A DNA stretch of 64,000 bases, from assembly GCF_052425735.1 (NCBI RefSeq), contig NC_135770.1, positions 37,758,001-37,822,000 of the forward strand, read 5' to 3'. Of this stretch, positions 1 to 64,000 are shown in pieces (within the stretch, counting starts at the first letter, position 1; every line of letters begins with the position of its first letter). Below the pieces are notes generated by a model. That model searched no databases. It worked only from the letters and a program-made list of their open reading frames with translations, and was not told where the DNA came from. This DNA is from Oculina patagonica (Eukaryota). The position numbers and the translations under genes were made by a program.

Positions 1-24302: not shown

Positions 24303-26065
24303 CAGTGCGGCTACTGTTACCGGGGTCCCCAGACAAAGTTAACCAATCACAAAGCACAACGGGAACAATAGATTCCAACATTTTTTATTTCAGCCAATGA
24401 AATGTCATGTTCAGAACAATGAAATTTCAATTTGTTCGTTCGCCACGAAAACAGATCAGTACAAATTTTGGCTATATGGTGTTGAGTTTTCAAATAACTT
24501 CGATTCCAACTCTTCTTAACTTGACTAGTTTTGACTGCACAATCTGGAAGGCAAATATCAGCGATGTTTATGAAAGAAATCAGCTTCAAACTATGTAAAA
24601 ACAGGGGAAGCGACAACCGTACGGCGTATATCTCCAGACATAAAAGTGCGTGCCGGATTTGTAAACAACGAAAACACGGCTTGTTTGCTGTCGGATCTTT
24701 GATTTCGACCGTATTTTGAAAATTTGAGTTTCACGCGCTGGGTTCTGGCAGTACGATAAAGCTGAAAAAAAAAAAATAATTACCGGTACATTGTGTTGTA
24801 AAAGAGTAATTTAAAATTGTCTTCAAAGCAAAATGCGTAGCGTATTTGACTCTCAAACTAACTGCCGGCTGTATTGAGCACTTCAAAGGTTTCCTCAAGA
24901 ACTCGCAGCAAGTGAAAGTATTTATTTCGGAAAAAAGTTTATAGCACGATTTCACTTGTATGTAAATCATTGTTGAAAAATAACCGATATTCCACTGAGT
25001 TCGGAATTTGAGCTATTATTTTCCCGGCAATTCAAAACAGTAAATACAACTCCCCGAGATAGTTGGGTTTTTATTTTTTCTGAGAATTCAAATCCGCCAC
25101 GCAAATTACCCAAACATACGCGCGGTACGGCCGTTGCATTCACTGCTTTCATACATTACCGTACCCAAATTCGCAAGTAGCCAATCAGAAGCGCGATCTA
25201 CTGTCCTGATATCCTACGATATCAAGTCACTGACCTGATATGCCACCATATCACGGTCACTTTGAAGTAAAGAAGTGTTACTGTACGATGAATTTGAAAC
25301 GAGGTTTTAGCAATAAAACAGAACTTCGTAATTTGATTTAGCGGTGTTTGCGGTCGTAAATTAAAAAAGAGAAAAACTTTCCCGCCAAAACTAAACTTAA
25401 GCGCGCTCGTCAATTGCGCGATGTTTACCGACGAGTACTGAGACATTCAGACTGAAAAAATGAAGTCGGAATTTCCAAATTTTTCGCTTAATTTTTATTT
25501 TGAAATTTTAGAGAATGAAACTCTAAACAAAGGAGTGGAAAAAAAGGCAGAAGAGAAAGTAAAAGTGTTGAAGACCAAGTCAACACAATTTGCAGTACGT
25601 ACCTTGCAAGAAGCATGCTTCAACAGAGCGATAAATATAACCGGATTTTGGCTGAATTTGGGTACGGTAAATACCTAATCGTACCTTTTTGTTACGCTTC
25701 GGCTGCATATCAGGCTCGTTTGGTCTCACCATGGGTATTTTGGCTCGACTGCGTCTCGCCAAAATACGAACCATGGCTCGACCAAACTCGCCTGATATGC
25801 TACCGAAGCGTACCAAAAAGGTACGATTAGGTATAAGTATGAAATCAGTTCTACCTCACTTGCATGACACATTCATTTATGTAGCATGTGAAAAAAACTT
25901 ACATTTTTAAATTGAAAAGTCGACGATAGCTAACGCTCTATTCACAAAAGCTTCACGAGGGAACAAGTTTAACTTTCATTGTTCTGTACTCGACATTTCA
26001 ATGGCTGAAGTAATGTTGGAATCTTTGGTTTGGTTTGGGTGACCCCGGTAACAGTCGCCGCACTG
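24303..26065. mobile_element. Tc1/mariner-type non-autonomous element
   Basis: TIR CAGTGCGGCTACTGTTACCGGGGTC / GACCCCGGTAACAGTCGCCGCACTG with TA on both sides; contains a 160-bp hairpin at ~25673-25832. Confidence 0.8.
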
Positions 26066-26615
26066 TAATATTTATTCTTATTTAAAGATAAAGGGAAACT
26101 TGAACTTGTTTTTCGGTGATGGAAATATTACCTTTTGGAAAATGAGTCTAATCCTCTTTATATTTTATTTTTTTTTAAAAAATTCACGATCCTATGGGAA
26201 CGGTTAACTAAGCGACCTTGGTAGTTGGGGTGCAGGGAAAGGAAGGGGGGTGCAGGGGAATTTAAACTCAGTCCCACTCACGGCTTGTACGTTTTATTCC
26301 CGTGGTTCCCACCCCTTGGTGCTTTTTCTGTTGCACAATTTTTCCAAATAATCAATTTTTAAAATAATCAAAAAACACATAAGATAATTTTCCAGAAGAA
26401 TAAAGCAGTTAAAAGATTAATAATACATATTTTGCCGAAGGATTTGTTTCCAAGAAACACAACATCTGTGTATACAATTGAACATCGCAAAAGGAGAAGA
26501 TATCATTAAATCAAAATTAACAAATGAAGAGCAATTCAGTGAAGTAACCCTACATTTCTGTTCCTTAAATTATCCCATTAACCTAAAAAGGCGTCAGAAT
26601 GAACAAATGAATTAA

Positions 26616-27192
26616 GGGTGCGTTTCTTTGAGAAAATCCAAATCCGGATTCTTGTATTCAAAAACGGATTTTGCGTTTCTTTACGTTTCTTTCTTTGCGT
26701 TCGCACTTTGTAAACACTGTCACACAGTAAGTTTTCAGGCGCTTATTTCGATCAAAATACAAAAACAATTCACGGTAAATTAAAAGGAAACGGTAGCTTG
26801 ATCAGTATGAAGTGTCATTTTAAACTGGATGCAGGTTCTCTAAAAGAGCCACCATGTCTCTTGTATCCTTTTGAAATTGTCACGAGTTAAGTTTACAATG
26901 ATCATTTCGCAAACATTCTTCGCTCTCAGAAGCGTTTTCGCCACATTGTGCTTGAGGCTAAAGCACTGTTTCGACGTGTGGTTTTTGTGAAAGATTTTGT
27001 ATGCTGAAATGATTTAGCTAGGATACATTTGACGAAAAATAAATTTGTGCTGACATTTATGTTCTGTGCGAAATGAGTTTACGGGGTTGTCATGGCAAAA
27101 AAAATCCATTTTATTTGGGAGCAAAGTGTCCGTGTGATCTGATCAGTGATCCAATTTTGGATTTTCCCAAAGAAACGCACCGTTTCGCACCC
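26616..27192. mobile_element. PIF/Harbinger-type MITE
   Basis: GGGTGCGTTTCTTTGAGAAAATCCAAA ... TTTGGATTTTCCCAAAGAAACGCACC(GTTTCGCACCC); TAA on both sides. Confidence 0.7.
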
Positions 27193-27345
27193 TAAGTACA
27201 AGCCGTTTCTTGTCGAAACCAAGCTTGCCTTGCAGGAGTGGTGAATGTCATAGGAGTTGGTTAGAAATATGCCATATCACGGGATGACATATGCGTGTTG
27301 TAGACTGGAACACCACCAACAACTGTTGACATCTCGCTGTTATTA

Positions 27346-27968
27346 CAGTAGAACCCCGATAACTCGAACTCTGAAGGGAAACGAAAAACAGTTCGAGTTA
27401 GCGGGTTTTCGAGTTATCGGGATCGATTGAATATTTAATTGGCAAATTTAATAATTGATAGTATTACTGATTGTTCAGCTCTTTCGTATACAGTACTGGT
27501 CAGGTACTGGTCGTATACAGAATGGTGTAAACTTATCTGGTCAGAAACTCTAATACGACCATACATTTTTATGATAAGAGTGGAAAATGGCTGTCAAATA
27601 CTTGATCTGTTCGTTGCTCTAATCAATGGGCTCCGTGGCTAGCTTTCCTGCGTGCTGGCGGGAGTCGAGTGCGAGTGCTCCCTTTTTTTCCCCTCCCCCG
27701 CCCCTTCTACTCTCCCTCCCCCCCCCCCCGATCCGTGGCGAGTTGCAAGAACCGGAATTCGAGTTATCGGGGTAAATTTGACCCAAATTTTAATCAAGGG
27801 AAACGAAATTTAGTTCGAGTTAGCGCCGGGGGTTTTCGAGTTATCCGAGTTCGAGTTAACCGAGTAAAAATGACTGAAAAGTGGGGTCAAAACCAAGGGA
27901 AGCGGAAGTTCGTTCGAGTTAGCGGGGTTGTTCGAGTTATCCGAGTTCGAGTTACCGGGGTTCTACTG
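27346..27968. mobile_element. Tc1/mariner (pogo-like) MITE
   Basis: TIR CAGTAGAACCCCGATAACTCGAAC / GTTCGAGTTACCGGGGTTCTACTG; TA TSD; internal TTCGAGTTA repeats. Confidence 0.85.
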
Positions 27969-28148
27969 TATTTCCAAAAGTTTCAGTTAAACCAAAATTA
28001 CGGCTAAATTAAAACATCAGCACCCAACACAGAGCCTAAAGTAATTTTTAATAAACAATTGGTGTTAAACTAGTTCCATCTAGGCTGAATTTCAAACGTC
28101 TTCTCTGGTTCCATGTCAGTTTGCAGACAGTGGAAATCAAGGACCTTG

Positions 28149-31100
28149 TCACCACTCCGTGATGTGTCGGTTGAGTTCCATGTTCGTTTGCACAATAAGG
28201 TATATAGTGAAAAGAAGCAAGAGAGTTGACGACGGCCAACCTGCAAAAACAAGATAGCACCTTAAAATATATTCTGTTTCAATTTAGAGAAGATGACACA
28301 AAGCAAAGTGTGTCTCATACGAAGTAACTCTAAGTATTGCCCCCCACTCCCCCCTCCCCCCTACGCCCTGGATTGCATGCTAGCTCATTGTAGCCTGATA
28401 AACATGTGGTCATTACTGAAAACATCTTCAGCGAGCCGGTAGAGCAACGTAAGACGCGTTTTTCTCTTCCGTTGTTGTTTTTCACACCTACCGAAAAGGA
28501 AGATTCTCTTGATGTAAAACCAAACAGGTTCAGATCCACAAAGAAACACCAAGTTACTAAGAATAAGACAGGTCAAGGTCACAACACCAAATATGGCGCG
28601 AACTCGGCGCGAAGCTGCTGGAGATAGCTTGTCCTATAACAAAACAAAAAGCCAAATATGAACATTTTTAAGGACCTTTGTTAAGGATCACAAGAACTTA
28701 GACATTTTGTTTAAACAAGGAAACCCACCTCCAGTCGTTTAACAGAAGGAAGCATCAACACAATGCCTGCCACAGATTCCACCACAACCCCAAGCCAGTT
28801 AGGAATGAACCACCACATGGTGTGCACGTGACCACCATGCCATAACCATATAAAGGCAAAAGCAAGAAACGAGCCCGTCATTTGACGAATAACACCCTTA
28901 CGGGACCCTCCTAAGGGCACATAAATGTACCTGCAACCAATAGGAAATGGCTGGTTACTGTCGTTTCCAAGTACAAACGTTCAGAAGCTGAATCAAAAGG
29001 GTAACAACAAACTTTCATTTTAAGAGAACAAATTTCTCAACCTCTTCATCCAAACGTTAAGACCCCTGTCGAAGTACCTGGCAAATTAAAAAAAAAAAAC
29101 AGAAATATCATTAAGGAGTTGAAACGGTTTCACAATGAAACAGCTATATTAATTTTGGCATGCTTTCGAAAAGCTTACAAACAAATAAAGATAATAAAAA
29201 ACCCGACAATGATGGTTTTCAAAGTGTATAATACTCAACAAATGACAGGATCCCATTAGAAACGAGGACGAGTAACAAAGGCGAGAATGCAAACAAATTA
29301 CAATATGGACAAACTTGTCTTCGTGGATTCTTTTGAAATTTTACAGACCCTTTTGCAACATGTACAAAGAATAATTTTAAAACAGGCTTCTGTTTCAGGT
29401 AAGTTAAATCTAAAGAAATTTGTGATACTTTAAGAGGAAAAAACAGTTCAGTGCACCCTTTACGGTCGATAAATCTTTGTAATCTTTGTATTCCAATCAA
29501 TTGTGAGTTCAACCTCATGTCACTTTGGAACGTCACTCACAAGAACCACGGGTTCATGTGATTGTTTTCCCGACGATTAGAAATGTAAGTCCTCTTCCAT
29601 TTCCCCCACCTCACATGTACAACTTGCAACAAAATATTGTTGCCCTGCACACATAGTTTCCCAAGAATCTCGAGATTCGAGGGAAACAAAATTAACTGGT
29701 TTCCCGAGGGATCAGTCATTAAATAATTTTTTTATAGCACTAGTAACGAAGACTTAGAAAAACGGTGGTCGTTCGTCAACATGCGCGGGCAACATTACAC
29801 TGTTACCCTCTGACGTCATAGATTTTGAAATGTTGCCCGCTCAGAGACTTTTGGCGGGAAACAGTTTTATTGTTAGAGGTCATGTGACCTCGAAGTAGCC
29901 AATGAGGGCGCGCTCTTTTGGGGACAAAATTCCAGCTATATAGCAATCCATGATGTTACTTACTTCCACATGTCTGTAAAGAGCCATAACGTGGTGACAC
30001 ATCTCGGAGGCAAAGGTACTTCGACCCTGTCCACTCGCGCCAGCACTCCTGTACAGCAGTAGAACACCTTGTACTTGAGCAGGAAGATGTTCAGCTGAGA
30101 GTACATGATCCCAGTCAGGGCCCAATTAGACAGGGACGTAAATAAGCTGGGGTCTTGCGTAAAGGCTGTCGAGTAGAAAAAGTGTAAATAGCCCTCCAGG
30201 AAAAAGTACCACCACAGTGTACGGGCTGTGTCCTTGAGGAGCGACTTGATTTCCTCGCTTGAAAAGGACTTGAAGGGTTGATAAAACTAAAAAGACAAAC
30301 ACACACGAAGAGAACTATGTATCAAGCTTTTCGGAGGGAAGGCCTGGCGCTCAGGTTAAGTAAAGTGGTTCAATACTCTTAATAAAAATCAGCACCACAC
30401 CCAAAGTTTTTATTTTTTGTTAACACGTATTAGACGGACACTAGCCCATTCCTCAAAAGAGTCCGCTTACTACAAGGTTGACTCTAGAGTAGTTTATATA
30501 ACTGTATCTCCAAGAGCTAAATGTCACATGGAACAAGTTTTAATCAATTTATTGGCACCCTCTGGGTTTTACAGCGCGGCATTGTATAGCTCACTGTGTG
30601 ATATTGCAGAAAACGCGCCAACAAGGAGTTGGTCACGCCATACTGTGACGTTGGAGGGGCTGGGATGAAGGAAGGGGTAAGGGCAATTTAGAAGCGCATT
30701 TGTAGTGTGTCTTCTAGGATTTTTCTTTAGTGGGGAAAGGGTATCAATCAGTTTATTTTATCAACTATACATCCAATCCATCCAACCACTCAAATTTCCA
30801 TTCAAAAAGAAAAAAATTAAGCTGGCGTTTATCAAAATGAGAAAGGCTCTTTGATTTACATTACAAGATAAATTAAAAACCACTTACCGTTTTCTGAAAT
30901 GTATCAAAAGTGACAACTGGACCATTAGCAAACAACGGGAAGTAAAAATTATACACCAGCAGATCCATGAGTGAGTAAGGCTTGACAGGCTTGTCCTTTT
31001 CTACCTCACGTGACCGCCATACATAATCCATACCAAAACTAATGCAACGAAGGTTCCCCATCATGGACACAAACAATGTAAAATTCTTGATTTCTAAGTT

Positions 31101-34100
31101 GGTGCTGAGTAGCTCAAGCTGGGTGAACGAAAAAGGCAAAAGAACGAGTTTGGAATCTTCCTTTACAGCCGTTATTGCGCATGGGTTGTCACGCAACACT
31201 CAATTACACGAACGAGTGTTGCGTGACAAGAAGACAACGACGGAGAAGAAGGTTTATAGCACGTTTTTAAGTGTTTAACCGAAGTAATGAGGAGAATTAG
31301 ACCTGTGGCCGTAAAAGTGGACCTACTTACAAGTCTTACATAAAGGAGTCGATGATAAGAAAATTTTGGAGGAGTAGCAATTCGTAATCGTTATAAGTTT
31401 CCCTTTTTGTAAGCGCAAGTTCCCAGATACACCAAACACTACTGAGAAATTACTAAATAGCAGTAGATAAGTAGACTGAAAATTAACTGGATTATGTCCC
31501 TACTGTAAACCTAGACGTCCAAAATGACCTAATGCAGTGGCCAAATAGCCAAGACATTATTGTCACTTGTTTTCACGGGAGCTTGCGAGGAGCTCGCAAA
31601 TTCCCTTGGGAGACTTAATTTTGGCGATTTCAGAAAAACCGTTTAGAAAGGCGAACACATTCTATGAAAAAGGTTGATCCACATTAGCAAAGGGTAGTAT
31701 ACAATATTTTTAAAAATATACATATTTTTAAATAAATAATTGAAGGTATTAAATAAGGCCGCGTTAAGGCCATTGACGGTGTATAATATTTTTTATATTG
31801 CCCAATTTGACGTTATTCCATTATTGTTTTCGTCTCCTCACTCACAGTCCTCACTCTCATTATTTAATATCTTTTTATTTATTTTTTTTTTCTGTTGTTG
31901 TTTTTTTTTATACCGAAATATTATATTTTTTTTATCAATATCTTTTTTTTTGTTCTTTTTTTTGGACACAATATATTTTTTCGGGTTTTCTTTTTTCTTT
32001 TATTCTAATTTGACGTCTGAGACGAGCCTTGGAAGAGATACTCATACAACTGAGGTTGTTATGCATAAATATGTCTATCATATCGTGGTGGTTGGTCTGA
32101 TGCCGGCTTACCTGCCAGATTTTAGCTGCGTTGGTTTGTAGAGAAAGTACAATACCAAGAGTGCAGATCCACAAGGCTGGGATCGACTTGAAGATAAAAC
32201 AACACGTGTAAACTAGCAGGCAATGACCAACCATAAACAGGACTGGTAAAAAGCCAAGAGAGTATAGCAGAAAGCATAGAGTGAACATCAGACAATAAGA
32301 CTGGTTTGAACTGAAAAGGAAATTAAGGGAACAGTTAAAATTCAAAGAAGTTTCTACATGTAATAATGTACACGGGTGATCACCAGATATACGAAAGTAG
32401 TGTTGTAGTCTTTGCAAAGAAGAGATAAGGCGTTTCACGGTTTCATAATTATTTTTAACACCGAAAGGAATAGGGCAAACTTATGCATACATGTAGAGGC
32501 TATTATTCATACAAAAGGCTCTAGCTCAGTAGAAGAACGTTAAGGCATTTTCTTTTAGGCATGTATAGTAAACCCTTTTTAAGACGGACACCGTGGCCGG
32601 CTTTTTCTTCTGGGGTTCTTTTAGGTTCGATTTAGGTATGTAATGTGTAAAAAGCAAAATGTCTACGGAGTACGTAAAAACTCGTCAGTGGACGGCAAAC
32701 GTATTCAGCTTCAGAAGATTCTCCCTTCGACTCTCGCTCCTCTGTCAAGAACTGTAAAAATATTTATCCTTATAGAAGAAAGTCAGTGCAGCCTGGGGTT
32801 TTATAACGCATGCATTTAGAACTTACAGTACATCTTAAAGTTATATATTCCAATGGAGATCACGCCTAAAATGTGGTCAAGGACTCGTTTGCGAGCCTCC
32901 AATGGCATTTCCTTTTGATTTGATTTTTATAGTATTATTGTCATTGTATTGTACAGTTTGTTTTATTGATTTTTTTGCCATGAGTTGTAATAAATTTTAA
33001 AAATTGTAACAATACTTATCAATACTCAACTGTTAATAGGTCTTAATATTAAAGAGCCCAAAAAACAAATTCTCTACCTGTGGAAGAAATCGTGAAAAAA
33101 TCAGTCCCCCGATCGTGTGAAGCAACATTGCGGGCATCAAGGATTTCATTGCACTTGTCCAAAATTCCCATTCAAAATCAGTCACATCCTGGAAACAAAC
33201 AAAAAATCTGTTCGTCCTAAAGCTGCTCTAACTAGTCAGAAAAAAAACTTGCGTTCTTTCGTTTTTCTAACCAATCAAGAACAACTCACGCGTTTTCCAG
33301 CAGGTTGCTTATTTTTGCACAGAATTCGGCTCCTTCTTCGTGTAGAAGCACAGAACACGTCACAATTGAATACTGCCTCGCAACCCTATTGTTTTTATTA
33401 TATTCCTCGTTCTTTTGTCCTTTTGTTCTCTATTGTTATAGGTGAACTGTGTCTTCTACACGAAGTAAGAATTTTTTTTTTTTTGCCCACAATTCTGTAT
33501 TAGTTTTGTTCCATTTTACGACCGACTCGCAGTGTTTGAAAACAGAGTTAGAATCACAGACTCAATGATGAAAACCTGTTTGTGGCATGAAATACGCGCT
33601 TCCAGAAGACGCGCAAGGTGTCACACATTTGCCATGTTTCAATTTGAAAGGTGTTGTCTGCCGAATGATTTCTGTGAGGAGTTCGAGCAATATCCTATCA
33701 GGCTAAGGGGTACGGAACAGATTGATTTGCACTCCTAACAACAAGAAGACGTTGTATTGGTGTAAACGGTTTTATCGATTTTCTTGGACTGATATCCTCG
33801 TTGGTGCAGTCCGTGATATCTACTGACCCTCTGTCTTGTCCTCAGGCGCTGTTGCGTAAAAACAGACCCATAACTCCAAGCGTACCGCGCTCCAATCAAG
33901 GAGGAGCGCCTGGGGACGAGTCAACAGACAGTCAACAATATTTTGTAAATTCGTGACGTCACAATGGCTACGCGCATACAGACAGTGGATCCGGTGAGTT
34001 TACCCCTCCCTCCATCCTGGTTAGACGCAAAAATGTTATATTCTAACCTTTTTTCCAAGAAATTGCCATCCTTCTTTTAAGTCTTCCTCATAGATTTCAT

Positions 34101-35930
34101 CTTTATGGTCTGTGAAAGTGTTGTTACAAAATTAATCTACATGTTCATACATTTCAAGATGCTCTGAAATTTCCAACAATAGGCTGATCCCCGCTACAGG
34201 TACACTGACTTTTTAACAATTATATCAACGACTTTCCCCTTGACTGACCACAGGGATATGTTGGAGAATACAGGGGAAATGCATAGAATCATTATCTTTG
34301 AGTAGCCTGTAGGCAGAAATTCAAGACTTTGTTAGAAGTTAAGTTCCCCCTCTGCAGAGGGGAGCAGGGATGGTGCAATGGTGGGAGCGCTTTCCTCCCA
34401 CCAATATGCCCCAACTTTGATTGCTGGACCCGGTGTATTGTGTGGGTTGAGTTTGTTGTTGTTTCACATCCTTGCTCTGAGGGTTTTTCTCCAGGTTCTC
34501 CAGTTTTCCTCCCTCCACAAAAACCAACACTTCTACAGGGCTGCAAATAATTTTTTTCACTTGAAAGGATGTATGTCCTACTAAGACACCATCTTGGTTG
34601 GACGAAACAAAATTGTGGTCGGACATCACCAAAAACAAATGGTTGAATTTTATTCATTGTTGCTGTAAAATGATTTACGATAAAAAAATTGTACGGACAT
34701 CATGTCCGACCACACTTGAGATTTCGTCGGACATGAGCAAATTTTGGTCGGCCAATGTCCGATGACCGACTGTTATTTGCAACCCTGCTTCTAAATTTCG
34801 ATCGGGAATCCAAGGGCCACGTACAGGTTTGTTAGTCACAAGACTATTAAGTGCTACCCTCATATAATTAAGACGATTTATAAATGGGGATTATTATTTG
34901 CAATGGAAAATGTAAACCAGGTGATTTCCTTGTATAAAGATTCCCCTTCCCCTGAGGAAAAACATTGAGATGGCTGCACCCTCTTTACAGTCCCCCAAAG
35001 TCAATCCAGATATCAACACCTGGGGAAGCCAGTGACATGTGCATAACAGGGGCGAACCAGGATTTTTCTTTGGAGGGGGTGCACCACTAAGGAATGGCAT
35101 AACCGACTGGTGATGTCAACAAATTTTAAAAGCGAATACAAAGAAGGTTATCTCAAGGGAGGGATGCTCACCCCCTGCACCTCCCCCTAGTTCTGCCCCT
35201 GCATAACACTGATTTTGTATCTTTGATATCTGACCCATGCAGGTTACCCTGCAAACAGACAGATTTTCCAGCCGATTCTTGGTGTTTCAGATGGTGTCAT
35301 CACAAAACAAAATATTTCAAAAGACAATAAACAATGCCCTAAAAAACCGTATCACAATAGCTAAACCAATAATATATTCAGCGACACCAACTGCAGTTTC
35401 AATCCATCTGCATTAAAAGGCTAATGCAGGTTGTGATCACTTTCTTTCTTAGCTGGGGAAGCTGCAAGCTTTGTTTAAGGCAATGGCTTAGGTTTGAAAT
35501 GTCCTCAACAGTCAAGCCATTACCCCCTTTAAAGCCCCTCTTCCCATCCTCAAAATGATTACCCTTAGCTGTGAATATTTCAGGTGTGATCTGGGATACT
35601 GGTAAATTTTTTACATAAAGAAATTAAAATTGGTCAATTTGTAATTATTATATGGATCTTCCTGCTTGGGTTAATTTATGGCACTTACGGTATTTCCCTC
35701 TAACCCTATATAAGGCAGTAACAAGTTCTTGTGAGAAGAATTTACCATAATTAGCCTTTCTTTTTACCTTGAGAAGCTCTGAAGATGCTATACATGGCGT
35801 ATGATGACAGTGAAATCCACAACACCCAGTACAGTGAAATCTCAAGGAAAGGCAAGGGACCATGTTTCTTGTTCTGATCTGTTTTATTCCTGTTGCTATC
35901 AAGGTTTTTCATGTCAGCCTGGGTAGACAT
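28149..35930 (-). CDS. HHAT: Protein-cysteine N-palmitoyltransferase HHAT (MBOAT family); exons 35930-35768, 34109-34048, 33188-33078, 32300-32112, 31118-30888, 30286-29964, 29077-29042, 28930-28729, 28633-28492, 28240-28149; ~516 aa
   Basis: GT-AG exons join in frame and give DVTDFEWEFW, YNFYFPLFANGPVVTF, PPRCV...FTDMWKYFDRGLNVWMKRYIYVPLGGSR, IWLWHG (catalytic His), LILSNLVFL and GWP, colinear with vertebrate HHAT. Confidence 0.9.
29530..29945. repeat. Crypton-like interspersed repeat in HHAT intron
   Basis: GAGGGAAACAAAATTAACTGGTTTCCCGAGGGA...TCATGTGACCTCGAAGTAGCCAATGAG motifs typical of an abundant anthozoan repeat; recognised from memory. Confidence 0.45.
34349..34815 (+). mobile_element. 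tRNA-derived SINE interrupted by a 252-bp MITE (34536-34787)
   Basis: GGGAGCAGGGATGGTGCAATGGT head and TGTGGGTTGAGTTTGTTG...TTTCCTCCCTCCACAAAAACCAAC body shared with 58581-58850. MITE TIR CAGGGCTGCAAATAA / TTATTTGCAACCCTG, 6-bp TSD CTTCTA. Confidence 0.7.
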
Positions 35931-37484
35931 CTAGCAAAGAAATAGAGGGTAATGACAACATATCATTACAAAAACAGACAATTCAATCACCTTACACAGA
36001 GTACACCGAGAGAGACATGGTGGCTTAAGAGTTAGCGTATATCCAACATAAAATTTATGTCAACTGTTCTTTTCTTCAAATTCCATTGGGAAAATTCACT
36101 TCTGCATTCAATTCCAAAATGTTCATTTCTAAAATATATGTGACAGTTTCTCTACAAATACAAAGTGCTAATCAGCAGTGGTGGATCTAGGGGAGGGGTC
36201 TGCCCCCCCCCCCTATTTTCAGAACAAATACAGGCCCGAAGGGTCAAGAAAATCTTTTTTTCAAGAGTGCCCCCCTCCCCTTATTCGAGGGTCTGGACGA
36301 TTGGGCACCCCCTTATCTGAAGCTCTAGATCCGCCACTGTACAGGGCTTAAAAGAACTTGAAGTTTGCTTGCCTAGGGCAGTGGCAACCAGTTGCAAGCT
36401 TTTCTAAGTTTATTTTTGAAACCATGATTTATTTGGCAGACAGATTACCAGTGAGCATTCAAAGTTAACTTGTTGACCTGGAAAATCTACTTGTTACGAA
36501 CCACCAGACAGGACGGAAGATTATTTGTGGATAATGTGGGATAATGTCCTTATTTTACCTATAGTCTATAGTGATATTATATGGCAACAAAGAGGATAAC
36601 ATCGATTTCGCTACAGTATGCAAAATAAAATCTTCAGTTCTGTCTAAGGTTATGTACTGTACTTTTTGGTGAGAAACATTTAGCATCAGATCTGTTTTGT
36701 GAATAATCAACCCAATGGTCCACTTCCCCCATATGGGTACCCCAGGGGTAACAGAATTATACCCCTATACCCTGGGAATTATACATACACTAAATAAAAA
36801 GCAAGATCAAGAGAGGAGGACTCAGTCTGTATTTGATGTCACATAGAAGCTCTTTCAAAAACCCTTGCTACAACTAAACGGTTTGTAATTGAGGACTTTA
36901 ATAAACCCGGAAAAATGGTAGCAACTCAAGGGTTTGATCTCTTGAGAAATCTAACCCACAAAAACGCGAAGAATAGTTATTTTTCTCGATCTTCCTTTTC
37001 CTATACAGTAGTAGAGATTTAGTCCAGTCATCTCCATTGAAAAGATGCTTTAACAGCAGAAGACTTCTCATTTGATGAGCAATGATAAATAGACACATCA
37101 TAATAAACAAATCTCGAAAGTTAATTTAGCGCGAAAATCCTGACTCAATGGTTTAGTTCTAAGATTACCAGTTATATCGAACACAAGAGAACTGTTTACC
37201 TCTTATTTTCAACAGCAAATGGAAGACACCCAGCTGATCCAATGTTCCTTGTAACTCTTGGTATTATTAGTAGAGGAATCACGGATTTATGGTCGGATGA
37301 GTCGACTGTTCGTGTTAGTATGAAACAAGATCTCTCGCAAAATTCACAATCGATTAGTGTTGTATCAAGTGAGCTTAGCTTACCTACTCTTGTAGTTCTT
37401 CGCATACTTCTTTCATTTACATCTTACAGTATTTAAATCAAATGGAAAGCGGAATATTAAAGAAAATCACAGCCGCTTACTCAC

Positions 37485-37545
37485 AGCTGAACCCACATTC
37501 ATCAATTTTTAGTGACTTCGAGCGACTTCCGGTTTCAGCTGAGCA
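37485..37545 (-). promoter_or_regulatory. Possible HHAT promoter / first non-coding exon
   Basis: ETS-like CCGGAAGT on the minus strand (~37525-37532) followed by a consensus donor GTGAGTAAG (~37484); the HHAT ATG is directly preceded by an acceptor, so an upstream exon is expected. Confidence 0.4.
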
Positions 37546-38828
37546 AACATGAGGCCGCGGTAACCAGCCAACTGACCAGCGGCCTTGCATTTTTGGCGGG
37601 GAAAATAATGAATGATAAGGAATCACATTTCATCTTCCTCTTTGTGTAAATTAAAATGAACATCTTTTACTCATGATTGACACTAGAGCTCCGGCTCCAT
37701 TGCATCCCTCCCCCCTGGAGGTCTTTGGGACCTTCTGAAGTGTGATGTATCGAGCGTTAGCCTGGCTACCTAAGACCCCATAAGGAGGGGCCTGAATGGG
37801 GTAAAAATGGGAATTTTTCACTGGGAAAATATTATTTTGTCACTGGGACTGGAATTACAAACAAATCAACAATAGGAATGGGACTGATTGATTTGAAACA
37901 AGTAAACAATAGAACTGGGAATGGGATTTGGAAAATCGGGAACTATATGAATAGGTTGGGAAATGGGATTTCGGCAAAATTTGGCTGGGATAAGAAGCCG
38001 ACAACTGAATTGTCCTCATTGATATCAACATGCTCAAGATACAACTCAGCCCATCTGGAATGGATTGGGTCTTTCGGTTTCCATCGTTTTCTGTCCACTT
38101 TGCGACTTAATGGCAAGTTTGTTGCTGTTGTTTTTGTTTTATTTTTTGTTCGGTTGTTGTTGCTGTTGTTATTTCCAGTGTTTATATATTCGATTTATGT
38201 CTGTCCAGACCACCGCTGGCAAATTACAAAATAACTATCAACCACAAAAATTGAATTTAACGTTAATTTATTTTCATAAAATGCTTACAAAATAGAAAAT
38301 ACTTGAAAATAGTTAAAATACATTCCATAGATGATAAAAACTATTACTACTACTACTACTATTGCTAATATTTATTATTATTACTTGTAACCTGAAAAAA
38401 TAACCTACAAAACTTTACTAGATTTGTTACACCTAAAAAAAACAAAGGGAGGAAATCTTTCGGCTTAAACCGTTGTATGTTATAGGGGAACTGAACAATT
38501 GTCGTTTACGTTAAATTTCGTTGAAGCACTAAAATAAATAACGGTTTCCCGGATTATCGAATCAAAATATAGCACAGAGCCTCACTCCCGAGTTCTCCGA
38601 CAATTGTCTTGCCAAACGTCGTCCCAGTGCTTTCTACGCGATGGTTTTCCAGTGAGCATACGATAAATCATGCTCAGTAACTTCGGTGACGTCAACTACA
38701 GGCTCAGTAAGTCTTAATCTGCGGCCCTCGACTGGTTATATATCCGAAGGCTTCCTTCATTTACCCATTGGCCCAATCGGTGAAACATTTTGCCTTTTAC
38801 AGCATGTGCCCGCGTCACTCTTCCATCA

Positions 38829-40521
38829 TCAAAAAACTCCGCCTCCGTCAGACATGAGGTGAGTAAATTCTGAAAGCAAGGTAAAAAGCGGAATTATCAA
38901 AAGTTGCGACTTAATATGATATGTTACAATCGAAATTTACGGGGTAATTCTCTTTCCCGAAGCTTACAATAAATCAAACAATTAATTAGTCCATTGTTTA
39001 TCTATACACAGTGCCTGAGAGCCCAGGCTGCCTTTTATATAAGTTTCGCCAAAGATCTCAGGAAGCGAGGAACTCTCATATGAGAGGGACGGGATGCTCG
39101 CTGGAAAATTTGAAAAACCACTAAAAGAGAACAATCTGGGCGTGGTTCAATCTTTTTGTGACCCCTAAAAGAAACCATTTTTAATGCCTTAAAGTACGAC
39201 GGTGTCTCTAAACGAGATCTTGACGGCTAAAAAACTTACGCTCTGTCCAGAACACCCAAAATCAGACCAAAATCTTTTTAATTTACACCTCTGAGCAAGA
39301 CGACGAGCATCCCTGTATCTTTCAAATAGGAATCCCCCCAGGAAACGGAATGCACCCTGGCTAGGAGCTAGTGAGCTGGCAAAGACGTACGTGTGAAAAT
39401 TGAACGTTTCTTATGTTTCTTCGCAATACGGAGGATTTTTAAACCGACGGGCTCTCTCAAGAGTTTTTAAGACTGGATTGGTTATGGGTAGGGTCGGCTT
39501 GACCTATATACCTAAGGCCGGTGGATAACACCGGCCTTAGGCCTTTCAAACTGACGGGCTCCTTCAAGAGTTTTTATGACTGGATTGGTTATAGGTAGGG
39601 TAGGCTAACAGCTGAAACCTCATCAGCAACTATCAAAGGCAAGAATAAAATCTGATGAAAGCTGCTCGTCATCTCTGCGATAAGCAGTGCCACAGAGTAA
39701 AGAATACCATTGTTTTATTTTTGTGAGTATTACCTTCGAAAGTTATCTTTCTGTCTATAAGAAGACCAGTGTCTTTTAACATTTGCTTGAGTTCGTCACA
39801 AGGGATTTCTGTAATCGTAAGACCCATTGCTTCCCTTAAATCACGTGACTCGATGTAGCCTCTGTTCTGCGCGTCAAAAATGTGGAAGGCAGTCAAAAGG
39901 TCTGCCACTTTATTCTCAGATTTCGGAAATTTTTCTTTTTCGCTGGTATCGTTCAACTTTACATATCCTGAAAACAAATAGATAAGATATTTATAGTGAT
40001 CATATCCTCTTTACTATCCCTAATACAAAGTGGCGGATGGTTTGCGAAAAATTGGTTGTGTCACAGCCTCGTTTACGGCGCTTCTTGCTTCGGCAGCCTA
40101 CTAGGCCAGTTCCCAGGCCCTCGCAGGATACAGACTCGGAATTGAGAAATTCTTGGCTGTAGAAAGTCACGTGACGAATTTGTATTTGCTTTAAGCAAAC
40201 TAACTGATTAATTAAACATCTAACCATCCATAGCTAGCATGCGTCGTGAAAATAATCGATATAACTTTGGCCTCTTTTACAGTGTAAGAGTAAGCTGGTT
40301 TAATAACTGCGAATCGCTTAAAAAAGACGCTGAGTCTGGCATGGTGTGACAATATTTTAAAAAATTTTCAACAGTTCATAAGGTGAATCATTTTACTTAA
40401 GTTTTCTATACACGCTGGCAGGCAAAAGGCCATGTGCTCAAACTGTTTGTGAAGTTATTTTCCGGCCTTGGCGGAGTACTTAGAAAAGAAAAAGTCTGAC
40501 AATCTTACCTCGAGAAACCAT
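38829..40521 (-). CDS. Small calmodulin-like protein with one degenerate EF-hand pair; exons 40521-40509, 39967-39734, 38869-38829; 95 aa
   Basis: ATG GTT TCT CGA G|gtaag, cag|GA TAT..., TTC GAA G|gtaata, cag|AA TTT ACT...TGA join in frame: ...LLTAFHIFDAQNRGYIESRDLREAM...DRKITFEEFTHLMSDGGGVF. Confidence 0.75.
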
Positions 40522-41993
40522 TTTGAATCAGTTCTGGGCTTCGATTCAGTCTTTCCTTTGTTTTAGCAGTCTCAGTTCACGTAACCTGTTATACTGTTAT
40601 GAGAGATGATGCATAATACTCATTTTTATATCCTTACAGGTAAATACTGCGGGCCGTCATAGACTAATATTTGTTATGACGCAAGGGTGAGATCACTAGC
40701 GTTTTTCTTTTTTGTTTATGCTGCATTGTTTTAGGTCGGTCCGGTACACAAATGGGCCACGGGCAACCTTTTAATTTACATTCCAAGGATGAAATGTCCC
40801 TTTCACTACCAAACTGCGGCTCGATGCGGCATACTGGGAATCCTTGGCAAGAGTCGAGAACTGAGTAGGCTGGCATGTTTTTCAACGTTGAGAGTATTAC
40901 GTGCTTAGCTGTTCACATTAAATTTGCGGTCAAGGTGTTCGCATTATAAATTCAGCGTCAATTATTTCACCTGCTGTCAATAACAAATTTTATCACGTCC
41001 ATCTAAAATAAGCCTGTCGAACTGGTCAAATACTGGAATATTATTTAAACAATTAGATCACTCATTTTAGATTACCCTGTTCAATTTTTTCAAGTTCTGT
41101 TAAATATATCTTTTTAAAAAATAGTGAAATATTTATTACATGAAAGCTGCGCAATTACCCGCAGGTAGCACTGGTTTGATCAGCCTGACGTCATCAACAT
41201 TCGAAAGCCCCGATTATGTAGAACTGAACTGTTGTTTTCATAACTTCCCACAGACATCAGTAACGTTATAGATCTTTATGCAGATTTGGACATTGATACA
41301 GTAACCATGAGTATGGCCTGACTCGGTATGTTTCCTGCGCACTTAAGAAAACAATGACATCGAACAATGCATGGACGTTCACCCCATTTTTGAAACGATT
41401 TCATGTCGACTTAAAGGCTACCAGTAGCTATAGGAACACCCAGTATCTTATTTTTTCTGATTATAGACTGAGGAGACAGAGAAAAATGACGCATAAATTA
41501 AACAACGGGACCTTTATAGACTGTTTGAAGCGTTTTGCCTCTCACATAACGAGAACCTAAACAGAAGGAAAACAATCCCTGGCTGGCATTTCTTTACGTT
41601 TGTTCAAATGCCCTCATACTCGAAATTTAGGCATAATAATAAAAGCGCGTTTAATAAATGAAACTAAACGGCGTGTCTTTTTCTACATTATAACGGTCGG
41701 TATGAACGAACGTAATTTTTGCAGCTGGCTGTTACGTGACCTTGTCAATCGAAGGCGAAAGAATCGGCGCTAAGGAAAAAAATGTGAAAAATCGATAAGT
41801 TAGCCCAATGCTAAGAAAGCTCAGATAGCAATAAATATATACGTAAATTTTGACAAGAATTTGAATCATGATGCCTGGACATTCATACTGTGTGAAAGTT
41901 GATCTTGAAATTAAAGCTTTTTGTTGCAATCCAATTGGGTGGGGCAATTGGTGCATGGTCATGCAGAGGGCCGATGGAAATGGCTGCTAATGC

Positions 41994-42413
41994 CCCGGGG
42001 GGGGGGGGTACTCAAAAAAGTTTTATACGGGGAGGCTCCGCCCCAAGTGCTAACCCCTTACCCTTTTACTATACCATTTTTGACAGAAATTGTACCCCTT
42101 TTGTATACCTTTAACTGAAAAAAGGTACCCCTTTCATATACCTAAGATACATGGCGTGGACTCAAAATAGGACGTTTTCTTGTCATTTTTTTGTAGGGCT
42201 TAATAAATTAAAATAATACAGCCATAAATTGCGTCTGTTCGAAATATTTTAATTAAAGGCCCTTTTAAATAGCCAAATGACAGATTTTCATACCCTTTCA
42301 TATACTTAAACTCGTGAAATCCCTACCCTTTTATATACCTGAAGCCTGAAAAAGGTACCCCTTTCGGGCGGAGCCTCCCCGTATAGGCCATTATAGGGAG
42401 TACTCCCCCCGGG
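41994..42413. mobile_element. Non-autonomous DNA element with CCCGGGGG...CCCGGG ends (copy 1)
   Basis: Inverted ends CCCGGGGGG..GTACTC / GAGTACTCCCCCCGGG; flanking direct repeat CTAATGC (7-8 bp); second copy at 46196-47140. Confidence 0.8.
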
Positions 42414-42814
42414 CTAATGCCGAGATAACTAGACACCCAGGTGTTTACTACCGCAAAAGGAGCACCTTTTAACCCGTTCACTCTAGAGGCTATGCTTGAT
42501 TCTATTGGTGTAGACTAACTTTAATGCCTGTGAATAAAACTCTAGCGTGTGACGTTTTAAACGAAAGACATTAAACAAAACTTCTATGAAGTGTTGCCTC
42601 TGTTTAAATGCTAAGAAAACTGAAATTTGGCTTTTATTCAAAATTTGGACAGCTTTTGAGAGGGAAAGGGGTAAAGGATGCTTTCATTTAGTTTTCAAGA
42701 TAATGCTCCTTCAGTTTTTAAGACTTTTCTTTACTTTAAAGCTAGCAAAAGTTGGACAGAAATAAAAAGATATATTACAATATTACAGTTAAATTAAAAG
42801 TCATACACTATTTG

Positions 42815-43187
42815 CAGAGATTCCAACCCTCCCGATTTGATCGGGAGTCTCCCGATTTGATGCGTTGCCTCCCGCTCTCCCGATTTTTATCAGATTCTCC
42901 CGATTTATCATGAAATTCTGAAAACAAGAGAAAAATTGCTAATTTTTAGTACTTTTTTGCGATCTGAGTGTAGCAAAAGTAAAGAAAAGTACCAAAAATG
43001 TTTGTGAAAAGAATAAAGACCTTATAGAATAACTCAGAAATGATGTCAAAATGCCGGAAATGGCACTTGAGAGAACCTAAATGTGCAAAATTTCCCGGTG
43101 GAACATGCTTCCAGACCCCCCTAGAGGTGCACACCTTCAGCGCTAAAAATACTCCCTATTTTCCTTCAAAAAGGGTTGGAATCTCTG
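42815..43187. mobile_element. MITE with 6-bp TSD (copy 1)
   Basis: TIR CAGAGATTCCAACCCT / AGGGTTGGAATCTCTG; TSD TATTTG. Confidence 0.85.
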
Positions 43188-43947
43188 TATTTGACATCTA
43201 TGTTTTGTTGAGATATATAAAAAGATTTGACATGCACACTTGAAAATACTTGAAACACTTCAACACTTGAAATACTGAGGATCAAAAGTCCAACACTATT
43301 ACAGAAGAGGGGCTATTTACACACCATTTGTACATATCAATAACAAAAGGGCTTAATAATCCACTGTCTCCACTAAAATCTGAATTTTACTGTCTATCTT
43401 AGAACATTGAGAGTATTTTATACAAGACAGTCATGGATAAAATTACTGTGCTACAAATACCAAGAATTAATTTATGGAATGGAATATTCTTTTTCTACTC
43501 TTTTTTCAATAAACTCCCTTTAAACACACAAACACTTTGAGAAATGCAAATTTTGTGGTGTCTGATTGTACAGAGTCAATCTTAGACCTGCCAACTCTCA
43601 CACATTATGCGCGAGTCTCATGCCTGCAGATCCAAAATATAATTCCTCCATCTGTTAAATTGCTGACTTGATCTCAATGCTTCTACATCAATTATTTTTG
43701 AAAAGGAAAACCCTGGAATTTTCAGATTCAGTTTTTGAGATTAAACAGGAGGCAGTATCTAACACAAAAGTCTATCTCTAGATAAGCAACATGCAAAATT
43801 ATCTGAACCATGCAGTGCCCTTAGACAATGAAATGTTAAATGCCAGTGTTAATTCTGAGTTCTAGTTTTGTCTCAATTCTCATGTTTTCTGCTTAAAATA
43901 TTTAAGAATGCATCTTTGCGAGATCCACTGTAACAAAGAAGGCACCA

Positions 43948-45135
43948 CTACCAGCTACCACCTCTGCCACCGCCACCGCTGCTGCCGCCGCCACCGAATC
44001 CTCCACCACTGCCGAAACTACCACCACCGGGCATGGAGGACCTGACAAAAATAGGATCTGAAACAAAGCTTCCCGTGAAGCTGTTACTGCCCCACCTGTT
44101 TACCATGGTCTGCGTGACGAATGAAGGGTGCTGCAGCTGCAACATCATCAGGCGGAACTGGAGCTCTGGGAGGAAGTCATAGGTATTGCAGGCACCACCC
44201 TCGTCCTCCCGTCTGTCTGCTGACTGACGGCAGATGGGACAGGTTGCATGGTCCTCAAGCCACTTTGTTAAGCATGGTTCGCAGTATTTGTGACCACAAG
44301 CCAACAGTCTAGTCTTTGTTTCTGGTTGGAATTCTTCCAAGCAAATGGGACAGGACTTGCTTTCGTAAGACTTTTGAGACTTTTTAGCACTGTCCCTTTC
44401 CTCTTGGATTCTCTTCAGTTTGCGGGCACATTTCTCACGCTCTTGCTCTTGCTTGTGCCCAATATACAGCCCAACACCAACAATCACGACTAAAAACACG
44501 CAGAAGATGATTAGACCGTAGTTAAATGGCCGCTCGAGAACTTTTCCGCTGAAAACTTCGCCCATCCGCACAACAGCAAGTTCCACCGACTTGTCGTAGT
44601 CTTTTCTTTGCAGATATGGCTTCATTTCATCGATGATGATATCAATCTGATCATCGGAAAGCAGTTCCATGGCTCGCTTTCCTGTAGACACGTACACGTG
44701 GCGGTCAAGAATCGAAAGCAACAGCATTGCGCCGTCATCACAGCCTGCATGGCCTACACCCCAGCTGTCATGCAAGTTTTTTGCAAATTTCTCCGCTGTT
44801 TCTTCCACAGATTCCCCTGGAATGCGGCGCATTTTGTTCAAAACAGCAACACCGATTTGAAATCCAGCCTTTTCATCACTACTGCACCCTGAAACAGTAT
44901 TTTTCCCCACGGAATACAACAGTTCTTCGATCTTGTTGGCAGTCTCGTAGCTGAGAATTTTCTCTGGATCACAGATCCAGGAAACTCTTCCTCGGCGACC
45001 ACAAGATCCAAGATCTTTTGTGGGGTTCGGAAATTCTTCTTTACGCCATTCCTGGGTACTCTTTCCTTCTTGGAAAAAACATAAAGCCACAAAAACTGCG
45101 AGGAAAACTACTCTTTTTCCGAATGCTTCCGCCAT
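43948..45135 (-). CDS. Single-exon type I membrane protein: signal peptide, TPM/MOLO-1-like domain, TM helix, RING finger, Gly-rich tail; putative membrane E3 ubiquitin ligase
   Basis: WRKEEFPNP..CGR..SWICDPEKIL and FAKNLHDSWGVG..DDGAMLLLSILDRHVYVSTG (TPM/MOLO-1); TM YGLIIFCVFLVVIVGVGLYI; CPICLEEF..CGHKYCEPCLTKWL...CPICR (C3HC4); ends GGGFGGGGSSGGGGRGGSW. Confidence 0.9.
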   Translation of the reverse strand: MAEAFGKRVVFLAVFVALCFFQEGKSTQEWRKEEFPNPTKDLGSCGRRGRVSWICDPEKILSYETANKIEELLYSVGKNTVSGCSSDEKAGFQIGVAVLNKMRRIPGESVEETAEKFAKNLHDSWGVGHAGCDDGAMLLLSILDRHVYVSTGKRAMELLSDDQIDIIIDEMKPYLQRKDYDKSVELAVVRMGEVFSGKVLERPFNYGLIIFCVFLVVIVGVGLYIGHKQEQEREKCARKLKRIQEERDSAKKSQKSYESKSCPICLEEFQPETKTRLLACGHKYCEPCLTKWLEDHATCPICRQSADRREDEGGACNTYDFLPELQFRLMMLQLQHPSFVTQTMVNRWGSNSFTGSFVSDPIFVRSSMPGGGSFGSGGGFGGGGSSGGGGRGGSW

Positions 45136-45758
45136 CTTGACAAGTTTCGATTTGTTTTGTGTCCACGTGAAACTGCTGACTCATCTATCGCGGGTTCGCA
45201 TTCTTCTACGTGGCCCTCGCGCATTGGCCGCTCGTGTTTTCACGCAACGAGCTGTTTTCCTTGCGTCATATTTTGTACTGCATGTGTTATTGTTGTGTTT
45301 TGTTTTCCCGTTTACTTTACCTTAAAGAAGAAGACGAAGGCCACTATTGAAAAAATAAATAAATTAACGATAGTTTAGTCAATGATATTTTTATAGAAAT
45401 GGGCTTTTATTTTAGAAATGGCTGTTAGAAATGGCCAGCGCGCGTGTAGTCTGAAATAAAATCCGGGCGGTCCAGATGGAAAATCTGGACCAGTCGTTTA
45501 GCCAATCAGATTGCTGGATTCACTTTGTCTTGACCGCCCACGGCACAAAAATAATAAATGGGTGAAAATCTGGGGGGAGGCACTTTGTGTAGGGGTGCTC
45601 TGCTGCGGTCCAGGAGCCTCTATACTACCCTGTCTCAGATCAAAAAAAAACTTACGATCTTTTTTTTCATCTTTTGGTCTCTTAGAAAAAAAAAAAACGA
45701 GTTTCGCTGGTTTCAGGACTTTGCAGCAGCATTGCAAAAATTGTGGATTCGACCACAT

Positions 45759-46108
45759 CAGATATTTCAACGCTCTTTGAAGGAAAATAGGGAGTAATTT
45801 TAGCGCTGAAGGTGCGAGACTCTAGAGGGTCTGGAGGCATGTTCCACCGGGAAATTTTGCAAATTTAGGTCCTCTCAAGTGCCATTTTCGGCATTTTGAC
45901 ATCATTTCTGAGTTATTCTATAAGGTCTTTATTCTTTTCACAAACATTTTTGTGCTTTCCTTTACTTTTGTTACACTCAGATCGCAAAAAAGTACTAAGA
46001 TTAGCAATTTTTCTCTTGTTTTCAGAATTTCATGATAAATCGGGAGAATCGGATAAAAATCGGGGAAGCGGGAGGCAACACATCAAATCGGGAGGGTTGG
46101 AATCTCTG
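45759..46108. mobile_element. MITE with 6-bp TSD (copy 2, inverted relative to 42815-43187)
   Basis: Reverse complement of copy 1 over ~330 bp; decayed left TIR; flanks CCACAT / CCATAT. Confidence 0.8.
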
Positions 46109-46195
46109 CCATATTGCAGTTTAATTATCTAACCTTTTCCTTGGGTTACTAACTGTAAAGATTTTTCTCTTCAATGAAATGTTGTGTGGACTGTG

Positions 46196-47140
46196 CCCGG
46201 GGGGGGGGGGGCACTCAAAAAAGTTTTATACGGGGGAGGCTCCGCCCTGAGATCCAACCCCTTACCCTTTTATATACCATTTTGACAGAAAAGGTACCCC
46301 TTTCGTTTACCTTTTATAGAAAAAAGGTACCCCTTTCATATACCTACACGACACAAAATAAACTCAAAACAGGACGTTTTCTTGACATTTTTTACGTAGC
46401 GCATAATAAATTAAGACGATACAGCCATAAGTTGCGTCTGTTTAAAATAATTAATTTAAAGGCCTTTTTAAATATCATAATGATAATAATTTGCTCATTT
46501 ATATAGCGCATATTTCCATATTCTGATCAATAGCGCTTTACATATTTAAGAGAAAATTAAAAATTACATCACCATGAAAATAAAATAAAGTTATAAATTA
46601 TAAAAATACTTCTTAAAAAGATAAGTTTTAAGTTGAGATTTAAAACAGTCAAGTGATGTTGCTTGACGAAGCTCCACAGGTAGGCCATTCCAGAGTTTCG
46701 GAGCTGCTACTGAAAATGATCTAGCTCCCAGTGTTGACAGCATCTTTCCCTTGGGATGGTCCAATAAGGACATGCCAGTAGACCTAAGATTGTATAATGA
46801 ATTCGATTTTATGCTAATCAGATCGCTAAGATAAGTTGGCGCTAGGCCATAAATACATTTAAAAGTCAAAGTAAAATCTTATAATCAATACGCAAAGAAA
46901 CCGGCAGCCAGTGCAGCTCGTAAAGCGCCGGTGTAATGTGAGAAAACTTTCCGATGCTAAGAATAAGTCTTGCTGCTGCATTTTGTACATGCTGTAATTT
47001 AGCAATCTAAATGACAGATTTCCCTACCCTTTCATATGCATAAGCTTGTGAAATCCCTACCCTTTTATATACCTGAAGCCTGAAAAAGGTACCCCTTTCG
47101 GGCGGAGCCTCCCCGTATAGCCCCCCCCCCGCCCCCGGGG
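46196..47140. mobile_element. CCCGGG-ended DNA element (copy 2) with nested LINE fragment
   Basis: Colinear with 41994-42413; 8-bp TSD GGACTGTG. Confidence 0.8.
46474..47005 (-). mobile_element. 5'-truncated L2/CR1-clade LINE fragment
   Basis: ORF2 C-terminus LHWLPV / TFKCIYGLAPTYLSDLI...RSFSVAAPKLWNGLP...FKSQLKTYLF and a short TAT-type tail. Confidence 0.85.
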
Positions 47141-47402
47141 GGACTGTGGAATTTCATTCTACTGTCTCTTCTTAAACCCTGCACAGCCACTGGTATATTT
47201 AAGTTCAATTCAACCAATGGATACTAAAAAAATTTTCTAGTCAATGTTGTTGGAACCAATTGAAAAGACATTCTTTTGACAAGCTGCAAACAATTTTATT
47301 GCTAGTTCACGGCTATAAAATCTATGTACACAATAATTTAAACAGTTTTCACTTCAAATAAAAAAATTCTTGAGTTCATATATGCAATAACCAGCGATGT
47401 TG

Positions 47403-50400
47403 TCACACATTCTTGAGTTTAGTGACAATTATTACTCTTAACGTCTGGTCAAGTGAGGTGCACACACAAAGTCCTTCCTGTGAAGACAAGCAGTACACAA
47501 AGATTAACACTGAATTTTTCCAGTAAGACACTACCTCTCTGGAACCTATATTTTCATTCGCCCGCTGTAAACACTACCTCTAGTGTTATTCAGGGCTAGG
47601 GGCATTGTTGTAACCTGTTATCAATTGTTTTAAGAACCAATGAATTAACTCGTTCCGAGAGGTAGTGGGCGACCCAATTTTTCCTAGCAATTACAATACT
47701 TCATCAACTGGATTCTTAAAGACAAAAAGGAAATAACCAACAAAACACTGATAAAGGGTTATCCCCGAAACATCTGACTGTTTCAATAGTAATTTAAAAG
47801 CACTCCTAACATAAGTTTTACCATTATTGATTAAAAAATTGTATTGGTTTCAGTTAAGGAAATTCCTATATAATCCATTGGACTAAACAGATTAGTCATA
47901 AATCAGTTACAGCAATGAATCTTGATTTTGTCTTCCCCACAAAAAAATGTAAAATATACCCCTGATACATAGGCATGCATTGCATGCATGCTTAGCACAT
48001 ACGTATGTGTTGTGGTTCAATTTTACCCTTGGTGCAATCTGGTATTCTTTGTTTTATATTCATTATCATGTATTAACATACACCAGAACAAAGGAAAATA
48101 CCAAATTGTATGAAGAGTAAAATTAAACCAGAACATATGTATGGTCGATAGAATGACCAAACAATCATGATAAAATCAGAATCTCTAATAATCACTGTAG
48201 TTTGTGGTGACAAAACTATACATTTTTAATGACAAAGTGGCAACAGTTGTTAGTACACAGGTTTAAGATTATGTTTCCATTGCTCTCTTAGATTGCTTTG
48301 TAAAGGAGTTTTAATTGTTTAAACTGAAGAGAATCAGTATTTTAACTTTAGAGTCGGGATGAATATGAAGCAAGCTTCAATAGTTATTCACTAGCAGCTG
48401 ATTACACTGGCCTGATGTACCGCCAAATTCTCCAAATTGATATTAAACTAAATGCAAGGCAGTCAGCAAGGAGAAGGTATATTTTTAACATTCAATACTG
48501 ACCTTGTCTGGACTCCAGTCAAATGAAGTGATTGGCTGAGTTGACAGGCTAGCATTTTGCAACATTGACACAGAACCAATGACACCCATATCCACATCAT
48601 TAGCATCTTTTTTGACTCGCTGGTCAGGATATGAGCTAAGAACATGAAATAACAGGACAAAAATGTTAGCAAGCATATCTTGACTAGATACACAGGTGCT
48701 TATCTTACTGCAACCACAACAGTCTGTTACAGACCTGGCGGTTTATCACAAAATCTACTGATCACCATAAAGTCTACAATGTTGGGTGACATTTGTACAA
48801 AAGTATAAGATGTCAGAGAACGTTACTTCATTTTCTTATAGGCATGCACTAGCTGTTTTATCCAGTGTTCAAATCCCCTATCCCTAAAAAACACCCTGAA
48901 ATGTCTGTCTATCATGTCCCCTTTAATTAAAAGGTGAAAGAAATCATCCCTGCATGTGTACAAATTACAATATAAGTGAAACAAACCAATTAAAGCACTT
49001 GTCCATTTCCTATTAGGGTCCACAACAATGGATCACTGAAGTTGTTTCTAAGCAACCATCACTCACATTCAAATCAGATTAAAATTAATACACTACAGTA
49101 TATTTCCCCAGCATCGAAAAAGAAACTCAGAGACGCTTTTTCTTAAAAAAGCAACAGCCAGACTGAAACACTTACTATTTCCAAAGATTAAGAGAGCCTG
49201 AGCCACCACATGTCATAAAAATTTCACGGTTTTGAGGAAGATGTCTGGCACACCAAACAGTTGACTTGTGAGCCTGTGTGGCAAAAGAAATTTTTCAATT
49301 GAATTAGCTTAAATAACAGTTCTTTTATATTTAGGGAGAATTTAAACTACGAATAGAAAGGAAAAATATATACAGGTAGCAGGGTTCATAGCATTCACAA
49401 GTCCAATGTAGCTCAAAGTTTGAGAAATTGAAATCAAACTTCTTAACAACTGAAATAATTATTTCATGAGGGTAACAACATATGCATTGCATATATGGGC
49501 CACAGCAGGTAGCAATCTAACAATTTATTTAAGCAACAAAATGTACTTTAAGTAAAAAATATACACTGTTCATCAGGGTGTCGTCTTTAAAAAGAATTCA
49601 CTGAACATCAAACAGTGAATTCTTTCAATAAAAGCTGACACCCTCAGAACTAACTCCAGCCGTCAGCCTTAGAGAGGTATCCAACTTGAAGAGAGTTCAA
49701 TCACAAACAAACAAGTGAAATTCAGCCAGTTCCAGTGTTGACATGTAAGAGTTCAAAGGCTAAAATGCAGGTAAAATAACTATTTCATTCACTCATTCTG
49801 TGTACTATGAAATCTATAACACCCACCTTTTCAGAAAGTGAAGCAAATCCTTTCTCTGGGTGTTGTGTCCTAACATCAAAAACATGAAATTTTGATTCCA
49901 ATGTGGTAGCCACTAATTTGTTCATCATAATGTCCTTTCTGTCAAACTCAACACCACACACCTGCAGATTGTAGAGAACTTTGACAAAGATATAAATCCT
50001 GCCTTCTAATTACACTGTAAAAAATATGTAATAGCTGGCTTCCATACTTAACAAATTATGATTTTCTTCTTTTACATGGTAGAACTCCTCATAAAATATT
50101 TCCAAAATGTATGTGTGAGTTGTTCATCCATATACATGTTAGTGGCAGATCCAGACCTTGAACTATGGGGCCCCTTTTTTGTGTGTGTGTGTGTGTGTGT
50201 ACACCCAAAAAAATTTAGAATTTAAAATCTCTTTTACCAAAAAATAAGGAGGGGGCCAGGCCCCCTTGGCCCCTCCCCTAGATATGCCACTGCATGTCTA
50301 CTTATACATCAAGAAACCAATAAAGCCTAAAGCCCCTTTGGCTGAATGGTTTATTGTTTCAAGAAGTTTGGATTCTGCTTTATTAGCTAAAAGGGACCGT

Positions 50401-53400
50401 TCAGGAATACTCTAAGGCCCCTCAATAATTTAGGATTTTGTGAGGGGTGGCAACCTTAATTGTCAATGTTGCAACATATGATGTTACCCTTGAGAGATAT
50501 GTCTTTCAACTTCAAACAAATTTACGTGGTCATGAATGAACAATTTCCAGATAGACAAAAGATCAGCTCTCTGGAGAGCATCACATGATCTGAAATGGGC
50601 AATTTACTTAGTAACTAAAGAGGTCTATTATAAATATCAAGTAACATTGCTTGATTAAAATTAACATCTTATTCTAACTACCGGTAAATGTACTTCTCGA
50701 ATAAGATTTCAAGTACCCCGTTCTTGATGTTTGTTTCCCATCTGAGGGCCATCTTTTTAAGATCAAACATCTTTATATCTCCATTGTCATAGCCTGCTAC
50801 AACGGTACGCTCCTCTGTATTATATGCGTCACCTGTATTGTGTGAAAAAAATGCACAGGGTCTTGACATGAAGCACTATAGTCCAGGCATTTTATCGTCT
50901 AAAATAGGTCAACCTGTTACTAATTGCAACAGAAGGTTTTTTAACGCCTTTTGGTCCAGGAACATGTCCTCTATAACATGAGAAGCCTTTATTTAAATAG
51001 GGTTACTCCATCATATAAAAAGTCTCTGAAAATCTGAGCAGGGGAAGGTGACTAAAAACGGGTTTTTTAGAACCCTGTATAATGCAGCATGGAAACGAGG
51101 CTGCCTGTACTATCTGCTGGGTCACTTGAGTTTAATACCACATGCAGCATGGGCTAGCAGAGAGAGAATGAATTTCTCGTGTTTTCTTGATAGCTTAATC
51201 CAATTACATGTAGATTAGATCAGATTATTGCTAAAATAAGATTTTTAAATCTATAAAAATACACAAACTTGTAGAAAGCATCTGCGCTGTTGCCTATCCA
51301 GTTTGAGGTATTTAGCGTAGAAATTTGTCTTCCGCTAGCAGAGGTTAAATATAAAAAAGAAGTTTTTAAGCTAAAAGAAACGTGGATGTTATGTGCTAAG
51401 AATATGCAGTTCAAAAAAATTCAATGTGACCTGAGTAGTGAGTCCCAAATTGTGTTTCAACTCAGTGCACGAAAAACCGATGTTAATCTCACTCATCGCT
51501 TGCGCTTCGTGCGTTATCTTTTTCTTTGAACAAAAAATTTGCCTGAAATTCGTTATCACTGAAGACATACACTGTAAAGGTTCGGCAAGAATAGAACCAA
51601 ATGCAAACTTTAACAAAAATTCAAGAAAGCCAATTTAAGTGACATTATTTATGCAATCAACCTAGACATTCCCAAGTACCACAAAGCTGTATTAAAATAG
51701 AATTGAGATTTGTTTTGGGCAAAAAGCGCTCTTTATACATCTATCGTTGTCTTTATGTCTTTTACCCGTTCCGATCTGCCTATAATTTCAGAAAACAAGA
51801 TTCTCAACTATGGATGAGACACAGAAAAGTGTGTTATTTATAAAAAAAAAAACTTTGATGGCGAGGGCGAGGTCATAACACTAAAAGAAAAGGGAAGCGC
51901 GGGAATAAATCGGGCGAGCATAGAGCAAAATAATTCCATCACTACAGTTCTTGGGCAGCAGGTTCATCAGAACTGCCGGCACGAGTATTGCCTGCCAAGT
52001 AACATCAGGCGAGCCAAGAAAATTCTTACGTCTGAAACAACTAGTAATCGTCGCTCTCTAACTCGCCAAGCAGAACAATGTTTCTCATTCAAATCTGACT
52101 GGTTTATTTTGTGGCACCAAAGATGAGTTCGAGGTACGGAGAAAAAAACTGGGGGAAGTGTTCAGGGTTATAACAATTGAAAATTTGTTCAGAGAGAGGG
52201 GACGAGTGGTCTGATGCGATAAGAGCTAGGCTTCTAAATTTGCATGATTTGCCTGATGCTCACGCGGTTTACCACCAGATCTAGACCTGCAGTGTAAACT
52301 TCCGCACGAAGAGGAAATTACCTCAAGTTTATTAAGTGGATGAGCAACTGGCTGTCAAAAAAAGGAACGTGGTCGTCCCAGAATCACTCAAAGACAAACG
52401 CGAGGCCTTTTTTAAAATTACGAGGTTTCTTGAAGAAAATGACGGCGAGCAGATAACAGTGAGCGATCTAGTGGAGAAAATGGAAGAATATTTGAGTGAT
52501 ACAAATAGTGAAGCTTACCAACGGCAGCACACGAAAACCAAACTTTTTGAGCATTTTAGAGAAAAGATTTTGATAACGGATATTAACGGTAAGCCGAGCA
52601 TTGTAACCTTTCATACCACTGCCGCTGCAATTTTACAAGAGTTTTACGTACAGAAGGATGACATGGATATCGAAGAACAAAAAATGAACATCACAAAACA
52701 GCAGCTAAGCTGATAAAAAACAACCTCAAGTGGCAACTACCCCACGATAGACACCAATGCCGAATCTCATGTCCACTTTCTTCCTGCCACACTTTCTGCA
52801 TTTCTGGGAGTTCTCGTCTCAAAAAAATAATTCGTTGAAGGTAGCATCAATCGGGCAGGCCTTTGTTCAAGCTGCGCGGCCACGTGTCGTTATCGCACCT
52901 TTACAGATCGGGCTTGCAGTTCAGTTGCACCACAACTTTGCCTCGCACTTCCTTATTGACACCTTGCATCACCATGGGTTTTGTTCATCATACCAAGAAG
53001 TGCAAATGTTCACCCAGAATGCTGCGCTTAGCCAGGGAACTAATATTAATAGCATCTTTTAATGGCGAGTTTGACCAGTGCGTGTCTGACGATGTTGACC
53101 ACAACACTAGGACACTGGCCTGGTACTAAACGCTATTGTAATGTCCCACGACCCAAAGTTACTGCAGAAGAAATCTCGACAACTGGAAGGGTAGAGAGTC
53201 ATCCATGTTGACCCAGTCAGGTGAAAAAGCACTCGTGTCACTTGTCGGTGGAAAGACAAGGGGTTGGTCTTGACTCTCTCAGGTATCAGCTGTACTTTGA
53301 GATGCTTGCAACAAAGACATCTCATATATAGCCACAGAATCTCCCCCAAAGTGCAGCAGTGGCCCGATGTCGATCAAGGGCTGGGGATGGAACATCATTG

Positions 53401-56400
53401 GCGATCAATTGGTTCCTGTTGCGACGGACTTGCCGCCTGCACCAGACTCCCTTCTACAGTTAATCCGATGCAACTGTTTGTCTGACTGCTGCACTATGAG
53501 GTCGTAAGAAAGGTATGCAGTGTCCTCCATCCTGCGGCCAGTGCAAAGGGTACGCGTGCACTAATTTTACCAACGCCCTTGACTACGAAAGTGAAGATTC
53601 GGAAGTCAATTCAAGTATGACTCTATCTCTAGCATGAAAGATAAGGGATAAACATGTCTTGGCCAATGTAAACTTTCGAATAACTCAGCATTATTTTTAA
53701 AAATTGCTCTTTTATAGGTCTTTATTTTAAGATTACGGCACAGGAAACATTCTATTAAGAGTATGTTCTTAGTTTGGAAGAAAAGGCATGATAAAACAGC
53801 CGTAAACAGCAACTTCCTGTTTATAGCCTCGTTTTCATGTTGCAGCAGAAAGCGAGTTAGACGTTGATTGTATTTGGAGGTGTTCCCACGCTTGAATCTT
53901 TAGAGACTTTTAGTATGTTAATGTATATGTTATTTCTAACTGGTTTACAATGAAAAAGCTTCTGTTGCAATTAGTATCAGGTCTGATTACAAAATGCCTG
54001 GACTACTACTCATTGTAAATACTGTACGAACAAATTAAAAAACAGAAAGGCTGACCGTACGGTGGAGGGATTGAACTTGTATATTTTCTTCCAATATTTC
54101 GTCAGGCACGGCCTGACTTTTGCCCTGATGAAGTCAGGCTGTGACTGACGAAATATTGGAAGAAAATATACAAGTTCAATCCCTCCACCATACAGTCAGC
54201 CTTTCTGTTTTTTAATTTGTTTGTACAGTATTTATACAATTTGCTGATCAGATCCACCAGGATCAGGTTCTTTGTGTTGTCCGTTGGCCCTTTCTGACTT
54301 TCTCAAGTTAAAAGTGTTCATTGTAAATGATTACTCAGGGTGCTAACATACCCAAAATACAGACCAAATTGAAAGCTGCCATTGTTAAACTTAATTTAAG
54401 ACTCTCACATTTATATGGCATTTCTTTCATTAAACCAAATATGCCTTAAAGAAGGACGTTTATGCTTCCCTAGCTTGTGTTTGACAATTTTATGGCAAGA
54501 GATCCAGCAAAGAGCACAAGTTCACCTGGGTAGTACTTAATATGGTGCAATAGAACAATGTCACGCAACGTGAAACAGTAACGCAACAGTGACACTAAGC
54601 AGATAAACAAAAGAAATATAGTCGTACCAAATGCCACACACCAGCAATCACGTCCCTCTTCACCTTCAGCTGGGGACATGTTAGCCACAGGTTTGTCCTT
54701 TTGACGAGGATCCCAAACTTTTACAGATCCTAACAAGATCACAAACAATTGAAAAGATAAAACCATTATTTCAAATTTTAACTTCAAAATTACAGTTCTA
54801 CCAATTAATATTAAAGTACCACTCATAAATAACCAGCTGACAAGGAGCACGTTCATGAACACACACAGAAAGCAAATGGAACAGGCAAGGGAATCGGAAT
54901 AGAAAAGGATACTGAACACATAAGAAATGGGTGTGGAATGGGAACAGAAAGCATTCTATTCAGCATTCCTTGCTAATTCTGAGCAATACTGTAGTGTAGT
55001 TTGTACAACTTTTCATTATTTTCTTAATTTAATTTTTGGACTAAATTGAAGCTCCCTCCTTGATCCATTCACTCAGAAAACCTGGGCGGCATACATATCT
55101 GAATCAAATTGCTGCGAATGCTAATTATTTTCCATTCTGTAAATGCACATGTATACTTTGTTTCCAACACACTAAATGGTTTTAGCCTTGGAGTATCTGC
55201 ATTTCATAATAGTGATGACCTGTAGTCCAGAGAAAGGCTGCTCTTGGTCAGCAGTGACTGACAGTGTAACAACAGAGAAAAGAACCCTGATGCTTCTAAT
55301 ATATTTATTCTCGCCCCAGCAGCTCATCAAAATAAGGTACATTCATTGCACAACAGCTTACCGTCTCGACTTCCAGTAACTATCTCTGGTGCTCCCTCAC
55401 CAATACCCTGGCCTCCAACACCGTCTATAGCATTGACTATTTGTGAATGAGCTTTCACAGAATAAACTGGCCTCTCTGTGTTCTCTAGGTTCCTGCAAAG
55501 AATGATAACAAACAAAGTTTACCAGGCATTCTGGACGTAATTAATCTGTTAAGTAAACCCATTTTAGGGTTCAAATCCCCCCATCAGCAAGAGTTTTCAC
55601 TCTAATGTCAGGTTTGATATATAGAGTATTTCATTTCATCAGCACATATCTGGGTTCTAGATAAAGGCAAAATATCAAAAAATTCCAACAGGGGAAAAAG
55701 TTATTAGCCTTCTCAAATCAACAGATGTTTTCTACTAATTTGTCAGGTCTGTGGGTAGCTGACCTTGTCAAGTTTTATACCTGAGACCCTTCTCCTGTCT
55801 GGAATACTGATGTACAGGACTCAAATTGATCAGTTGACTTTACAAGTTCACTACTAATGGATATTCTAATTTATGCATTTACTAGACACTAAGCTGCTTT
55901 TACAATAAAGCTCTGTAAGTCAGCAGTCACCATTTTGATGTGTTCTTCAGAAGACACTTTACTCTCACAATGGAGGGGGACAGGGGGGCGGGAGCCCGGA
56001 AGAAAAGGGGCGGGAAGCGGGAGGAGAGAGGGTGGGAAGCGGGATTCTTAAGGTGGCGGGAACCGGGAGAAAATGAGTAAAATTTCACAACATTTCGTTA
56101 TATTTCGCAACGGACATGGAACAAACAGGAGAGAACAGCTACGGAAAGGGGCAGGAGGCAGGAGTAAAAGGTACGGGAAGCGGGAGTAAAAGGTACGGGA
56201 GGCGGGAGGTTCAGACCCCCCTGTCCCCCCCCCCCACCTCACAGTACTTCTCCAAACCTAGTACCATCAAACCTGAGAAAAAAACTGGGGGAAGAGGAAA
56301 GGGAGAATAGCCTATGATGACTAACATAAGGAGACTAATAATAACGTAAAATTCTGGTTATAAGCCGCTCCGGTTATAGACCCATCTACCTGAAAACAAA

Positions 56401-58358
56401 AAAAATACATCCGATTATAAGCCCCCGGATATAAACCCCTCTCTGCCAGTTGACAGTACTGAACAGGGCTAAATGTTGCTTTATTAAATGCATTTTTAAC
56501 TTTAAAAAGTATTCTGATCAACACTCCTGTGGATCGTTTCGAAATGTTTCTTTTATACCCTATAAGCCCTCCCGGATATAAGCCCCTCCACTTATAAGCC
56601 CACCCAAAACCCCTTACGAAGTTGTATAAGCCCAGGGCTTACACACCAGAATTTTACGGTACCTTATCCTAGTCACTTCAAGCTATGAAAACTGGGATAA
56701 GTTCTGGTGGCATGGGTTTAGTTGGGCCAAGTGTACATTAGTTGATAATTAAGTTAAAGAACTAAAGAATGACTACCACAAACCATATCATCATCTTGCC
56801 ATCAAAGTCTCCAGTTGCTAGATATCTCTGTTGTAAACTTGAAGCTCCAAATGTACCACATTTCAATGCTGTTCTTTTCTCATCCTGCCAGGGAAACAGC
56901 ATGTTTGCAAGTGTCCAATTTTAAAGAATAAACCTTCTGTTTATATGTCTTTATACTCTGACTAAAATTATAGCCACATCATTTTGCTCCAGAGATGGTA
57001 TATAGAACCCAAACCACAGCTCTCTGTCAGCCATTAAAGAGAGCGAAATGGCACGGCTATGATCTTCATCAGAGTATAAAGATAGGAAATTATCTTCATG
57101 AAATTGCTAATTATAAGCTCCTGAATAAAAATCCAAAGGAGCAACGTTAATATAATTTTTTTCTATTCACGAACACACTAGTGTCATTTCTATTCTTTAC
57201 ACTCTGAACAAGAAAAGTTTTTTTCTACAAGAAAGATCCCCGCAAAAATCTTAGGCCCGGTTCAAACGTCGAACTTTTCATGTGCCGAACCTAATACCTA
57301 TTTGGGTCGACCCAAATAATTAAGTTCGGCAGTTGATTCAAACGTCGCACTTTTTCATGTGCCGAACTCATTCTGTGCCCAGAGGAAAACAATGACTTCT
57401 CAAGTCGCGCACTTTATAAAATGAATTAACAAGAACACTGTTCAGTGGGAGAACATATCTCTTTGTGGTTTAAAATAGAATAAAAACAGCAGTTCTTGAA
57501 GTACAGTTGCCAGGCTTTGGTCAAATGTGTTTAGTATCAACCAGTTCTGTAATTTAACTACTACCTTTGGCTTCCAGTCTTGCTTTTTGTTTCCTTTCAT
57601 TTTAGAGATATATTCAAAAACAAAAGACGTAAACATGATACGAATGCAATCTACTAACAGCGAGAGTTTGAGCGTTGGAAAGCAATCATGATTATATTAT
57701 TTCGCGGTCCAGAGCGTTACGTGGCGCCTTAAATTTTATGCATGACCGCGTTCATGACCTCTCACTAGCCAATCACAAACCCTCTTATATTTACAAATAC
57801 ATTAGCGTAATTTATGCATTAGATTCGGCACATGAAAAGTGCGACGTCTGAATCAGTGTCGAACTTTTGCCGTTCTATCCGACTGGGCCTGTCGGATAGA
57901 ACGGCAGGTCGACCCGAATACAAATCTGTCGAACCTAATTGATTCAAACGTCGAACTTTTCATGTGCCGAACCTAATTAATAGGTTCGGCACATGAAAAG
58001 TTCGACGTTTGAACCGGGCCTTAGCTATTTTGTTATATAAGCTTCCTGAAGTCTGCATCGAACAGTTTTGCAAACTTTCTTCACACCGAAGTGATAAATT
58101 CTAGCAAATTTGTTTAATATTCTATAAAGCAAATAAATAATTTTGTCTAACGGCAAATAAAGGATAACAACGTAAACTCACATTCTTCAGGAGTTTGACG
58201 TCCCCTTTCGAAACTTCGTAGATTTGCAACGCGCCTGTTCCACGCGCATAGTTTCCGAGCACCACAAATCTCGCACTACAAGGAATCCATCTTGCATCAA
58301 ACAGCGTGTAATCTAACGATTTTACAACGTGTTCAATTATCTTCGGCTTATCTACCAT
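47403..58358 (-). CDS. WDR92: WD repeat protein 92 / dynein axonemal assembly factor 10; exons 58358-58182, 56884-56784, 55492-55362, 54729-54628, 50832-50717, 49961-49827, 49273-49176, 48635-48503, 47477-47403; 355 aa
   Basis: All GT-AG, frames consistent; peptides [77 protein letters not shown] match WDR92. Confidence 0.95.
50879..54005 (+). mobile_element. Decayed Academ-type DNA transposon in WDR92 intron 4
   Basis: TIR TAGTCCAGGCATTTT / AAAATGCCTGGACTA with subterminal ACTAATTGCAACAGAAG; 3-bp TSD CTA; frameshifted fragments [35 protein letters not shown] and a C-terminal Cys-rich IRCNC..DC..CGQCKG cluster. Confidence 0.75.
54021..54317. mobile_element. Penelope-like palindromic insertion containing a hammerhead-ribozyme-like motif
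   Basis: ~100-bp inverted arms (54017-54119 / ~54130-54233); CTGATGA-A-GTCAG-loop-CTGAC-GAAA at 54125-54153; 11-bp flanking direct repeat TCATTGTAAAT (54010-54020 / 54318-54328). Confidence 0.65.
56344..56659. mobile_element. Tc1/pogo-type MITE
   Basis: TA-ACGTAAAATTCTGG ... CCAGAATTTTACGG-TA; internal TATAAGCCC repeats. Confidence 0.65.
57254..58020. mobile_element. PIF/Harbinger-type MITE
   Basis: TIR GGCCCGGTTCAAACGTCGAACTTTTCATGTGCCGAACCTA at both ends; TSD TTA. Confidence 0.9.
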
Positions 58359-58580
58359 CTTCGTTCCTAGCTAGGGCAACCACCATTTGCAAATTATCCC
58401 AGGCGTTCTTTCCCAGTGCTCATAGTGCGCATACTTGAAACACATTTACCGCTACACGATGTTCCTCTTGAGCCTTCAAGAACCATAGGCACGCAAAGCG
58501 TACTGTACATGAGTTATTGTAAGGGTAAATGAGTAAAGGCTTGCCGTAAGTTGACCTTCTGCGATTTGTTGAGTTTATAC

Positions 58581-58850
58581 GAGGAGCAGGGATGGCCACA
58601 CTAATGTGTCGCAGGTTCCATTCCCGGACCCGGTGTCATATGTGGGTTGAGTTTTTAAATTCTTATTGGTTCTTCTTCTTGCTCCGTGGGTTTTTCCGGG
58701 TTCTCCGGTTTTCTTCCCTCCACAAAAACGAACAGTTCTAAATTCCAATTCGATCCTGGAATCAGTGTATGAGAATCCACTCTGTGGATATTCCACGGCA
58801 AATTCCCATTGATTTATTTATTTGTTTATTTTGTTTATTATTTATTTATG
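58581..58850 (+). mobile_element. tRNA-derived SINE
   Basis: Same family as 34349; ends in a TTTA-rich tail. Confidence 0.7.
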
Positions 58851-58959
58851 AGTTTAGAAAATGATCATTAAGAAACTTTTAGAAAGCCTAAACTGTCTAT
58901 TTTATAGCCCTCTTTCAGGGCTCGTCAACGCATAGGAGCTAGGAGGCTAGTGAGAATAC

Positions 58960-59120
58960 CCGATTCCCTCTTTAGCGTGCGCCTGCAGGGAATCACGGTA
59001 GTTGTATTCATCAAACCATGCGCGAGACTCAGCAACGATGCATGCCGCTGAGTCTCGCGCATGGTTTGATGAATACAACTACCGTGATTCCCTGCAGGCG
59101 CGCGCTATAGAGGGAATCGG
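58960..59120. repeat. Near-perfect 161-bp palindrome (hairpin MITE)
   Basis: CCGATTCCCTCT...GCGAGACTCAGC - 13-nt loop - GCTGAGTCTCGC...AGAGGGAATCGG; ~74-bp arms with 2 mismatches. Confidence 0.9.
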
Positions 59121-60064
59121 CCATTGGTCCGAACTGCAAACTTCAATGTCGTGGAATAATGGCTGCGTATGCATGTTCGCGCCATGTGCCATTTATATAT
59201 AGGATCCCTTCTTGCGCCCGGCCAGCGGCCACTCTCACATGTATATCCGTATCTCACCTAATTATACGTGATGACAGTTTCCTTTATTAACGAGGAATTT
59301 TTTTTACTTCATTTATACCAACTGTAATAATACTGTTCACAGCAAGATTCATGGTAGGACACATGCGCCACAGAGTAGGATGGTCATCCTCTCTTGCCGG
59401 TAAGGGGGAGGGGTAGGGAGGTGGCCATATCATTAAAAGAAATTAAACGGTATAACAGTCGTACCGGAATCGCGTTAAACTCGCAGCAAACTTAATATTC
59501 AACTCTATTGGATAATCATTGGTAGATCACAGCTTATAGTTACTTAGCTATAGAAATTAGGCCCGTCTCGATTGTGCTCGGCAACTTTTGAGAAACTTTT
59601 GGCGTTTGGAGCAACTTTTTGTAGTTCTAGCAACCTCGAGCAAATTTGCCTTTCTGAGCAACTTTTGAGTAAATTATAGGTTTGAAGCACATATCAAGCA
59701 CGAAAAAGTCAAGGATGTCACACAAAACGTATCAACCTTTTTGAGCACCTAACCTACTCTAACATGTCACTGGACATTTTGACCAGTTTCAAGCTATTTT
59801 TCTTGAGGGATGTTAGCAGTTATTGTGAAGAACGAAAATATCAAGAAATTTAGGTAGCAAACCCTTAGATACCCTATAAAATGATCAAGATCAAACAGGT
59901 ATGCCGCAAGTGTGGCTTTTAGATCAATTTATTACGATGCAGAACAAAGAATGATTTCTTTTAAGATTATTTTAAGAGCGTAAGCCGTTTAACGTTTAAT
60001 TCCGTGCCAGGCTTAACTTATAGCAAGTTCTTGTCTGAGTAAGTGATTATAGACTTTCATTCAG

Positions 60065-60742
60065 TCACTCTTCCTTAGTCTTTGCATCGTGGTCTTCATC
60101 GCTGCGGTTCAACTCTTTTATGGCCAAAATATCGCCGATCTTCCTCACCTCAGAAAACAGGTCCACACTCGCCATGGGTTCGTAATCTTCCGCTGCTTTC
60201 TCGGCGGCCTGTCGGACGTGCTTCGCGACTTCGGAGATAGCTGTGTCGAACTTGTCTCTGTGTCTCATTACAAAGGGACAGATGAGGAAGTTGTAAATGA
60301 CGGTTGTACCACTCCATGGGCCAGGAAACATGCACCAAACAAGCAAGAAAAACTTTAGCAGGTAATATAACGGAATCCATTCCAGAAAAATTTCCAAGAA
60401 ATTCACCGTGCTGAAAACCAGCCAGTATGTGAGCCATTTGGTGTCATCTGTCACATTACCAGTCTCTATTGCTTTCACTGACGCATAGGTTGGAAACACA
60501 AAGCCGAGGAAATAGCACAGAAAGTTTGCAGCATAACCAACAGCCAGGTAGAACAAGATGAAGCACAGGCCGCCCAGGAACAAAGTGTGTCTTTTGACAT
60601 TAGTTGCGGCCTCTAGTTTGTTTAGCAGGTCCGTGAATATGTTGCGCTGATCAAGGAGTTCATTAACTGCCTTGATGGACACGCTCCTTTTTACAGTCGC
60701 CACCAGGCTGGAACAAATGGACAATAGTCTACTCCCGTCCAT
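60065..60742 (-). CDS. Receptor expression-enhancing protein 5/6-like (DP1/Yop1, TB2/HVA22 domain), single exon
   Basis: GFVFPTYASVKAIET..DDTKWLTYWLVFS..WIPLYYLLKFFLLVWCMFP..SGTTVIYN is the DP1/Yop1 signature. Confidence 0.9.
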   Translation of the reverse strand: MDGSRLLSICSSLVATVKRSVSIKAVNELLDQRNIFTDLLNKLEAATNVKRHTLFLGGLCFILFYLAVGYAANFLCYFLGFVFPTYASVKAIETGNVTDDTKWLTYWLVFSTVNFLEIFLEWIPLYYLLKFFLLVWCMFPGPWSGTTVIYNFLICPFVMRHRDKFDTAISEVAKHVRQAAEKAAEDYEPMASVDLFSEVRKIGDILAIKELNRSDEDHDAKTKEE

Positions 60743-61978
60743 AATCCATGAGGATGTTCTTCAGCCTGAGCGGGCGAGCGACATCAGCTTAAGCTTTTGT
60801 TACGTAAGCTCTGACTGATTAAAATCCAATAATTAATTAATGATCTCACTAATAAACTCGATAATTATAATAACTCCGCACTCGCGCGACTCGCGCAAGA
60901 GTTGTATGCTCTCTTTCGTCTCGTTGGTGCAAAAATCGACCTAAAGCTGAAGAACAGAAGCGAACTGAAATGCAGACTCCAGACCCACGGTGCTAAAGTA
61001 AGTCGCGCGGTTGCGTAATGGCTAGACTTGCTCCAAGTCGCGCGTTTCGTGTCGATAGAGTTACTTCCAGGTTGAGTATGATTGCTTAAATAAATATAAA
61101 TATAAAATATAAAAAGTATATGTTTATAGTGGTCATGCACTTAGCTTCATATCTCAACGAGATATTTGTTCGTGCGTCGAGGGATGGCTCGGAACGAGCG
61201 ACTTGTGTCACTTGCAGGAAATCGATTCTAGCTGACGTTTTGCCGCGAAAAAGTTGTATCATTTCGTGTGCATTGAGTTGGTTTCTTTTATCGTGTTGAC
61301 GTCAGTTTCGTGTGCCGTGTGCAGTTGACGCGCGCCGTGGCGTGTGTTTAAATTGTGATTTTCTTTCCTTTATTGTGAGAAATTATAGTCATGGCCCTCG
61401 ACGGCTCTGCTCGCGTGTCTCGCGAGCAGAGCGCGCTAAGTTGACGAGAATTAAAGTAAGTTCGCGCGCAATAGTATGATTGACATAATTTCGATGACGT
61501 CACCGGTGGAAAAATCCACTGGTGACGCCACATTTCAGAATTGGCGCGCGGCAGGTGAGACAAGTCGCTCGTTCCGCCACGATCCTTCGCTGATTTGTTT
61601 TTCATGCCCGCGCGCGCCCTTCGTTTCCGTAACCAGCGGTCTCCTGCGAATCTAACGAGCGGCTTGGAGCAAGTCTACCTAATGGCTAGCACGCCTTTTG
61701 GATTCACGATCAAGATCAAAAGCCCAGGTTCGCGCGCCTCCTGGGGTCACTGTTTTGTGTTCGTGCACTTCCTGAGCGAGACACTTAACTCTTACAGCGC
61801 CTTCTTTTACCCAAAAGTGTAAATGAATAGTGATGAATAGTTATATAGGGTAACTTGACTATGCTGGGCTTACTGTGAAAATGCTATAACATCCCATGGG
61901 CTTTATGGTACAACAGCACTGATGAACTAGGATTGGATGAGAATTTTTAAATTCTCAAAAAGGGTTAAAACCCTTTTA

Positions 61979-62168
61979 CAGTCAACTCTCTCTAAAACGG
62001 ACACCTTCGGGACCGGCTGCAACTGTCCGTCTCAGAGAGGTGTCCGTCTTATAGGGAGTTTAGTTAAAGTAAAATGACTGAAAAACGGCAGGGACGGGAC
62101 CAACACCAGGTGTCCGTCTTCCAGAGGTGTCCGTCTTATAGAGGTGTCCGTTAAGAGAGAGTTGACTG
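61979..62168. mobile_element. Tc1/mariner-type MITE
   Basis: TIR CAGTCAACTCTCTCT..AACGGACACC / GGTGTCCGTTAAGAGAGAGTTGACTG; TA TSD. Confidence 0.9.
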
Positions 62169-64000
62169 TATAAGGGTTTCTAACTTTATTGCATCAAGTC
62201 AGTATGTTTCAATCGAATTTAGATTCTCAATCAACAAATTCTTACATTACGCTTCCAGACCAGCGCTGTTTACTAGCAAGAGCAACCCGGAACTTTCGCA
62301 AAGTAGTTTCTGTAATACGTTGCAGTAGACATCTACTCAAGAAAGGCATATTAAAAGATTGATGCCATATCAATTTTCACTTGAAACACTTTCAACCCTA
62401 GAAAAACGAAATCGATTCAAGCAGAATGGTATTTTTACATTGTCTTGTTTTTCGATTGTCCTATCGATCAACCTAAATAAAATCGTTCTTATGGTCACTT
62501 ATTTTTAATTAGACAGTTTAATTTTAATAAAAGTTAAGTGACATGGACTCTGATCTATTTGCTTTGTAACGTATATTAACTACATTATCTTTTGCTGAAA
62601 ATAAAATATGGTCTGAATAGTCAAACGTTGGTGCGCGCTAAAATACTTTCGGCTCAATCCGGCATCAGGGAATTTTCAGAAAATGAATACAAATTTACAC
62701 CGTAATATTTGTTACAGTGCGTCAAACTAGATGCTCTTTAATTAAAATCTAGTTGAATGTCGTATTGACTTTAAAAGAACCAATTCAAATATTTCATTTT
62801 TATTCTCAGTATATTTGTATTAGCACACCACCATTGTCTTCGCTTGAAAATTAAAAAAATGTATATGCCAAGATTTTGTTTACGAGTATATGACATGAAA
62901 AGTCTCCTTGTCAAAAAGACTAATACAATGAAGTTTTATAACCTGACAGATTCATCCTTCAGCTTTTTAACAAAGAGACTCGTCAACGAAAAACTCGCCA
63001 ACTTCGACATGTTTTGTCGTACACAAACATGAGCAAAGCAAAGCTGTCACACAAACTTCCCATCCCGAACACGCAGGTCCGTGAACTTGTCGACGAAACT
63101 TTCAAACCGGAAAACTAAACTCCTGTGTGTTACATGTATGTCAGTTTTAGAAAAGAGAGAAATAGTAGTTTCAGATTATATTACAGGAAAATCGAAATAA
63201 AGCTTGTTTTATTTTACATGGCATTTGCCATGGAGAGAGATCAATAAACAACCGTAAATCCAACAGATCCAGCTATATATGTGAATACATGTCTAAGAGA
63301 CAAAATATAAGTAAAACGATTTGAAATTGTAGTTATATTGCAGTTCTAAACACCTTCTGGGTTCTGTGTTCTTTCTAAGTTTTACAATAGGATCTCCTGA
63401 TTCAAAAATATCAGCTCCAATTAGAGTTTCAGGGTAAGAATTTCAAATTTTAGCATTGAAGAATTATCTGGTGTTGTTTTCATTTTGTAGATCCTTCTTT
63501 TAGTGTGCTTCCTGTTAATGTATGTTGCATTAGGATGAATTCTTCCTCCGGAAGGATAGATTTTGGGCATAAGAGGAAACATTAAAGTTATTGAGCGCTT
63601 CATCCTTTATTAATTTGTAAAAATTCTCAACCGAAACACCATACCAACCCTTATGTTATGCCCCTGTGTTTATATCCAATAGGTGCTCTTTGAGGTGAAC
63701 TTTCCTTGTGATCGACAACTGCCAATCACGTCACACTGTGATGGGTTCTCTAAAAATCCAATCAAGCAAGTGAAACTTTCCAAGCTTCACCTGTCAGACA
63801 CTTACATTGAATATAAATAAGAGCAAAACAACAAAAAGAACTTTTATCATTTTGGCTCACGATCGGTTGTTCTGATCAGTCAAAAAACTTTACGAACTAC
63901 TGTTTCGGATTGAGATTTCTTTGTATCTAAAACAGCTCAAACGAATGATCTCGTACGTAGTGATCGAAACCTTGATCGCGAAATCTGACAAAACAGATTG

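Follow-up and report, generated by a model that had tools for sequence, protein, structure and literature searches.

The window analysed here, a stretch of 64,000 nucleotides from the coral Oculina patagonica, carries on its minus strand an intact open reading frame of 395 codons and a TAG stop codon, contained in one exon (43948..45135; stop codon at 43948-43950). Its position is about 37.8 Mb into a contig of chromosome scale, in a genome of 529 Mb, and GC content is about 40% throughout the window, with eukaryotic sequence in the surroundings. The ATG stands in a good start context, with A at -3 and G at +4. The reading frame itself, an alignment with homologues that is unbroken over the whole length, signal peptide and terminal Trp included, and the ratio of non-synonymous to synonymous substitution (dN/dS) all mark this as a complete single-exon coding sequence. 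Compared with three orthologues or paralogues from related assemblies, dN/dS was 0.09-0.17 for the whole gene and 0.01-0.06 for its RING finger, the most constrained part; the gene is thus under strong purifying selection. Six-frame searches of the 529-Mb genome with TPM and MOLO1 profiles, the counts of which are lower bounds, matched one place only, namely this RING-bearing gene, which is present in single copy and is the sole detectable TPM gene of this coral genome.

Looking up the exact window protein among public assemblies returned no record, and in a search of sequencing runs the best run shared at most 18% of the words of the stretch, none of the runs being recorded as RNA. Contigs 92-95% alike, from four runs of related organisms other than this species, span approximately 43188-45171 and end just upstream of the ATG, with zero cover at 45172-45839. 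This pattern is compatible with a transcript whose 5' UTR is short, the RNA nature of the four runs being a guess only. The protist members of the family described below derive from transcriptome assemblies (EukProt Trinity and MMETSP entries).

Predicted layout of the encoded protein

The protein starts with a predicted signal peptide (approximately residues 1-26; 45058..45135, minus strand, as are all features below), which consists of a K/R n-region, a 13-residue hydrophobic core at residues 9-21 and the sequence QEGKS. Its homologues have a likewise hydrophobic N-terminus, and the cleavage site was placed by inference rather than with a dedicated predictor. A MOLO1-type TPM ectodomain follows (residues 30-201; 44533..45048), delimited by Pfam matches, structure alignments and conserved columns. 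The only other hydrophobic span is a predicted single transmembrane helix (residues 204-226; 44458..44526), assigned from hydropathy and flanking charges and covered in the structure model by a helix of residues 206-252; a K/R-rich stretch adjoins it on the C-terminal side. The signal-like N-terminus, four conserved cysteines in the ectodomain and this positive-inside flank together predict a type-I topology.

On the putative cytosolic side, structure models place a charged juxtamembrane helix (residues 227-258; 44362..44457) ahead of a C3HC4 RING finger of the HC type (residues 262-303; 44227..44352), a family-specific helical block (residues 318-365; 44041..44184) and a Gly/Ser-rich C-terminal tail (43951..44040), which ends in FGGGGSSGGGGRGGSW directly before the stop codon. 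A reading of the DNA made from sequence alone had proposed the order signal-TPM-TM-RING-FGGGGSSGGGGRGGSW in one exon at 43948-45135, and the reading frame, Pfam, hydropathy and alignment bear this out. It had also seen a short coiled coil after the membrane span. A helix is indeed predicted there, continuous with the transmembrane segment up to about residue 252 in the full-length model, but the coiled coil has to be softened to a helix that packs on the post-RING helices, forming a generic helical bundle in the model of the cytosolic part alone.

The ectodomain is predicted to adopt the TPM fold

Two Pfam models recognise the ectodomain. MOLO1 (PF17175) matched residues 30-144 above its gathering score (E 6e-21, 75.3 bits, cut-off 27), covering 121 of the 122 model positions, and TPM_phosphatase (PF04536) matched residues 55-192 (E 1e-18, 67.7 bits, cut-off 22.1). 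The NCBIfam collection gave a Psb32 match only, below threshold. We compared the ectodomain of the full-length structure, an AlphaFold prediction with a mean pLDDT of 84, with solved TPM structures using VIA-align; BA41 was closest (Z 19.6, rmsd 1.9 over 144 of 145 residues), followed by Rhom172_1776 (Z 18.4), Psb32 (Z 18.0) and TLP18.3 (Z 17.4). The nematode MOLO1 cluster superposed with an rmsd of 2.5 Å over 197 residues. As modelled, the ectodomain is a canonical TPM fold, an alpha-beta-alpha sandwich, and the MOLO-1/TPM identity assigned to it in the sequence-only reading agrees with the Pfam and structural matches.

The ectodomain carries the signature WGVG / DR / TG and conserved cysteines at positions 45, 55, 84 and 132; together with the signal peptide, these four residues speak for a compartment that is oxidising. 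Inspection of the sequence identified zero N-glycosylation sequons in the ectodomain and no sorting motif. Activities reported for TPM domains range over phosphatase, ATPase, binding of Ca, Mg or Mn, and receptor modulation, with no single function common to them (PMC13456599; bioRxiv 10.1101/2024.10.28.620569), and we therefore use the word sensor for the coral ectodomain by analogy.

The RING finger looks ligase-competent

Pfam zf-RING_2 matched residues 261-303 (E 1e-13), and six RING models in all exceeded their cut-offs. The zinc ligands C262, C265, C280, H282, C285, C288, C299 and C302 show canonical C3HC4 spacing and match the pattern C-X2-C-X(9-39)-C-X(1-3)-H-X(2-3)-C-X2-C-X(4-48)-C-X2-C; Cys285 occupies ligand position 5, as had been noticed from the sequence. 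By sequence, the closest RINGs in the PDB are those of RNF4, RLIM, RNF126, RNF38 and RNF13, and ZNRF3 also matches the region (E 1e-7). The modelled RING superposed on those of RNF165, RNF38, RNF12 and RNF13 at 0.9-2.9 Å. Model residues 256-312 fall on RNF38 residues 407-462, with R303 on R454, which PDB entry 9q8y names as the linchpin, and I264, W292, P300 and R303 align with the E2-contact and linchpin positions of RNF38 and RLIM.

These positions are kept among the 213 RING-bearing relatives: Pro follows the seventh ligand Cys in every one (213/213), Arg follows the last Cys in 204 and Ile or Val precedes the second Cys in 197. Ligand 5 is Cys in 164 of them and His in 49. The family thus alternates between the HC and H2 types at this position, which explains the RING-H2-like context remarked on before. 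Judged by Pfam and PDB matches, superposition, family statistics and dN/dS, the coral RING looks ligase-competent.

A family-specific helical block and a tail of bacterial type

The block that follows the RING has the consensus ..PEL.FRL..L...YP..VT..M..RW.., with near-invariant F327, R328, L329 and P337, and is modelled with a pLDDT above 90 as helices 322-335, 342-348 and 361-365. In fold searches with the cytosolic model, the RING alone was matched specifically and the helices returned generic bundles (Z about 5), which gives no ground for assigning them to a known module of E2-backside binding or dimerisation. A two-copy complex prediction of residues 228-395 scored 0.00, with poorly folded chains.

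The tail connects the coral protein with bacterial TPM proteins. E. coli YgcG ends in GGFSGGGGSSGGGGASGRW, followed by its stop codon, and of the 299 family proteins collected, bacterial ones among them, 248 have a terminal motif of this kind. The tail had been likened to that of YgcG from its sequence, and the motif counts, the E. coli protein and RING-less paralogues (see below) all speak for this likeness. The window protein has the signal, TPM domain, membrane anchor and Gly/Ser tail (..GGGG..G.W) of a YgcG-type protein, in the same order as in E. coli YgcG and 20 bacterial-type relatives. Several bacterial relatives carry four CxxC pairs, resembling a zinc ribbon, between anchor and tail, which is the position of the RING in the eukaryotic proteins. 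The layout supports the proposal of a YgcG-type scaffold in which a RING lies between anchor and tail.

How the tail is arranged differs between models. The full-length AlphaFold model ends in a confident strand made up of the last six residues (pLDDT about 84). When residues 229-395 were modelled by themselves, the RING and helices exceeded 90 and the tail came out disordered (pLDDT 44-47). Because the tail is ordered only in the full-length model, that model must dock it on the TPM half; alignments to models of bacterial TPM-only proteins (AlphaFold DB, Atlas) likewise extend as far as query residue 395. Under the proposed topology, in which one transmembrane helix separates the two, contact between tail and TPM domain in cis is impossible. 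Either the model is wrong at this point, or the topology or the partner of the tail is misunderstood; the modelled contact may be an artefact, or the true partner of the tail may resemble the edge of the TPM sheet. We also considered whether the tail strand takes the place of a canonical TPM strand, on the pattern of BA42, and rejected this, since solved TPM domains lack an equivalent strand and align only to approximately residues 24-204.

An old and widespread eukaryotic family

A word-indexed search found 139 relatives of the window protein, and an exhaustive HMMER scan of 1.84 billion representatives of 50% identity clusters found at least 193 clusters at E<=1e-30. The whole architecture is common to most of the 150 matches listed among these 193 clusters. 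The protein had been put forward as a candidate new receptor-type E3 ligase; it belongs to a large existing family. Members that carry a name belong to Amoebozoa (Pelomyxa schiedti and Rhizamoeba saxonica) and to green algae (Bryopsis and Volvox africanus) or stem from a euglenid transcriptome (Entosiphon sulcatum) and several marine-protist transcriptomes of the MMETSP, and Atlas clusters with TPM and RING bear the automatic labels Cnidaria, Chlorophyta and Bacillariophyta. Few records are named, and the label cnidarian for the close relatives derives from one named Porites sequence and an automatic Atlas label. With this reservation, all animal-type RING-bearing members that could be labelled are of the cnidarian type.

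A full-length alignment of 31 members shows conserved blocks from end to end, including an N-terminal motif FPNP..D...CGR...S.ICDP, the TPM core motifs LHD.WGVG and DR...STG, and the terminal motif FGGG.S.GGGG.G.W. The window protein, aligned with 30 members and with 34 cytosolic parts, carries all of these blocks. On this sequence evidence, the post-RING block and the tail are as integral to the family as its two Pfam domains, and the TPM-RING family is old and widespread across eukaryotes, so that the coral gene is not a new fusion. Eukaryotic TPM domains have been stated to be limited to invertebrates and phototrophs (bioRxiv 10.1101/2024.10.28.620569, a preprint); the amoebozoan and euglenid members widen this published range. 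In our literature searches we found no paper that describes a TPM-RING protein, and the family appears to be an unstudied, uncharacterised variant of a known enzyme type. As for whether the architecture might already be characterised or be broadly vertical in animals, the searches thus gave no characterising paper, and labelled animal-type members of cnidarian type only.

The breadth of the family bears directly on how the gene reached corals. It had been suggested that the RING-bearing scaffold is ancient or, alternatively, was acquired from a microbe or protist. In the latter case, a recent horizontal transfer with a bacterium, symbiotic alga or protist as donor, or else contamination of the assembly, would have left the single exon as its trace, and the bacterial type of the tail would fit such a history as well. 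A tree of the ectodomain alone placed the bacterial TPM-TM-tail proteins outside a well-supported eukaryotic group and united the cnidarian-type proteins in one clade (SH-aLRT 96), and it grouped this clade with chlorophyte sequences (SH-aLRT 94), hinting at an algal source. In a full-length tree of RING-bearing members, however, the chlorophytes formed a clade of their own (support 98), and the cnidarian clade (support 99) stood on the side of Amoebozoa and Entosiphon; an AU test did not reject a clade of cnidarians and Amoebozoa (p-AU 0.30). We dropped the algal transfer on these two results. The RING span points the same way, being compact (41-42 residues) in cnidarian-type proteins, Amoebozoa and Entosiphon as opposed to 126-143 residues in Bryopsis and Volvox. 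Against acquisition or contamination also speak the position of the gene within a chromosome-scale contig of eukaryotic sequence with about 40% GC, the orthologues of the cnidarian type, which are 50-90% identical and form a single deep clade (support 96-99), and the absence of the RING from bacterial relatives.

We consider a recent acquisition or contamination very improbable. The full-length tree, the AU test and the compact RING make descent within eukaryotes the simplest reading. Of the earlier suggestion, antiquity stands, as seen from the architecture, post-RING block and tail that recur across eukaryotes, and the microbial or protist source gives way to cnidarian monophyly and the unrejected clade with Amoebozoa.

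Repeated loss of the RING among coral-type proteins

About 45 coral-type proteins of 270-315 residues are devoid of a RING. In the ectodomain tree they fall within the RING-bearing coral clade in a manner that requires at least four separate losses of the RING. Two pairs of a RING-less and a RING-bearing protein are 78% identical through the ectodomain, and one of them (P0016/P0056) also through the transmembrane segment; beyond this, the RING-less copies have an unrelated short linker and then the conserved tail. Across the collected proteins, 88 RING-less sequences retain the terminal tail. Its retention in RING-less copies indicates that selection acts on the tail independently of the RING.

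The MOLO-1 proteins of bilaterians, which have no RING, could plausibly have arisen by loss of this kind. Named bilaterian MOLO-1 proteins were not retrieved in searches that started from a RING-less coral protein and from aligned N-terminal halves. One short MOLO1-only match (P0332) was set aside as a poor, probably frameshifted, high-GC sequence.

Candidate function of the TPM-RING protein

Transmembrane RING ligases with luminal or extracellular sensors, such as RNF43/ZNRF3, GRAIL and RNF13, are important receptor regulators. From the sequence and structure models, we propose that the window protein, a member of an ancient family found across eukaryotes, is an E3 ubiquitin ligase of the RING-HC type with type-I membrane topology and a luminal or extracellular TPM sensor, and we assign this reading a probability of roughly 0.6. 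In such a ligase, the TPM domain would face the lumen of the ER or Golgi or the cell exterior and would engage either a ligand or a membrane protein as partner, in the way that MOLO-1 engages an acetylcholine receptor. The cytosolic RING would recruit a charged E2 and ubiquitinate the cytosolic parts of the partner or of neighbouring proteins, and would in this way govern how these are sorted or turned over, much as RNF13/RNF128 or ZNRF3/RNF43 do. The earlier description of a receptor-type E3 that ubiquitinates surface receptors is likewise an analogy with these enzymes. The tail would be a separate functional element taken over from the prokaryotic TPM-TM-tail scaffold, and probably a docking peptide because it survives loss of the RING. 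Early in the evolution of eukaryotes, a zinc module would have been inserted between anchor and tail, and the gene would have reached corals by descent.

Two other functional readings deserve consideration. The RING might be a secondary or regulatory appendage, and the TPM-TM-tail core a non-catalytic auxiliary subunit or scaffold comparable to MOLO-1 or to B. subtilis SamH (YdjH), a member of the PspA-SamGHI envelope-stress complex that is encoded in the pspA operon and signals inside this membrane complex (PMC13713150). The MOLO1 type of the ectodomain, the nearest whole-protein folds in Swiss-Prot (YgcG and YdjH), a tail conserved from bacteria onward, and the coral paralogues that lost the RING at least four times and kept ectodomain, transmembrane segment and tail are all in line with this. 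Yet the RING is the part of the gene with the lowest dN/dS (0.01-0.06), the E2-contact and linchpin residues are kept in 213 relatives across very deep divergence, which is hard to explain without a ligase function, and this genome has the RING-bearing copy only; we regard a mainly auxiliary role as quite unlikely. Rather unlikely, too, but deserving somewhat more credence, is an active E3 with an intracellular post rather than a receptor-type ligase of the cell surface, in which the TPM domain reads a luminal condition (a metal, nucleotide, phosphate ester or redox state) instead of an extracellular ligand, in quality control of the ER, Golgi or endosomes or in the sensing of membrane stress. 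According to a review (PMC4021871), many transmembrane RING ligases with luminal domains reside in endomembranes; TPM domains of plants and cyanobacteria work in the thylakoid lumen and bind metals; bacterial proteins of the YgcG/SamH type lie in envelope-stress loci, SamH in the pspA operon and ygcG adjoining yqcG, annotated as a cell envelope stress response protein; and the family is present in unicellular protists, which have no synapses. Against these points, the coral protein offers no feature that discriminates between compartments, with neither a sorting motif nor N-glycosylation sequons in the ectodomain.

The preferred reading, a membrane ligase with a TPM sensor, leaves room for a wider and more speculative idea, which we think unlikely. 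The motif FGGG(S/G)Sx-GGGG-xGGSW could be a universal docking peptide, older than the eukaryotes, by which membrane-bound TPM sensors are coupled to a partner in the cytosol. The RING would have been inserted in early eukaryotes, turning an envelope-stress-type sensor into a ligase, and animal MOLO-1 proteins would be RING-less descendants through the kind of loss that recurs among coral paralogues, their receptor modulation being a remnant of the control of membrane-protein turnover. If the ligase reading is true, a family based on the TPM/MOLO-1 domain adds a new type of input to membrane ubiquitination. MOLO-1, hitherto an isolated nematode receptor subunit, gains a possible evolutionary context, and attention is drawn to a short C-terminal motif that is common to E. 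coli YgcG and corals and whose function is so far without explanation.

Comparison with known systems

C. elegans MOLO-1 (PF17175) is an auxiliary subunit of levamisole-sensitive acetylcholine receptors. It shares with the coral protein a signal peptide, a MOLO1-type TPM ectodomain and a single transmembrane segment, whereas the nematode MOLO1 cluster carries no RING and the coral protein adds the RING, the helical block and the Gly tail after the membrane span. E. coli YgcG and B. subtilis YdjH/SamH (UPF0603, COG1512) give the best whole-protein fold matches in Swiss-Prot and have in common with it the order of signal, TPM domain, anchor and Gly/Ser tail and a near-identical terminal motif ending in Trp. 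In contrast to the coral protein, the bacterial TPM-tail proteins are without a RING, some having the four-CxxC, zinc-ribbon-like segment instead and some having two or three hydrophobic segments, and neither the Cys pairs of the eukaryotic ectodomains nor their N-terminal motif FPNP..D...CGR..S.ICDP occurs in them.

The PA-TM-RING ligases (RNF13, RNF128/GRAIL, RNF150 and plant RMR) resemble the coral protein in their signal, luminal or extracellular domain, single transmembrane helix and cytosolic RING. The RNF13 RING lies at 2.7-2.9 Å from the coral RING by VIA-align and at about 1 Å by Foldseek, and there are weak whole-chain fold matches. Pfam gave no PA-domain match in the window protein, the ectodomain of which is a TPM domain; the coral RING is of the HC rather than the H2 type (Cys285 at ligand 5), and the post-RING block and Gly tail set it further apart. 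By sequence, the coral protein is thus best described as analogous to the PA-TM-RING ligases and not as a member. One cnidarian Atlas cluster bears the automatic label 'RNF128 protein'.

ZNRF3 and RNF43 are type-I transmembrane RING ligases that couple an ectodomain to the ubiquitination of surface receptors. Their ectodomains are unrelated to TPM, their cytosolic tails are far longer, and R-spondin and Frizzled partners are a feature of ZNRF3/RNF43; by analogy, the coral protein would work like them and is not a member of their family. The closest solved RINGs are those of RNF38, RLIM (RNF12) and RNF165, with 33-40% identity and an rmsd of 0.9-2.5 Å. They share with the coral RING the I, W and P of the E2-contact positions and the linchpin Arg in CPICR, and they differ from it in being RING-H2 domains of soluble proteins, while ligand 5 of the coral RING is Cys.

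Variation at the RING position among relatives

The coral-type paralogues P0044-P0089, such as Porites harrisoni KAM7431148 (P0086), are 270-315 aa long and lack the RING. Their ectodomain is retained, as is the Gly-Trp motif at the C-terminus, and most of them also have a hydrophobic TM-like span, while a short unrelated linker stands in place of the RING and the helical block. We conclude that the RING-less form arose independently at least four times inside the RING-bearing coral clade.

Among the bacterial-type TPM membrane proteins, five (P0109, P0117, P0120, P0297 and P0330) contain four CxxC pairs in a zinc-ribbon-like segment located after the membrane anchor and before the Gly tail, the position taken by the RING in the eukaryotic proteins. 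In a Bacteroidota Atlas cluster, TPM is combined with a TFIIS-type zinc ribbon. Two TPM-RING proteins of Pelomyxa schiedti, KAH3757729 (P0154) and KAH3744965 (P0162), carry the public-record name 'Dynein heavy chain 12, axonemal', an evident mis-annotation.

Copy number and surroundings of the TPM-RING gene

The window's genome has one TPM-RING copy, whereas contig L002 of a related assembly carries two as a tandem pair: single-exon genes on the same strand, spaced by about 4 kb (L002:4778-5965 and L002:10001-11281, encoding P0017 and P0009). Short stretches on either side of the window gene (42834-43167, 46174-46340 and 47009-47175) showed contig depths of hundreds to thousands in all four sequencing runs of related species, and appear to belong to an interspersed repeat of high copy number. 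Many contig joints from these runs occur between 46344-46483 and 47007-47059.

Reading by eye only, we noted candidate short motifs less than 100 bases 5' of the ATG of this minus-strand gene: a CCAAT (45223-45227), an AP-1-like TGAGTCA (45177-45183) and an E-box, CACGTG (45164-45169). The cover by related-species contigs stops at about 45171. Elsewhere in the window, a plus-strand ORF of 577 aa (283-2016) gave a partial LicD-family match (E 9e-7) and a TB2/DP1/HVA22 (REEP-type) domain (E 2e-21) was identified in a minus-strand ORF of 225 aa (60065-60742). The two ORFs are probably host exons or genes.

Genomic context of E. coli ygcG

In E. coli K-12, the small gene yqcG (L007:3558-3698) precedes ygcG by 13 bases on the same strand, and its product is annotated as a cell envelope stress response protein. 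In B. subtilis, the TPM protein YdjH/SamH has a comparable genomic setting, pspA-samGHI.
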